64,000 bases of DNA, taken from contig JAFGAR010000101.1 in the NCBI GenBank assembly GCA_016933575.1, positions 64,001 to 128,000 on the forward strand, read 5' to 3'. The translations under genes were made by a program, and so were the position numbers. Positions within the stretch are counted from its first letter, which is position 1. Each line of letters begins with the position of its first letter. Below the pieces are notes generated by a model. That model saw only the letters and a program-made list of their open reading frames with translations, had not been told where the DNA came from and made no database searches. Shown piece by piece: positions 1 to 64,000 of this stretch. This DNA comes from Candidatus Thorarchaeota archaeon (lineage in GTDB: Archaea; Asgardarchaeota; Thorarchaeia; Thorarchaeales; Thorarchaeaceae).

Positions 1-1027
1 TCAGAAGAACGGTGAGCTCTTTGAGTACTGGTCTCACTCGATGTGTTTGATGCCAATCGAGACCTATCCATTATCAGCTTGGCGCAAGACCTTCTATCAG
101 GAAGAGATGTGGAGTTCATTCCGAAAGTGGAGCATCGAAAACGAAGATATCATCAAGCAAATTCTACAAAAAGTCAAAGATGATGGCGAGGTAAACAGCG
201 CATCTCTTGGAGAAAAGAAATCGAAACCATCTTCCGGTTGGTGGGACTGGAAAGTTGAAAAACGCGCACTTGAGTATCTCTTCTACATAGGAGAACTCAT
301 GGTAGCTTATCGCCAGGGATTCCAAAAATACTATGATATTCCTGAACGAGTTCTCCCAGCTGGAATTGATACTCAACCCTTAACCGATGATGAAGCTGCG
401 GAGTACATCGTCAATAGTACACTAGGTTCACTTGGTCTTGGGACGCATCAGGATATTAGATCATATCATGGAAGCATGCCCGCGAAGAAGCTTTGGAACA
501 ATAAGAAGGATAGAATCGAGGCGTATTTGGATACTCTAGTCAAAGAGGGGGAACTAGAGGAAGTTCATGTTGCCGGGTTAAAAGATCGTTATTACATGCT
601 TGCATCAAATGGTGATAGACTACACCTTGACCCAAGCCTATCCGATGAGTCTCCAGTCAAGATTCTGAGTCCCTTCGACAATGTCATGCGTGAACGACAT
701 CTACCAAAACGAGTCTGGGATTTTGATTACACCATCGAATGCTATGTTCCTCCAGCAAAACGCATCTATGGGTACTTTGTCCTTCCCATCCTAGATGGAA
801 TCGATCTTGCTGGAAGATTGGATGCAAAGGCACACCGCAAAGAGAAGCAACTCGAAGTCAAGTCGATCTACCTTGAGAAGGAAGCAATAAAATCTAAGGC
901 TGGATTAGAACGACTGAAATCTGGTCTCATTGCATTCCAGCGATTTCATGAATGTGATGCTATCTCAGTTGGGAAGGTCTCACCGCGTAATATGACCAAG
1001 CAAGTTCGTGCGATTCTAGAGGACTAG
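1..1027 (+). CDS. YcaQ/AlkZ-like winged-helix DNA glycosylase family protein (crosslink repair), 5'-truncated by the window
   Basis: The frame is open from base 2 (QKNGELFEYWSHSM). Motifs LFEYW, GWWDWK, LSPFDN, FDYTIECYVP..KR.YGYFVLP and GRLDAKAHR are typical of the YcaQ/HTH_42 family. Confidence 0.85.
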   Translation, partial: QKNGELFEYWSHSMCLMPIETYPLSAWRKTFYQEEMWSSFRKWSIENEDIIKQILQKVKDDGEVNSASLGEKKSKPSSGWWDWKVEKRALEYLFYIGELMVAYRQGFQKYYDIPERVLPAGIDTQPLTDDEAAEYIVNSTLGSLGLGTHQDIRSYHGSMPAKKLWNNKKDRIEAYLDTLVKEGELEEVHVAGLKDRYYMLASNGDRLHLDPSLSDESPVKILSPFDNVMRERHLPKRVWDFDYTIECYVPPAKRIYGYFVLPILDGIDLAGRLDAKAHRKEKQLEVKSIYLEKEAIKSKAGLERLKSGLIAFQRFHECDAISVGKVSPRNMTKQVRAILED

Positions 1028-1150
1028 CTCTATCTTAATCACTAACCTTATTTACACGGTGACCAACATATATGAAGGGAACCAAAAAGGGAGGGTAAAT
1101 TAAGCCAAAAAATATACTTAGACTCGATAGACCCAGTGGAGCGCGCAACT

Positions 1151-1738
1151 ATGAAGGATCAAGACGATGGCAGCAAAATAATGAAAGCTGTCCTTATTGG
1201 AGACGGAGCTGTTGGGAAGACAAGCATTCGTCGTAACTATTTGGGGGAAGATTTCACTGAGGGACATATCGCTACTATTGGTGTAGATTTAGCTACTAAA
1301 CGTGTTCTCTTTGATCAAGAAGTCGTGAAATTTATTATTTGGGATCTTGCAGGTCAACCGACATTTGAAAAGGTTCGTGGCCATTACTATGCTGGATGTA
1401 ATGGAATCCTCCTAGTCTATTCGGTCACAGATCGTGATTCTTTCGATAATGCATCAAAATGGCTTGTTGAGGCATTCAAGAACATGGGACCTCTTCCGCC
1501 CACGATAATAATTGGCAACAAGACCGACCTCCGGCATTCATATGACAAGAAAAAATACGTTACAACGGAGGAAGGTCAGAAATTCACGGAGTACTTCATT
1601 GAGAAGCTTGGCGTTCCTGCTGTATTCCACGAAACGAGTGCAAAGACCGGTACCGGAATTCAAGATGCATTTACACAACTGCTGCAAATGATGAGTGACG
1701 AAGAAGAGAAGAAAGAGAGCGAGCACTTCATTGGCTGA
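1151..1738 (+). CDS. Rab/Ras-like small GTPase
   Basis: G1 GDGAVGKT, G2 TIGVD, G3 WDLAGQ, G4 NKTD, G5 SAK. No C-terminal prenylation cysteines. ATG 1151 chosen over GTG 1136. Confidence 0.93.
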   Translation: MKDQDDGSKIMKAVLIGDGAVGKTSIRRNYLGEDFTEGHIATIGVDLATKRVLFDQEVVKFIIWDLAGQPTFEKVRGHYYAGCNGILLVYSVTDRDSFDNASKWLVEAFKNMGPLPPTIIIGNKTDLRHSYDKKKYVTTEEGQKFTEYFIEKLGVPAVFHETSAKTGTGIQDAFTQLLQMMSDEEEKKESEHFIG

Positions 1739-1802
1739 GCTTCGCGTTCGTTTAACTGCATCTTAGAGTTTATAAGAGCAATTTACTACTTAACTATAGT
1801 TC

Positions 1803-4466
1803 ATGAGAAGTGAATGGGAACAGTGTATCATCTTGAGTATACAGGAACGGAAAGATACAGGTCAAAAAAGGATGTCTATGCGAATTGAGGGGATGCACTG
1901 TGCATCATGCGTAGCTACAATAGAGAAGTCTTTGTTGAATCAAGATGGTGTCATTAAGGCCTCTGTAAGTCTCCTTGATGAGAAAGCTGTTATTGAATAT
2001 GATATCGATAAGGTAAATCGAACACTGCTAGAGAAAGCTGTCGAATCCACGGGATATCGAGCTTTACGTTCTGCCATAAGCTTCACCCTGGATCCAAAAC
2101 CTGACTTAAAAGGATGGGATGAGATTGCCTCAGCGATTCGAAATCTCGATGGAATAATTGAAGTCAGAACGTATCCAAATACTGGGAAACTGATTGTTGA
2201 ATACGATGAGGACCTTCTTACTCAGAAGATTGTGCGAAGGAAATTGGAATCCTTAGGACTTACAATCGAAGAGAGTTCAGCTTCTGGAGTAGACCGAGAA
2301 GTCCTTGCAAGGGAGAAAGAGATACGATACTACCGAAATCGATTCGTCTTCTCTTTGATTCTTACAATCCCAGTAGTTATTCTCATGTTTGGAGGAGCAC
2401 TTCTTCCTTCAACTTTTCCAGTAGATATTGTGATGTTTCTATTGACGACTCCAATTCAATTTATTGGAGGCTATCCATTCTATAAGGCCAGCTTCAGGGG
2501 ACTAGTGCATCGTACCACAAATATGGACACCCTTGTCATGTTGGGTACTAGTGTTGCCTATTTCTACTCAGTGGCTGCTACATTCTTTCTAACTGGTTAC
2601 ACATCCTTCTTTGATACCTCTGCATTGTTGATAACATTCATTCTCCTAGGACGGTGGTTAGAATCATTTGCAAAGGGACGAACATCTAATGCAATCCGGA
2701 GCTTAATGGATCTTCAAGCAAGCATTGCCACAGTCATAAGGGATGAAGAAGAGATAGTAATTCCAGCAGAAGACGTTGAGGTCAATGATGTCGTATTGAT
2801 TAAACCAGGTGAGAAGATACCTGTCGATGGAGAAGTAATAGATGGTAGTTCATCAGTAGACGAGTCTATGATCACTGGAGAATCTATTCCAGTCTCAAAA
2901 TCCATTGGTGACTCCGTCATCGGAGCAACTATTAACAAGAACGGTCTTCTGAAAATCAAAGCTACTAAGGTCGGCAGAGACACCGCACTCTCTCAAATAG
3001 TACAACTTGTAGAGGAAGCTCAGACACAAAAACCTCCAATTCAACGACGGGCTGATGCAATTGCAGAAGTCTTTGTTCCGTTTGTGCTTGCCATTGGTCT
3101 AATCACATTTCTTGCTTGGACTTTCTTTGGCGGTGTTACATGGGATGTATCCTTACGATTCGCGACAGCAGTAATTGTTGCTGCTTGCCCATGTGCACTG
3201 GGTCTTGCAACGCCAACAGCTATCATGGTCGGTCTTGGAAAGGGTGCGCAGCATGGAATCCTGATTAAAACAGGTGTTGGTCTGGAGACCATTCCAACTG
3301 TCGACACAATCGTTTTTGATAAAACTGGAACTCTTACGATTGGTCACCCAGTCGTCACTGATTTCATTACAGCACCTGGCATAAGCGAGGATGAAGCTCT
3401 AGCTCTGATTGCTTCCGTTGAAAAGGGAAGTGAACACCCGTTAGCAGAAGCAATTGTGCATTATGCAGAGGAACGGAATGTTCGTATTTTTGAATCAACG
3501 AATTTTATGGCAGAATCGGGTCTTGGAGTGAGAGCAAATGTAAACGGAATTCCAGTCCTTGTTGGAAATGGAAGATTCCTTGCTGAAAATTCTGTGGATT
3601 ACAAGGACTTAGCAACACATGCTCCAATACTTGAAGAACAAGCCAAAACAACTATCTTTGCAGCTTCAGGAAACAAAGCAATTGCCATCATAGCTATCTC
3701 TGATAAATTGAAAGAGAGTTCCATTCAAGCAATTCAGACTCTTAAAGAGATAGGGCTTGAAGTATGGATGATTACTGGAGATAAGATACTTACAGCAAAA
3801 GCTATTGCAGATAAATTGGAAATTAAAAACATTTTAGCGGAAGTTCTACCTCAAGATAAAGCCGCGAAGGTCAAAGAGCTACAAAATAGCAACAAGATAG
3901 TCGCATTTGTTGGTGATGGGATAAATGATGCCCCAGCACTTGCTCAGGCCGACGTTGGTATCGCCCTTGGGTCTGGAACTGACGTTTCTGTAGAGACTGG
4001 TGATATTGTCCTTGTAAAGGATGACTTGACTGATGTGATATCAGGGATTCAACTTGGAAAGAAAACTGTATCCAAGATAAAGCAGGGATTCTTTTGGGCT
4101 TTAATCTACAACATGATTCTGCTGCCAATTGCGGCTGGTGTTTTCTATCCCTTTACGCATATCGCGCTTCAGCCTGAATTTGCTGGTCTTGCCATGGCGC
4201 TCTCAAGTGTAAGTGTTGTTTCGAGTGCTTTACTTCTTAATCGATTTGACATCCAGAAACCCGGAAAAACTTCCAGTGAATCGTTGCGTGTAGAGAGTGC
4301 TCCCAGAATGGCCATAGATCCGATTTGCAAGATGGATGTTGATATAGCCTCTGCTTCATTGTTTAGTGACTACAACGAAAAGCGATACTATTTCTGCAAT
4401 CCCTATTGCAAAGAGACTTTTGATGCAGATCCCGCGAAGTATCAAGATCAAGATTTTCGTGACTAA
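1803..4466 (+). CDS. copA: Cu(I)-translocating P1B-type ATPase with C-terminal YHS/TRASH domain
   Basis: GMHCASC HMA domain, [26 protein letters not shown] and MALSS motifs. C-terminus DPICKM...YYFCNPYC. Exact start uncertain. Confidence 0.95.
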
Positions 4467-4801
4467 TATTGCGAGTCATATCTACCTGTAGTAATCTCTC
4501 TAATCCGCTTCTCGAAAGTATTCTCAGCAGCGGACTCCGATCCCCAAGTGATACCAAATAGACCTTGCCCGCCTCCAGAAGCTATTACAGTGACTCTACT
4601 CATTCCTGACATTCCAGAAGATTCAAAGATGACAGTTATTGACTGATTACTACTTGTTCGTAAGACATATTCCTCGTGGACGAATATAGCGACAATCCTG
4701 TTTCCAGCTATCCACCTCTTTGAGAAAATCTTACTGTAATTTCTTCCTAGATAATCTAAAACCCGATTATCAAATTCACTATCAAATTCAACAACTTTCA
4801 A
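4463..4801 (-). CDS. hypothetical protein (DUF6054-like)
   Basis: 112-aa ORF. The segment [20 protein letters not shown] resembles the DUF6054 C-terminus as I recall it (not verified). Confidence 0.6.
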
Positions 4802-4926
4802 AGGTTACATGCCTCGTTATCATGAAACTGATTTACCTTTTCCTGAAGGCTTATGGATATTTTCTCAATCCATAGGAAATTACTTGAGCAAGTTCTGAAG
4901 ATTATATTATTGGGACGTGTATCGAA

Positions 4927-5361
4927 GTGAGTGTGATTGAGCGGACCATCGTTCGATTTGCTGAACCTCAGGATCTTGAGTGGTGTGTCGTAGAAGATGA
5001 TTCTGTGACTGAACAGGTAACCCGTAACAAGATTGTCAATGATGAGATCATTGTAGGTGAGATTGACGGTCAACTTATTGGCTATGTTCGATTAGAATAT
5101 CTCTGGTCAAAGATAGCTTACATCGGGATGCTATTTGTTGAAGAGGCTTACCGTAGAGCAGGCGTAGGTCGGAAGATGCTAAATTTCCTTGAAAACCATC
5201 TTAAAGAATACGGTCACGACGTGTTTTACAGCTCTTCACAAGCAGATGAACCTGAAGCTCAGGCATGGCATCGAGGAAATGGATTCACTGAATGTGGAAT
5301 GATTAATGGACTTAATGAGGGTGGCATTGGTGAGGTCTTCTTCAGGAAGTTTCTTGCTTAG
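4927..5361 (+). CDS. GNAT family acetyltransferase
   Basis: LFVEEAYRRAGVGRKML (motif A) and WHRGNGF (motif B). Confidence 0.88.
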   Translation: MSVIERTIVRFAEPQDLEWCVVEDDSVTEQVTRNKIVNDEIIVGEIDGQLIGYVRLEYLWSKIAYIGMLFVEEAYRRAGVGRKMLNFLENHLKEYGHDVFYSSSQADEPEAQAWHRGNGFTECGMINGLNEGGIGEVFFRKFLA

Positions 5362-5583
5362 AAACAAGTATCTCATTTGTGAGAACGATTGCATATGACT
5401 TCCGATTGAGTAGTAGCTTGACATGTTCTTGTTTCCAGATAATAGAGCCCAAATGCAGTAAACACAGGCTGAAACAAAATAAAGTCTGCATCAAAAGTAC
5501 TTATCAAAATACTCTCAAATTGCATTTGGTGGGCGCAGAAGAGAACTAGTAAAATATGTTCCTTAATTACAAATAAAGAAGTC

Positions 5584-5616
5584 AGTGGCTGCTAGGTCTT
5601 GTAACCTAGAGCCACT
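5584..5616 (-). terminator. stem-loop after the 15-TM gene, probable terminator or 3' stabiliser
   Basis: AGTGGCT-G-CTAGGT / ACCTAG-AGCCACT inverted repeat, 11 nt past the stop, followed by a T-rich run on the - strand. Confidence 0.55.
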
Positions 5617-5627
5617 TCACTTTAGAT

Positions 5628-7049
5628 TCACTGCTTGTTTCTTTCCAATCTACCAGTGATAGAGAGCCAAAATACTAGGAAGGAGACTACAACGAGACCA
5701 TATCCTGGATCTAGGAATGGAAATTCCAATAAGAGAAGCGGAAATCGGATCAGAATATAGAGAAGCAAACCAATCGCCATTCCCAAAGGTCTTGACCTTC
5801 CTGGAGTTCCTGCCCTCTTCATTCTTCTCCAAGTTATCGAGAACATAATTACCGGAAGGAAGAATAACAGCATGACAAGGCCTCCAAGATACCAATAGTT
5901 GAGAAATGCAACACTCACAGGGTCTGGATACGACTGAACCATCAGGAGAATTGTAGGAACATAGATTATCACAGGTATAGAAGCTGCAGTACGATATCCT
6001 GCAGCAAGGAATGCAACTGCTGTGAAAACAATCAACGCAAATGACGATGCTACAAGATCAAAATAGACTCCAGTGACAGTTGTAAACAGGCCAATATTTC
6101 CAAACATTCCAATCATTTGACCTGCTGCAAATGAAGCAAATATTATCATTAGCATAGCTGTTGGTAGTTGTTTTGTTTCTCTCCATCTTCCAAATGTATA
6201 AGCTGCAGTACCAGCCGCAAGCATGATAGCAAAGGCTCCCATTATCCCTGTCACAAAGATGCCGATGTCTGTGTATACTCCCGTTGTTACTAGACTAATA
6301 ACAAGGAATAATGGCCCTGCAAAACTTGCTCCATATCCAAATAGTTCTGCAGAAATTTTCTGGTCGGGTCGTAAGAAAGCAAATGAAATCATAGCCGGTC
6401 CCATCATGGCAAATACGGAAATCACCAGTATAATTTCAATTGGAATGATAGAAAATAGACGTGGTACTGCAAGAACCTGTACAATCATCGCATAACCCAA
6501 AGCCAGGCTTGTGCTTCTTTTTGTGTCATAGGCTATCCATGAAAAGAGCGTAGCATTGGCTGCAAGAAGAATCATGGACAGGATATTTCCGAAATTGATA
6601 AGGTATTCAGCCACATTACTTACTCTAGAACTGCCAATAGTAATCACTGCATTAAACCATAAGATGTACGCGAGTAGAATCATCACAATCATGAATACGA
6701 AGAGTGCTCGTTGTTTGAGGATCAAAGTTGCTGAGATTGTGAGAAAGACTAATTCGATTAATGTAAAGATATAGAATATCGAGTAATTGTTCAGATAATC
6801 GTTGTATAATGCGATATTTGAATCAGCAAGCCATATGGAAATATTTCCATTTAGCACAAAATAAGTAAGTACAACCCCAATACCGAAAATAATCAGTCCG
6901 ATTGCAAAGATGTACAATGGTCTGAATGCTTTCTTGATTTCAGGGTCTGGAGATGCCGCTGACCTCTTGCGGCTGTAGTTGATGATGGTTCCTGCTGCAA
7001 CGAATGTTGCTAATCCAAGAAACAAATAGGCAATCTCATAGATTTCCAT
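5628..7049 (-). CDS. hypothetical polytopic membrane protein (about 15 TM, apparent 7+1+7 duplication)
   Basis: 473 aa with about 15 hydrophobic segments. A GGAGG SD overlaps the upstream gene's stop codon. No transporter motif recognised. Confidence 0.8.
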   Translation of the reverse strand: MEIYEIAYLFLGLATFVAAGTIINYSRKRSAASPDPEIKKAFRPLYIFAIGLIIFGIGVVLTYFVLNGNISIWLADSNIALYNDYLNNYSIFYIFTLIELVFLTISATLILKQRALFVFMIVMILLAYILWFNAVITIGSSRVSNVAEYLINFGNILSMILLAANATLFSWIAYDTKRSTSLALGYAMIVQVLAVPRLFSIIPIEIILVISVFAMMGPAMISFAFLRPDQKISAELFGYGASFAGPLFLVISLVTTGVYTDIGIFVTGIMGAFAIMLAAGTAAYTFGRWRETKQLPTAMLMIIFASFAAGQMIGMFGNIGLFTTVTGVYFDLVASSFALIVFTAVAFLAAGYRTAASIPVIIYVPTILLMVQSYPDPVSVAFLNYWYLGGLVMLLFFLPVIMFSITWRRMKRAGTPGRSRPLGMAIGLLLYILIRFPLLLLEFPFLDPGYGLVVVSFLVFWLSITGRLERNKQ

Positions 7050-7061
7050 TCATTTGGCCTC

Positions 7062-7496
7062 CTAGAAAACTTTCTTCCCCCATTCCTTCGCAGCTGAACT
7101 AGTTTCATTTGTCCAACCACGAATTCCACTTCGTACTTTTTCAATCTCCTCAGGACTACTCTCACGAGTTATCATTTCAGCTATTAGATTTAGAACACCA
7201 TCATCAATGTCGTCTCCTTGTTCGTTCACGAATTTAATGACAGCTCTGTTGTGTTCTTTAGCTCCTTTGTCATTGAATGCATGAAGGGTCACGACATAAT
7301 TTTCGCCAGCCTTTCCAATGAGTAATTTCAATTCTCCAAATTGAAGCTCGTTTATTTCGTTTCCAGAAATTTTCTTAATGAACATCTGGAGTGCAGATAC
7401 AAAACCACCAAGTAGCGCTGAGTCTCCCTCAAGGTTTTCCCAGCCCATACTGGCTATTGTTTCGCCGGCGTCGTTGATTAGGAAGATACCGTACAT
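7062..7496 (-). CDS. longin-like domain protein
   Basis: N-terminal pattern GIFLINDAGETI...DSALLGGFVSALQMF...INELQFGELKLLI matches the beta-beta-alpha-beta-beta-beta longin/sensor-like pattern common in Asgard archaea. Confidence 0.7.
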   Translation of the reverse strand: MYGIFLINDAGETIASMGWENLEGDSALLGGFVSALQMFIKKISGNEINELQFGELKLLIGKAGENYVVTLHAFNDKGAKEHNRAVIKFVNEQGDDIDDGVLNLIAEMITRESSPEEIEKVRSGIRGWTNETSSAAKEWGKKVF

Positions 7497-7578
7497 TGTC
7501 GTTGATCCCCGCTTGTGATATGCTATTTGAAGTTACCATGATGCGGCAGACCATGGTAGTTCCGGCGTGAGAGGCTAT

Positions 7579-7595
7579 TGCTTATATATTAAGCA
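7579..7595. promoter_or_regulatory. palindrome around a TATA-like box upstream of the longin-like gene
   Basis: TGCTTA-TATAT-TAAGCA, about 83 nt upstream of the ATG at 7496 (- strand). Confidence 0.4.
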
Positions 7596-7655
7596 TTTCT
7601 AGTAGCATATATTAGCAAATTTACCCATGCATTTGAAACCACGAGATTTGAGAGC

Positions 7656-7967
7656 CTAAAACGATTCAAACCAACCCTTTGTCTTGTCGATAGCATCCTT
7701 TTCTTCTTCGGTAGCTTCCGCTGCTACTTCTACATCTCGAACCTGAAAATTAGCATCAACAAAAGCAACTAGAGAATGTCCCTTTGTGCACTTTGCTGTC
7801 ACAATTGTTGGATAACGCTTAGCCTGAGTTATCTGACGTTCTTCGACCTCAACGTATACCAAGTTATTGTCAGGGCACGATGGACATGCAAAAGGTTTGA
7901 GTTTAATCTTTGGCAATAGGTTGTCTCCGTCGTCTCGAGGTCCAGAGATTAGACCGAATCTCTGCAT
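7656..7967 (-). CDS. small Zn-ribbon-like protein
   Basis: CPSC...CTKGH putative Zn ligands, then VAFVDANFQVRD. A TTG start at 7916 with a GGAG SD is possible. Confidence 0.7.
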   Translation of the reverse strand: MQRFGLISGPRDDGDNLLPKIKLKPFACPSCPDNNLVYVEVEERQITQAKRYPTIVTAKCTKGHSLVAFVDANFQVRDVEVAAEATEEEKDAIDKTKGWFESF

Positions 7968-8016
7968 ATATTGATATTTGCTACAAATCCAACTAGAAGA
8001 AAAGACATTGTAATAC

Positions 8017-8589
8017 TTAGAATTGTGGCTTTACATACCTGTCTGCTAGGAATTTACCTACTGCATTGAACATTTCAGGGACGCCCTGCCCGGTCTTTGC
8101 TGACACCTCGAAAACTTGAGCATTGTATTTCTTTGCGTATTCTTGAGCCTCTTCAAGAGATACTCCCATACCTGGAAGACGCTCATCTATTTTGTTTCCA
8201 ACAAGAAATATATCACAGTTTGGGACACTACTATGAAGTCTTGAAATCCAATCATCCAGTCTATGCATTGTGAATGAACGGCTTACCTCGTATACCGCAA
8301 TTCCTATCTTAGAGCCTCTGAAATAGTCCATCACAACATCCTGAAAACGAGGTTGGCCTCCAAGATCCCAAATGAGCAGGGTAATCTCAGAGTTTTCTAC
8401 TTGTACCTTTTTTGTGGCAAAATTGACTCCTATGGTCATCTTCATCTGCTGATCGAAACGATCTTCTGTATACCGAACGGCTATGGAAGTCTTGCCTACC
8501 CCACCCTCACCAATCAAAGCTACTTTGAAAATAGGGTTACGCGTGGTCATATCTTGCAGCTCTGTTACTATGGCCGTGAGAACCGGCAT
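8017..8589 (-). CDS. Rab-like small GTPase
   Basis: G1 GEGGVGKT, G2 TIGVNF, G3 WDLGGQ, G4 NKID, G5 SAK. Alternative ATG at 8550. Confidence 0.93.
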   Translation of the reverse strand: MPVLTAIVTELQDMTTRNPIFKVALIGEGGVGKTSIAVRYTEDRFDQQMKMTIGVNFATKKVQVENSEITLLIWDLGGQPRFQDVVMDYFRGSKIGIAVYEVSRSFTMHRLDDWISRLHSSVPNCDIFLVGNKIDERLPGMGVSLEEAQEYAKKYNAQVFEVSAKTGQGVPEMFNAVGKFLADRYVKPQF

Positions 8590-8617
8590 ATGAAGGTTTT
8601 TCTGAGAGACGTAGAGA

Positions 8618-9523
8618 TTAATTTAGGTAGAATGTGCCTTCAGCGACTAGTCTGACTCTACCTGCGACATAGATTTCTTCCATACTCTCATTTGGAATTG
8701 TGGCAATTAACCGACTTGGCCGATTGACTTCATAACCCTGTTCAATATCAATTGGCTGTCCAAAGTCATGACCTTTGAGTATGTTGTATTTTTCAAGATA
8801 AGCTCCGAGTGGTCCAGCTGCACTTCCAGTTGCTGGATCCTCTAATACTCCTACACTCGGTGCAAAGATACGGGCGTGGACTGACGAGTTTCTGTTGACG
8901 GTTTCAGTGGTAAAGATGAGAATTTTTTGCGTCGATAATTCCTTCAGGTTTTCTAGAATCAGATTTGGATTTGGCACAGCTCTCTGGACTGCTGAGAGAG
9001 TAGAAATCGGAACTATCAAGAAAGGAAATCCAGTTGTTACCACCTGAACTGGACATTTTGTAGAGATATCTTTCTGCTCCAGTCCAATCGCCTCACAAAT
9101 CTTCTTTGTATCACTAACTTCTTCCATAAACGATGGAGCGGGTTGTGACATCTGGATTCTGTTACTATCTAAATATTCAACACGGATTGGTCCGATGCCC
9201 AACTGAACCAATATCGTCTTTTCGTCCGAACGTACTGTTCCTTTGTATTTTGCGACAAATGTTGAACCAAGAGTTGGATGTCCTGCGAATTGTAGCTCAT
9301 TACTGGGTGTGAAAATGCGTATCTTAGAACGACACCCTTTCATCGTAGGCTCTTCAAGAAAGGTCGACTCTGAGAAATTCAACTGTCGTGCAATGCCCTG
9401 CATCTCATCCTTGTTGAGAGCTTTGTTGAGTGAAGTATCCCAGAATGTGGCCAGATGATTTCCTCCAAATGGATATTTCTCATCCACAAAGACACTTGTC
9501 TGTACATAAGGAATAGATTTCAT
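8618..9523 (-). CDS. PhzF family isomerase/epimerase
   Basis: FGGN, NFSESTF, RIFTP.NELQFAGHPTLG, EDPATGSA and EQG motifs. Confidence 0.92.
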   Translation of the reverse strand: MKSIPYVQTSVFVDEKYPFGGNHLATFWDTSLNKALNKDEMQGIARQLNFSESTFLEEPTMKGCRSKIRIFTPSNELQFAGHPTLGSTFVAKYKGTVRSDEKTILVQLGIGPIRVEYLDSNRIQMSQPAPSFMEEVSDTKKICEAIGLEQKDISTKCPVQVVTTGFPFLIVPISTLSAVQRAVPNPNLILENLKELSTQKILIFTTETVNRNSSVHARIFAPSVGVLEDPATGSAAGPLGAYLEKYNILKGHDFGQPIDIEQGYEVNRPSRLIATIPNESMEEIYVAGRVRLVAEGTFYLN

Positions 9524-9577
9524 GTGTATACTTCTTGCATACCAACTTAAGAATAAAGCTCCACAAGCAAATCAATT

Positions 9578-10054
9578 CTAGGGGCAATGTATTTTATCTA
9601 ACTCACTCTGACAGATTTCTCTGTCTTCTTTCCCCTTCACTGCCTTGGTAGCTTTCTCAGCAAGACCTCTGTATTTCTTGCAGTTTACATTATCGCCTGC
9701 TAGAGAATAAGCACGAGTCATCACTTCGTATGCAAATGCTAAGTCAAAATCGCCAATTCCTGTTTCTTTTGTAATCTTCAAACACTGTTCTGCATGAAAA
9801 AGAGCTGGTTCAATCCATGACAATGCATAGCAGACCCTAGAGATCATATATTCCGCTCGAGCAATATTGATTGGTTGTCCTATCTTACTCCAATGGTAGA
9901 GTGAAGTGTGAGCCATATGAAGGGCTTCTTCAAGTTCTTGCATGATAGGTTGTTCTTTATCCAGAATTGGCCAAATACTGTTGTTGGTCGTTATTGCAAT
10001 CTTCTTGTGGAAATCATCCAATGTCATACGATCTTCAGTCATGTCATCCACCAA
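9578..10054 (-). CDS. conserved hypothetical helical (TPR-like) protein
   Basis: 158 aa, all-helical. Motifs AHTSLYHW, SRV and FDLAFAYE are familiar from uncharacterised prokaryotic proteins. Confidence 0.7.
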   Translation of the reverse strand: MVDDMTEDRMTLDDFHKKIAITTNNSIWPILDKEQPIMQELEEALHMAHTSLYHWSKIGQPINIARAEYMISRVCYALSWIEPALFHAEQCLKITKETGIGDFDLAFAYEVMTRAYSLAGDNVNCKKYRGLAEKATKAVKGKEDREICQSELDKIHCP

Positions 10055-10246
10055 TGCTTCTCAATAGGTTCCATTCCGTTATTTGATTATCGTCTTTTCA
10101 TCTTTGTAGTATAATGGTAACATTATGTGACCCCATTTTGTGCCCATTCTTTATATACCAATTATCGAATAAACTAATAGAATTCGGTCTGAGACTTTAT
10201 CACTCAGAACGATTGTTAACGTGTGCTGGATTTGAGGTTTGAAAAA

Positions 10247-11323
10247 ATGAAACCAACCGATGACAATGAGGCTCCATCAGATGATACACCAATCGATGAT
10301 GAGGAGCCTTTTGATGTTGAAATAGAAATCAGACGAAAAAGGAAACTAAGGCGAAAGAGGTCTCCAGGACGTGAATATGCTTCTCTGATCAGCTTTGCTG
10401 CTTGGGCAATATTTACAGTCATCTGGCTATTCTTCTTTGCCAGTGGATACGGGCTCTTCCAGAATATCGCAGTTGTCTTCATTGCACTGTTGATCATTGG
10501 TGCTTTTAATGCATTAATTTGGATACCTTCTGTTGAAGGGCGTAAACCCAAAGCTAGTGCTGTAAGCGGAATTCTTTGGATCGCCTTTCTAATAATCTGG
10601 ATTATGTTCCTTGCAGTAGGCTTCGGATTTTATGAGAATATTGGTATTGCTCTTGCATCATTCTTGATAATAGGGGCTGTAAATATTCTACTATGGATGC
10701 CAAAGCATGGTGATGAGGGCGGTGCTAGAATAAGTGCCATATCTGCTGTCGGATGGTTGACTTTCCTTGTACTCTGGCTTCCATTTGCTGACAACTTCTC
10801 AGCTTCAATCTATCCGATTAATTTCTATCAGTCCGCATCAATCGTACTATTCTCATTACTATTGATGCTCATATTAGTGATTGCACCATGGAGAAACAAG
10901 ATGCAAATTACCATTGATGATCATGTATCTGTTGGATCTAGACCGAAGGCAACAATTGGATTACTATTCCTGTGGATACTTTTCTTGGCAATATGGATGT
11001 GGATCTTTGCTATTGATTTCTCAGGATATCAAAATTCAGCAGCTGTTCTATTCTCTTTTGCAATCTATGTTGCTATCACAATAGGATTATGGCTTCCATG
11101 GGCTCGACGTAGAGATGAAGGTCCAGAGAGTTGGTTCTCAATTGGACTGGCTTTTGCCTGGGTTCTTACATTGGCCTTGTGGTTCTGGTTCTTTGCTGAT
11201 AACTTCGACATGTACCAGAATCTAGCGATATTCCTTGTATCACTTCTAGCTATGGCAGCTATTAGTGGAAGTGCTCAATGGCTGAAATGGCATGACTTCG
11301 AAGCAATGGATTGGGAAGACTAA
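10247..11323 (+). CDS. hypothetical membrane protein with five tandem 2-TM hairpin repeats
   Basis: Five repeats of W-x2-F-x3-W...[YF][QE][NS]. ATG 10247 is preceded by GAGG. Confidence 0.8.
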   Translation: MKPTDDNEAPSDDTPIDDEEPFDVEIEIRRKRKLRRKRSPGREYASLISFAAWAIFTVIWLFFFASGYGLFQNIAVVFIALLIIGAFNALIWIPSVEGRKPKASAVSGILWIAFLIIWIMFLAVGFGFYENIGIALASFLIIGAVNILLWMPKHGDEGGARISAISAVGWLTFLVLWLPFADNFSASIYPINFYQSASIVLFSLLLMLILVIAPWRNKMQITIDDHVSVGSRPKATIGLLFLWILFLAIWMWIFAIDFSGYQNSAAVLFSFAIYVAITIGLWLPWARRRDEGPESWFSIGLAFAWVLTLALWFWFFADNFDMYQNLAIFLVSLLAMAAISGSAQWLKWHDFEAMDWED

Positions 11324-11367
11324 TTCAATTCAATGGTAGGATTCTTCCTACCATTATTCATTTTTTT

Positions 11368-12144
11368 CTAGTATGCTAACCAACCACCATCGACTGCAAG
11401 AGTATGACCTGTGATATATCTTGCATCATCACTGGCTAGGAAACATACTGCACCCCGAATCCATTCATTCTTAGCAAGCATTGGAAGCGCAGTTCTTGGT
11501 TCAATGAGTCTTTTTCTGATAGCATCGTCTTCCATAGCTCCTATTGACATCGAGGTTGGGAAGAAACCGGGTGCGATTGCATTCACTCGAATGTTATATT
11601 TTCCAAGTTCTACAGCTAGAGCTTTGGTCATAGTGACTAATCCACCCTTTGATGTGTAATATCCAATTTCTTCGAACTCAGTTCCACCAAATCCAAAGGT
11701 TGAGGAGATGTTAATAATTGACCCAGTCTTTTTTGGTATCATCACCTTCGCAACTTCACGACTGGCAAGGAAAGCTGAAGTCAGATTCACACTCATCACA
11801 ATATTCCAGTCATCCAGTGTCTGTTCGATTAGTGGTTTAACAACATACATTCCTGCGTTATTCACAAGAACATCAACAGTTCCGAACTCTTCCGAGGTTT
11901 TGTCCACCAGGCTGATAATATCACTTTCTTTGGAAACATCTGTCTGGATAGGTAATGCCTGAACGCCATATTTGGAACTTATATCATTAGCAACTTTTCT
12001 CAATAGTTCTTGACGTCTTGCTGCTAAAACAACATTCGCGCCTGCTTCAGCAAATGCATGTGCGAATTGCTCTCCAAGCCCTGCTGAAGCACCAGTTATT
12101 ATGACTGCTTTTCCCTTCAGGTTATATTTTTCCATTGTCTTCAC
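11368..12144 (-). CDS. short-chain dehydrogenase/reductase (FabG/KduD-like)
   Basis: TGASAGLG, NNAG, YYTSK, IRVNAIAPG and VDGG motifs. Confidence 0.93.
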   Translation of the reverse strand: MKTMEKYNLKGKAVIITGASAGLGEQFAHAFAEAGANVVLAARRQELLRKVANDISSKYGVQALPIQTDVSKESDIISLVDKTSEEFGTVDVLVNNAGMYVVKPLIEQTLDDWNIVMSVNLTSAFLASREVAKVMIPKKTGSIINISSTFGFGGTEFEEIGYYTSKGGLVTMTKALAVELGKYNIRVNAIAPGFFPTSMSIGAMEDDAIRKRLIEPRTALPMLAKNEWIRGAVCFLASDDARYITGHTLAVDGGWLAY

Positions 12145-12212
12145 CTGATATAGCGATGAATGGTGTTCATTCAGAACCCCCTAATAAAACTCAAGATAAA
12201 TCGTAGATATGA

Positions 12213-12677
12213 CTAGTCTGTTATTATCTTGATAAAGTAATTCTCAGATTTTACAAATCCATCTCTCTCATAGAGCCCTCTACTCATCTTTGTATCATGA
12301 AGAGTCATCTTATCAATTCCTTTCTCCCTGCATACTTGCGTTATATGTGTGAGTAGCAGTCTTGCTACACCTCTGCCTCTTCTTCGGGGTTCTACAAACA
12401 TATTGAAGAGATATGCATACCTACCACTTGGATTATTGTAAGTTGGAAATGCAATCCCAAAACTTACAGCACAACTTCCGATTACCTTGCTATCCTCTAT
12501 TGCTAAGTAACAACTGATATTTGGATTCCAAGGTTCCTGGAGAAATTTCAGAGTTGCCTCACGGGTTGCAGCAATTTGCTCATCCGACCATCCCATTGAT
12601 GTGACCATTCCCACACGATGATGAAGTATTACTGGGATGTCTTCTATAGTGGCTTCTCTTATGTGAATCATTGACAT
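12213..12677 (-). CDS. GNAT family acetyltransferase
   Basis: MFVEPRRRGRGVA and LYERDGF. Start chosen at MSMIHIREA. Confidence 0.87.
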   Translation of the reverse strand: MSMIHIREATIEDIPVILHHRVGMVTSMGWSDEQIAATREATLKFLQEPWNPNISCYLAIEDSKVIGSCAVSFGIAFPTYNNPSGRYAYLFNMFVEPRRRGRGVARLLLTHITQVCREKGIDKMTLHDTKMSRGLYERDGFVKSENYFIKIITD

Positions 12678-12740
12678 AGATCTTCGAAGTGCAAAGGCTT
12701 TGGTTTGCATTAAGGATGTATCCAATGACGCATTGAATTG

Positions 12741-13715
12741 TTATTCGGGCGTGGGCAAGTCACATGGTTCAATGGACTCTACGTTCGTTTGTTTCTTACG
12801 AAGCTGATAGAGCCTGAGTAGTCCAACTGGTACGACTATAATCAACCAGATAGTGACGTCGCCTAGGGTTGAGAGTAATCCTCTGTTACCTTCAGGATCT
12901 AGCCACATTTGTCCAAGTTTCATCATCGTTATTAAAGGCAGGACCAAGATCAATCCGAATATCTGCTTTAGTCTAACAGCATTGACTTTGCATGAAAGTC
13001 TTGATCCAATTTGGCCTCCTATCAACATGCCAAAACCTAGAGCAATCGCAAAATACACATTCACTGAACCAAGGTACAAATTCATTGCAGTTCCTGCGGA
13101 AGCTGTGAACATCATAATGAACATAGAAGTCGCTACTGCGGCATGCATTGGAACTCCCATAAGTATGCTAAGAACTGGAACTACTACTGCTCCACCTCCG
13201 AGACCTAACAGACCTGCTGATATGCCTCCAACAAGCGCACCAAAGAGAGCGATTCCCCATTGTCGTCTACTGATATTGGATATGTCCCATGCTGCTAGCT
13301 CTGATTTTAGGTCCCCCTTACCACGTTTCTTAGCAAATAACATCTTCAAAGCGAGAGGCATTAGAGAAACTCCAAAGATAATTCGAAGCACATAGGGAGC
13401 TTGAATCATTGTTCGTAGTACAACGCCGAATAGAGAGCCTGGAACTGTAAGGAGTGCAAGGAGTAACCCAACCTTAGGAATGATTGGACGTGGAGTCTGT
13501 TTCCAGTATGTTACTGCACCTGCAATTGATACAAATAATGCTCCAACAAGTGCTGTAGACGGTGCAGTCTGCTCGTTGAATATCGAGTAGAACACAATAA
13601 GAAGAAGGGGTGTATTCAAAGTGCCTCCGCCTATACCAATCATGGATGATAGAACTCCTACACCAGTAGCAAAGACTGCGACGAAGACAATATCAATCAT
13701 CAAGAATTCTTGCAT
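12741..13715 (-). CDS. TauE/SafE family sulfite exporter
   Basis: Two GIGGG/GLGGG...P repeats, AVATS, multi-TM. Confidence 0.88.
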   Translation of the reverse strand: MQEFLMIDIVFVAVFATGVGVLSSMIGIGGGTLNTPLLLIVFYSIFNEQTAPSTALVGALFVSIAGAVTYWKQTPRPIIPKVGLLLALLTVPGSLFGVVLRTMIQAPYVLRIIFGVSLMPLALKMLFAKKRGKGDLKSELAAWDISNISRRQWGIALFGALVGGISAGLLGLGGGAVVVPVLSILMGVPMHAAVATSMFIMMFTASAGTAMNLYLGSVNVYFAIALGFGMLIGGQIGSRLSCKVNAVRLKQIFGLILVLPLITMMKLGQMWLDPEGNRGLLSTLGDVTIWLIIVVPVGLLRLYQLRKKQTNVESIEPCDLPTPE

Positions 13716-13789
13716 GAAGGCACCTTCTATTGGCGGTTGACCATAATGAGGGATACTTAAGGAATCCGCTATGGTGATTTCCAGGAATC

Positions 13790-14221
13790 CTAATCTGGGC
13801 TATTTCTACGTGCTATGAAATACAATCCTGCAAACAGGACAAGTAATCCGAAGAATATTACAATAGCCGCAAAATTAGCCTCTTCAATTGTTGTGGCAAA
13901 GGAATTGACCACTAATCCCGCTGCGATGATGATGAATCCGATGAGTGCTGTCAGTTTTCCAGGTTTTGTATTATAATTTAAGAAACTAGGTGGTTTATCC
14001 TCCCTTGGTATGACTGGTGCTTCAGAGACCTTAACAGAGCTCTTGAAGAAACGCACTTTGTCTTCAGTGAGAGTTCCATTCAATCTTCCTTCACTAACAA
14101 GATTGCCAATCATTGTGATAACATCATCAGGATCAATACCGAGTCTCTCACCCATTGTTACAATGGCGCTGACATTCTCTTCCATTATGATCTGAATTAG
14201 AAGCTGTTTTTTGTCTTCCAT
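13790..14221 (-). CDS. PCI-like winged-helix protein with two C-terminal TM helices
   Basis: MGERLGIDPDDVITMIGNLVSEGRLNGTL resembles a PCI/WH recognition helix and wing. Two hydrophobic helices at the C-terminus. Confidence 0.65.
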   Translation of the reverse strand: MEDKKQLLIQIIMEENVSAIVTMGERLGIDPDDVITMIGNLVSEGRLNGTLTEDKVRFFKSSVKVSEAPVIPREDKPPSFLNYNTKPGKLTALIGFIIIAAGLVVNSFATTIEEANFAAIVIFFGLLVLFAGLYFIARRNSPD

Positions 14222-14371
14222 AGGCCTACACACAACTGATTCTATTCATGTAATGAAACGGGCAAGTTGTCCTGTTTTCATTTCGAATATACATATTTCC
14301 TTACATGCATACCCAAGAGGCTTAGACCAATTACCTTATAGAGTGCAAATTTTGCCTCGATGTGACTGTCA

Positions 14372-15040
14372 ATGACACTAGGCGATAATGTTGATGTAGT
14401 TGCTCCGAAAAAATGGATGGATGGCTGGGATAAAATCTACAGTCAGTTGCTCCAGAAAACAGATGATGAACTGGCTCGTGTCGATGTTGGACATCGAGTG
14501 CAGCAATTGGAACATGCACTGGCAATTACAGAAACTAATACAATAGGCTTGAAGGTTCTTGAACTAGGTTCTGGTGAAGGTAATGTTGCTTGCTATCTTG
14601 CTAAACTGGGTTGCAAAATTGTTGCAGTTGATGCTTTAGCTAGCGCGATAGCTGTAGCTCAAAGAAAAACCAAGATTTTGGGCTTGTTTGAGCAAATTGA
14701 GTTTCGGCTTGATGATATGGATGGTTGGCCAATACCAGCTAATAATTATGATATAGTAATTGCAATCCAGTCTCTTCAATACCTATTCGATAGGACTATA
14801 CCTCGACTCCGAGAAGCAATGGATGCAGTACAGCCTGGAGGATTCTTTGTCTATAGTGGCAATATTCTCCCGCATTTTGAAACTGATCCTCCGATACGAT
14901 TCATCTCAGAGGAAGAGATTCGCAGAGAGTTCAAAGATTGGACACTGCATGCCTTTGGAACTGAAGAAATCCTGCGAAAACCTGATGATCTACGAGGCTA
15001 TGTTTGGCTCATCGCACGAAAACCAATGATACACAAATGA
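14372..15040 (+). CDS. class I SAM-dependent methyltransferase
   Basis: VLELGSGEG, VAVDA, YDIVI and VQPGG motifs. Confidence 0.88.
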   Translation: MTLGDNVDVVAPKKWMDGWDKIYSQLLQKTDDELARVDVGHRVQQLEHALAITETNTIGLKVLELGSGEGNVACYLAKLGCKIVAVDALASAIAVAQRKTKILGLFEQIEFRLDDMDGWPIPANNYDIVIAIQSLQYLFDRTIPRLREAMDAVQPGGFFVYSGNILPHFETDPPIRFISEEEIRREFKDWTLHAFGTEEILRKPDDLRGYVWLIARKPMIHK

Positions 15041-15041
15041 C

Positions 15042-15890
15042 CTAGGATTTGATACCCCAGAAGACGACTTCGCCAAAATGCTTCTCGTACTCTCCATAGT
15101 TTGAGAAGTGTTTTTTCATAATTGTCCTAATTTCAAGTCCTTCAACAATTCCAAGCTCAGGAAACATAGTATTTCCTGTAATTCGAATGAACTCACTTAG
15201 TGTTGGTTTTGCAGGTTCATCAAAAAAGACAAGAGGCGCTGTAATCTTCAAAATTCCTCCTTTTGTAAGTACTCGCTTGCATTCAGAAATAGCGTATGGG
15301 AGTTGTGTTCGTGGAGGCACACCTCTCATACTGATCTGATTAAAGGTTTCATCTTTCGTTTCAATTTTTAATAGGTCACTTCCTACAGTCTTGTAGTCGA
15401 TACCTGTCTTACTTAGAATCTCATCAGAACCAATAATACATATTCTAACATTCTTGGAAGATGCTAATACGTCTCTAATTTCTATGAGATTATCAACAGT
15501 CAAATGAGGGAAAGCAGCAAATAGAATTGTTCCCTCAAAATTTCTGACATTAGGCACATGCCCTAGATTGTACAGTCCTCCAGAGTAGGAGGATCTGAAA
15601 GCATTGTAGAAATGAAGAATTATTTCTAATCCATTTTTCAGACTGTCAATTAGATATTCATCAGCATCAGGTCCCTGCTCATACATTCTCCTATATGGTC
15701 CCAAAGGTCCGGGTTGTAGGGCACTTACTACGAGCTTTTCAGACTCCATAGATTTTAGCAATTTAGGTAGTCTTGTCCTCTTAGGGTCTGAGAAGTCTGA
15801 TATTGAATGAATGATGTCGTAGATTGATAGAGGACACTCATCTAATGTTAACAAAATCTTTCTTTTTAGATCAGAGGTCTCAGCCTTCAT
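15042..15890 (-). CDS. PadR-like winged-helix protein fused to a degenerate methyltransferase-like domain
   Basis: N-terminal wHTH (LLKSMESEKLV...GPYRRMY). C-terminal SECKRVLTKGGILKI is the class I MTase motif III, but no GxG motif I is visible. Confidence 0.6.
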   Translation of the reverse strand: MKAETSDLKRKILLTLDECPLSIYDIIHSISDFSDPKRTRLPKLLKSMESEKLVVSALQPGPLGPYRRMYEQGPDADEYLIDSLKNGLEIILHFYNAFRSSYSGGLYNLGHVPNVRNFEGTILFAAFPHLTVDNLIEIRDVLASSKNVRICIIGSDEILSKTGIDYKTVGSDLLKIETKDETFNQISMRGVPPRTQLPYAISECKRVLTKGGILKITAPLVFFDEPAKPTLSEFIRITGNTMFPELGIVEGLEIRTIMKKHFSNYGEYEKHFGEVVFWGIKS

Positions 15891-16025
15891 AAAATCTCAC
15901 CTTGATATTGCAGGGATAGGGATTCCTTAATTATGAAACGTTCAACGCCAACTAACATTGGCAAAGAGACTGCTTCAATGATGTTTCTTATTACTAAATT
16001 CTCATCGAATATTCAGGGTTCTAAT

Positions 16026-16232
16026 ATGAAGCATTGTCAAGTGTGTGGATTGCTGCTTGACGAGTTCACGAAGTGTACTGAAGCGGGTCAAGGTGACTAC
16101 TGCATTTATTGTGCGAGTCTAAAAACAAAGAGTAATCTGAAGAGCGACGTACGCAGGATGATTCTCGAATTCTGGACGAAACGGGTAAAGAGTGGCCATA
16201 CTCCAAAAAAAGAGGCGCAATTTGCTTCTTGA
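16026..16232 (+). CDS. small zinc-ribbon protein
   Basis: CQVCG...TE...DYCIYC, similar to the putative Zn_ribbon_2 pattern. Start at MKHCQ. Confidence 0.55.
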   Translation: MKHCQVCGLLLDEFTKCTEAGQGDYCIYCASLKTKSNLKSDVRRMILEFWTKRVKSGHTPKKEAQFAS

Positions 16233-16236
16233 TTCC

Positions 16237-16749
16237 CTAGCTCTTCTTCTCACCAAGTTTTGATGCTTTCTCATACAACCGTATTATCAGATCTATCTCA
16301 TTATCCATCTGTTCTAAATGCGTTAGGAATTCTTTATGCTTCTGGACGTCCTGTTTTTTCATTTTTGCTATTATGAGTTGCAAGGAATTCTTCAGGTGAA
16401 CATTCTGTTCAATTGAGTCTTGGAATCTTTTTACAACTATATCACCCATGTCCGATGCCATGTAGTATTTCCTTTCGCGTTTTCCACGTTCATTGATTTC
16501 TTCTGTGTAATTCAAAAAGCCCATTTCTACGATTGTATCTAGAAGCCTTGAAATTGTGCTTACAGACCTATCTATGTAATCCGCTATTTCCTGTTGGGTT
16601 AGCCCATCTTCCGGCCTTGTTGCTTTGTATGATATAATTGCATAGACCTTGCCCATTCCTTTTGGCATCCCACGATCCTCATAGAATCTACCAACTACAC
16701 CCATGTATTCCTGTTCAAAAGGAGTAAGCAGAGATTCTCGTAGATTCAT
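16237..16749 (-). CDS. GbsR/MarR family transcriptional regulator
   Basis: GMPKGMGKVY...LTQQEIADYIDRSVSTISRLL...ERKYY. Confidence 0.88.
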   Translation of the reverse strand: MNLRESLLTPFEQEYMGVVGRFYEDRGMPKGMGKVYAIISYKATRPEDGLTQQEIADYIDRSVSTISRLLDTIVEMGFLNYTEEINERGKRERKYYMASDMGDIVVKRFQDSIEQNVHLKNSLQLIIAKMKKQDVQKHKEFLTHLEQMDNEIDLIIRLYEKASKLGEKKS

Positions 16750-16786
16750 ATTCGCCAGTTACTTCTTACCACATTAGCATATTAAG

Positions 16787-16822
16787 TTTTATTTTTTGCA
16801 AAATTGTGCAAATAATAAAATA
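16787..16822. promoter_or_regulatory. palindromic operator copy 1 (TTTTATT-NN-TTGCA-AAATTG-TGCAA-AT-AATAAAA)
   Basis: Imperfect palindrome. Bases 16796-16822 (27 bp) are identical to 16963-16989. Lies about 40-70 nt upstream of the regulator's ATG. Confidence 0.7.
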
Positions 16823-16951
16823 ATAAAATGTTTTCTTCAGTTGGACTGTGCCAGTAATTCTCAATATTTATTCTATGCAACAATTACTGATCAATCACAA
16901 GTTATTAACTCGGAGGCAGTAAGAAACCGAAATGCATCATGATATTGATAT

Positions 16952-16989
16952 TATTTTATTAATTGCAAAATTGTGCAAATAATAAAATA
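16952..16989. promoter_or_regulatory. palindromic operator copy 2
   Basis: TATTTTATTAATTGCA-AAATTG-TGCAAATAATAAAATA, a 38-bp near-perfect palindrome upstream of corA. Confidence 0.7.
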
Positions 16990-17067
16990 TACTGCATTTT
17001 AGTCATCCTAACGTATGTAATCCTCACTTTCTAATAGTATGAGATGTTGTGCAAGTAAGTGGGTCTG

Positions 17068-18126
17068 ATGAGTCAGGATGATACTCGAGAGAAAGTGGGA
17101 TTTCCACCGGGTACAGTAATACACACAGGACCAAAAAGAACTGAAAGGGTAATTATTAACATAACCGAATTCTTCGAAGGAGAAATTAGGGAATATGAGG
17201 TTGATTCAATCGAAGATTGTTCTCCAATCCAAAAAGAAGGTGCAATAAAATGGGTTCATGTGAAAGGTGTCCATGATGTAGATATCGTGCAGCAAATCTG
17301 CGAGTATTATGATGTACATCCCCTTATCATTGAAGATATACCAAGTGTTGGCCAACGCCCCAAGATAGAGGTCATGTCTCAGGGCATCTATATTGTCCTA
17401 AGATCTTATGATATCGATGAAAAAACCGAAGAAGTGTCGTCTGAGCAAGTTTCGATTGTATTCGGCAAGGATTTCATATTAACGTTTCAAGAGAATCCAT
17501 TAGACATATTTGAATCAATACATACTCGAATTCGTCAACCTGAAGGACGGATTCGTAATGCAGGTCCCGATTATTTAGTCTATACTTTCTTGGACCTGAT
17601 AGTAGACAAATATTTTGCAGTCTTGGAGTGTATAGGTGATCGAATTGAGGACCTTGAGGACGATCTTATTGAAATTGGCTCCACAGATATGTTGACTCAT
17701 ATTTATCAACTAAAGAGATTACTCCTTGCTTTCAGGAGACACATATGGCCACTAAGGCAAGTAGTACTAAAGCTTCAGAGGGATGTTCCTACTCAAATCC
17801 AAGAAGAAACTCAAGTTTTCCTTAGAGATCTATATGATCATGTCATTCGAGTAACAGACCACGTCGAAACATATAGAGAGTCAATAACAGGAATGCTCGA
17901 TATCTACCTTTCAAGGATAAGCAACAAAATGAATGAAGTTATGCAGGTTCTGACTGTCATCTCTACTGTCTTCATTCCATTGACCTTAATGGCATCAATC
18001 TATGGCATGAATTGGCAATGGATTCCTGAACTGGAGTTCTATTATGGATATCCAGTCTTTATTGCTCTCATGGTAATTGTTGCTTTGATTCTAATCTCCT
18101 ATTTTAGAAGGATTGGATGGATATAG
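17068..18126 (+). CDS. corA: magnesium/cobalt transporter CorA
   Basis: HPLIIEDI, QRPK, MNEVMQVLT and the YGMN signature, with 2 C-terminal TMs. Confidence 0.95.
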   Translation: MSQDDTREKVGFPPGTVIHTGPKRTERVIINITEFFEGEIREYEVDSIEDCSPIQKEGAIKWVHVKGVHDVDIVQQICEYYDVHPLIIEDIPSVGQRPKIEVMSQGIYIVLRSYDIDEKTEEVSSEQVSIVFGKDFILTFQENPLDIFESIHTRIRQPEGRIRNAGPDYLVYTFLDLIVDKYFAVLECIGDRIEDLEDDLIEIGSTDMLTHIYQLKRLLLAFRRHIWPLRQVVLKLQRDVPTQIQEETQVFLRDLYDHVIRVTDHVETYRESITGMLDIYLSRISNKMNEVMQVLTVISTVFIPLTLMASIYGMNWQWIPELEFYYGYPVFIALMVIVALILISYFRRIGWI

Positions 18127-18150
18127 TGCTCTCTATTTACTAAAGCAAAT

Positions 18151-19053
18151 TTAGATTGCAATCACGACAAGCATTACTCCAAAAACTGTCAATAACACGC
18201 CTAGAATAGAGCGAAAGCTAAAACCCTCCTTGAGGGCATAAATAGAGATTGGCATTGCGAATAGTGGTGAAGTAGAACCAAGGAGTGCTGCAATTGAAGC
18301 ACCAATCATTTTCACAGTATATGTATAAAGTAAGGATCCTAGAGTCATGCCCAAAAATCCAGCTGCCATCACAATTTTGATTGATCTCCTAGTTGGAAGC
18401 GGCATTCCAGTCTTGTAGGCTGTAATAAAAAGAGGCACAAAGATAGCACCGCCAAAGAGCATCCTAAGGAAGTTTGCATCAATAGGTTCCACATTCTCTA
18501 CGCCTAATTGAAGCAGCACACTACCCACTGACCAACATACAGCAGCTAACAATGCAAGACCTATACCAAGGGCATCAAGTTGAGCTCTTCCTTCATTCCT
18601 ATTCTTAACAGCCTGTTCTCTAGAAATTATAGTGACTCCAAGGACTGCTATGATTATGCCTACGAGTCGACTGTAGATTATGGTCTCGTTCAAAAAGAAA
18701 ATGGCGATGATATATGTTAGAATCGGGTAAATATTCGCTATTGGAAAAGCGTAGGAAACTCCGATTTTCTCTTGACTGATTAGATAGACAAGATCTCCTG
18801 TGACTAAACCAATCGTTACTGATGCGAGGAGAAAGATAGCTGATTCTAATGGCATATAGAATGGTGTTGTTCTAAACGGCAAGATGACAATAAATGCCAT
18901 GAATGCCATAGCAGCCCACATCTTTAGAGCTGAAATTGCCAGAGGAGTCGCCTTGCCACTTTGAGACTTGTAGACATTTGTGGATATAGCCCACAAGAAT
19001 GATGTGAATAGACCAATACCAATTCCAAGGAGGAATTCAGGAGTCAGTTGCAT
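18151..19053 (-). CDS. DMT/EamA family transporter
   Basis: About 10 TMs in two EamA repeats. Confidence 0.88.
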   Translation of the reverse strand: MQLTPEFLLGIGIGLFTSFLWAISTNVYKSQSGKATPLAISALKMWAAMAFMAFIVILPFRTTPFYMPLESAIFLLASVTIGLVTGDLVYLISQEKIGVSYAFPIANIYPILTYIIAIFFLNETIIYSRLVGIIIAVLGVTIISREQAVKNRNEGRAQLDALGIGLALLAAVCWSVGSVLLQLGVENVEPIDANFLRMLFGGAIFVPLFITAYKTGMPLPTRRSIKIVMAAGFLGMTLGSLLYTYTVKMIGASIAALLGSTSPLFAMPISIYALKEGFSFRSILGVLLTVFGVMLVVIAI

Positions 19054-19114
19054 ATGGCAATCAGAATTTCTGAAAGAAATGCTCCTATTGAAGCTATTCT
19101 AATGACACTTCTAA

Positions 19115-19546
19115 TCATAGACTGCGTTCTTCGACATCAATTGTAGCCATGCAATAGGGACATTTAGCCTGCAATGGACCCACCCAATCAACCTCTTCAG
19201 TACTGATTGATGCTGCGCAAGAGGGACATCTAGAAGGTACTTGATAGATTGATTTTCTCTCTCTTCTGGAAGATGAGTGCCCGTGGCTTACGGAGCCACC
19301 GGTCTGGGGCTCATGATCATAACTGTAAGTCTGACACCTTTGAATGGGTAAATCTTTCTGTTTTTTGGTAAATATTATAGCTAAGCAAAATACAACTCCA
19401 AATGCACCCATTCCAAAGGCGATTAGAGGAAAGAAAAATGGCGCACTCATTTGTAGTGCAAAGTACCCCATACCAAAAGCGGTCAAGCACCAAATAATCA
19501 TAAAACATCCAATAACGATTTTTCCTGATATTGCTCCTTGACTCAT
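19115..19546 (-). CDS. 2-TM protein with C-terminal CxxC..WVGP..CxxC zinc ribbon
   Basis: CPSCAAS...DWVGPLQAKCPYC. Paralog at 24988-25398. Confidence 0.75.
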   Translation of the reverse strand: MSQGAISGKIVIGCFMIIWCLTAFGMGYFALQMSAPFFFPLIAFGMGAFGVVFCLAIIFTKKQKDLPIQRCQTYSYDHEPQTGGSVSHGHSSSRRERKSIYQVPSRCPSCAASISTEEVDWVGPLQAKCPYCMATIDVEERSL

Positions 19547-19642
19547 ACTTTCAACCTCGAGCTGTCTGTATTTTGAAATGATTTAAAGTCTTTAGTCTAC
19601 ATTCATAGAAACAGACAGAAATTATGGAAGTGCAATGTTGAA

Positions 19643-19963
19643 ATGGGTGTCCACGAGAATTTTCAGGAAGAGATGCAGGATATCTGTAAAAAATACTTTG
19701 ATCTCTTGCAGCAAAAGAAAGCAATTGATGAACAACTTGAGTCATTGCACAATTATCTCGAAGTCACAATGCAGAAGTATGATCGGGAAGAGTATGATGA
19801 TCCTGAAGTCCCTGTGAAGGTCGACAAAATAGTCTATACGAGTGAACGCATGAAACGAGGTGCTAAAGAAAAACTGCGAGAGCTATTGACCACGAAACAA
19901 TGGTCTGATATCTTTAAGACAAAAGAAATCGTTTCATATCGAGTTACGCCTCGTGATGAATGA
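19643..19963 (+). CDS. hypothetical coiled-coil protein
   Basis: 106-aa charged ORF with natural composition, in an otherwise empty gap. Confidence 0.6.
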   Translation: MGVHENFQEEMQDICKKYFDLLQQKKAIDEQLESLHNYLEVTMQKYDREEYDDPEVPVKVDKIVYTSERMKRGAKEKLRELLTTKQWSDIFKTKEIVSYRVTPRDE

Positions 19964-20005
19964 TTTTCATTTATGCATCCACAATTCTAAGTCACTCTTA
20001 GAACA

Positions 20006-20719
20006 TTAGTGTGTTTTTTTTAGAATACCAACATAGTACTTCGGTTCACCAATGGTCTTCTCGAGGTACCAGCCAGCCTGTTCCCCAAGTTCTTTCATGA
20101 GCTCCTTAGTGCATAGTAAGAGGTACCACCAATCATCTATGTCTCCCTTGTACTTATTTCTGAGCCGTACTAACCCGGGTGGATTGCCTGCCTCTCTATT
20201 CATCTCATGATATTTCAGATGAATTTCTTCACCTGTCTCCAAGGGATCAATAGATCCTCCCAGGATTTTAGCATCATCTGTGGTTACATCATGGAATCCT
20301 CTTAGCATTCTCACTACTCCCTCTGGTTGGCCCATCAGTCTAAAATTATTCCCGAATAGAACTACTGTCTTAAAGTACGAATGCGGCAGTACCAGTTTAT
20401 CAGCTGACATTTCATAGACATTATTGAAACCTCTTTTCCGACTGATTTCAATAGCGAGAGGCGAAGTATCGATGCCGTAGTATTCTAATCCCCTTTCTAC
20501 AAGAATTTCTCCGACTCGGCATACTCCACATCCAATATCTAGAACAGGTCCTTCCATTTCTTCAACAGCAAGTTGTTCAACTCTTGGCCATTCATCAAAC
20601 TTGCGGATATATTGTAATCCTGAAGTATTTCGAATGAATCCATCATCTCTCTCAATAATGTAGCTAGAGTCGTGTCCTTGTACTGCATCACGCATAATCT
20701 TTCCAAATGTGTCGGGCAT
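20006..20719 (-). CDS. class I SAM-dependent methyltransferase
   Basis: VLDIGCGVCR, GIDTSP, ERDDG and GNNF. Start chosen at MPDTFG. Confidence 0.87.
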   Translation of the reverse strand: MPDTFGKIMRDAVQGHDSSYIIERDDGFIRNTSGLQYIRKFDEWPRVEQLAVEEMEGPVLDIGCGVCRVGEILVERGLEYYGIDTSPLAIEISRKRGFNNVYEMSADKLVLPHSYFKTVVLFGNNFRLMGQPEGVVRMLRGFHDVTTDDAKILGGSIDPLETGEEIHLKYHEMNREAGNPPGLVRLRNKYKGDIDDWWYLLLCTKELMKELGEQAGWYLEKTIGEPKYYVGILKKTH

Positions 20720-20874
20720 GACTCTAATATTGCAATACATTGACAAAAATTAACCGTTTTCAGGTAACGACTTGTGTCCTCATTAAGTGTCCCCTAATAG
20801 TGCCTTCTGATTATATACTCATTCTTACGTTCATGTGATGTTTCTTATAGATTTGAAGAAGGGGATTTGCACCG

Positions 20875-22383
20875 ATGAGTAGAACTTCAAGCTTCATGGG
20901 CTTTGCAGAGGCAGATGATAAGGCAATTCACCTCGGGAAGATCCTTATGATTCTCTTACCTACAGCCAACATTATCTTTACACTAAGTACTACATTCTAT
21001 ACTATCTTCATCGCTGAGGCACTCGGAGGAGCTGGTGGATTCATTGAAGGTCTAGGTCTCTTGGGAGTACTTGTTGCTGTTGAGATGATTACCCAGACAA
21101 TACTTGATTACCCAAGTGGAGCTCTTGGTGATGCTATCGGTCAGAGATGGGTCATTGCATTAGGAAACTCATTGTATGGTGTCGTCTTCTTCATGGTCTC
21201 CTTTGTGACTTCATCGACTCCGTTCCTCTATCTAGTTGTTGTTTTTGCACTTCAAGGTGTTGCTCAATCACAGATAAGTGGCGCTTGGGGCGCTTGGTTC
21301 GATAACAATTACAAAATTGCTATGCCTGCTGATACCGATAGAAAGCAGTACGGGGTCTTCTGGGGTCGTATGGGTATGATCTCCCAAATAGCCTCAACTG
21401 CAGCATTAATCCCAGGAAGTATCTTGGCAGTGGTTTTTCAGAGAGCATTTGTTTTTCAGATCGAAGCAGTTGGTGCTTTCATCTTTGCATTACTTGTCTT
21501 GAGATATATTAGAGATTTCCCTGAAGTCGAGGCACTACGTGAGGAGCGCCCATCAATGAGCGAGTATACATCTCTTCTCCGAGAAGGTGTCAGTTATCTA
21601 TGGAGAACTCCATTCGTGAAATATCTTGTCATCGGCTCTATGCTAACAGCGAGTGCTATTTCTGTCTGGGGTCAGCTCATCTTATTTCCTCTCTATTTCA
21701 GCTATCTCATTACAGATGTCGCAGTCGCTTCATACCGAACGATTGCCTTCATTCCCGGGGTTGCTGCAAATGAGAGATCTGGAATCTGGTCACAGAAATT
21801 CGAGCCAAAGAAATGGATTCCTAGATTTCGACTTCTTCAAGCATGTGGATTTGTATTCTTCTTAGTGTTGGCAGTACTGATGTTCGTTTTTCCACCAGTT
21901 CCAAATGCAACAGAGATGGTCTCAGTTCTATGGCCATTCACTGATATTGCCCTCATAGAATTACCAGTGCAACATGTCATTCCGATTATTATGCTATTTA
22001 GTTTGTTCACGGTTACAATGTTCTTTGGTGGCTTTGCCGAAATTCTTACACAGAGAGTGCTATTGGATGTAATTCCAAGCAGAAATCGTAACTCATTATA
22101 CTCTCTGCAACCAACAATCCTTCTATTGCTGGCTACACCTCAGATTGCTATTCTCGGTTGGGTCATCCCGGTAATTGGTTTTCCTGCAACATTATTGATC
22201 TGTGGCTTTGTTTCATTAACAGGTGTATTGATAATCAGATACGCCTTGACCTTGGAGCGACCTATTATCGAAAAGAAAGAGACTTCAGATTCTGTTGCCA
22301 ATGATGAAGAGCGCATCATTGAATCAAGCTCGGAAACTCTTATTGAAAATATAGAGCCCGTTGTTAGATCCATTCCGGAGTGA
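20875..22383 (+). CDS. MFS transporter
   Basis: DYPSGALGDAIGQRW (motif A) and about 12 TMs. Confidence 0.87.
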   Translation: MSRTSSFMGFAEADDKAIHLGKILMILLPTANIIFTLSTTFYTIFIAEALGGAGGFIEGLGLLGVLVAVEMITQTILDYPSGALGDAIGQRWVIALGNSLYGVVFFMVSFVTSSTPFLYLVVVFALQGVAQSQISGAWGAWFDNNYKIAMPADTDRKQYGVFWGRMGMISQIASTAALIPGSILAVVFQRAFVFQIEAVGAFIFALLVLRYIRDFPEVEALREERPSMSEYTSLLREGVSYLWRTPFVKYLVIGSMLTASAISVWGQLILFPLYFSYLITDVAVASYRTIAFIPGVAANERSGIWSQKFEPKKWIPRFRLLQACGFVFFLVLAVLMFVFPPVPNATEMVSVLWPFTDIALIELPVQHVIPIIMLFSLFTVTMFFGGFAEILTQRVLLDVIPSRNRNSLYSLQPTILLLLATPQIAILGWVIPVIGFPATLLICGFVSLTGVLIIRYALTLERPIIEKKETSDSVANDEERIIESSSETLIENIEPVVRSIPE

Positions 22384-22562
22384 TGGATTCGTTTCCATCA
22401 CTCCACCTCATTATTGCGTTCGAATACAGTTGATTTGGAATTAGACAAATCGTCAAATTACTTGTATTGAGCATATCTTCAAATAATATTCCATATTTTC
22501 TAATTGAGATAAGGAAAAGTAGAAAAGATGAATCACTTAATTAAACGATGTAATAACCGGAT

Positions 22563-23804
22563 TTGATGTTGATGAATCTCGAGAAGGAACTTGCTCAATG
22601 CAATCAAAAGATTTCTCGCATTGAATACGAAAGTCAGAAACTCCTCGAAGCTGCATCAATCGTTCTTCAATCAGAAGATTTCGTTCATGCTGCAAAGGCT
22701 GTTTTCGATATAGCTAAAGATCTCACTGGTGCATCATCCGGATACGTTGCTTTACTCTCTGAAGATGGGCTTGAAAATGAAGTATTGTTTCTTGATTCTG
22801 GTGGACTTCCCTGTTCTGTTGATGAGAGTTTGCCAATGCCAATTCGTGGTCTACGCGAAGTAGTCTATCGAGAGAATAGACCTGCATATGAGAATGCATT
22901 CATGGAATCTGAATGGTTGCGATATATGCCAGAGGGACATGTTACAATGCGGAATGTTCTATTTGGCCCTCTAGTCATCGCAGGAAGAGCTGAGGGATTG
23001 ATTGGATTAGCAAACAAACCTTCGGACTTCAATGAAGACGACGCAAGAATTGTCATGGCCTTGTCTAATTTAGTAGCAATTGGATTAAAGAGAGCTAAGA
23101 CAGAAACAGAGTTGAGAGATAGCCAACAAAGGCTTTCTGAAACGATTTCTGAATTGAAGCTCTACACATCCCTACTTAGACATGATCTATCTAATGATCT
23201 TCAACTCATTATTGGGGAAATCCAACTAGCGCAACTCAAAGTAGCAGAAGAACCAGAGTTAAAGGAATCCTGCGTAAAAATTGATTCAGCTTGTTCAAGA
23301 ATGCTGAGACTTGTACAGGTCTTCAATAAGGGTGATATTTTAGAAGATAACAATTTACTATCTCTAATCAAATACCTCACTGACGAGACTGTTTCAAGTT
23401 ATCAAGAAGTTAATATTGATCTCCATAATCATACATCTAAGGATACTATTATCATTAGAGGCTGGTCACTCCTTCCCTTTGTCTTTGACAACCTCATTCG
23501 TAATGCTTTCCAGCATGTTAGTCCTGATGTTGAAATTAATATCCATCTTAATACCGAGAACGAGAATGTGATTTTAGATTTTGTAGATAATGGTCATGGA
23601 ATTGACAGTGATATTGCCGCAAATCTCTTTCAAAAGGGTGTTTCAAAGGCAGGTAGTGGATTTGGCTTATATCTCTGCAGAAAGATCATTGAAACCTACC
23701 AAGGCAAAATATTCCTTCTACCGCGTGAGGTTTATAATAAAGGAGCGGCAATTCGAATTGAATTGCCATTCGTCAAATCAGATGTCAGTATTAAATTACA
23801 CTAG
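22563..23804 (+). CDS. GAF-domain sensor histidine kinase
   Basis: GAF (LANKPSDFNEDD), H-box RHDLSN, N-box NLIRNA, DNGHG and GFGL. Confidence 0.92.
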   Translation: MMLMNLEKELAQCNQKISRIEYESQKLLEAASIVLQSEDFVHAAKAVFDIAKDLTGASSGYVALLSEDGLENEVLFLDSGGLPCSVDESLPMPIRGLREVVYRENRPAYENAFMESEWLRYMPEGHVTMRNVLFGPLVIAGRAEGLIGLANKPSDFNEDDARIVMALSNLVAIGLKRAKTETELRDSQQRLSETISELKLYTSLLRHDLSNDLQLIIGEIQLAQLKVAEEPELKESCVKIDSACSRMLRLVQVFNKGDILEDNNLLSLIKYLTDETVSSYQEVNIDLHNHTSKDTIIIRGWSLLPFVFDNLIRNAFQHVSPDVEINIHLNTENENVILDFVDNGHGIDSDIAANLFQKGVSKAGSGFGLYLCRKIIETYQGKIFLLPREVYNKGAAIRIELPFVKSDVSIKLH

Positions 23805-23830
23805 TACATCGTTGGAGTATCTTTACTTTC

Positions 23831-24895
23831 TCACATTTCGTAGAAATATTTGCCCTTACTGTAAATGAGTTCATCTCCAGCATAAATTTCTCCATTAAGC
23901 ATGGATTTGATCATATCCACGTGAACTGCTGACTCGTTGACTCCATTACAGTCCTTGTAGGCTCGTCCTAGAGCACAGTGAATCGTGTCGCCAATTTTTT
24001 CATCGAAGAGCATATTGAGAGTATATTGCTTGATACCACGATTTGTGCCAATAGCCATCTCACCGAGTCGGCGAGAGCCTTCATCAATCTCTATGATTGA
24101 TTTCAGAGTTGCTTCTTCTTTCTCAGCAGAGAAATCTACGACTTCTCCTTTTTCAAAAGTGAGTCTTACGCCTTCAATCACCTTTCCTTGTTGTAGGAAT
24201 GGGATATCAAAGTAGATTTTTCCTTCTACAGAATCGTCAACAGGAGCTGTGAAGACTTCTCCACTGGGCATATTATGTTTTCCATCGCTTGCTACCCAAA
24301 TTCGACCTTCTGTTGAGGCATAAAGGTCAGTTTCAGGTCCTATGTATCGGATATCTTTATGATTCTCAAGATGCTCCTTCATGACATACATCATTTTACT
24401 CTCTTCAGCCCAGTCGATGAGAGTAGCCCCATATACAAAATCACGATACTCCTCTAAACTCATGTTTGCCTCTTGAGCTAGTGTTTGACACGGGTGAACG
24501 GTGAGTGACCACCTTTTACTAAGACGCATCGCTTGAATCTCCTGTTGCGTCTTTGAATCCAACATGATCTTCTTGTTGTCGACATTCGTTAATCCGCGAG
24601 TGTTCACCGGTGATCTAAGAGAGATGAATACATCACATTTCTCAGTAACTGCTTTCATATGTTCAGGAACAATCTTGAGGGTTTCATCAGAAGCATTTGT
24701 GTAGAAAGCACGAAGTGCTTCTTCACTTGTCATCAGTGTGATTACTCGTCCACCAGCTTTTGCTATTTCCTTATATAATGCAACAACAAGCTCGTGTGCT
24801 TCAGGCGTTGCATTGATAATGACATTATCGCCTGGTTTGACTTCAGTGCTCCATTCAACAAGGATTTTTGCGTGTTCTTCAATTCGCGGGTCCAT
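23831..24895 (-). CDS. M29 family aminopeptidase (AmpS/AmpT type)
   Basis: NMPSGEVFTAP, LGE, LFDEK, HCALG and SAVHVD. Confidence 0.93.
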   Translation of the reverse strand: MDPRIEEHAKILVEWSTEVKPGDNVIINATPEAHELVVALYKEIAKAGGRVITLMTSEEALRAFYTNASDETLKIVPEHMKAVTEKCDVFISLRSPVNTRGLTNVDNKKIMLDSKTQQEIQAMRLSKRWSLTVHPCQTLAQEANMSLEEYRDFVYGATLIDWAEESKMMYVMKEHLENHKDIRYIGPETDLYASTEGRIWVASDGKHNMPSGEVFTAPVDDSVEGKIYFDIPFLQQGKVIEGVRLTFEKGEVVDFSAEKEEATLKSIIEIDEGSRRLGEMAIGTNRGIKQYTLNMLFDEKIGDTIHCALGRAYKDCNGVNESAVHVDMIKSMLNGEIYAGDELIYSKGKYFYEM

Positions 24896-24987
24896 TGCTA
24901 TGCCTCGAATTCTGAACACTCCTTCTATGTCATATATATTGTGGAATGCGCTTCGAGAGAAAGACGTTCATTGGACAATTCTACAGA

Positions 24988-25398
24988 CTAAATTTCTCGT
25001 TTCTCTGTCTTATGTGTAGCTCCACAGTATGGGCATTTTATTGTGAGTGGTCCAACCCATTCAATGCCTTCAGAAGTCAATGATGCTCCACAATCCTTGC
25101 AGAAACTTGGAGGTTCGTAAATGAATGACCTCTCTTTAGGTACGCTAGCCATTCGAGGATTCATAGCTAATCCAAAAGCTCCCACCGTTCCTATCCGTTT
25201 CCTCATCCCATACACAATGACTCCAGCACCAACCAAGAAACTGATCATGGGTACAACAAGAACATAGAATAGAATCATACCAACATCGTGTGTATCAGCC
25301 CAGAAGAATTGCATGAATCCACCAAAGAAACCTACAACAATAATTATCATCCCGATAATTGTAGTGCCACAACCAGAACTACTAGAGTCATCAGACAT
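24988..25398 (-). CDS. 2-TM protein with C-terminal CxxC..WVGP..CxxC zinc ribbon
   Basis: CKDCGAS...EWVGPLTIKCPYC. Paralog of 19115-19546. Confidence 0.75.
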   Translation of the reverse strand: MSDDSSSSGCGTTIIGMIIIVVGFFGGFMQFFWADTHDVGMILFYVLVVPMISFLVGAGVIVYGMRKRIGTVGAFGLAMNPRMASVPKERSFIYEPPSFCKDCGASLTSEGIEWVGPLTIKCPYCGATHKTEKREI

Positions 25399-25575
25399 TG
25401 TAAATCTATCCTGTATCTTTCATTCAGATGCTCCACACAATGAGTTATAGGTTTCTCTCTGACGAATTGTCATACATGGAATATCCGATCTAGTTGACTA
25501 ATTCACCTTTAGCTTCGGGGGGATTGGCACATTCACGACTGGTTTAATAGTAAGTGCTTCTGATTACATCTTACA

Positions 25576-26856
25576 ATGGACGTTGCTGGTTTAATTACCC
25601 TCATTATATTGATAGTGACTTTATTGGTCATATTATCAGAGAGGATTAACGAAACAGCAGCTGCTCTATTGGCTATGTCCATTGTTGGCGGAATCTTGTA
25701 TCTCTTCTATGGATTCACTTTCACAGAATTTGTGCAGCTCATGCCATGGGATACAATTCTCTTTGTCACAGCGATGTTGATTGTTGTAGCTGTTGCTGCT
25801 TCTTCAGGAATGTTCCAATATATAGCCCTAGTTCTAATTCGAAGAACAGGCGGTGAACCCAAGAGGATTTTCATAACGTTCATGAGTTTTGTTTTTGTTA
25901 TATCACTGTTCCTTGACCCACTCCCGACGATGTTAGTCATGGGCGTTTTTACGGTTGAAGTTTGCAAAACAGTTGACCTTGATTTTAGACCTATATTAAT
26001 CTCAGAAGTAATTGTTGCCAACTTTGCTTCATTTCCTTCTCTTGTAGGATCAGTACCTAATCTGGTCATTGCCGTCAATTCGAACATCGATATCACATTG
26101 ATGTTCATTTTCCTCATGCCCCTCTCAATACTTCTATTCATAATAACTATCTACTTACTTCTATGGAAGTATGGTGACTCACTCAAAGTTGAAGGCACTT
26201 CAGATTGGAATGTTCTCTATATGATTAAACCAAGTGTCATGATTAAGTCCAGACATGATTTCTATCTGTCTTTGATTGCCATGACCATTCTGATTCTTGG
26301 ATTCACGATTGGCGCAGTTCGTGTAGAGGCTAGTCTAATTGCTATGTTGGTTGCTTCAGGAATGTTGGTCTTTTCTCATGAACGCTCGAAAGATCTACTT
26401 AGAGCACTCTCTTGGGATACCATCTTCTTCTTGGTTGGTCTCTTTGGAATAATTGCTGGATTAGAACAGACAAATGTAATCTCTGATTTCGTGAATGGCA
26501 CCATGGCTATAATTGGCAATAATATATTCTTAGCAATGGGAATAATGATCTGGATACCTGGTTTCGTCTTGTCATTAATAGATAATATTCCAGTTGCAGC
26601 ATTACTCTCTGAACTTGGACTTCAATTGGGTGCAATTAATCCCATAGTTCCTCTTACACTGATTATCGGAACAAATGTTGGAGGGTATATGATTCCCTTT
26701 GGGGATGCACCGAATATGATAGCTGTGGGTCTTGCAGCAGATGAAGGAAAACCCATTAGTTTCATTGATTTCACAAAGATAGCATTACCACTTGGATTTC
26801 TACATCTTGTAGTGAGTACCGTGTATTCATTCGCAATTGCCCTATTATTCTTTTAA
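25576..26856 (+). CDS. ArsB/NhaD (SLC13/CitMHS-like) ion transporter
   Basis: VGSVPNL, WDTIFF, IDNIP and GTNVGG...G.APN motifs, multi-TM. Confidence 0.85.
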   Translation: MDVAGLITLIILIVTLLVILSERINETAAALLAMSIVGGILYLFYGFTFTEFVQLMPWDTILFVTAMLIVVAVAASSGMFQYIALVLIRRTGGEPKRIFITFMSFVFVISLFLDPLPTMLVMGVFTVEVCKTVDLDFRPILISEVIVANFASFPSLVGSVPNLVIAVNSNIDITLMFIFLMPLSILLFIITIYLLLWKYGDSLKVEGTSDWNVLYMIKPSVMIKSRHDFYLSLIAMTILILGFTIGAVRVEASLIAMLVASGMLVFSHERSKDLLRALSWDTIFFLVGLFGIIAGLEQTNVISDFVNGTMAIIGNNIFLAMGIMIWIPGFVLSLIDNIPVAALLSELGLQLGAINPIVPLTLIIGTNVGGYMIPFGDAPNMIAVGLAADEGKPISFIDFTKIALPLGFLHLVVSTVYSFAIALLFF

Positions 26857-26932
26857 ATCGGAAATTGTCTATTTGATAGGTTCCTACCTCGTTGATGATT
26901 AAATTCATCAATGTTTGATGTAAAGAAAAATT

Positions 26933-27421
26933 ATGTTCGATATACTAGAACGTTCACTCAAGTTTGGTCTTAGAGGTAAACACATCCACATGGATCCACA
27001 GAAAGCCCTTGAAGGATTAAATGCAGAGACAGCAAGCATGCTTCCGTTCAAAGGGGATCATTCTTGTTGGCATATTTTGTATCATATGGTATTTTGGCAA
27101 GATCTAATGCTTTCCGCAATTAGAGGCGACGATGTTGATTGGCCCAAGAACAACGATTCAAGTTGGTTAAGTAATGACATGCTCGGAGATCCAGAAGATT
27201 GGCAAGATCTTGTTCAGAAGTTCGTTGATGGATTGAATGAGGCTGAGGAACTCGTGAAAGGAATTCAATCGCTGGATGACTTACCTGCATGGCCAAAGGT
27301 ACCTCCCTTTGCAGCATTCATGTCCTTGAACCAACATAATGCCTATCATACAGGAGAAATTGTAGCCACACGACAGGCTCTAGGCATTTGGCCGCCTCCA
27401 GAATACAAGCCTACATTCTAG
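26933..27421 (+). CDS. DinB/YfiT family protein
   Basis: HSCWHILYHMVFWQ and QHNAYHTGEI metal-binding histidines. Confidence 0.85.
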   Translation: MFDILERSLKFGLRGKHIHMDPQKALEGLNAETASMLPFKGDHSCWHILYHMVFWQDLMLSAIRGDDVDWPKNNDSSWLSNDMLGDPEDWQDLVQKFVDGLNEAEELVKGIQSLDDLPAWPKVPPFAAFMSLNQHNAYHTGEIVATRQALGIWPPPEYKPTF

Positions 27422-27426
27422 TGGAT

Positions 27427-29805
27427 TCATTCATTATATGGTTTGATGCGTACAAGAATTGAGTTGAATCCGGGAGTGTTACCAAAGGCAGTATGCTTAT
27501 CGTCGGTCAAGTGATTGATATTACCATCTGCTTCCCACCAACCATCAGAAGTCCAAACAACTCTAGGATCAATTTCATCAGAGATCTCAAGTTTAACATT
27601 TTCAACTAATCCATGTACAGATTCTATTGTTACTCTGTCACCCTCCTTGAGATTGAGTTCAGTTGCTGTTCTTGAGTGCATTCGAAGGAATGATCTATTT
27701 TTACTTGTTTTACTTCTTACAGGCATCCGTATAGGATCTGTCACGACATCGAAAGGACATACATCAATCTGGCATTCTCTACATCCTATACATTTTTCAT
27801 CATCCCATGCAGGTACCAGTAGGGCTGTCATATTTTCCGGTATGCTAATTTTCTCATTGGAGTAACTCACAGCAAGTTCAGCAATGAGTACCCCCAGTTC
27901 ATGACGAAGTTGTGCTCTACTTTCTTCTGTTCTATGTTGGTCGTGTCGTATTTGTTGAACAGTTGGTTGAATAAGTTTTATAGCTTCATCAGGGCATTCA
28001 TTAACACATTTCTTACAGGTCGTACAGTGAGAGTAGCTCTTCACAGTTGCTCCTACTTCGACTGTTGTATATTGAGAATGAAGCCGTGTTCTTGATCTTC
28101 CTGAAATCATAATTAAAGGATAGTTCTTAAAAGTGTCAGGCTGTGAACTAGGACTCTCAGCAGGTTCTTCGTGAAACGGAAGAGGGTCATATCCTGACTC
28201 TTTGAGATCTTTCGAAAAAAGTTCTATCTTTCCGGAAGGCGTTTTGAATATATGATCTTCGAATGGAATAGATGGACTTGATGTCCGAATGCCCTCTGGA
28301 TGTTTAATTAATTCTTCAATTTTGATATGTTTGCATTCCTCACTCTCAAGAGCTGAAATGATAGCTTCTCGTTCATTAATTTGGAAATACTCACTGATTC
28401 CTAATCTCTCAGCAATTCCTTTCCATATTTCTAGTTCATTTCGAACTTCACCCAGAGGTTCCACAATCTTTGGAGCGAACTGCACAATCCTATGAAGTTC
28501 AGAGTGTACCAAATTATCATGTTCGAAGATGAATGTTGCAGGAAGTATGATATCACACAGCATTGCAGTATCAGTCAGTTCGAGATCAATAGAGACTTTG
28601 AAAGGAATGCGTTTCAGTGCCTCAATCGTCTTACTTGTGTTAGGCCATTGAGTCAAAGGGTTCGCTGCTTGGATTATCAACACTTTGATTGGACTCTCAT
28701 CATTCTTTAGAACAAGGTCTGGTATGTAGGTTCCAGATGGAACAATAGGTTTTACAGATTTATCCAGTAAATGATCTAGAGTGATAGCGTTTCCGTTAAA
28801 GGGACTATTATCTGAAGAGAGATATTGGAATCCTCCACCAGAAACTCCAATATATCCGCAGATAGCAAGAAGACTATGAACTGCTCTTGCAGCCCATGTT
28901 CCGTTTGTGTAATGGTTCATACCTGCTGGGGCGGTAGTAATCATTGCTGGTCCATGTGTAGCAAATGTCCTTGCTATTTTCTTAATATCATCCACAGAAA
29001 CCCAAGTTATTTCACTAACTCTCTGTTTGTCATATTCCGAGACCCTCTTTCTATACTCGTCGAAACCTATGACATATTTCTCAACATACTCTTTATCATA
29101 GAGACCTTTGGAGATTATTTCATTCGCAATACCCAGCGCTAGAGCTCCATCAGTCCCTGGTCTAATTGTAGTATAGACATCAGCACTCTTTGCATAAGGT
29201 GTCCTTCGTGGATCTATTACTATGAGTTTAGCTCCATTATCAATTGCTTCTTGGACGTACTTTCTACAATGAATACTGGATTCGTGTTTGTTTGTTCCCC
29301 AAATAACAATACATTGAGAATTTGCCCAGTCACTCAGTTCATGAGGTGGGAATTTTCCAACGTTAAACCTTGCTCCTTCATACGCCGCTTCAAAACAGAT
29401 CTCAGCAATTCCTGGAATCATCCTACACCCGAAGGCATTGGAGAACCGAGATGCATACCGTGGTGCCATCCCATCGTTTCCCGATCCTGAGTAGATTCCA
29501 ACACTTTCAGGTCCAAATCTGTCTTTAACCTCTTTCAACAGTTCTGCAATTTCGTTCAACGCAGTTTCCCATGATATCCGCTTGAAAGTTCCGTCTGATT
29601 TCTTCTGAAGAGGATGGAGTAGTCTATCATCAGAATACATTCTCAAAACATGCGCGTAGCCTTTTGGACAACATCTCCCTTCAGTATAAGTATGATTAGG
29701 GTCTCCTTCCAGTCTCGTAATTTTGCCATTCTCGAGATGCACTACATAGGCGCAAATATCCGGGCAATTGAGTGCGCATGCTGAATAGTGCTTCTCTATC
29801 GACAT
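27427..29805 (-). CDS. Mo/W-bisPGD oxidoreductase with an inserted 2[4Fe-4S] ferredoxin domain
   Basis: N-terminal CALNCPDIC...CPKG, WGTN, IDPR, IRPGTDGALA, DIILPA, TPSGKIEL and a C-terminal cofactor-binding domain. Extra CxxCxxCxxxCP motifs lie inside that domain. Confidence 0.9.
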   Translation of the reverse strand: MSIEKHYSACALNCPDICAYVVHLENGKITRLEGDPNHTYTEGRCCPKGYAHVLRMYSDDRLLHPLQKKSDGTFKRISWETALNEIAELLKEVKDRFGPESVGIYSGSGNDGMAPRYASRFSNAFGCRMIPGIAEICFEAAYEGARFNVGKFPPHELSDWANSQCIVIWGTNKHESSIHCRKYVQEAIDNGAKLIVIDPRRTPYAKSADVYTTIRPGTDGALALGIANEIISKGLYDKEYVEKYVIGFDEYRKRVSEYDKQRVSEITWVSVDDIKKIARTFATHGPAMITTAPAGMNHYTNGTWAARAVHSLLAICGYIGVSGGGFQYLSSDNSPFNGNAITLDHLLDKSVKPIVPSGTYIPDLVLKNDESPIKVLIIQAANPLTQWPNTSKTIEALKRIPFKVSIDLELTDTAMLCDIILPATFIFEHDNLVHSELHRIVQFAPKIVEPLGEVRNELEIWKGIAERLGISEYFQINEREAIISALESEECKHIKIEELIKHPEGIRTSSPSIPFEDHIFKTPSGKIELFSKDLKESGYDPLPFHEEPAESPSSQPDTFKNYPLIMISGRSRTRLHSQYTTVEVGATVKSYSHCTTCKKCVNECPDEAIKLIQPTVQQIRHDQHRTEESRAQLRHELGVLIAELAVSYSNEKISIPENMTALLVPAWDDEKCIGCRECQIDVCPFDVVTDPIRMPVRSKTSKNRSFLRMHSRTATELNLKEGDRVTIESVHGLVENVKLEISDEIDPRVVWTSDGWWEADGNINHLTDDKHTAFGNTPGFNSILVRIKPYNE

Positions 29806-29918
29806 TAATTCAAATCGACATCTTCCGCGGTCAATAACTCTTCCGTAAAGAATTGAATTCTAAATAGAAATCTAATTACGCATAGTTTTATAGTAGCTCG
29901 ATAATTGAGCTGAATTAA

Positions 29919-30506
29919 ATGTCTAAGAGAATCTACACAAGAGCTGGCGATAAAGGAAAAACGGGTATCCTCTCAGGAGAGCGTATAGATAAGGCTGACC
30001 CACGAGTGGAAGCATATGGAACCGTTGATGAGCTGGGTACATTCCTTGGTGTTGCTAAAGTGTATTCATCAAAAAGAATTGCTGAGTACCTACATATCAT
30101 TCAAAAGAAGCTCTTTCTCATCAATTCTGAGCTAGCGACTAATCTTGATTCATTAGAACCTGACAGTCCCCTTAGAAATTTGGAACGAGTTGCTTCTTCT
30201 GATGTTGAATTCCTTGAGAAGCTTGCAGATGAATTATCTGAAGAATTGCCGCTACTCACGAACTTTGTAATTCCAGGTGGGACCATATCCTCTGCATCCC
30301 TCCATGTTTGCAGAACTGTCTGCAGAAGAGCTGAGCGACGCATTATCGACTTTGCCAAATCTTGTCCAGTTAACGAGGAGCTTATACGATACATAAATCG
30401 ACTTTCTGATCTCCTCTTTGTGATGTCGAGATATGAGAATATTGAGGAAGGCGATGGTGATCAAGTTATTTCGAGTGATGGTACAAGAATAATGACTAAA
30501 GACTAG
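29919..30506 (+). CDS. pduO: ATP:cob(I)alamin adenosyltransferase (PduO type)
   Basis: IYTRAGDKG, YGTVDEL, RTVCRRAER and NRLSDLLF. Confidence 0.95.
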   Translation: MSKRIYTRAGDKGKTGILSGERIDKADPRVEAYGTVDELGTFLGVAKVYSSKRIAEYLHIIQKKLFLINSELATNLDSLEPDSPLRNLERVASSDVEFLEKLADELSEELPLLTNFVIPGGTISSASLHVCRTVCRRAERRIIDFAKSCPVNEELIRYINRLSDLLFVMSRYENIEEGDGDQVISSDGTRIMTKD

Positions 30507-30716
30507 ATATCTGATAAATCAGGGATATTGGAGAGGCTTTCTTGTTTCTAGTAATCCAAATGAAGAACCAATCTCTTTGTTTATATGGTGTTCAGAAATG
30601 TGGTCACAATTACCCAGTATTATCATTAATTCTGACCAGTCACATAGAACATGCCTTGAGAGATTAGCTAATAATTGACTCAAGAAACTCAATAATCAAT
30701 ATTGGAAGTTGTCGAT

Positions 30717-33700
30717 ATGCCTGATACAATTGATATAGAAATACGCGATTACGATGAAACTCTCGCTGAAGGTATTGCCCAGATGTGGAATACTTGGGAT
30801 GAACTTTGGCCCACAAGTTTCACTCAAGGAGTGCCTTACACTGCTGAGCGTGTGCGTAAGCAATTTGGAAATCTAAATGCAATTGCTATCTTAATTGCGA
30901 TTGATATGAATGCTAGAAAACCCGTTGGTTCCTGTACACTCTTCGCTCATATTAGGGATAAGGATGCCGCCTATGTTGGGACTTTAGGTGTATCACCAGA
31001 AGCACTTGGTAAAAAAGTGGGTAAGAGGTTACTTCTTGAGTCATTACAACGGGCTTTGCAAAAAGGCTACAATCGAGTCGATCTCAATACATGGGCTGGG
31101 AATATGAAAGCAGTCCCTCTCTACAAGAAGGTAGGGATGATGTGGAATCCTGAAATGGGTGGAGTTCACATGGAAGATTACATTCCTGGTATTTTAAAAC
31201 ACCCTCTCAGTTCGCTTTTCTTTGGTGATTCTACCAATAATGGTGGTTGGTATGATTTTCATACCCGAGAACCCATTCAAGCCCCAGACGAGTATCAGAA
31301 AATGGGGATGGATATCTATCCTTATGAGTTTTCAAACGGTGACAACAAACTATCTGTCACTGTTGATAGACTTGGCAGAGGAATCACTGCAATTAAACGT
31401 GTAATTGATAATGAAGTGCTTCGAGTGGAAGCGAGTGTTTCCTCACATCAGGTTCTCTGCGGGCTTCCGTATATATTCAAGTTAGAGATTGAGAACAGCA
31501 GTCTATCCGAATTACCAGTTTCATTGAATCTGAAGGGCTTCAAAGGTCTGATTTTCGACAAGACTCCCAATCTCAATTTTAGTGTTCAATCCGGTGAAAC
31601 CCTTGTGTGGGATGTTCCATTTCATTTGGATTCATCAGCAACATTGTATAGGGATAACATTCGAACTCCTGTCATCATCACAGAACTGGATATTGAAGGA
31701 TCAAAGTCTGAATTGCACACAGGCCTGAAGATCAAAACCGCAGCAGAGATTAAGACACGTTGGGGTGAATGTAAAATCAGTGCAGGTGGGAAAGCTACAA
31801 TTCCACTCACAATACTCAACAACATTACCAAATCAGTTAGTGCACGCATCAATTTGCGTTCAACATCCCCCGAACTCAGAGTTACTGCAATGGACGAGAA
31901 TGTAACACTTGATTCAGAGGGTTTTGGTGGGACCATTCTTGAAATCACATCATCAGAGAATCTAGAAAACGGAACTCATGATATATGGGTCAGCTTTGAC
32001 ATATCCATTAATTCAGATCATTCATTAACCACTAGAGAATTCAAAATCCCAATCTTCAATGTTGACTCAAGTAGTATTGCTGTAAGTCATGACGAGAGTC
32101 AGAACCGTATCATGATAATCTCGCGAAAGTATAATGCATCCTTCTCGCTTGAAGGTGGTATTTTGAGAGCGCAAGCCCTCTCAGAGGGAGATTCTTTGCC
32201 TTTTATTCTTCAATCAGAAATAGGGCCCCCGTTTGGCATCAATCCCTTTAGATTTGCTGAAAGAACTCCCTCCATCTCGAAAGATGAGGGCGCGACGGTG
32301 GTTTCCATGAAAGCAAAACATCCTGATAGACCTCTGTTGATTGAAGATCGTGCTATCTTTGAAAATGGAAGTGGAATAATTCAACATGAACTCTGGGTAA
32401 CGAACACTGCTGATGAAACTCAGTCCATGCAATTACGGCTTTTAGGTAGAGGCGGTGGAATCTCATTCTCACGGGGTGTATCATATATTCCATTTTCCTC
32501 TGGAATAGCTCGTGTAGATAACGGTAATTTCCACTCAATATACCCTGCAACATCTAGCAATCCTTCTGATTATAGTGAGGGCTGGATTGCAGTTGAACAA
32601 GATGCTGTGATATCTGGGCAAGTCTGGGATTCGGAGTGTATCGAAGAAATCCGATTTGGACTTGGTCAACTCAATATGCTAGCTTATCCCTTTGTTTCCC
32701 TTGAACCTGGTGAAACCCGAAGACTATCCCAGACATGGTTCATTTTTGGAGTTTCACACTGGAGTAGCATTCGTCGTTTCTGGCAAGCCGAGGTTGAGCG
32801 CAGGCATGAAGATACTGTATCAGTTCTTGAAAAACCTGATGCACATAATCTAACACAAATCGATATGAAATCGTTAGTGTTATCAAAAGTCAATCCAATT
32901 GAAACTCAATTAGGAATAAGGAAGAACACGCAAGCACCTCTTGGTGGTAGATTGACCATAAGATCCCCACAGGATTGGGCTGTCAAATTCACATCCAGCA
33001 ATATTGAAATTAGCGATAAATCTGAAGGTTCAATTGCATCCTGCAATTTGCTAATGGCTCAAGATGTCAATCTAGGTCTTCATTTTGACCCAACCAAGAC
33101 AATATCTGATGGTTTTTCGATTCATAAGGGTCTGGTGACATTTGCAACCGGTTGGGAAATCAGAAAACCCTTCTATTTGGTTAAATTGGGTGCATCCGAA
33201 GGCACTGTGAATGTTGCAAAAACACACGATCAGAACTCCGAGGTGTATCGAGTTACTAATGATCTAATTGAATATGCAGTTTCGCCAGATTATGGAGGAT
33301 GCTTAATATCATTAAGAAACAAAAATGATGTTGAATTCTTGACGAGTGCATTTCCCAAAGCAACTCCGAAACCTGGCGGATTTTTTGACAACTACTACGG
33401 TGGCATCCAACCAATTGTTTTCGATGACGATTTGGGGGAGGATCTAAGTAAAGCTAAGACCAATCGAGAGTCAATGACTGCATCCATTTACGAGAGTGGA
33501 CTCTGGAAAGGTGTTGAGATATTTTGGACTGGGAAAATTCAGAGAGCGACACGAGGTGTTCAGTTCAAATTAAGATACCTTACTACTCCAAAGAGCCCTC
33601 TTGTCTTAATTCAATGGATCATATCAAACACAACGAATGCTCCAATAAAATTCTGGCCAACTATCATGATAGATCCTAAGATGGATGAACATCTCTCTGA

Positions 33701-34028
33701 AAGTACAATTGTGATTGAATTGAATGGCAATCCAAACGAGCTCAGAAATGGCTTGATACCTGTCGCTGCTTCTCCTTCAAGAAATGTAGTATGGATAAAA
33801 TCAAGGGAGGATATAAAGGACACAACTGGTCTTTGTTTCATGCTAGCTGGTGACACCGCGAGAATAATCTCTGCAAGTGTCGGTGACATACTCCTCCTAG
33901 GTGCAGTAGATGGATTTGCTTGGATTAAACCCAATGAAGAATATGTCATCACAGGTGCTCTTCGAGTAGATCCCATATCCAACGAAGAGAACATTGATTT
34001 GCAGCAGATACTTGATCAACTCATATGA
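30717..34028 (+). CDS. large protein with N-terminal GNAT domain and long beta-rich C-terminal region
   Basis: LGVSPEALGKKVGKRLL and TWAGNMKAVPLYKKVG. The remaining about 930 aa are not recognised. Confidence 0.82.
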   Translation: MPDTIDIEIRDYDETLAEGIAQMWNTWDELWPTSFTQGVPYTAERVRKQFGNLNAIAILIAIDMNARKPVGSCTLFAHIRDKDAAYVGTLGVSPEALGKKVGKRLLLESLQRALQKGYNRVDLNTWAGNMKAVPLYKKVGMMWNPEMGGVHMEDYIPGILKHPLSSLFFGDSTNNGGWYDFHTREPIQAPDEYQKMGMDIYPYEFSNGDNKLSVTVDRLGRGITAIKRVIDNEVLRVEASVSSHQVLCGLPYIFKLEIENSSLSELPVSLNLKGFKGLIFDKTPNLNFSVQSGETLVWDVPFHLDSSATLYRDNIRTPVIITELDIEGSKSELHTGLKIKTAAEIKTRWGECKISAGGKATIPLTILNNITKSVSARINLRSTSPELRVTAMDENVTLDSEGFGGTILEITSSENLENGTHDIWVSFDISINSDHSLTTREFKIPIFNVDSSSIAVSHDESQNRIMIISRKYNASFSLEGGILRAQALSEGDSLPFILQSEIGPPFGINPFRFAERTPSISKDEGATVVSMKAKHPDRPLLIEDRAIFENGSGIIQHELWVTNTADETQSMQLRLLGRGGGISFSRGVSYIPFSSGIARVDNGNFHSIYPATSSNPSDYSEGWIAVEQDAVISGQVWDSECIEEIRFGLGQLNMLAYPFVSLEPGETRRLSQTWFIFGVSHWSSIRRFWQAEVERRHEDTVSVLEKPDAHNLTQIDMKSLVLSKVNPIETQLGIRKNTQAPLGGRLTIRSPQDWAVKFTSSNIEISDKSEGSIASCNLLMAQDVNLGLHFDPTKTISDGFSIHKGLVTFATGWEIRKPFYLVKLGASEGTVNVAKTHDQNSEVYRVTNDLIEYAVSPDYGGCLISLRNKNDVEFLTSAFPKATPKPGGFFDNYYGGIQPIVFDDDLGEDLSKAKTNRESMTASIYESGLWKGVEIFWTGKIQRATRGVQFKLRYLTTPKSPLVLIQWIISNTTNAPIKFWPTIMIDPKMDEHLSESTIVIELNGNPNELRNGLIPVAASPSRNVVWIKSREDIKDTTGLCFMLAGDTARIISASVGDILLLGAVDGFAWIKPNEEYVITGALRVDPISNEENIDLQQILDQLI

Positions 34029-34043
34029 ATTTCCTTGATCGCT

Positions 34044-34088
34044 GTTGATGAGGAATATCAATCTCAATTGGTGAACATCCTCATCAAC
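34044..34088 (+). terminator. stem-loop after the large GNAT gene
   Basis: GTTGATGAGGA / TCCTCATCAAC 11-bp inverted repeat, plus inner ATCAAT/ATTGGT pairing. Confidence 0.5.
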
Positions 34089-34153
34089 TACTTCTAGGAA
34101 AGAATAGGTGTATGTTTAATTGCCTTCAATCTAAGATAACATAGGTCTGGTAG

Positions 34154-35806
34154 ATGAGCGTTTCGAAGGTTTCTATTTTATCAATAGTAGTGTGTTTTAT
34201 TGTGATTCTACCAACTGGAAATGCAGTTGGTGGTGGTATTTCTGGAAACATAGATGGACATCATCCTCGGCATCTGATGATTCATTCTGACTCATATATC
34301 CCTCATTCTCCTATAGAAATCACAAGTAATGATGACTTCGTGACTCAGGGCTGGCCTGGGAATGGCACTGAGGTCAATCCCTATGTAATCGAGGGACTAG
34401 ATATCACTAATGTATCAACATGTATCAGCATCAGTGATACAGATGTATACTTCGAGATTCGAGAGTGTTTCATCTCAGCTCCTGCACAATCGAGCTATTT
34501 TGGGATATCTCTAACTAGGGTTCTTCATGGGACTATAAAGGACTGCATTAGCAATTTGCATTCTAATGGGATTTATCTCCATGAATCAGACTTATGTTCT
34601 CTAACAAATAATACTGTGGCAGATAACCAATTCGGATTTTATCTGGATTCATCATCATTGTGTGTTCTAATTAATAATACAGCTAACAGTAGTAGTCATT
34701 ATGGTTTCTATCTTAGGCAGAGTTCCTTCTGTGTTTTGACGAACAATACAGCTACAGGGAATAATGAGATTGGATTCTGGATTTATCTTTCGCCCTCTTG
34801 TAATCTGACTGGTTGTTCAGCTATGGATAATGAATGGCACGGTTTCTTTGTCTCGTACTCAACTTCGTGTATTCTCATGAACAACACTGCAATGAGGAAT
34901 AGTGATTTTGGATTCTTTCTTTCTTACTCATCCTCGTGTGATTTGATTAATAATACAGCTGTGAATAATTATCAACATGGATTCATTCTGTACTACTCTG
35001 ATTCTTGTACTATTACTCAGAGCTCCATAATAGACAATGGTTGGTATGGGATCTGTCTATCAGAATCGTCTTCTTGTATGCTTACTAATAATACTCTCAA
35101 AAATTGTGGATTGGTAATTTCAGGTACCTCTCGTTCCAATTGGCTTCATGTGATATCAAATACTACTGTAAATGATTTACCAATTGGATATATTCGATCT
35201 GTCTGGGATACTAATATTGACGGTAGGCAGTACAGTCAGGTGATACTTACGAATTGCACTGGTGTAACTGTCGAAAATGGAATATTCAAGGATGTGTCAA
35301 TAGGTATTCAGCTTGGATTCTGCATAGGCTGTAGCTTGACGAATAACACGGCTAGTTACAATATAATTGGATTCAGTCTCTTATTCTCTTCTGGATGTAC
35401 CCTGATGAATAACACTTCCTCAGAAAATATGTATGGTATCTATCTAAGTAGTGGATGTTCAGGAAATCTGATCTTCTTTAATCGCTTCTTTTTAAATATA
35501 GAATTGAATGCGTATGATAATTCTGGACCGAATAACTGGGACAATGGAATTCATGGTAATTTCTGGGATGACTTTAATGGCACTGGCATGTACAGTATCG
35601 CTGGAGCAGCTGAGAGCTTCGATAGACATCCCTATATCTATGGCCAACCACTCCCAACTAATACAACCACAACTACGCTGAATGATGGATTTGAGGTATT
35701 GTTACAATCGATTGTCCTTGGATTATCACTTCTTTCAATAGTAGCGATTGTAGTTGTAGTCGTTCTGAAAATTAGGCCAAGAGTAGCAAACAATATAGCA
35801 GAATAG
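34154..35806 (+). CDS. secreted right-handed parallel beta-helix (NosD/CASH-like) surface protein with C-terminal TM anchor
   Basis: Signal peptide, GWPGNGT..NPYVIE, many C-x-L-x-NN-T-A repeats, WDNG..GNFW, Thr-rich linker and TM. Confidence 0.85.
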   Translation: MSVSKVSILSIVVCFIVILPTGNAVGGGISGNIDGHHPRHLMIHSDSYIPHSPIEITSNDDFVTQGWPGNGTEVNPYVIEGLDITNVSTCISISDTDVYFEIRECFISAPAQSSYFGISLTRVLHGTIKDCISNLHSNGIYLHESDLCSLTNNTVADNQFGFYLDSSSLCVLINNTANSSSHYGFYLRQSSFCVLTNNTATGNNEIGFWIYLSPSCNLTGCSAMDNEWHGFFVSYSTSCILMNNTAMRNSDFGFFLSYSSSCDLINNTAVNNYQHGFILYYSDSCTITQSSIIDNGWYGICLSESSSCMLTNNTLKNCGLVISGTSRSNWLHVISNTTVNDLPIGYIRSVWDTNIDGRQYSQVILTNCTGVTVENGIFKDVSIGIQLGFCIGCSLTNNTASYNIIGFSLLFSSGCTLMNNTSSENMYGIYLSSGCSGNLIFFNRFFLNIELNAYDNSGPNNWDNGIHGNFWDDFNGTGMYSIAGAAESFDRHPYIYGQPLPTNTTTTTLNDGFEVLLQSIVLGLSLLSIVAIVVVVVLKIRPRVANNIAE

Positions 35807-35880
35807 CGATTCTCTCTGTTCCCGAAGAAAGGGCAACTTCAAGAGGTAGTTTGTCGCTCACTCTTTAGAGTCTGGTCGAG

Positions 35881-36237
35881 ATGCTTGCAGAGCCAAAAGA
35901 TTTCATTGGCAATATTTTAGCAAAACTCATTAACCGATTTTTAGAGGATTCCAGTCAATACGAGAAAGTGAAGAAATGGAACATGACTGTTGTTGTTGAG
36001 ACCGACTACTATCCTGTTACACTAATCTTTGGCGACTCCATCTCCATCCAGAGAGGGATTATTGAAAATCCTACACTTGTGTTCGTGATGAATTTCAAGA
36101 AAATAATCTCACTAGCAAAGAAAGAGACCTCGATACTGGGTTCTCTGATTCATGGCTCAATCAAGACAAAAGGCATCCTTAAACATCCGAGAGCCGCTTT
36201 CCGTTTCTACAGATTAATGGATTCAATTCTGAAGTGA
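35881..36237 (+). CDS. SCP2 sterol-carrier-like lipid-binding protein
   Basis: PTLVFVM...LIHGSIKTKG matches the SCP2 C-terminal pattern. 118 aa. Confidence 0.65.
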   Translation: MLAEPKDFIGNILAKLINRFLEDSSQYEKVKKWNMTVVVETDYYPVTLIFGDSISIQRGIIENPTLVFVMNFKKIISLAKKETSILGSLIHGSIKTKGILKHPRAAFRFYRLMDSILK

Positions 36238-36243
36238 TTCATA

Positions 36244-37668
36244 ATGAGCTTGAAATCTAGAATCGAGAAGATTGTCGGAAACAAGTATGTATCCGATGGA
36301 GCTGGAGAGCGTTATATCTATTCATTTGACATGACTGAAAATCCCCCTCAAAAACCCATTATGGTCGTTATGCCATCCAACGTTGAAGAAATTCAAAGCA
36401 TCATCCAACTGGCTAATGAAACACTCACTCCAATAATCCCTTTCGTGACAGGTCAGAGTGTGGGCGGTCTGACAATCCCTCAGGTCGATGGAGCAGTTAT
36501 TGTTGATCTCAAACGAATGAACAAGATCATTGAGGTTGATGAAGAATCAATGTATATGCTCATTGAACCCGGCGTTACTTTTGGACATGTCAAGCAATAT
36601 CTAGAAACACATCATCCTTCTCTTCGATATACCTATCCCCTAGCTCCTCCCTATACATCGGTGATGGCAAATGCCCTACTTCAGGGTCTCTGTGATCTAT
36701 CAACAACTCACGGTTCTATGTCGGATTTCATCAATGGTCTTGAGGCAGTACTACCCACAGGGGAACTGGTACGAGTTGGTTCAGGAATAATGGGTGATGG
36801 AAATTGGTTCGGCCGCTATCCTCTCCCGGATCTCGTCGGTCTTTTTTCTGGATGGCAGGGTATGACAGGAATTGTGACCAAGATATCTCTAAAGATTTGG
36901 CCAAAGAAAAAGGTCATGGGTCATGCAGCACTCTTCACATTCGGGGAACAAAGCACAATTGATCTTTTAAAATCCATAACAAAATCTGGAGTTGTTGAAG
37001 ATATCGATTGTATGTCGCTCTCCTTGGTCAAAATGTTGATGGGTATCCCTCCTTTAGTAAAGCCCTTCAAGGGAGAACCGGATTATGGTACTGTGATCGT
37101 ACTCTCTGCAAATAGCCAAAAGGAACTCGCTGAGAAATATGAACAGCTGAGCAATAACGTTCATCTGTCAAATGAGACTGAGCCTAGAAACTTACTGATA
37201 GATTGGAAGACGATTTCGAAACTCATGGGTGAGCAAGCCAACGAGTGGATTGACTTCCCATCTGATGCTTTCAAGGTTCTAACAGAACATGATGGACTGA
37301 CTTGGGTTGGTACCTATATCCATCCAAAATATTGGGCGACTGCTCTTGAGGGAGGTCGGAAGATAGTAGAGAAGTATGACTTCGAACTCATGGCATTCCT
37401 AAAACCAATGAATATGCTTCATTTTGCTGAGTTCAAGTTCATCATTAGATTTCCAAAGGATGTTCAGACTGTTGAAAGAGTTCGCCAGTGCAATGAGGAG
37501 TTGCTAGATTTTGCATTGAGTCTGAAAGCAATCCCTTACAAGACTCCAGTCTGGTCTGCTAGGAAATTGAAGAAGTTGGCAGATCCCTCCTTTTTCGAAT
37601 TAATCAAACGTATCAAGAAGCTATTGGATCCCAACAATATTATGAATCCTGGGAGACTTGACGTATGA
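36244..37668 (+). CDS. FAD-binding oxidoreductase (VAO/PCMH/GlcD superfamily)
   Basis: VVMPSNVEEI, VDLKRMNKI, IEPGVT, LEAVLPTGE, GIVTK and LDPNNIMNPG. Confidence 0.9.
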   Translation: MSLKSRIEKIVGNKYVSDGAGERYIYSFDMTENPPQKPIMVVMPSNVEEIQSIIQLANETLTPIIPFVTGQSVGGLTIPQVDGAVIVDLKRMNKIIEVDEESMYMLIEPGVTFGHVKQYLETHHPSLRYTYPLAPPYTSVMANALLQGLCDLSTTHGSMSDFINGLEAVLPTGELVRVGSGIMGDGNWFGRYPLPDLVGLFSGWQGMTGIVTKISLKIWPKKKVMGHAALFTFGEQSTIDLLKSITKSGVVEDIDCMSLSLVKMLMGIPPLVKPFKGEPDYGTVIVLSANSQKELAEKYEQLSNNVHLSNETEPRNLLIDWKTISKLMGEQANEWIDFPSDAFKVLTEHDGLTWVGTYIHPKYWATALEGGRKIVEKYDFELMAFLKPMNMLHFAEFKFIIRFPKDVQTVERVRQCNEELLDFALSLKAIPYKTPVWSARKLKKLADPSFFELIKRIKKLLDPNNIMNPGRLDV

Positions 37669-38804
37669 TGAATAACTCAACTTCTATTCAGGATTGGTTG
37701 TACAATTGTATCCGATGTGGGAACTGCAAATACATTTTCAAAGATTATAGTCCTTCATGCCCTTCTGGAGAGTATTTTCATTTTGAGTCCTTCTTCGCTT
37801 CTGGAAGACTTTGGCTAGCGCATGGCATTCAGAAGGGGGAACTCGATTGGGATTCATCACTTCTCGATCCCATCTTTGCATGCACGACTTGCTCGAGCTG
37901 TGAAATTCAATGCCTAGCACCCCATCATGAATACATTGTAGATGTCATTGAAGAACTTCGTGCACTAGCTGTTGAAGCACTAGGTCCTTTAGAGGCTCAT
38001 GAAAAATTTGCAAAGAGGATTCAGGCTAGTCACAATCCCTATGGACACGAGCATCATAACCGTGCGCTGCTGGAGATTCATAATTTGCCAGAGAAAGCAC
38101 CAATTGTATACTTTGTTGGATGCACAGCGAATTATCGTGAAGAGGTGATACGCGATGCAACAATCTCCATTTTGAAGAAAACTGGAATAGATTTTACCAT
38201 TGTCGATGAATATTGTTGCGGGTCTCCCCTGATTCGAACCGGACAAATTGAACAGGTGAATGATCTTGCTGAACACAATTACTCGGTCTTTGAACAGGCT
38301 GGAGCCAAACGAATCTTGACCTCTTGTTCTGGATGTTATAGAACTCTGTTGAAAGACTATCAAAAAATCGGTCTACGCCCAGATTTCGAAATTCTTCACA
38401 TCTCTCAATTTGTTCGTGAACTACTCGATTCAGGGAAACTATCCCTAAAGATATCAAATACGGAGCTCGAGGTAACCTATCACGACCCATGTCATCTTGG
38501 TAGGCATATGAATGAATATGATGCTCCACGTGAGGTACTAGCAAACCTACCAATCACATTCAGAGAAATGGAATTTACTAGGGAAAATGCTTGGTGTTGT
38601 GGGTCAGGTGGAGGATGCAAATCACAATATCCTGAGTGGAGTCTTGAAACAGCGAGAAAGAGAATCACACAGGCAAAATCCACAAAGGTATCAACTCTGG
38701 TTTCAGCATGCCCTTTCTGTAAGAGGGCTTTTATGGATGCTAATGATGGTAGTCTTGATATAATTGATCTGAGTGAGATTGTAGATAGATTTACAGAAAC
38801 TTGA
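37665..38804 (+). CDS. (Fe-S)-binding CCG-domain protein (GlcF/HdrD-like)
   Basis: CIRCGNC, CTTCSSCEIQC, two CCG motifs, HDPCHLGR and ACPFC. Start overlaps the upstream stop (ATGA). Confidence 0.92.
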   Translation: MMNNSTSIQDWLYNCIRCGNCKYIFKDYSPSCPSGEYFHFESFFASGRLWLAHGIQKGELDWDSSLLDPIFACTTCSSCEIQCLAPHHEYIVDVIEELRALAVEALGPLEAHEKFAKRIQASHNPYGHEHHNRALLEIHNLPEKAPIVYFVGCTANYREEVIRDATISILKKTGIDFTIVDEYCCGSPLIRTGQIEQVNDLAEHNYSVFEQAGAKRILTSCSGCYRTLLKDYQKIGLRPDFEILHISQFVRELLDSGKLSLKISNTELEVTYHDPCHLGRHMNEYDAPREVLANLPITFREMEFTRENAWCCGSGGGCKSQYPEWSLETARKRITQAKSTKVSTLVSACPFCKRAFMDANDGSLDIIDLSEIVDRFTET

Positions 38805-38879
38805 ATACTATCTCTCCATAACTGAGATGTAAGACCTTTTATGGTACTTTATCGCAAGGGAGCTGGTGGTTGGTGTTTT

Positions 38880-40976
38880 ATGCTTGGAAAGAGGGGTTTC
38901 ATGTGCGTTATGCTGATTCTAGTTATCACATGCTTCCCAATAATTGGCATCTATTCAGATGAGCAACCTGTTATCCCTATCAATGGAGATACCCGACATA
39001 AAACTGCAGTACCTAGCTCGTATATTCCGCATGAATCAATAATTATCAGAAATAATTCAGACTTTGCAAGTCAAGGGTGGCCAGGTAGCGGCGTTCCTAA
39101 TGATCCTTACATCATTGAAAAGCTAAATGTCACGAGCGATAGGAACTGCATTGATATCCGAAACACTACTGTTTATTTTGAGATTTATGACTGCCTTCTT
39201 ACACATGCTGGTGACTCAAGAACGGAGGGAATCTTGCTAGTGAACGTCACCCATGGTAAAATAATCAACTGCTCCGCTGAATTGCACTTGTACGCATTTC
39301 ATTTTTGGAATTGCTCAGATTGTACTGCTATGAATAATACTGCTAGAGATAATTATGGAGGCTTCTATTGCTATGAATCTTCCAATTGCACAATGAATAA
39401 CAATACTGCCAATGATAATTCATATGGTTTTGATATCTTAGCATCTTCATCCCTTACAATAAGAAATAACACTCTCAATAACAACGGTCTAAAGATTGGT
39501 GGGAATTCCTTTTCATATTGGGCTCATAGCATCTCAGGCAATGAAGTTAATGGATTACCTCTTGGATATTTCCAATCAGAAAGCAATTTGGAGCTCGACT
39601 GCGCATACTATGGTCAGATACTTCTTGTGAACTGTTCGCAGGTAACTGCGAAAAATGCCACATATACCAATCGTTCAACAGCAATCCAACTTGCATATTG
39701 CAATCACTGTAGTTTAATCAACATAACCACTTCGGTAGATGATTCAGGATTTTCACTTATCTGGTGTCCTTATAGCATACTGATAAACAACACTTCGAGT
39801 GGATTCCGTTTGTCTTCCTGCAATTCATCAATTATGATAAATAACACAGCTTCGAGGGCTGGTGTAATTCTTTACTCTTCGTATAATTCCACTCTGGTGA
39901 ATAATACAGTGAATAATGGTTATGCTGGATTTGATATTGAGTCTTCATCATATTGCAATTTACATCATAATATTGCTTCTAATAATTATGAAGGATTCCA
40001 TATCTATGACTCTAATTACTGCAATCTAACGGATAATATTGCCATAGAAAGTATCTATACAGGATTCTATATCTCAAAATCTTCTTATTTTAAAATTCAC
40101 AATAACATACTTTCAAGTCGTGGTATCAATATAATGGGTGATTCTCTAGATTGTTGGTTACATGATATAGTAAACAACACGATTGATGGGAAAGATTTGG
40201 GGTATTTTAGATCTATGAGTAATTTCATGCTTGATTCATCAAACTTTGGGCAAGTCATCCTTGCTAATTGTACCTCTGTAACTATTATGAATGGTGTATT
40301 TGATAGTCCTACAATAGGTGTTCAGCTTACATATTGCACAGAATGTAATCTCATCAATAATACAGTCAATAATACTTGGGACACTAGTTGGGTTAATGGA
40401 TTTTTGTTAATATGCTGTAAATCCTGTACTCTGATGAACAATGTTGTTAGGGATAATATGATTGGATTCGGCTTTTTCAATTCATCTTCTTTGATTTTAC
40501 AAGATTGCGTAGCTGCTGGTTGCTATGAGGGTATTTTTTTGACACCGGGATCTTCATCTTGTATAATAACAAATAATGTGATTATTGACAATACAATCGG
40601 TCTCCATATCGACCGTGATTGCTCATCAAATCTGATTTATCTCAATTATTTTGCCAATAACTCCATGTTAAACGGAGTTGATGATGGTTTCTCTAACAAC
40701 TGGGATAATGGAACTCACGGGAATTTCTGGAACGACTGGAATTGTATTGGTGGCTACTCTATTCCAGGCACTGCTGGTAGTGTTGATAACCATCCCTGTC
40801 TGTATGAGTCAAGTTGTCCAACATCTTCGACTACACCTTCGATTGGAACAACAACCACAACTACTGGCGAATCGGGATTCCTACCTGTAATCGTGACCTC
40901 TAGTGTTCTTATTGGTTCTGCCGTTATTATTTGTCTTGTAGTATTTTTGTTTATAAGAACGAAAAAAAGTAATTGA
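38880..40976 (+). CDS. secreted parallel beta-helix (NosD/CASH-like) surface protein with TM anchor
   Basis: Paralog of 34154-35806 with GWPGSG...DPYIIE, NNT repeats, WDNGTHGNFW, Thr linker and TM. Confidence 0.85.
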   Translation: MLGKRGFMCVMLILVITCFPIIGIYSDEQPVIPINGDTRHKTAVPSSYIPHESIIIRNNSDFASQGWPGSGVPNDPYIIEKLNVTSDRNCIDIRNTTVYFEIYDCLLTHAGDSRTEGILLVNVTHGKIINCSAELHLYAFHFWNCSDCTAMNNTARDNYGGFYCYESSNCTMNNNTANDNSYGFDILASSSLTIRNNTLNNNGLKIGGNSFSYWAHSISGNEVNGLPLGYFQSESNLELDCAYYGQILLVNCSQVTAKNATYTNRSTAIQLAYCNHCSLINITTSVDDSGFSLIWCPYSILINNTSSGFRLSSCNSSIMINNTASRAGVILYSSYNSTLVNNTVNNGYAGFDIESSSYCNLHHNIASNNYEGFHIYDSNYCNLTDNIAIESIYTGFYISKSSYFKIHNNILSSRGINIMGDSLDCWLHDIVNNTIDGKDLGYFRSMSNFMLDSSNFGQVILANCTSVTIMNGVFDSPTIGVQLTYCTECNLINNTVNNTWDTSWVNGFLLICCKSCTLMNNVVRDNMIGFGFFNSSSLILQDCVAAGCYEGIFLTPGSSSCIITNNVIIDNTIGLHIDRDCSSNLIYLNYFANNSMLNGVDDGFSNNWDNGTHGNFWNDWNCIGGYSIPGTAGSVDNHPCLYESSCPTSSTTPSIGTTTTTTGESGFLPVIVTSSVLIGSAVIICLVVFLFIRTKKSN

Positions 40977-40977
40977 G

Positions 40978-41448
40978 TTATTTACGCAATGCAAACTGAA
41001 TTAGACGAATAAACGCGTTAGCAAGTGAAACTTCGGTCAATTTGGATACTGTAAGAAGTCTTAGTTTCTTTTCGACAAGTTCTGGTATCTCTAGTAGATG
41101 TGCGTCGACATAGGCTGTCGCTCCAAACGAGAAGTTATAATACTCTAAAGGGCTGATTACACCTGCTAATAAAATATTGAAAGCCAGTACCATTTCTGTG
41201 AACAAATCTGCAGCTGCTTCCAAGAGGAGCTGTTTGTAGGGAATTGATGTAGCGTTACGCTTTAGGTTCGCATTATTTGCAATCTTCGATGCGTACATCT
41301 TTTCTAATTTCGAAACCTTCTCTTGAGTAAACACTCCATCCTTGACAATGATATCATACAGGACTGATTCTCCTAATAATGGAACAAGATGAGAAGTAGT
41401 TCGATCAATGAATTCATCATCTTTTTTTTTCAAGATTTCAGTCCTCAA
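40978..41448 (-). CDS. hypothetical protein
   Basis: 156-aa ORF with a TTG start, filling the gap between genes. No motif recognised. Confidence 0.55.
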   Translation of the reverse strand: MRTEILKKKDDEFIDRTTSHLVPLLGESVLYDIIVKDGVFTQEKVSKLEKMYASKIANNANLKRNATSIPYKQLLLEAAADLFTEMVLAFNILLAGVISPLEYYNFSFGATAYVDAHLLEIPELVEKKLRLLTVSKLTEVSLANAFIRLIQFALRK

Positions 41449-41576
41449 TTCTGCGTAATTATTACAGGTTCTTTAAGATAATATCTTGCTTGAATAGTAG
41501 GTCATTATGTGCTACTATTCAAAAAAAAATGGCATTGACGAACATCTTTTAGTATAGAATATACTACTCAAGAATT

Positions 41577-42770
41577 ATGGTCAGCTCAGTCAGACGTTGT
41601 ACATCTGAAGATAAAGACGCAATTTGGAATATTGTTTCTTATGCCTATGGTGTACCTGAAGCATCGCATGAGAGATTCCTTGAGAGATTAGATCTCATTG
41701 GAAAGGAATTCTTTCTGAATGAAGTCGATGGTGTACCAGAATCCGTTGCCAGAGTCTTAGAGTTCGAACAAAATATTCGAGATCTAATGAAGCCTATGGG
41801 AGGCATAGGTATGGTCGCCAGTTCTCCCGAACATCGAAGGTCTGGCTACACACGAGATCTCATGTTAAGTATCTTCAAGAACCTCCGAAAAGATGGCTTT
41901 GTGACGAGTACTCTCTATCCATTCAAGGATACATTCTATGGAGATCTAGGGTTTGTCAAAATGCCTCCCTCAAGAACTCTCGAATTTAATCCAACAGCGC
42001 TTTCTGGAATAAGCATGCCTATTGGGTATGTCGCAAAACGTGAAGAAGGAGAAGAAATGCTGCAAATTCGAAAGGAGCTACACAAGGTAATGGTTCTGGA
42101 AACTCATGGCGCAGTAATGAGAAGTGAAGACCGCTGGACAGAGATGGCAAAGAACTTTTCTTTGAAAGCTGTTGTAGCACGAAATCAGAAAGGCAAGCCT
42201 GAAGCAATCATGATCTATTCAATAAAGGGATATGGTGAAGGGCACGTATGGGCTGAACCCGGGCAAATTAATGTAGTAGAATTCACTTGGACCTCATTAG
42301 AGGGTAGAGATGCAATTCTGAATTATCTCTACAAGCACGCAGATCAGATTGTCAAAGTGACACTGGTGATTTCAACGCGAACTCAGGACTTCTATCATTG
42401 GCTATCAAATATCCACACACCAACTCTAAAATCCAATATTGTGAGTATGGCAAGGATTCTTGATGTTTCAAAAAGCATGTCAGAATTTCCAGTCGCTCAT
42501 GCTGGTAAAGTAGTGATTAATGTAGTTGATCCGCAGATTGAAGAGAACAATCGAACCTTTGAGTTCCAGACAAAGAATGGCCAATTATCAGTTGTTGAAT
42601 CTAACGGTACTGCAAAGACAACTGTTACAATTGAAGGTCTTACATCAATACTATACGGTACATTAAATGAATTGCAGTTGAGAAGATTAAGTTGGCTTGA
42701 AGGTGAATCACCTGCAGATTTGTTCGAGTGGTTCCCACCTGCAACACCCTGGCTGACTGAAGACTTCTAG
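41577..42770 (+). CDS. Eis-like GNAT acetyltransferase (GNAT + SCP2-like C-terminus)
   Basis: GIGMVASSPEHRRSG, STLYPF..FYGDLGF, MARILDV and a C-terminal ...EDF. Confidence 0.9.
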   Translation: MVSSVRRCTSEDKDAIWNIVSYAYGVPEASHERFLERLDLIGKEFFLNEVDGVPESVARVLEFEQNIRDLMKPMGGIGMVASSPEHRRSGYTRDLMLSIFKNLRKDGFVTSTLYPFKDTFYGDLGFVKMPPSRTLEFNPTALSGISMPIGYVAKREEGEEMLQIRKELHKVMVLETHGAVMRSEDRWTEMAKNFSLKAVVARNQKGKPEAIMIYSIKGYGEGHVWAEPGQINVVEFTWTSLEGRDAILNYLYKHADQIVKVTLVISTRTQDFYHWLSNIHTPTLKSNIVSMARILDVSKSMSEFPVAHAGKVVINVVDPQIEENNRTFEFQTKNGQLSVVESNGTAKTTVTIEGLTSILYGTLNELQLRRLSWLEGESPADLFEWFPPATPWLTEDF

Positions 42771-42794
42771 AGTTGCAACACAGAAAATCACAGT

Positions 42795-43016
42795 CTATTT
42801 GATAGTAATCGCATCCAATGGGCACACATCAACACATTGATTGCATCTGGTGCATAGGTCTGTAAAAGCCACGTCCACTCTCCATTCTGTTGGATTATTA
42901 CTAATGTAATCTGGTGGATATAAAATGAAAATAGCTGGCGGACAAATCTGCAGACATTTCTTGCACGATTTCGGGTCCCTGCATTTATCGTAATCAATGA
43001 AAATCTTCGTCCTCAT
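42795..43016 (-). CDS. small 4Fe-4S ferredoxin
   Basis: CRDPKSCKKCLQICP and CTRCNQCVDVCP. Confidence 0.88.
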   Translation of the reverse strand: MRTKIFIDYDKCRDPKSCKKCLQICPPAIFILYPPDYISNNPTEWRVDVAFTDLCTRCNQCVDVCPLDAITIK

Positions 43017-43880
43017 CTACCACACATCCTTCAGAGTTGGATTTTCGTTTCTATCAACCATTTGAATTGCATTTTCTGGACAGGTTGTTGCGCACAAGCT
43101 GCAACCAAAACAACGCATGGCATCAATAAATGGTGCGTTCATGAGTGTATTGAAGTGCAGTGCTCCAAACTGGCATCGGGATGAACACTCTTCACATCCC
43201 GTACATTTCTGTAGATCAACCTGTGCAATATATTCTCCCTTATAGAGAAAATTGAGGTCATACTCCATTCTGATCCTTGTCGCAGCACATTCAGGTCTCT
43301 CACAACTACAGAGGGCTGCGATGTATGGAATTGGTCCAAACCAGACAGTATTCACTCTACCCGAATGATTCATCTGCTCGATGAACTCCTGAGCCTCATC
43401 TACATGCAGTCTTTCAGCACCTTTTTCTGGAATGAATCTTGGAAGTTTAGGGACCATTTCAGATAATGCTCCAAAGGTCAGACAGCAAGGGTCTTGAATA
43501 CCACGGCTCATTAATCGGCAGGCACAATTAACCTTGAGAACTGGACTAGCAATCTCCAAGACCTTCTTCGCATCGTCTAAAGTCACAACCTGTCCTGGAT
43601 GCCCCTCTGCTCTGTGAGGATTTCGTTTTCCTTTCTCCTTGCCAAACCATGAATTCACATATGCCTTAAGGGCTCTCCCCACAATTGGTGTACTGAACTT
43701 GTATCCTGGCCCTTTCATTGATATGCCATAGATTTTTTGAAGGTAGATCTTTTCGAATTGTTTCCAAAGCTCGAAGATATACTCATGCGCATTCGTTTCT
43801 CTGGCTGTTTCCTCAAGATAGTTCTTTGAATTGAGATACCACCTCTTACCTGCACCGTGTTTGAAGCACCACTCACACAT
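43017..43880 (-). CDS. 4Fe-4S binding protein with additional Cys motifs
   Basis: CEWC..HG, CACR, CC, CSC and a C-terminal CTGCEECSSRC / CFGCSLCATTCP pair. Confidence 0.85.
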   Translation of the reverse strand: MCEWCFKHGAGKRWYLNSKNYLEETARETNAHEYIFELWKQFEKIYLQKIYGISMKGPGYKFSTPIVGRALKAYVNSWFGKEKGKRNPHRAEGHPGQVVTLDDAKKVLEIASPVLKVNCACRLMSRGIQDPCCLTFGALSEMVPKLPRFIPEKGAERLHVDEAQEFIEQMNHSGRVNTVWFGPIPYIAALCSCERPECAATRIRMEYDLNFLYKGEYIAQVDLQKCTGCEECSSRCQFGALHFNTLMNAPFIDAMRCFGCSLCATTCPENAIQMVDRNENPTLKDVW

Positions 43881-44039
43881 CAAAGTCACCTGTGTATTTC
43901 ATTTCGAGCGCAATTCTCCAAGCCAAACCGACTATATTATGTTGTGTCTGATTAGATATTCTGCATCTGTTAGTTGCTTGCGAAATGTTCATTGCTTAGG
44001 AGTAATGGTTTTTGTATCATTATTGTTCATGAATGCATT

Positions 44040-44372
44040 ATGAATGATAAACTTCTGATAATCATTGCATCTGGCGATAGAGAAAAGGTATTGACAGCTC
44101 TAATGTATGCAAAGAACAATATCAGGTATGGATGGATTACTGAAGTTCAGGTGATATTCTTTGGTCCTTCTGAAAACTTACTAGTCAGTGATACCGATGT
44201 GACCACGTCAGCTGCTGAGCTAGCAAATCTAAGCCAGACCTTTGCCTGTCAATTGCTCTCAGACCGTGACAATATTACTGATAGAATTGAACGACTCGGT
44301 ATTGAGGTTGACTACGTTGGCACAATCATTGCTGATTTCTTGAGAGATGGATACATTCCTATGGTCTGGTAG
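44040..44372 (+). CDS. DsrE/DsrF-like protein
   Basis: VQVIFFGPSE, FAC and VGTII...GY. Start at MNDKLL. Confidence 0.78.
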   Translation: MNDKLLIIIASGDREKVLTALMYAKNNIRYGWITEVQVIFFGPSENLLVSDTDVTTSAAELANLSQTFACQLLSDRDNITDRIERLGIEVDYVGTIIADFLRDGYIPMVW

Positions 44373-44394
44373 ACATGGAATCAATAATCTTGAG

Positions 44395-45012
44395 TTATGA
44401 TAATTCACTTTTTTCATCCTTCTTAGCAAATATCCAATATTGCTTTTCTCCACCTAATGTCAGAATTCCTTCAAAGACTATAGAAAATCCAATTTCCTCA
44501 ACAAATTCAAGAGTTTTTCTTGGATCACTTGTACTCCATAGCATGGGTTCTCCAAAGAATTGACTCATCCCCTCTGATTCATATATCCCGGTATTGAGAA
44601 CAAGTATTCCATTAGTTTTCAGCATTTTATGAAAATTGTGAATAATGGTTCGATGGTTAGACCTTAGGATGTGCCATAAGGTGTACACACAAATTATACC
44701 ATCAAATGTATCATCCAGGAAGTCCATTGTGAGTAGATTCTTCTGGTAGAATCTGCCTTCAGGAACTTTTTGTTTTGCTAGTTCTATCATTCTTTTTGAA
44801 ATATCAACACCTGTTACGTTGAATCCTTTTTCCACTAAGAATTTCGATGTTGGTATTCCAACTCCACATCCTGCATCGAGGATTTGACCTGAGCTTGGAA
44901 GCAGTTCGATGAATTGTTCTAATTGGTTATTGAATTTCTCATTATCCCTGTAATTATGATACATCTCCCCCATTCTATCATAGCTCTCTTCAACTGTTTT
45001 GAATAGGTCCAT
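44395..45012 (-). CDS. class I SAM-dependent methyltransferase
   Basis: ILDAGCGVG, GVDIS, FDGI and LKTNG. Confidence 0.9.
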   Translation of the reverse strand: MDLFKTVEESYDRMGEMYHNYRDNEKFNNQLEQFIELLPSSGQILDAGCGVGIPTSKFLVEKGFNVTGVDISKRMIELAKQKVPEGRFYQKNLLTMDFLDDTFDGIICVYTLWHILRSNHRTIIHNFHKMLKTNGILVLNTGIYESEGMSQFFGEPMLWSTSDPRKTLEFVEEIGFSIVFEGILTLGGEKQYWIFAKKDEKSELS

Positions 45013-45036
45013 GTTTCTCGCTTCTACCTCCTGTGT

Positions 45037-46455
45037 TTAATGATGGTGCTCATGTTCGTGACCAAGTGGTCTCAGTCTTCCAAAAGCACGTTGAACAACT
45101 TCAGGAAGAGCTGGATGGATATGCATGGCTTGGAACATTGGATAAATCGTTCCATCCGGTGTGTACATCAGATTGATTATCTCTTGGATAAGAATTGGAG
45201 AGTAGGGTCCAACAATGCCTGCACCAAGGATTCTCCTGCTCTCTGCATCTACAATCACTCTCACTAGACTTGCAGGATTTCCCATCGCAAATCCTTTCGC
45301 AGCAACTGAGTAGTCTACCTCTCCTATGTATAGCTGATGTCCTGACTCTTTGGCTTCCTCGAGTGTCATGCCAACTGCTGCAATTGGTGGATATGAGAAT
45401 ACAGCCCTTGGGACAGCATGGTAATCCATTGTGAGGAATTCTTCATCTTTTTCATTTTTGATGACTTTGGAAAGATTAAACCATACTATCTGCGACTCAT
45501 CATTTGCTACATGTCTGAATTGGTACCGGCCAATAGCATCTCCGAATGCAAAGATGCCTTTCTTACTGGTCATGAAGTAGTCATCAACGATTATCCAGTC
45601 TTTTTCATCAGTCTTGACTCCAGTCTTTTCAGGTTTAAAGAGATCCGCATTGGAACGCCTACCAACTGCTAAGAGCAGGGTCTCTCCACGAAATTCTTTC
45701 ACTTCACCAGAACTACGATCTTTGACAAAAACAACCTTCTGGTCTTTCTCTTCTTTGACCTCAATGACTTCATGATTTGTGAATACGTTCATTCTCTTTG
45801 AGAGTTCTTTCCGAAGTATTTCGGAGATATCCTTGTCTTCATTTTTCAGTAAGTAAGGATTTCTTCCAATGATTGTGACATCCACGCCAATAGCTGAGAA
45901 GAAGTGCCCAAATTCCGCTGCAATATATCCTCCTCCTATGATAATCATTGATTTTGGTTTCTCCTTCAAATGAAGTGCATCATCATCAAGGAGATACGAA
46001 ACATTATCCAGTCCTTTTATGTCGGGTATGACTGGACGTGAACCTGCTGCAATCACAATATGTGGAGCTGTGATTTTTTCACCATTGATCTCCATTATAT
46101 AATCATCAACAAAGTAACCTGTCCCTTTGTACCAATCTATTCCTTCAGCAGCATCAACTGAATCTCCTTGCTCTTTGCTAGAATCATCGACTTCTTTTCT
46201 CATTCGATTCATTATCCAAGGAAAATCAATGTCCTCAATCTTTATTTTCACTCCCAAGGATTCGAGGTGTTTAGCTTGGGTAATGATATCTGCAACATAG
46301 GTGAGGATCTTAGTGGGAATACAACCACGGTTTAAACAGGTACCTCCCATTGGTCCATGTTCGACAACAGCAACTTTCAGACCTTGATCATAGGCTGCTG
46401 AAGCTATATTCATACCTGCTCCAGAACCTAGGACTACCAAATCGTACTTCTTCAT
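45037..46455 (-). CDS. flavoprotein disulfide reductase (dihydrolipoamide dehydrogenase / mycothione reductase-like)
   Basis: GSGAG, GGTCLNRGCIPTK, GGGYIAAE, GD and HPALPE, with a His-rich C-terminal tail. Confidence 0.9.
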   Translation of the reverse strand: MKKYDLVVLGSGAGMNIASAAYDQGLKVAVVEHGPMGGTCLNRGCIPTKILTYVADIITQAKHLESLGVKIKIEDIDFPWIMNRMRKEVDDSSKEQGDSVDAAEGIDWYKGTGYFVDDYIMEINGEKITAPHIVIAAGSRPVIPDIKGLDNVSYLLDDDALHLKEKPKSMIIIGGGYIAAEFGHFFSAIGVDVTIIGRNPYLLKNEDKDISEILRKELSKRMNVFTNHEVIEVKEEKDQKVVFVKDRSSGEVKEFRGETLLLAVGRRSNADLFKPEKTGVKTDEKDWIIVDDYFMTSKKGIFAFGDAIGRYQFRHVANDESQIVWFNLSKVIKNEKDEEFLTMDYHAVPRAVFSYPPIAAVGMTLEEAKESGHQLYIGEVDYSVAAKGFAMGNPASLVRVIVDAESRRILGAGIVGPYSPILIQEIINLMYTPDGTIYPMFQAMHIHPALPEVVQRAFGRLRPLGHEHEHHH

Positions 46456-46509
46456 AATATTAACAATTGTGAATATATTAATAAGTATGTGGGTGTGGTA
46501 TGCCTACTA

Positions 46510-46740
46510 TTTTTGTCAGACCACACAGCAAACGGATATTATACAGTTGGTGTGTCCTGATACTATTACATCTCTGGTTTTGCAGAGCGTATAGACCACT
46601 ATCCGCAAGGGCTTCTTGGAACCACTAATAATTGCACTCAAGTAAATCTGCTACCAGAAGAGATTAACCAAATTGTTTTGGTGAGCTCAGCGATCATCGT
46701 AATTACTATGATAGCTGTGGTAACTCGAGTTAAACGATGA
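46510..46740 (+). pseudogene. remnant of the C-terminus of a beta-helix surface-protein paralog
   Basis: Frame +1 reads FLSDHTANGYYTVGVS*YYYISGFAERIDHYPQ...IVLVSSAIIVITMIAVVTRVKR*. This matches FWDDFNGTGMYSIAGAAESFDRHP plus the TM anchor of 34154-35806. Internal TGA at 46558; no signal peptide or beta-helix part upstream. Confidence 0.6.
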
Positions 46741-46764
46741 TTATGAAACATGGGAAATTAAGAA

Positions 46765-47976
46765 TTACATTAACTCCCAGGATGTAGCCATACTTACTCC
46801 ACCGCCACCACATAGTGTTGCCATTCCTGACCTGAGACCTCTCTTCTTTAATGCGTGTAAGAGTGTGATCACGATTCTTGCACCTGTACAGCCTACAGGA
46901 TGACCCAGGCCGATACCTGAACCATTGGCATTCACAATATCCCTATCAAATCCCAGAGGTTTTAGTCCCTTCTCAACAGCCAAAAACTGACTCGCAAATG
47001 CCTCATTGAGTTCAATTAGATCCCAGTCTGAGAATCCCTCACCCGTTCTGTCTATGAGATTTTTTACAGCTGGGACTGGTGACTCTCCCATCAGGTGTGG
47101 TTCACTGCAACCCATACCATACCCACGTAATTTGGCAATAGGTTTCAGTCCGAGTGTATCCGCTTGCTCCAGCGACATTATGACCATCGCGGCTGCACCA
47201 TCATTAATTCCGCTAGAGTTGCCAGCAGTCACAGTTCCATCCTTTTTGAACGCAGGTTTTAGTTTAGCTAGATCATCCATCGTCAATCCAGGTCTGAAAT
47301 GTTCATCAGCTTCTACGATTGTTGAGCCTTTTCTTCCTGAGATTTCTATTGGCACAATCTCCTCTTTAAAATCACCTTCTTTCGTTGCTCTTTCAGCATT
47401 ATTGTGCGATTTGAGTGCGACAATGTCTTGGTCTTCTCGGGTGAAACCGTGTTTATCATTCAAAAACTCTGCAGTCTCACCCATAATGTATGGTTTTCCG
47501 GTCTCAGGATGAGGATAGAAGTGGCTTCCAGCATGAAGACCAGTTGTTAATGCATCCAGAAATACTCCATCGAAGAGTCTAAGTCCCCATCTCGCGTTCT
47601 CCACACAGTATGGGACATTAGACATTGACTCAACACCACCTGCTAGAACAACATCAGTAAAACCCGTCTGTATTTGGAGTGCTCCACTTACAATTGCCTC
47701 CATTGCTGATGTGCATACACGGTTTATGGTGACTGCTGGAACCGTATATGGAATTCCAGCCAGGAGTGCAGAAACCCGCCCAATATTCAGAGCTTTGACA
47801 GGCTCAAGGCAATTCCCAATCCTTACATCCCCGATGATGTCAGGTTCTATTCCTGCTCTTTCTATAGCAGCTCGAATCACTTTGGCTGCCAGTTCTGGAG
47901 CCTGAATATCTTTCAATGAACCTCCGAATGTTCCGATTGGGCTTCGACATGCGGATACAACAACAATATCTTTCAT
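46765..47976 (-). CDS. acetyl-CoA C-acetyltransferase (thiolase)
   Basis: INRVCTS, NEAFA, GHPVGCTG and LCGGGG. Confidence 0.95.
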   Translation of the reverse strand: MKDIVVVSACRSPIGTFGGSLKDIQAPELAAKVIRAAIERAGIEPDIIGDVRIGNCLEPVKALNIGRVSALLAGIPYTVPAVTINRVCTSAMEAIVSGALQIQTGFTDVVLAGGVESMSNVPYCVENARWGLRLFDGVFLDALTTGLHAGSHFYPHPETGKPYIMGETAEFLNDKHGFTREDQDIVALKSHNNAERATKEGDFKEEIVPIEISGRKGSTIVEADEHFRPGLTMDDLAKLKPAFKKDGTVTAGNSSGINDGAAAMVIMSLEQADTLGLKPIAKLRGYGMGCSEPHLMGESPVPAVKNLIDRTGEGFSDWDLIELNEAFASQFLAVEKGLKPLGFDRDIVNANGSGIGLGHPVGCTGARIVITLLHALKKRGLRSGMATLCGGGGVSMATSWELM

Positions 47977-48154
47977 ATTTCAATCCTAAGATAAAGTACC
48001 TTATATCGTGCTTGGTTCTGGGAGTCTTCAAGTCCAGTATTTTCTATGTGTGCCTTCGACTACAAGCCAATTTAAGATAGGTAATGATGTTAGTTCTTCC
48101 TCTGGTCAGGCTTTGATGTGAAGATATCAATGGAAGGAGATAGGAATTAAAACG

Positions 48155-48278
48155 GGAAAGTAGTGGTTGGTTTGACTCCGAATTATTGAACTATTATGGG
48201 ACCCACAGCCCATGGAGGAGAGTAGTCACCTGACCTGGGGCAGATCACCTCTTTCGGGTCTGCCCCATCTACCACTCA
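48155..48278. other. GC-rich structured element (candidate ncRNA or leader) in the thiolase-thrS divergent intergenic region
   Basis: GGGGCAGATC/GGTCTGCCCC hairpin (48237-48266), flanking GAGTAGT/ACCACTC pairing and an ATGGG/CCCAT hairpin. No RNA family recognised. Confidence 0.35.
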
Positions 48279-48346
48279 GTTTTGTAGCCTTGCATCAAGC
48301 TTAAGTGGTAAACAGGTTTCATTAATCAAATACTGAGGTCGAAACA

Positions 48347-50239
48347 ATGAGGATGCTTCAGATACATAGCGATGGCTTTAGCTACGAGGCAAAACGAAAA
48401 GCATTGAAAACTGCAGAAGATCTTGAAGAGAAAGTCTACAAGACTGATGACTCTTGTCTTGTCAACTTCATTGCAGCTGAGACTATTGATGAAACAAATC
48501 TCAAAGGTGCTGCTGAAAAGACTGCAGATATGATAGCGTCAGCGGCTGAAGAGGTCAAAGAAACTAATATTGTAGTATATCCTTGGGTCCATCTATCTGA
48601 AACGCCCTCGAAACCGAGTAGTGCAATGAAACTACTGAAGGATGTAACTTCGAATCTCAGAAATCGTGGGTTGAATGTCGTGCAGGTTCCCTTTGGCTGG
48701 TACAAGGCATTTGAGATTCATTGTAAGGGCCACCCACTGGCTGAACGTTCAAAAGTTCTTGATATCTCGAAAGAGATTGCAAAGGCTGCACATGTCGATG
48801 TCACCGAAGGAGAAGATCTCACTGCTCTCCAAGCAGAGGAGAAGTCAACCTCAAGATTCTACATCATGGAACCCAACGGGAACATGACTGATGTCAAGGA
48901 GTTCAACTATAAGAAATACAAAGAGCTCGAGATTTATGTAAACTATGAGACTGCAAAAGATCGTACTGTGCATGAACCACCTCCGCACATTGAGATTATG
49001 AAGAATTTAGAATTGGTTGATTATGAACCAGGGTCAGATGCAGGCAATTTTCGATGGCCACCAAGAGGTCTCACTCTAAAGAAAGCGGTCGAGGAGCGTG
49101 TCACTTCAGAAATGGTAGATTATGGAGCTCATGTCGTTCAGACTCCACTTATCTATGATTATGCACATCCATCTCTGAAATCATATCTTCAGAGATTCCC
49201 ATCAAGACAATATGTTGTGCGTTCTGGAGACCGTGACTACTTTGCCCGTTTCTCCGCCTGTTTTGGTCAATTTCTCTTAATATCACAGGCACAGATTTCT
49301 TACAAACAACTACCACTGAAGCTTTTTGAAATAGCCCCCTCATATAGACGAGAACAAAGTGGCGAATTGGCAGGTATGCGACGTCCACGAGCATTCACAA
49401 TGCCTGATATCCACGAAATAGTTGCTGACACTGAAATGGCAAAGGATGCAGTGAACAATCAACTAGTCTTTGTGACCAAATTGATGAACGAGCTCGAACT
49501 AAGCTATGAAGTGTCTTTCAGAATTCTACAGTCTTTCTTTGATGAAAACAAAGAATTTGTTGAAGGTGTCATTACCAAAGTAGGAAAACCTGTGATGTTG
49601 GAACTCTTCGATGAGAGATATGCCTATTTCATCTTTAAGGGTGAATGGAATGTTGTCGATGAGCAAAAGAAAGCTGCATGTTTAGCCACTATTCAAATCG
49701 ATGTAGAGAATGGTGAGCGTTTCAATATAAAATATGTAGATCAAGATGGTAAAGAACAATATCCACTAATCCTTCATACCTCGCCCTCTGGCTCGATTGA
49801 AAGAATTCTCTATGGCGTATTAGAACAAGCTTCAAAGGATATGAAAGTGGGCAAAGTTCCTCACCTTCCTCTCTGGATGACGCCTGTACAAGTACGGTTG
49901 GTCCCTGTTAATGAGAATTTCATCGATTATTGTACTTCAATATGTGAAACGCTCGATAAAGCAGGAGTGCGATATGAGATTGATGACCGCCAACTGACTC
50001 TTGGCAAGAAGATACGTTCTGCAGAAAAGCTTTGGATACCCTATATCGCAGTAATCGGTGATAAGGAGAAAGAGAGTGGAGAGTTAGCTGTAAGACGACG
50101 TGAGAATAAAGATCAGGTTCTGATGAAGATTGAAGAATTGATATCTGAAATCGATGCAAAGACCAATTTTGCACCAAAGCAGAGATTACTACTTCCAAAT
50201 ATGATATCCCGGCAACCAATATTCTCTCGTGAAGTCTAA
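48347..50239 (+). CDS. thrS: threonyl-tRNA synthetase, archaeal type with N-terminal editing domain
   Basis: MRMLQIHSD, YPWVHLS, PFGWYK, CKGHPLAE, RFSACFG, R.EQSGE, FTMPDIH and HTSPSGSIER. Confidence 0.97.
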   Translation: MRMLQIHSDGFSYEAKRKALKTAEDLEEKVYKTDDSCLVNFIAAETIDETNLKGAAEKTADMIASAAEEVKETNIVVYPWVHLSETPSKPSSAMKLLKDVTSNLRNRGLNVVQVPFGWYKAFEIHCKGHPLAERSKVLDISKEIAKAAHVDVTEGEDLTALQAEEKSTSRFYIMEPNGNMTDVKEFNYKKYKELEIYVNYETAKDRTVHEPPPHIEIMKNLELVDYEPGSDAGNFRWPPRGLTLKKAVEERVTSEMVDYGAHVVQTPLIYDYAHPSLKSYLQRFPSRQYVVRSGDRDYFARFSACFGQFLLISQAQISYKQLPLKLFEIAPSYRREQSGELAGMRRPRAFTMPDIHEIVADTEMAKDAVNNQLVFVTKLMNELELSYEVSFRILQSFFDENKEFVEGVITKVGKPVMLELFDERYAYFIFKGEWNVVDEQKKAACLATIQIDVENGERFNIKYVDQDGKEQYPLILHTSPSGSIERILYGVLEQASKDMKVGKVPHLPLWMTPVQVRLVPVNENFIDYCTSICETLDKAGVRYEIDDRQLTLGKKIRSAEKLWIPYIAVIGDKEKESGELAVRRRENKDQVLMKIEELISEIDAKTNFAPKQRLLLPNMISRQPIFSREV

Positions 50240-50251
50240 TGACTTCCTCTA

Positions 50252-50292
50252 ATTTCCTCTAATTACAAAATTCAGCGGCAATTGGAGGAAAT
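50252..50292 (+). terminator. inverted repeat downstream of thrS
   Basis: ATTTCCTCTAATT / AATTGGAGGAAAT, followed shortly by a T run. Confidence 0.45.
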
Positions 50293-50385
50293 CCTATATT
50301 TTTCTTAGATAATGACTCTATTCGATACTGTTTTTACTAGCCATGCACTTAGTCTAAGTTGTCTTGACTTGAAGGAGAGAGTGAG

Positions 50386-51528
50386 ATGAAGATAGGCATC
50401 ATAGGTAGTGGTCAAATGGGTCGCGGGGCAGCCTTTGACCTTGCTAAACAGGATTCGGTTGATGAAATTCTACTTGCAGATATAGACCTACAAAATGCTG
50501 AGGCACTAGCTAAAGAAGTTGGTCCAAAGGCTAAGGCTGAGAAGGTTGATGCAAAGAATCGAAGTCAACTTGTTAAATTCTTTAACAAGGTAGACTCGGT
50601 CATAAGCGCAGTCAGTTATACTGTCAATGTACTTCATACCGAAGTTGCGATAGAGACTCAGACACACCTATGTGATCTTGGCGGCGGATGGGTCATAGTA
50701 GAAAAGCAACTTGAAATGAATGAAGCAGCAAAAACTGCTAATGTCACAATAGTTCCTGATTGTGGATTGGCTCCTGGAATGGTTAGTGTTCTAGCTCGTC
50801 ATGGGATAGAATATCTAGATAAAGTAGATAGTGTCAAGATTCGTGTTGGCGGACTTCAACAAGAGCCTAGACCTCCATTAAATTACTCTCTGATCTTCTC
50901 AGTTGAAGGCCTTATCAACGAGTATGTTGAGCCATGCATTGCCCTGCGTAATGGTAAGATAGTAAAAGAAGAACCGTTGATCGGTTTCGAAGAAATAACA
51001 TTTCCTGAACCCTATGGAAAGCTTGAGGCATTCAACACAAGTGGTGGAACATCAACCCTTCCTCAAACCTATCTCGGTAAAGTTGACGAGCTTGACTATA
51101 AGACAATCCGCTATCCTGGTCATGGACATAAGATGTGGACTCTCCTAAAACTCGGTCTTATGGATAGTAAATCAATTGAAGTAGATGGCTCAAAAATTGC
51201 GCCAAGACGTGTTCTTGAAACCCTTCTGGAAAAGAATTTGCCTCCCTCAGGAAAAGATGTGACACTGATTCGAGTAATGGTTGAGGGATGGAAAGGAACA
51301 GAATCTAGAATTGTTGAATATGAAGTGATTGATCTGTTTGATGAAAAGACCGGATTGACATCGATGATGAGAACAACTTCGTTCCCTGCGGCTGTCACTG
51401 CAATAATGATGGCTGACGGTCGTATTGAAAATCGAGGTGTATTGACTCCAGAACGTTGTATTCCACCAGGACCCTTCATCGAGGAGTTACGAGAACGTGG
51501 AATAGATATTAAACAAAGAATTGTATAG
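50386..51528 (+). CDS. saccharopine dehydrogenase / lysine 6-dehydrogenase family
   Basis: GSGQMG, DCGLAPG, VGGL, FSVEGLINEY and KTIRYPGH. Confidence 0.9.
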   Translation: MKIGIIGSGQMGRGAAFDLAKQDSVDEILLADIDLQNAEALAKEVGPKAKAEKVDAKNRSQLVKFFNKVDSVISAVSYTVNVLHTEVAIETQTHLCDLGGGWVIVEKQLEMNEAAKTANVTIVPDCGLAPGMVSVLARHGIEYLDKVDSVKIRVGGLQQEPRPPLNYSLIFSVEGLINEYVEPCIALRNGKIVKEEPLIGFEEITFPEPYGKLEAFNTSGGTSTLPQTYLGKVDELDYKTIRYPGHGHKMWTLLKLGLMDSKSIEVDGSKIAPRRVLETLLEKNLPPSGKDVTLIRVMVEGWKGTESRIVEYEVIDLFDEKTGLTSMMRTTSFPAAVTAIMMADGRIENRGVLTPERCIPPGPFIEELRERGIDIKQRIV

Positions 51529-51758
51529 AACTTGTCCAATTATTCTCTAGCTTCGTAAGTCAATCAAAGAGAAATCACGAATAGTGGGTCTCCATTGAAG
51601 TATAACTATGAAATCATTATTACAAAAATCACAATTAAACCATTTTAAACAACTAGAGACACATTTTAATCTTGCAAGAAGAGTTTATGAGTCTCTGCGA
51701 TTTTAGATTGCTAACAAATCTTAACATTATCATGAAAGAATCGCTAAGAAGTATGATT

Positions 51759-51792
51759 TGTACATAACTATGTGTACATAATAATGTATATA
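51759..51792 (+). promoter_or_regulatory. repeated TGTACATAA motif abutting a TATA box
   Basis: TGTACATAA at 51759 and 51773, TGTATATA at 51785, about 33 nt upstream of the HTH gene. Confidence 0.45.
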
Positions 51793-51824
51793 TACTTCTG
51801 AGACCTAATCATATTCGATTCAAT

Positions 51825-52109
51825 ATGCTTCTTCCACTATCATCACCACGAGTCGATATTGGCCAAGCAATGGCAGCTGTTCTGCAAGTATTGAAAGATT
51901 GTCCGAATATGACAATTGCAGGGCTTGCAAAAGCCACAGGTATCGATCGTAGAACTGTGGGTAAAGCAATTGATCTCATTCTAAAAGTGCAAGAGAGTCT
52001 TTCTTCTCAGAAGATGGAAAAAGAACGAGTTGGAAAAACTTGGATAATCTCTATTGCAAAGAGGACTTCTGAATTTATTGGTACTGCGAAAGGGAAAGTT
52101 CGTAGGTGA
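51825..52109 (+). CDS. small winged-helix DNA-binding protein
   Basis: MTIAGLAKATGIDRRTVGKAI HTH followed by a beta wing. Confidence 0.75.
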   Translation: MLLPLSSPRVDIGQAMAAVLQVLKDCPNMTIAGLAKATGIDRRTVGKAIDLILKVQESLSSQKMEKERVGKTWIISIAKRTSEFIGTAKGKVRR

Positions 52110-52120
52110 GGGGAGTTCAG

Positions 52121-52651
52121 ATGAGTTCACGGGTTTCAAGTTTCATACTTCTAATGATATTTGGTGTCCTTAGTACAATCACATTGAATGTTATGTGGAC
52201 CACCTTTGGACACTTGACAATCTACCACATGATGCTTATTTTTATTATTGCATCACTCGGAGAGAGTATCGTATCATCACAGGGATATTATCACTATACC
52301 CGACAAGAGAGAAATGGACCTTTCATTAGAAATGTACCTATCTGGATTGCTTTCCTCTGGACATTTTCTATTCAAGGTAGTCTGCTCATAGCTCTTCTAG
52401 CAGGAGCTACAGGCATACAAGCTATTCTTGCATCAGGTCTGATTGCATGTCTAGCAGATTTAATTCTCTTCGAACCCTTTCTATGTCGAAATAAGCAACT
52501 CTGGAGATGGACTCCTGTGACAAATGGTTATTTCAGGTTCATCCCTTCAAGATTCAATCGTTTTACCGCGCCGTTAGGGAATTACATCACATGGTTCCTT
52601 TTCCCCATAATTGCAAATGGATTTCTAGGTCTTCTTACACTTATCTTCTAA
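52121..52651 (+). CDS. CruF/DUF422-like carotenoid/isoprenoid hydratase family membrane protein
   Basis: E..., NVPIWIAFLW, D...EP, W.W and PLGNYITWF match the CruF family pattern. Confidence 0.6.
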   Translation: MSSRVSSFILLMIFGVLSTITLNVMWTTFGHLTIYHMMLIFIIASLGESIVSSQGYYHYTRQERNGPFIRNVPIWIAFLWTFSIQGSLLIALLAGATGIQAILASGLIACLADLILFEPFLCRNKQLWRWTPVTNGYFRFIPSRFNRFTAPLGNYITWFLFPIIANGFLGLLTLIF

Positions 52652-52661
52652 ACCCTATTCC

Positions 52662-52695
52662 GAGGAGTCATCAACAATATTATTGATGACTCCTC
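52662..52695 (+). terminator. perfect 13-bp inverted repeat after the CruF-like gene
   Basis: GAGGAGTCATCAA-N8-TTGATGACTCCTC. Confidence 0.55.
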
Positions 52696-52763
52696 ACCTC
52701 AATTTCGCAAGCGTTTTGGAATGATTAATCTGGTAGAATGTCACTCACTTCTTTGTGATTTCC

Positions 52764-53987
52764 ATGAAGGAGTACAGCAAGATCTACTCGAAGATCCTTG
52801 ATGCGCGTGAAGTTTTGCGGGATATTAAGCACGTCACACGACTTGACCATTCATCAACTTTTAGCAAACTTAGTGGCGGAGATGTCTATCTCAAGCTAGA
52901 GAATTTGCAGAAAACAGGATCCTTCAAAGTACGTGGTGCTGCTTATGCTATGTCTCAATTAGCTGACGATGAGAAGAAAGCTGGCGTGGTTGCAGCCTCA
53001 GCTGGTAATCATGCTCAAGGGGTGGCTTATGCAGCAACTAGACTTGGTATCAAATCTACCATTGTAATGCCCATTTTTTCTCCGGTAGCTAAGATTCAAG
53101 CTACAGAGAGCTATGGTGCTAATGTAGTATTGCATGGTAATGCGTTTGATGATGCTCTTGCTCATGCTCGAGAGACTGCAGAAAAGACTGGTGCTACATT
53201 TTTGCATCCGTTTAATGATGAGGATGTAATTGCTGGTCAGGGTACAATTGGTCTGGAAATATTAGATGAATTGCCAGATGTAGATGTGATTGCTGTACCT
53301 GTAGGTGGTGGAGGTCTTGTATCTGGTATTTCTATCGCAGTAAAGGAACAAAACCCTAAGGTCGATATCTATGGAGTTGAAGCAGCATCTGCTGCTTCTA
53401 TGCAAGCGTCATTTGAAGCAGGACGTATTATCAATGTTGAAGGATTAGATACTATATGTGATGGTATTGCTGTGAAGCGTCCTGGAAAATTGACATACAA
53501 CATCGCGAAGAATCTACTATCAGGGATTGTGACAGTTGAAGAGCTTGAGGTGACTAGGACTTTATTCTTACTCCTCGAACGTGCGAAGATAGTCGTCGAA
53601 CCTGCAGGTTGTGTTGGTCTCGCAGCTTTTCAGCATCGGAAGATTGATGTCAAAGGGAAGACCGGTGTTGCAGTACTATCTGGTGGAAATATCGATATGT
53701 CATTTCTATCGAGAGTCGTTGAAAAGGAACTCTTTAGACTTGGTAGGTCTGTTAGGGTAAGAGGTTCAATTCTTGATAGAGTTGGAAGTATGAACAAAGT
53801 ACTGAGTGTTGTAGCAGAATCAGGAGTCAGTATCATTGAGATAAATCAAGATAGGTCTGATCCAGATATTCCTCCAAATCGAGCTGAACTTGAGATGATA
53901 CTTGAGGTTCCAGATGAAAATGCAGTGAAGAAGATGCTGCAACTCCTTACGGAGCATGGTATGAACTTTGAGAGATACGAAGACTGA
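52764..53987 (+). CDS. ilvA: threonine ammonia-lyase with C-terminal ACT domain
   Basis: KLENLQKTGSFKVRGA, SAGNHAQG, PVGGGGL and SGGNID. Confidence 0.93.
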   Translation: MKEYSKIYSKILDAREVLRDIKHVTRLDHSSTFSKLSGGDVYLKLENLQKTGSFKVRGAAYAMSQLADDEKKAGVVAASAGNHAQGVAYAATRLGIKSTIVMPIFSPVAKIQATESYGANVVLHGNAFDDALAHARETAEKTGATFLHPFNDEDVIAGQGTIGLEILDELPDVDVIAVPVGGGGLVSGISIAVKEQNPKVDIYGVEAASAASMQASFEAGRIINVEGLDTICDGIAVKRPGKLTYNIAKNLLSGIVTVEELEVTRTLFLLLERAKIVVEPAGCVGLAAFQHRKIDVKGKTGVAVLSGGNIDMSFLSRVVEKELFRLGRSVRVRGSILDRVGSMNKVLSVVAESGVSIIEINQDRSDPDIPPNRAELEMILEVPDENAVKKMLQLLTEHGMNFERYED

Positions 53988-54010
53988 AGAACGCAATCTC
54001 TAGTGCCCTC

Positions 54011-54035
54011 TGAATGGTACAAGAAGTACCATTCA
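54011..54035. terminator. hairpin between convergent genes
   Basis: TGAATGGTAC-AAGAA-GTACCATTCA, a perfect 10-bp stem. Confidence 0.55.
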
Positions 54036-54056
54036 TGGGTGCATTTGTAAAATACT

Positions 54057-55811
54057 CTATATCAGTGGGAGGCTGGAAACTGCAACCAATGCAAACATGA
54101 ATGCACTGACGATAATTGCTGGCCATGTATTCTCAAATTTAAGAGCAGTCCAGATTGTCATTGCATTTGTTAGAATTGATACAATCAGGATCAATAGTAG
54201 TAGGAGACCCAGGAGTACCATCTTTCCAGCAATGAATCCGAGAGCAGTTGTTCCAAATACGACGAATACAGCAAGAAGACTCGCAACGGCCATCTTAGAA
54301 GCAAATGCAAAGATGACGGTCTTTATCTCTCCTCTTCCTCCACTCCATTCTCTCTTACTCAGAAGTAAACCTCGTATCCAAGCAGCATCTGCGACAAGAT
54401 AGGGTACTGCAATAAGAGCAACAATCACAGTGTTAATGCCGCGTACACTAACAGGCCACTTCACCAAGGCGATGAGTATCCATGGTTGCATTGCTTCTGG
54501 TAAGCCACACAAAGCTAGCCATGCAAGTAACCAGGATATGCCTATCAGAGCAATTAAGAGAGCCTTGAGAATATCATTCAGATGTTCTTTCCATGGTAGG
54601 TGTTGAATACCAACTGAAGCAAATGCTTTCTGAGTTTGCTCTTTGCCCATTGAAATTAACATTGTGAGAGTTATGCCAATAGCAGAGAGAGTATAGAAGA
54701 GAATCATTCCTGTAGCAAACATTGAATTTGGCCAAGCTAGACCGATATTCTCCAAGTGAAAACCCCCTGCAGAAGTAGCTGTGTAAATTGTGACCACTAC
54801 AGCTCCAAGGATTGAGCTTATTGCAAATGTCTTTTTGATTCCTAAAGGTTGCGTATCAACCTGTATTTTTCTTGGCTTTAATTTCTCAGGAAGATAGCTA
54901 TAGACCAATAACATAACGGGAAGGACTGAAACCAGAAGAAACAACGCTCCTGTAAAAGTAGCAATAGTCTTGTTGAAATAGATCTGGTCTGCAGGATCTA
55001 GAGTATATTCTAATTGTGCCTCACCCTGAATTCCTTGAATTAACCAAGATATCGACTCTTCGACAATGGTTCCATCAATAGCCTCAAAGACATGATCAGT
55101 CGGAGCTAGAGCTAGTCTATAAGCAGTCCCATTCACAAGAGACCCATATGTGATACCCGCCTCAGCAGTACTATTACCTGTTGCAGTACGAATCGCATGG
55201 AGGGCATCATCGACAGTTATCATCTCGTCGTATTCTCCAACAGCAATCAGTAGATTTCCTGGGAAATCGACATATGTTCCTAGACTCATCTGTCCTATGT
55301 CACCTACAGCTGCGTATGCCATTGGAGCTATTGGGAAATCTTTGAGTTGGATTGCTACGCGAAAACCAAGTGAATGCGATAAGACACCATAGCTCTCATT
55401 ATCTACATTAGCCCAATTCTGTTGAACATATCGAACAGCAGCATAGGCATCTTCAGCCATCGCTTGGAACTCTGTTATAATAAACGGAAGAACTGAATCT
55501 CCGTGACCCGCAAGATCTACTGATACTACGGTAAAATTACGACGGGCTAGTTCAATATTGAAAGCATACATCCCTTCTTTTGACCCAGCTAATCCATGAA
55601 GTGTAAGCACAATTGGCATTGGATCCAGAAGTTCACCAGTACGCGGTGTGTAGACTAGGAAATCAACAGGTCTTCCAGGAGCTCTTTCGATTCGCATTCT
55701 ATCAATCGTGAGCTCTCCCATTCCTCTATCTACCGTCCATGAAAGATAGTACGAGGACGCAATAAGGATAGACATGATGAAGATTGTAAAATACAGAGTC
55801 TGTCTTTTCAT
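54057..55811 (-). CDS. membrane-bound alpha/beta hydrolase with multi-TM C-terminal domain
   Basis: N-terminal TM, LHGLAG, DLAGHGDS, SHSLG nucleophile elbow, GEYDE, TDHVFE, then about 8 TMs. Confidence 0.82.
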   Translation of the reverse strand: MKRQTLYFTIFIMSILIASSYYLSWTVDRGMGELTIDRMRIERAPGRPVDFLVYTPRTGELLDPMPIVLTLHGLAGSKEGMYAFNIELARRNFTVVSVDLAGHGDSVLPFIITEFQAMAEDAYAAVRYVQQNWANVDNESYGVLSHSLGFRVAIQLKDFPIAPMAYAAVGDIGQMSLGTYVDFPGNLLIAVGEYDEMITVDDALHAIRTATGNSTAEAGITYGSLVNGTAYRLALAPTDHVFEAIDGTIVEESISWLIQGIQGEAQLEYTLDPADQIYFNKTIATFTGALFLLVSVLPVMLLVYSYLPEKLKPRKIQVDTQPLGIKKTFAISSILGAVVVTIYTATSAGGFHLENIGLAWPNSMFATGMILFYTLSAIGITLTMLISMGKEQTQKAFASVGIQHLPWKEHLNDILKALLIALIGISWLLAWLALCGLPEAMQPWILIALVKWPVSVRGINTVIVALIAVPYLVADAAWIRGLLLSKREWSGGRGEIKTVIFAFASKMAVASLLAVFVVFGTTALGFIAGKMVLLGLLLLLILIVSILTNAMTIWTALKFENTWPAIIVSAFMFALVAVSSLPLI

Positions 55812-55924
55812 TAGATACACCGCTTGAATAATAGAACTCGTCCGTTCTTTTGACATAAAGGTGACGATTTGACGAAAAGAAGAATATGGAGCTACCTGCA
55901 AAGGTGCTCCCCACTTTTCTAATT

Positions 55925-56878
55925 TCAGTACTTTGTACCCAATTTCTTCGAAAGTTTATCCAACATCTCTTTGGTCATAGCCGCAAGATCATAATCTGGT
56001 TTCCAGCCCCATTCTTCTCTTGCAGCACTATCATCAATAGAAGCAGGCCAAGACTCTGCAATGGCTTGTCTGAAGTCTGGTTCATAACTAATCTCAAACC
56101 CGGGTATGTGCTTCTTGATTTCCGCAGCAATCTCTTCTGGTGCAAAACTCATCGCTGTGATGTTGAAACTACGGTGTTTCAGTTTCTTTGCGTCTGCTTC
56201 CATTAGATCAATAGTGCACTTAATACAATCATCCATATACATCATCGGAAGGTAAGTTCCTTTGCTAAGGAATGAGATGTATTTCTTATTCTTCAGAGCC
56301 TCGTAGAAGATTTCTACTGCATAGTCTGTAGTGCCTCCACCAGGAAGTGCTTCAGAACTGATAATACCCGGATACCTCAGAGAACGAAAATCTACACCAT
56401 AGCGCTTTGTGTAGTATTCGCCCCATAATTCAATGAACACCTTAGTCACGCCATAGGCACTAGTAGGACGCATTATCACATCATTCGGTGTGTTTTGTCT
56501 TGGGGTACTTGGACCGAAGGCAGCGATAGAGCTTGGTATCATAACTTGTTCCAGCTCAAGAATTCTTGCTGCTTCAAGAATATTGTAAGCTCCTTGAACA
56601 TTAGTACTGAATGCAAGTTGTGGGTTCTTCTCACCAACACCAGAAAGAACAGAAGCATTGTGTATAATGATATTGATGTCATTGTCAACAAGCATCGAAT
56701 GAATTTGATTTTCATCAAGAATGTCAAGATGGAGGTATGGTCCATCTTCAGTCAATATCTTTGGCGGTTTCTTTCTTCCAGTAGCAATTACGTTATCTCC
56801 GCCATATTTTGTCCTGAGAGCTCCAACTAACTCAGTGCCAATTTGTCCATAGGATCCTGTTACTAAGATACGTTTCAT
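55925..56878 (-). CDS. tdh: L-threonine 3-dehydrogenase (SDR/epimerase type)
   Basis: TGSYGQIG, PSSIAAFG, YGVTK, RYPGIIS, PGGGTTDYAV and RQAIAESWP. Confidence 0.9.
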   Translation of the reverse strand: MKRILVTGSYGQIGTELVGALRTKYGGDNVIATGRKKPPKILTEDGPYLHLDILDENQIHSMLVDNDINIIIHNASVLSGVGEKNPQLAFSTNVQGAYNILEAARILELEQVMIPSSIAAFGPSTPRQNTPNDVIMRPTSAYGVTKVFIELWGEYYTKRYGVDFRSLRYPGIISSEALPGGGTTDYAVEIFYEALKNKKYISFLSKGTYLPMMYMDDCIKCTIDLMEADAKKLKHRSFNITAMSFAPEEIAAEIKKHIPGFEISYEPDFRQAIAESWPASIDDSAAREEWGWKPDYDLAAMTKEMLDKLSKKLGTKY

Positions 56879-56885
56879 ATTTCCT

Positions 56886-56913
56886 CAGTCCAAGAAGCTC
56901 ATTTCTTGGACTG
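56886..56913 (-). promoter_or_regulatory. 11-bp inverted repeat immediately upstream of the tdh RBS
   Basis: CAGTCCAAGAA-N6-TTCTTGGACTG, ending at the GAGG SD, 7 nt from the ATG. Confidence 0.45.
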
Positions 56914-57024
56914 CAAGCCACAATTGCCCCGTTTTAAAGCTTGACCTTCAAACAGAATTGTGAACTATTCGTTCTATGATTAGAATGATAATCAACAATT
57001 TCCACTACTGGATATGGTTTGAGG

Positions 57025-57669
57025 ATGGAGTATCATTTGAATTTCAAATGGATTGGTATTATTGCGTCTATCATATTCGTGATCATATTTCCTCTATCGA
57101 TAGTCACTTTTCCAATTCTTCCCATAATTGCGATTGGCAAGTTGTGGTTATATCCAACTTTGATTGTTCCTCTAATTGTTTGTATATTCCTCTGGTTGAT
57201 AATGGATAATAAGTACAAGTTCTCTCTACTAATACTCTTCATATCGCTGTACTTTTCTGGTCTATTTTGGATTCCACGACCCGAAATCAGCATCGATTTC
57301 TTCTTTCTAACATATGGTATGAGTGGAGTGGAGTTAATAGCATTGACCTTCTGGTTCGGATATGGTACTACGATGGTATTTGCTGAAGTGCTGACTCTAG
57401 CAGTTTTTGCCATTCTCTCAATCATTACAGCTGAGATTATAGCCCTGTTTTTAAAAGGAAGATTGAATGAAGAAATTTCTGTTGGTATTCTTCTAATCAT
57501 TATTGTACTTTGGAGTATTATTCCTATCACTTTGCTTCAGGATCATCCCTTCATTGGTCATATTACTCCCCTTCCACTAGGATCTTTTCTTTCTCTTAAT
57601 GCAATTCTTTTCCGTAAAAATTGGATTTCTGATACAAGAGATGAAGAGCCTGACAAGATTGTCGATTAG
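57025..57669 (+). CDS. hypothetical multi-TM membrane protein
   Basis: About 6 hydrophobic segments, no motif. Confidence 0.6.
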   Translation: MEYHLNFKWIGIIASIIFVIIFPLSIVTFPILPIIAIGKLWLYPTLIVPLIVCIFLWLIMDNKYKFSLLILFISLYFSGLFWIPRPEISIDFFFLTYGMSGVELIALTFWFGYGTTMVFAEVLTLAVFAILSIITAEIIALFLKGRLNEEISVGILLIIIVLWSIIPITLLQDHPFIGHITPLPLGSFLSLNAILFRKNWISDTRDEEPDKIVD

Positions 57670-57802
57670 AAAGGGTCTGTTGCTCCGAAGTTGTCATTTT
57701 ATTTCTTTTTCTGCCTCCTCTTAATTTTCTTATGTTCTAAAATTAGATTGATATCAAAATGACGCATAACATATTATAGATACCTGAGGGGCTTTGTAAG
57801 GT

Positions 57803-59872
57803 ATGAATTGGAAGACTGGTCACACACTCATTTTGTTTCTACTTTTAGCCCCGTGTATTGGTTCGTCGTTCATCGATCCTTCTTCTAATTCATTTACGAA
57901 CAACATTGAAACCATGCCTAATGACACAATGTGTACCTCTGATGAGAATGGATTCTCCTTGACATGGACATCACGCTGGGAGCCAATTCCACAACCGGTG
58001 ACTAACAACTCAATAACAGTTGGAGATCATATTGTATTGAATGCATCATTTCCAGGTGGTCCAAGTGATCCCACCATAGTAAACTGTAGCATTGAACTAA
58101 CAAATGGGTATACATACTCAAACACAAGCCCTCTCGTCATTCCTCAAGGTGATCCTGCAGACCAGTTTCTCACTTATATCACGAAATCAGAATGGGATTG
58201 GGTATACCTTGAAGGAATCCAGAAGGGGTGGTGTGTAAATATCACGTTAGATTTTACAAATACTGATAGTGATGTCATGGCATTCTGGAACAACACTATC
58301 AACTTCATCTCTACAGGAGATTTATTAGGACTACAAATGGCGAGTGCAAACAAACCCGAAAGAGGATCTTTTGTTGCAAATAGGGAAGGAACACTTGCAA
58401 TAGGTATTCTAGATTTTGATAGTGCAGTCGGAAATTACACAATCGAAGTAGAAGTGGGTAATCAGGCGTTTGCAAGTAATAACGGTTCAGAGGTAATCTT
58501 AGATACATACTATGCATTCAAATCAAATGAAACCTTGAATGGCATTATAACTGGATTTACGGATACAAACGACACAACACTACATCATTTGTATAACTTC
58601 ACAATCTGCAATTTTTTCTCTCCAGTACTGTCATTATACCACATCTATGACCTAGGTGATGATGATTACAACATACTCTGGAACTGCTCAGACTCGAATA
58701 TGGATGACATTAATCTTTACTCAATTTATCTTAGCAATGATGGTGCATACACTTTTCAACTATTAGCCAACAATTTGAGTTCTGCATCATATATTTGGGA
58801 TTCAACAGGTTGGTTGTATACAACCTATTATTTTCGAATTCGTGCCTATAGTGTTGACCCGACCTATTACACTACTCCACATTTGCTTACTATTGATACA
58901 TACTGGCCAGGTGATTATACTGATCTGTTGGTTGGTCCCTATTACGGAGGTAGTACTAACATAGATCCTCCTCCTGTTGATATCATAAAGAACGTATTTC
59001 TTTTGTCTCCAGAAGATACAAGCCTCGAAGAGGCTTCAGCAGATTGTTTCATCAGGTGGGACCTAATATTTTCTAATGGCCAAAACTTTCCTGCTGGTTT
59101 TTCTTACACGATTACATGTGATGGTATAGAAGCAGTAGTTGGATACTGGTCATATGGGTCTGTCAATTCGATTACATTTGATGCAAGCGAATTATCACCT
59201 GGTGTGCATAGCATTACTCTTAGCTACACGAATCCGGGAGATGCTGGTGGATTCTATTCAGACACTGTAATGGTCACGATTATACCAAGAAGAGGAACGC
59301 TTGTCTATTTTGATATTATGACTTTGTCTGTAATTGTCCCAATCTTTGCATTAGCTGTAGTTTCGTATACTATTATTAAACATAATAGGATACAAGTAAT
59401 TGATGATGCAATGATAAAGGAAATTACTGTGCCTGCTTGTCTATCAGAAGTCTGGAATGCTTGGACAACTACTGAAGGTGCAAAGACTTTCTTCGCACCT
59501 GAAACAAATATAGAACCTTGGGCCGGTGGCTACTATGAGATCTTCTTTAATCCCGATAGTCTCCCCGGAGAACGCGGCGCTGAAGGCCTTCATATTCTTG
59601 AATTCGAACCAGAATATCTGCTTTCATTCGAGTGGAATAATCCACCTTCAATCCCAGCAATTCGAAATGAGAAAACTAAGGTTGTCATCAAGTTCGAAAG
59701 GTCGGGTCCTGACTCAACCACCATCAGACTTGAACATTCAGGATGGAAGACTGGACCAAACTGGGAGAAAGCTTACCAGTATTTTGTAAAAGCATGGGAT
59801 ATTGTGCTTGGCCGTCTCGAGAAGCGATTCATTGAAGGACCAATTGATTGGAATGCTCTGAATCGGGAATAG
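57803..59872 (+). CDS. secreted beta-sandwich surface protein + TM + C-terminal SRPBCC (AHSA1/START-like) domain
   Basis: Signal peptide, N-x-S/T-rich beta domains and a TM near nt 59315-59377. These are followed by EVWNAWTT..G..FF, LSFEW, IRLEHSGW and AWDIVLGRL. Confidence 0.8.
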   Translation: MNWKTGHTLILFLLLAPCIGSSFIDPSSNSFTNNIETMPNDTMCTSDENGFSLTWTSRWEPIPQPVTNNSITVGDHIVLNASFPGGPSDPTIVNCSIELTNGYTYSNTSPLVIPQGDPADQFLTYITKSEWDWVYLEGIQKGWCVNITLDFTNTDSDVMAFWNNTINFISTGDLLGLQMASANKPERGSFVANREGTLAIGILDFDSAVGNYTIEVEVGNQAFASNNGSEVILDTYYAFKSNETLNGIITGFTDTNDTTLHHLYNFTICNFFSPVLSLYHIYDLGDDDYNILWNCSDSNMDDINLYSIYLSNDGAYTFQLLANNLSSASYIWDSTGWLYTTYYFRIRAYSVDPTYYTTPHLLTIDTYWPGDYTDLLVGPYYGGSTNIDPPPVDIIKNVFLLSPEDTSLEEASADCFIRWDLIFSNGQNFPAGFSYTITCDGIEAVVGYWSYGSVNSITFDASELSPGVHSITLSYTNPGDAGGFYSDTVMVTIIPRRGTLVYFDIMTLSVIVPIFALAVVSYTIIKHNRIQVIDDAMIKEITVPACLSEVWNAWTTTEGAKTFFAPETNIEPWAGGYYEIFFNPDSLPGERGAEGLHILEFEPEYLLSFEWNNPPSIPAIRNEKTKVVIKFERSGPDSTTIRLEHSGWKTGPNWEKAYQYFVKAWDIVLGRLEKRFIEGPIDWNALNRE

Positions 59873-60134
59873 CATTTGTTATGCATGAGATGCTTTGTTA
59901 ACATTCGTTGTACCCTGTCAACAAGTTTCATAGGGAAAATTGAGGATTCTATAATTTAGGTTTTGGGGCCATACTACTTGAGATGAGAACTCAGTGCTCT
60001 ACTTTTGAAACTTGTTCTGACTCCTAACAATCGTATCTTGGTTCCTTATTTGATAAACAAGAATATACTGATTGAGAAGTGGTCTACATGCCAAATCATC
60101 ATCACGCTGGACAGGCGACAAAGAGAATGACAAG

Positions 60135-60163
60135 GGTACTCCTAGCAATAACCTAGGAGTACC
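60135..60163 (-). terminator. hairpin downstream of ppdK
   Basis: GGTACTCCTAG-N7-CTAGGAGTACC, 7 nt after the stop. Confidence 0.55.
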
Positions 60164-60170
60164 TTGTTGA

Positions 60171-62897
60171 TTATTTAGAGTACTTTTCTTTTATCGCAGC
60201 TTGAGCAGCAGCCAGTCGAGCAATTGGTAATCGATAGGGTGAACATGAGACATAATCAAGCCCTATCTCGTGGAAGAATTCTACGGATCTTGGGTCTCCG
60301 CCATGCTCACCACAGACACCCAGTTTGATATCTGGTCTGGTCTTTCTACCCCTCTCGATGGCAATCTCCATGAGTTGACCTACACCACGTTTGTCAATGC
60401 TGACAAAGGGATCATTTCTTAGAATGTGGAGATCTAAGTAGTCTGGAAGGAATGAATCGATGTCATCTCTACTGAAACCAAATGACATCTGTGAGAGGTC
60501 GTTTGTTCCAAAGGAGAAGAACTGAGCAGACTGAGCCATATCACCAGCACGCATGCACGCACGTGGGATCTCGATCATGGTTCCATACATATATGGAATA
60601 TCAGCTCCTACCTCATTCTTGACTTCATCATAGACCTTCTCGACAATGAGTTGCATTGTCTTTAGCTCTGCAGCACCAATAGTCACAGGAATCATGATCT
60701 CTAGATGGACCTCCTTCCCCTCTTTGAGGAGTTCAGCTCCAGCCTCGAGGATTGCACGAACCTGCATTTCGTAGATCTCAGGATAGGTGATTCCAAGACG
60801 TACGCCACGATGACCCATCATAGGGTTATTTTCGTGGATTTGTTCTCCACGCTTGTGAACATCCTCCGCACTGATACCAAGAGCAACAGCTAGTTTCTCC
60901 TGTCCAAACTTGCTCTGCGGAACGAATTCATGGAGTGGTGGATCCAGTAATCTGATGGTCACAGGGTGTCCGTCCATTACCCTAAGGGTAGCCTTGATGT
61001 CCTGTTTGACATAGGGGGCAAGTTCTTTGAGGGCATGAAGCCGCTCAGCTCGAGTATTACTAAGGATCATCTTTCGTAAGAGGAAAAGCGGTTCATCCGA
61101 ACCTTCTCCATAGAACATATGTTCAGTTCTGAAGAGCCCTATCCCTTCAGCTCCGAAGGCTAACGCAACCTTAGCATCTTCTGGTGTGTCTGCATTTGCT
61201 CGTACGCCAAGTCTCCGATATTTATCAATGAGTCCCATGAACTCTTTAAGCCGCGGATTCTCAGTAGCTTCAATCATTGGAAGTTCACCCGAGTAAACCA
61301 GACCTTGAGTACCATTTAGTGTGAGATAATCGCCTTCCTTGTATAATTGTCCGTCAATGGTCACTGTCTTTTCGTAGGTGTTGATATCAAGACCTGATGC
61401 ACCAACAATACAACATTTGCCCCAACCACGTGTGACCAGAGCTGCATGACTTGTCATTCCACCACGAGCTGTCAGGACTGCATTTGCAGCACGCATACCC
61501 TCAATATCTTCAGGTGAGGTCTCTTCACGGATCAATACGATATGCTTCCCTTTCCTATTCCATTCCACAGCGGCTTCCGAGGTAAATACAATCTGACCTA
61601 CTGCCCCACCGGGTCCAGCAGGAAGCCCTCTGGCGATAGGGGTTGCTTTAGCTTCTGCTTCTGGATCTAGGATCGGGTAGAGAAGCTGTCCAAGTTGTTC
61701 AGGAGCTACTCTAAGGATAGCTGTTGGTTCATCAATGAATTTAGTATGAAGCATGTCCATAGCAATATTGAGTGCAGCTGTAGCTGTTCTCTTACCTACA
61801 CGATGTTGGACCAAGAATAGCTTGTTCTCTTGAATGGTGAACTCGAGGTCGATCATATCCTTTGTATCCTTCTCAAGAGTATCCCTGATTGCTACAAGTT
61901 GATTGTACATCTCAGGCATTACTTCTTCGAGAGTTGGAAGGTCTTTGCTCTGGTCGTTCTTGCTCTCTTCATTCATGGCATTCGGAGTACGCGTACCTGC
62001 TACAACATCCTCTCCCTGCGCGTTGATTAGAAACTCACCATAGAACTTGTTTTCGCCAGTTGCAGGATTTCTTGAAAATGCTACTCCAGTAGCGCTATGA
62101 TCACCCATATTGCCAAAGACCATAGCTTGCACTGTACACGCTGTGCCCCACTCATCAGGTATGTTTTCAATGCGACGATAGGCGACAGCTCTTGCACCAC
62201 CCCATGATTTGAAGACGGCACCAACTGCTCCCCAAAGTTGTTCGTAGGGTTCGTCAGGAAATTCTTTGCCAAGAGTCTTCTTTACTGCATCTTTGAATTC
62301 CTTGCAGAGTTCCTTTAGTTGTGCTACGTTCAGACAGGTATCCGTTAGACAGCCTGCCTTCTTCTTCTTTGCTTCAAGTAGGCGTTCCATCTGCTGTCTG
62401 ATACCATGTCCTTCTTCTGGTTCAATTCCTGCGGCTTTTTCCATGACCACATCGCTATACATCATGATTAGTCTTCTGTAGGAGTCATAGACGAATCTCT
62501 CATTCTTTGTAGTTTCAATCAAGCCTGGAATTGTTGATGTTGTAAGGCCTACGTTCAGGACTGTTTCCATCATCCCCGGCATACTCTGGCGAGCGCCTGA
62601 TCTTGCTGAAACTAGTAATGGATTCTTTGAGTCCCCAAATTTCATGCCCATAGTCTTCTCAACAAATGAGAGGGCTTCTTTAATTTCAGCCTTAATTTTG
62701 TCACTTAACCCGCCTGTTTTTAAGTACAGATTACAAACCTCTGTGGAAATCGTGAAACCAGGTGGTACTGGCAATCCAAGAAGTGTTGCACCAGCTAATG
62801 AGGCACCTTTTCCTCCAAGAAGATTCTTCATACTTCCAGTCCCATCAGCTGTTTTAGCTCCAAATCTGAATACGTGCTTATCTTCACTCTTTGTCAT
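60171..62897 (-). CDS. ppdK: pyruvate, phosphate dikinase
   Basis: LLGGKGA, RSGARQSMPGMM, GGMTSHAA (phospho-His), GIGLFRTEHMF, FSFGTNDL and CGEHGG. Confidence 0.98.
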   Translation of the reverse strand: MTKSEDKHVFRFGAKTADGTGSMKNLLGGKGASLAGATLLGLPVPPGFTISTEVCNLYLKTGGLSDKIKAEIKEALSFVEKTMGMKFGDSKNPLLVSARSGARQSMPGMMETVLNVGLTTSTIPGLIETTKNERFVYDSYRRLIMMYSDVVMEKAAGIEPEEGHGIRQQMERLLEAKKKKAGCLTDTCLNVAQLKELCKEFKDAVKKTLGKEFPDEPYEQLWGAVGAVFKSWGGARAVAYRRIENIPDEWGTACTVQAMVFGNMGDHSATGVAFSRNPATGENKFYGEFLINAQGEDVVAGTRTPNAMNEESKNDQSKDLPTLEEVMPEMYNQLVAIRDTLEKDTKDMIDLEFTIQENKLFLVQHRVGKRTATAALNIAMDMLHTKFIDEPTAILRVAPEQLGQLLYPILDPEAEAKATPIARGLPAGPGGAVGQIVFTSEAAVEWNRKGKHIVLIREETSPEDIEGMRAANAVLTARGGMTSHAALVTRGWGKCCIVGASGLDINTYEKTVTIDGQLYKEGDYLTLNGTQGLVYSGELPMIEATENPRLKEFMGLIDKYRRLGVRANADTPEDAKVALAFGAEGIGLFRTEHMFYGEGSDEPLFLLRKMILSNTRAERLHALKELAPYVKQDIKATLRVMDGHPVTIRLLDPPLHEFVPQSKFGQEKLAVALGISAEDVHKRGEQIHENNPMMGHRGVRLGITYPEIYEMQVRAILEAGAELLKEGKEVHLEIMIPVTIGAAELKTMQLIVEKVYDEVKNEVGADIPYMYGTMIEIPRACMRAGDMAQSAQFFSFGTNDLSQMSFGFSRDDIDSFLPDYLDLHILRNDPFVSIDKRGVGQLMEIAIERGRKTRPDIKLGVCGEHGGDPRSVEFFHEIGLDYVSCSPYRLPIARLAAAQAAIKEKYSK

Positions 62898-63169
62898 ATG
62901 ATGTCAACTCACCTTGCTGACATTCGTGTAAAGTCTATTTCAATATCCGACGTCTCGGATTAACTCATTCGAATGATTTGCAATAGTTATTGTGCAGGGG
63001 CTCTAGAACCACTGCGATTATTGTAAATCATTAGTAACTTCCTTTATAATCTGTCTATAGTGGCGGTATTTTTTGAACTGATGGTTATGCCGAAAGCCTT
63101 TTCCCGAAACTCACTGCCTTTTGCAAAGCAACTCAATGAGTAGTGCACATACTGCAAGAGGACTATATC

Positions 63170-64000
63170 ATGATTGACCTCACAAAGAATGAGACCCAAC
63201 TAAAGAGAACTGTTGAGCGTTGCCGCGAACGAAATATTGTGATTCCAACTTTTGCTCAGATGAAGGACCCCAGCACAGTCCCAAAGAAGATCAAGGATGA
63301 CCTTCGCAACATCGAATTATGGGATGTTGTTCCTCAGAATCTATTTAGAATCACTTGGAAGAACGAACCTATTGAGAAGGGAGGTCTCTATCAGCCTCTT
63401 GCAAACTATATGGAGATTCCTCCAGAGCTCACTGGTGTTGAAGCACGGATCATTGCTTTAGTAGGAAAGTGGTTTCCCACTGGTGCACATAAGGTAGGCG
63501 CGACGTTTGGTTGTTTAGTACCTCCCCTTGTAACAGGTCAGTTTGACCCCACTTATCATAAAGCCGTCTGGCCATCCACAGGTAACTACTGCCGTGGTGG
63601 TGCCTATGATGCAACTCTTCTTGCGTGTGAGAGTGTCGCAATTCTACCAGAGGAAATGAGTCAGGAGCGTTTCGATTGGCTCAAGACGGTAGCTGGTGAG
63701 ATCATTGCTACTCCGGGGTGTGAGAGTAACGTAAAGGAGATCTACGACAAGGTCTGGGAACTAAGAAGGACTCGTGAAGATGTCTTTGTATTCAACCAAT
63801 TCTCCGAATTTGGTAACTACCTCTTTCACTATGATGTTACAGGTCATGCAATGGATGAAGTTCTTCATCACGAGCTTGGAAATGACACATATCGCGGAGT
63901 CTGCTTAACGACTGGTTCTGCCGGTACTCTTGGTTGCGGGGACTATCTAAAGCAGGCTTATCCAACATCTAAGATTGCCGCTGGCGAGGCTGTTCAATGT
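63170..64000 (+). CDS. PLP-dependent fold-type II enzyme (cysteine synthase / TrpB-like), 3'-truncated; absent from the ORF track
   Basis: Translates as MIDLTKNE...FPTGAHKVGA (PLP Lys), WPSTGNYCRGG, NQF, TGSAGTLG...GEAVQC. Open to the window end. Confidence 0.88.
   Translation, partial: MIDLTKNETQLKRTVERCRERNIVIPTFAQMKDPSTVPKKIKDDLRNIELWDVVPQNLFRITWKNEPIEKGGLYQPLANYMEIPPELTGVEARIIALVGKWFPTGAHKVGATFGCLVPPLVTGQFDPTYHKAVWPSTGNYCRGGAYDATLLACESVAILPEEMSQERFDWLKTVAGEIIATPGCESNVKEIYDKVWELRRTREDVFVFNQFSEFGNYLFHYDVTGHAMDEVLHHELGNDTYRGVCLTTGSAGTLGCGDYLKQAYPTSKIAAGEAVQC

Follow-up and report, generated by a model that had tools for sequence, protein, structure and literature searches.

A conserved four-gene cassette of Thorarchaeota that may encode a membrane-associated small-GTPase switch

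Introduction

Actinobacterial conservons combine a membrane sensor kinase with a roadblock GAP, a DUF742 GEF and a Ras-like GTPase, and in the Mfp operon the roadblock protein acts as the GAP and the DUF742 protein as the GEF (PMC13343842, PMC13621833, PMC11343762). Small GTPases and proteins of the longin or roadblock type are numerous in Asgard genomes, where some of them are fused to one another and one conserved operon of LAMTOR1-like, Rab-like and DENN components exists (10.1101/2020.10.19.343400; PMC10933270). The GTPase genes of MK-D1 generally lie outside operons with their regulators so that cognate pairs are unreadable from the genome (PMC10933270).

The cassette described here lies in a stretch of 64,000 nucleotides from a Candidatus Thorarchaeota archaeon (contig JAFGAR010000101.1; hereafter, the window), and three of its four proteins fall outside every curated family. 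A description of this cassette was not found in the literature searched. Its features are as follows:

8017..8589, minus strand: Rab-like small GTPase, 190 aa
7656..7967, minus strand: zinc-ribbon protein, 103-aa open reading frame, probably 86 aa from a TTG at 7916
7581..7613, minus strand: AT-rich TATA-like box inside the 159-nt spacer between the zinc-ribbon and longin genes, candidate internal promoter
7062..7496, minus strand: longin-fold protein (by its predicted structure), 144 aa
7058..7062, minus strand: GGAGG Shine-Dalgarno-like motif overlapping the longin stop codon, 8 nt ahead of the ATG of the membrane-protein gene
5628..7049, minus strand: membrane protein with 15 predicted helices, 473 aa
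5584..5616, minus strand: stem-loop with a T-rich run behind it, 11 nt past the stop codon of the membrane-protein gene

Results

Layout of the locus

A preliminary description made from the sequence alone had reported four co-oriented genes, a 12-nt gap with a Shine-Dalgarno motif over the stop codon and a closing hairpin, and each of these points was borne out. All four open reading frames are carried by the minus strand, and direct reading places the longin TAG at 7064-7062 and the ATG of the membrane-protein gene at 7049-7047 with a spacer of 12 nt and the GGAGG motif between them. This tight spacing is general, with 3 to 13 nt or an outright overlap between the two genes in nearly all loci. 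The hairpin has a folding energy of -23.9 kcal/mol (z = -4.6; 0 of 200 shuffles equally stable) and likely marks the end of the transcription unit. Hairpins 3' of the membrane-protein gene are found in several relatives without conservation of their sequence, including comparable non-homologous ones in G003, G023 and L052.

The suspicion of an internal promoter, raised by a TATA-like element near position 7585, also gained ground because the box at 7581-7613 is kept in four of six close relatives (the window, G017, G003 and G023; altered in G001 and G012), which makes such a promoter possible. Taken with the 159-nt spacer, this box suggests that cassettes of this type may comprise two transcription units. 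An Rfam scan of the region gave no match, the spacer box included, and scans for sigma-70 promoters and terminators, both inapplicable to archaea, stayed at the level of shuffled sequence. Two metatranscriptome runs from the study of the probable source sample gave no coverage of the region, which does not count as evidence on its expression.

Conservation of the quartet and its surroundings

Gene-neighborhood conservation, the first check proposed for this locus, turned out clearly in favor of a unit: across Thorarchaeota-type MAGs, Atabeyarchaeum and the isolate LC30, all four genes occur together in 22 of the 23 loci with enough flanking sequence. Two gene orders exist, namely GTPase, zinc ribbon, longin and membrane protein as in the window, and zinc ribbon, longin, membrane protein and GTPase in another family, Atabeyarchaeum and LC30. 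Many genomes of the family carry a complete paralogous quartet that is tightly packed or overlapping, some of them holding both sets, and the quartet persists while the membrane protein diverges to about 18-30% identity. This conservation is far beyond chance and, because it has survived rearrangement and duplication, it supports the view that the four genes form a real, functionally linked module. Further along the contig lies a very divergent cassette of the same architecture whose zinc-ribbon protein (3e-13) and GTPase (1e-30) match those of the window, with no sequence match between the membrane and middle proteins of the two cassettes. Of 400 genomes searched in the phylum, no more than 50 yielded homologs of the membrane protein, and within the genus of the window the figure was just 15 of 27, a limited spread that weighs against the reading of the cassette as one switch proposed below.

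No further gene family recurs next to the quartet across these loci, and the flanks consist of ordinary housekeeping genes that are syntenic among close relatives. A PhzF gene (8618-9523) that lies 28 nt upstream of the GTPase gene in the same orientation had been raised as a caveat to the limits of the unit. It is absent from that position in the same-genus relatives G003 and G023 and present in only six of the loci that were clustered, and we thus reject it as a part of the module and regard it as a lineage-specific neighbor conserved among close relatives only. The genes for a TPR protein, a 366-aa membrane protein and an SDR, likewise conserved in close relatives only, were rejected as well.

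The Rab-like GTPase

The proposed Rab-like nature of the GTPase is confirmed by a Pfam Ras match (4.7e-40) and by its top PDB sequence matches, which are all Rabs or Thor-Rab (Rab18, 3.7e-32; Thor-Rab 7EZB, 1e-31). Its G1 to G5 motifs are canonical, with GxGGVGKT (GEGGVGKT here), T52, WDLGGQ, NKxD (NKID here) and SAK invariant or nearly so, and the protein may start at Met14 as its orthologs do. The segments IGVNF, RFQ, YFRGS and VYEVS can be read from the sequence, and we take them to resemble RabF1, F3, F4 and F5. The cassette GTPases form a clade apart from 14 other small GTPases encoded in the same genome (G000; split support 92/98). Neither the GTPase of the window, which ends in RYVKPQF, nor its orthologs have the C-terminal cysteine required for the geranylgeranylation of eukaryotic Rabs, and a methionine occupies the position of the Thor-Rab arginine (PMC10933270).

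The longin-fold protein

The AF2 model of the 144-aa protein is of moderate confidence (pLDDT 70) and has the topology b-b-a-b-b-b-a-a followed by a disordered C-terminal tail that ends in a conserved WGKKVF. Foldseek matched this model to AP2 sigma (E 1e-4, TM 0.61), and VIA returned delta-COP (Z 11.4), Sec22 (10.9), synbindin (10.7) and VAMP7 (10.6), with Mon1-Ccz1 and GATOR1 listed after them. These structural matches support a longin fold for the predicted structure, in line with the longin-like character that had been suggested for this protein.

The protein itself matches no Pfam family. A homologous fusion protein reaches Fuz_longin_1 (2.8e-4) and Clat_adaptor_s (1.4e-3), both below the curated cut-offs, and Fuz_longin_1 is also carried, as a weak signal, by Atlas look-alikes of the longin protein. 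The fusion in question joins a longin domain to an Arf/Ras GTPase in 313 aa, and the homology of its N-terminus to the longin domain of the cassette (hhalign 96.5%, E 9e-10) gives Rosetta-stone support to a link between the longin protein and the GTPase. No arginine is invariant or nearly so among 35 orthologs of the longin protein, so that the alignment shows no conserved counterpart to the arginine finger of FLCN, NPRL2 or SMCR8.

The zinc-ribbon protein

The small protein encoded between the GTPase and the longin protein carries a CPxC and a Cx3H motif, with C28, P29, C31, C60, H64, R51, R77 and D78 invariant in 22 orthologs, and these two putative metal-binding knuckles mark it as a probable zinc ribbon. 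R51 and R77 are candidates for an arginine finger. Its C-terminal tail is conserved and contains a tryptophan. The alignment of orthologs and the Atlas record, which begins at residue 18, both indicate the TTG start. The protein belongs to no Pfam, NCBIfam or PADLOC family. We rejected a likeness to the TackOD1 domain for which the CPxC knuckle alone aligned (probability 27%), and a search for longer fused forms found none, which is weak evidence.

The double-7TM membrane protein

The 15-helix, double-7TM nature that had been assigned to the membrane protein is reproduced by its AF2 model (pLDDT 93, pTM 0.87), in which the helices are arranged as 7+1+7 with no soluble domain. Residues 255-471 align to ADGRL3 with a Z of 14.6, which is only just above what helical bundles reach by arrangement alone, and an rmsd of 3.7 over 200 residues. 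Among the 50 matches listed, all but one are chains of GPCRs, GPCR-like designs or rhodopsins aligned to the C-terminal half, for which the positive-inside rule predicts an N-out/C-in topology. As modeled, the C-terminal half thus resembles a GPCR-type 7TM bundle. Sensor kinases and diguanylate cyclases also contain similar 7TM bundles, which serve them as input domains.

The sequence shows no similarity to GPCRs, with no 7tm Pfam family at E values up to 1 and no GPCR motifs, and matches no Pfam or NCBIfam family of any kind; in a set of 1.84 billion proteins, the family accounts for just 66 cluster representatives. A Foldseek search of the model against the PDB gave nothing at E 0.001 or better. 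LYCHOS/GPR155 was its top row (E 0.11, TM 0.29) and was rejected as not significant, and the weak rows also include the transporters MATE and MurJ with TM-scores of 0.11-0.25. Alignment of the N-terminal and C-terminal halves with hhalign (E 2e-4, probability of 45%, TM1 in register with TM9) is a weak signal of internal duplication. The idea of a DRY-like arginine closing the third helix of each 7TM unit was dropped, as R114 and R353 are only moderately conserved.

Conservation within the membrane protein is strikingly lopsided: 33 of 113 cytoplasmic positions are conserved at a level of at least 90% compared to 2 of 115 on the outside. The conserved residues of the cytoplasmic loops include R178, R288, R420-P-L-G and G466-R467. 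This pattern, as far as it can be mapped on the predicted topology, does not favor one conserved external ligand.

Discussion

With a probability of roughly 55%, we propose that the quartet encodes a single small-GTPase switch associated with the membrane, with longin, zinc-ribbon and membrane partners. The Rab-like GTPase has a full catalytic set but neither a lipid anchor nor, at the Thor-Rab/MglA position, an intrinsic arginine finger, and for this reason it should need partners that localize it to the membrane and control its nucleotide state. Its cognate platform would be the longin-fold protein, for which the role of a Mon1/Fuz-type exchange factor or adaptor is likelier than that of an arginine-finger GAP, and the zinc-ribbon protein would act as a second regulator or co-adaptor. 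Each of the two small proteins ends in a conserved tail that contains a tryptophan. The double-7TM protein would be the membrane partner, with its strongly conserved cytoplasmic loops as a candidate docking surface. From gene content, conservation, co-inheritance, predicted folds and motifs, we infer a working model in which the longin and zinc-ribbon proteins would relay the state of the membrane protein to the GTPase, with all physical contacts, any GEF or GAP roles and this sensor-to-GTPase direction of information flow as its conjectural parts. A complex prediction with all four chains and the longin protein as the scored partner gave a score of 0.11 (mark 0.32) and carries no weight either way.

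Whether information runs in this direction is what the most viable alternative disputes: the longin and zinc-ribbon proteins could instead set a GTPase cycle that controls the membrane protein as its effector, which might then be a transporter, a channel, or a lipid-handling or membrane-shaping protein. The conservation and linkage data fit this reverse flow equally well, and it would agree with a protein of 15 helices without soluble domain whose helix core and cytoplasmic face are conserved and whose outer face is poorly so. The presence of MATE, MurJ and the transporter-GPCR hybrid LYCHOS among the weak Foldseek rows points the same way. However, the membrane protein falls into no transporter family by sequence and its structural similarity to transporters stays at the low TM-scores given above, whereas in structure it clearly matches 7TM bundles of receptor type and the 7TM input domains found in sensor kinases and cyclases. 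We therefore consider the reverse flow possible without being probable.

The small-GTPase switch could also be spelled out as an archaeal receptor-to-G-protein pathway in which the GPCR-shaped double-7TM protein would sense a cue and a longin exchange factor together with a zinc-ribbon co-regulator would switch the GTPase. We view this complete chain of events as rather unlikely. The cue in such a pathway could be a membrane or an external one.

It is improbable that the cassette serves the dedicated targeting or biogenesis of its own membrane protein, with the longin protein and the GTPase assisting its insertion or placement much like SRX and SRbeta of the SRP receptor. The structural matches do include SRX longin domains (2go5, Z 8.2; 5ck3, Z 7.9) and the longin and membrane-protein genes are translationally coupled, but SRX ranks well below the longins of coats, SNAREs and TRAPP, and the GTPase is Rab-like rather than Arf/SRbeta-like and has no transmembrane anchor. 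The conserved cytoplasmic surface of the mature membrane protein, moreover, suggests a lasting partnership.

A polarity or motility switch of the MglA/MglB type, with the 144-aa protein as a roadblock-type GAP, is a shade more improbable still. The roadblocks of MglB, MglC and LAMTOR are among the structural matches, and the genome is rich in roadblock genes, one of which adjoins a paralog of the longin gene. Yet these matches have lower Z values and cover residues 1-95 only, there is no Robl_LC7 match, and the model opens with a strand where roadblocks have an N-terminal helix, and its C-terminal helices are of longin type; in addition, the best matches of the GTPase are Rabs and not MglA. 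Least credible of all are mere unrelated neighbors or an anti-virus defense island. Small NTPases with transmembrane and zinc-finger partners do occur in defense systems and the GTPase weakly matches PADLOC LeoA (1.2e-5, P-loop region only), but the other three proteins match no PADLOC model, the flanks are syntenic housekeeping genes, and the quartet has outlasted changes of gene order, duplication and the divergence of its membrane protein.

Small GTPases and proteins of the longin or roadblock type number in the dozens in Asgard archaea, and the cassette is an exception to the unreadable pairs in that it points to one GTPase together with a probable longin partner, a further small regulator and a partner in the membrane, each of a size that permits expression and reconstitution. 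If these proteins work together, then the membrane recruitment of a lipid-less Rab-like GTPase at a time before prenylation becomes directly testable, as does the idea that archaeal relatives of eukaryotes had already connected receptor-shaped 7TM proteins to G proteins. If the receptor pathway were true, the closest relatives of eukaryotes would offer a prokaryotic precedent for the control of small GTPases by 7TM receptors or in the style of Rag and LYCHOS.

Comparison with known systems

The closest characterized analog of the cassette, though not a system of which it is a member, is the actinobacterial conservon (CvnA-D; Mfp). Both are four-gene units that appear to join a membrane input, an alpha-beta protein of roadblock or longin type, a second small regulator and a GTPase of the Ras superfamily. 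By contrast, the input would here be a 15-helix double-7TM protein without kinase domain, the alpha-beta protein has a predicted longin fold instead of Robl_LC7, a zinc ribbon stands in place of DUF742, the GTPase is Rab-like and the host is an Asgard archaeon. The preliminary description knew of no characterized prokaryotic system with this composition, which holds with regard to the protein families, as HATPase, Robl_LC7 and DUF742 match none of the four cassette proteins, and needs qualification in that conservons share the four-part logic.

Eukaryotic GPCRs resemble the membrane protein in their seven-helix packing, its predicted N-out/C-in topology and a tie, here a genetic one, to a G protein, which is however a monomeric Rab-like GTPase and not a heterotrimeric G protein. 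LYCHOS/GPR155 signals via the longin-containing GATOR1 to Rag GTPases. These likenesses of the cassette to GPCRs and LYCHOS do not by themselves show common ancestry of the membrane proteins. Mon1-Ccz1, Fuzzy/CPLANE, BLOC-3 and the TRAPP core, all among the structural matches, likewise partner a longin fold with a Rab-type GTPase. These eukaryotic exchange factors are hetero-oligomers of large multi-longin proteins that act on prenylated Rabs, whereas the cassette combines a single 144-aa longin protein, as putative GEF, with a GTPase that has no lipid anchor and with a polytopic membrane protein as its dedicated partner.

Among Asgard archaea, the fusions of longin or roadblock domains with GTPases are related systems, given that the longin domain of the cassette is homologous to the N-terminus of one of them. 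No double-7TM or zinc-ribbon partner was found in the texts on these proteins (10.1101/2020.10.19.343400; PMC10933270). Unlike for the GTPases of MK-D1 (PMC10933270), the pairing of the cassette GTPase can be read from the genome.

Gene organization and conservation of the cassette

The source MAG of the window (genome G000, 3.47 Mb, 85.5% complete), for which close homologues bear the name Candidatus Thorarchaeota in public databases, carries the cassette as four co-oriented minus-strand ORFs at exactly the positions of the preliminary description:

8017-8589, minus strand: ORF, Rab-like GTPase, 190 aa
7656-7967, minus strand: ORF, zinc-ribbon Cys/His protein (ZnR), 103-aa ORF
7062-7496, minus strand: ORF, predicted longin-fold protein (Lng), 144 aa
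5628-7049, minus strand: ORF, polytopic membrane protein (TM), 473 aa

Reading the sequence also bore out the proposed tight coupling of Lng and TM, with a spacer of 12 nt and a GGAGG at 7062-7058 that overlaps the TAG stop codon of the Lng gene, and the hairpin thought to close the unit is present at 5584-5616 (-23.9 kcal/mol, z = -4.6). Because a TATA-like box is conserved in the 159-nt spacer between the ZnR and Lng genes, cassettes of the window type may be transcribed as two units; the genes of the other cassette type, ordered ZnR-Lng-TM-GTPase, overlap. The zinc-ribbon product is probably an 86-aa protein with a TTG start at 7916, since orthologues start 17 residues later and the record in the ESM Atlas of predicted structures begins at residue 18.

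The order GTPase-ZnR-Lng-TM is kept in seven same-genus relatives at 36-85% identity, two of which are divergent species with different flanks, and the PhzF gene just upstream of the GTPase gene on the same strand of the window is absent from this position in genomes G003 and G023. Scanning one genome per GTDB species yielded 27 loci, with all four genes in 22 of the 23 that had enough flank. Clustering of all flanking ORFs detected nothing besides the four genes that recurs across loci, and their linkage is strongly supported. The order ZnR-Lng-TM-GTPase occurs in G036 (a genome from another family of the phylum), Candidatus Atabeyarchaeum deiterrae (CP147780.1), and isolate LC30, and at one locus the GTPase gene is convergent and follows the TM gene. 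A paralogous full quartet of the same ZnR-Lng-TM-GTPase order, with overlapping or nearly abutting genes, is often present alongside the first type in the same genomes. By profile search, the TM family was found in 50 of 400 genomes of the phylum, including 43 of 85 in the window's family, all three of one further family, and 3/19 in another, and was absent from the searched genomes of the remaining families, one of them with 135 genomes.

About 49 kb beyond the window on the same contig (G000:C78:177370-180016), we noted a very divergent, tightly packed cassette of the same architecture, whose products are a zinc-ribbon protein, a middle protein, a TM protein, and a GTPase of 94, 129, 463, and 185 aa, respectively. 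Its gene order was confirmed. Profiles built in this analysis matched its zinc-ribbon protein (3e-13) and GTPase (1e-30), and they detected no similarity of its TM and middle proteins to TM and Lng of the window. Other neighbors are more local: a membrane protein of 366 aa (10223-11323, plus strand), which has repeated hairpins rich in Trp and matches no Pfam family, is conserved solely among close relatives, and nine loci of one subclade of cassette-bearing genomes (e.g., L026, 7894-8715, minus strand) encode a 273-aa protein immediately upstream of the cassette GTPase, commonly as two copies. This protein has a weak HTH_20 match (8e-6; 26.2 bits, cut-off 27) and may act as an output or regulator specific to the lineage.

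A canonical GTPase without a lipid anchor site

The cassette GTPase matches Pfam Ras at 4.7e-40, and its best solved sequence relatives are Rab18, the crystallised Thorarchaeota Rab (PDB 7EZB), and other Rabs. Neither the catalytic Gln nor any of the G motifs varies across 21-23 cassette orthologues; a C-terminal cysteine is absent, and a Met occupies the position of the MglA-like arginine discussed for the Thorarchaeota Rab (PMC10933270). The source genome has 16 other single-domain small GTPases, and a maximum-likelihood tree sets the cassette GTPases apart from 14 of them (split support 92/98), the remaining two being very long branches. A second Ras-family GTPase of 200 aa (1136-1738, plus strand; Pfam Ras 5e-43) is encoded in convergent orientation to the cassette, ca. 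4 kb past the TM gene; close relatives have its orthologue at the corresponding position, and it groups with the background GTPases outside the cassette clade. At an Atabeyarchaeum locus (L059, 2267-2785), an extra cassette-clade GTPase is encoded ca. 0.8 kb upstream of the ZnR gene, besides the one after the TM gene.

The longin-fold and zinc-ribbon proteins

No Pfam or NCBIfam family matches the 144-aa protein. Its structural model (pLDDT 70, moderate confidence) shows a b-b-a-b-b-b-a-a topology followed by a disordered tail. Foldseek retrieved AP2 sigma (E 1e-4, TM score 0.61), and an exhaustive structural aligner ranked delta-COP first (Z 11.4), followed by Sec22, synbindin, VAMP7, sedlin, Mon1-Ccz1, CPLANE, and GATOR1, while roadblock proteins scored lower and covered only residues 1-95. 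These results make the 144-aa protein a longin-fold protein, in line with the preliminary description.

Elsewhere in the phylum, remote relatives of this domain occur as fusions with an Arf/Ras-type GTPase domain, a TackOD1 zinc-ribbon output domain, or a winged helix. The fusion with the GTPase domain is 313 aa long and comes from a 1.4-Mb genome (hhalign probability 96.5%, E 9e-10); by Rosetta-stone logic it argues for a direct functional link between this longin family and small GTPases. Fusions to TackOD1 output domains rich in zinc ribbons occur in other families (L062, 2123-3256; L063, 1769-2977) and the winged-helix fusion at L064, and the longin-type domain serves as a module in several signaling architectures. 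The source genome also encodes a 125-aa Lng paralogue (ca. 34% identity) with neither a TM nor a GTPase partner, within the locus L028 (G000:C198), 4542-6392. Next to it lie the genes of a roadblock protein (Robl_LC7, 9.8e-12) and of a 306-aa protein whose linker is rich in Pro and Thr and whose N-terminus is, by eye, gelsolin-like.

The zinc-ribbon protein matches no curated family; its CPxC and Cx3H knuckles are invariant, as are R51 and R77, and its C-terminal tail is conserved as DKTKxWFxSL.

A receptor-shaped membrane protein conserved on its inner side

In a confident model (pLDDT 93, pTM 0.87), TM consists of 15 long helices and lacks a soluble domain. Residues 255-471 superimpose on GPCR-type bundles (ADGRL3, Z 14.6, rmsd 3.7 Å over 200 residues), with 49 of the 50 matches listed being GPCR, GPCR-like-design, or rhodopsin chains aligned to the C-terminal half; in the ESM Atlas, this region resembles HlyIII proteins and 7TM input domains of sensor kinases and diguanylate cyclases. 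Residues 1-229 form a further helical bundle whose best solved match (5jsi_A, Z 11.0) lies inside the helical-protein background. The positive-inside rule places both units N-out to C-in with helix 8 as joint, and profile comparison of the halves weakly supports an internal duplication (E 2e-4, probability 45%). Positions that are at least 90% conserved are concentrated on the cytoplasmic side (33/113 versus 2/115 outside; Mann-Whitney p = 1e-16), and the variable outer face disfavors one external ligand conserved across the family. Among 1.84 billion cluster representatives, a profile search recovered 66 family members, almost all of them complete proteins of this architecture or fragments of it.

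Proposed mechanism and comparison with known systems

The co-inherited set comprises a canonical lipid-less switch, a longin-fold protein, a small metal-binding protein, and a membrane protein that is receptor-shaped and conserved on its inner side. Small GTPases are known to have longin and roadblock domains as their platforms, GEFs, or GAPs (PMC3747258, PMC10933270), and on this basis Lng would be the cognate platform of the cassette GTPase. A Mon1/Fuz-type role as GEF or adaptor is somewhat favored by weak Fuz_longin_1 signals in look-alikes and the fused relative and by the lack of a conserved arginine of the FLCN or NPRL2 GAP kind in the Lng family. One may speculate that the zinc-ribbon protein, with its two invariant arginines, is a GAP or co-adaptor. 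Both Lng and the zinc-ribbon protein end in conserved Trp-containing tails, disordered by prediction in Lng, and these tails may be the peptides that dock onto the conserved cytoplasmic loops of TM. A signaling model that would join all four proteins is plausible, and the sequence fits TM equally as its input (a sensor) and as its output (an effector).

The closest characterised prokaryotic analogue, which follows the same logic, is the actinobacterial conservon of sensor kinase CvnA, roadblock protein CvnB/MfpD (GAP), DUF742 protein CvnC/MfpC (GEF), and Ras-like GTPase CvnD/MfpB (PMC13343842, PMC13621833, PMC11343762). None of the families that define the conservon matched any of the four cassette proteins, which makes the cassette an analogue and not a member. 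Longin, roadblock, and GTPase genes are abundant according to surveys of Asgard archaea, which also describe fusions among these genes and a LAMTOR1-like/Rab-like/DENN operon (10.1101/2020.10.19.343400), and a 2026 preprint listed 7TM and GPCR-like clusters among Asgard-eukaryote families (10.64898/2026.10.28.762692). The quartet is not described in the full-text literature searched, and it belongs among the small-GTPase modules that are coupled to a membrane partner.
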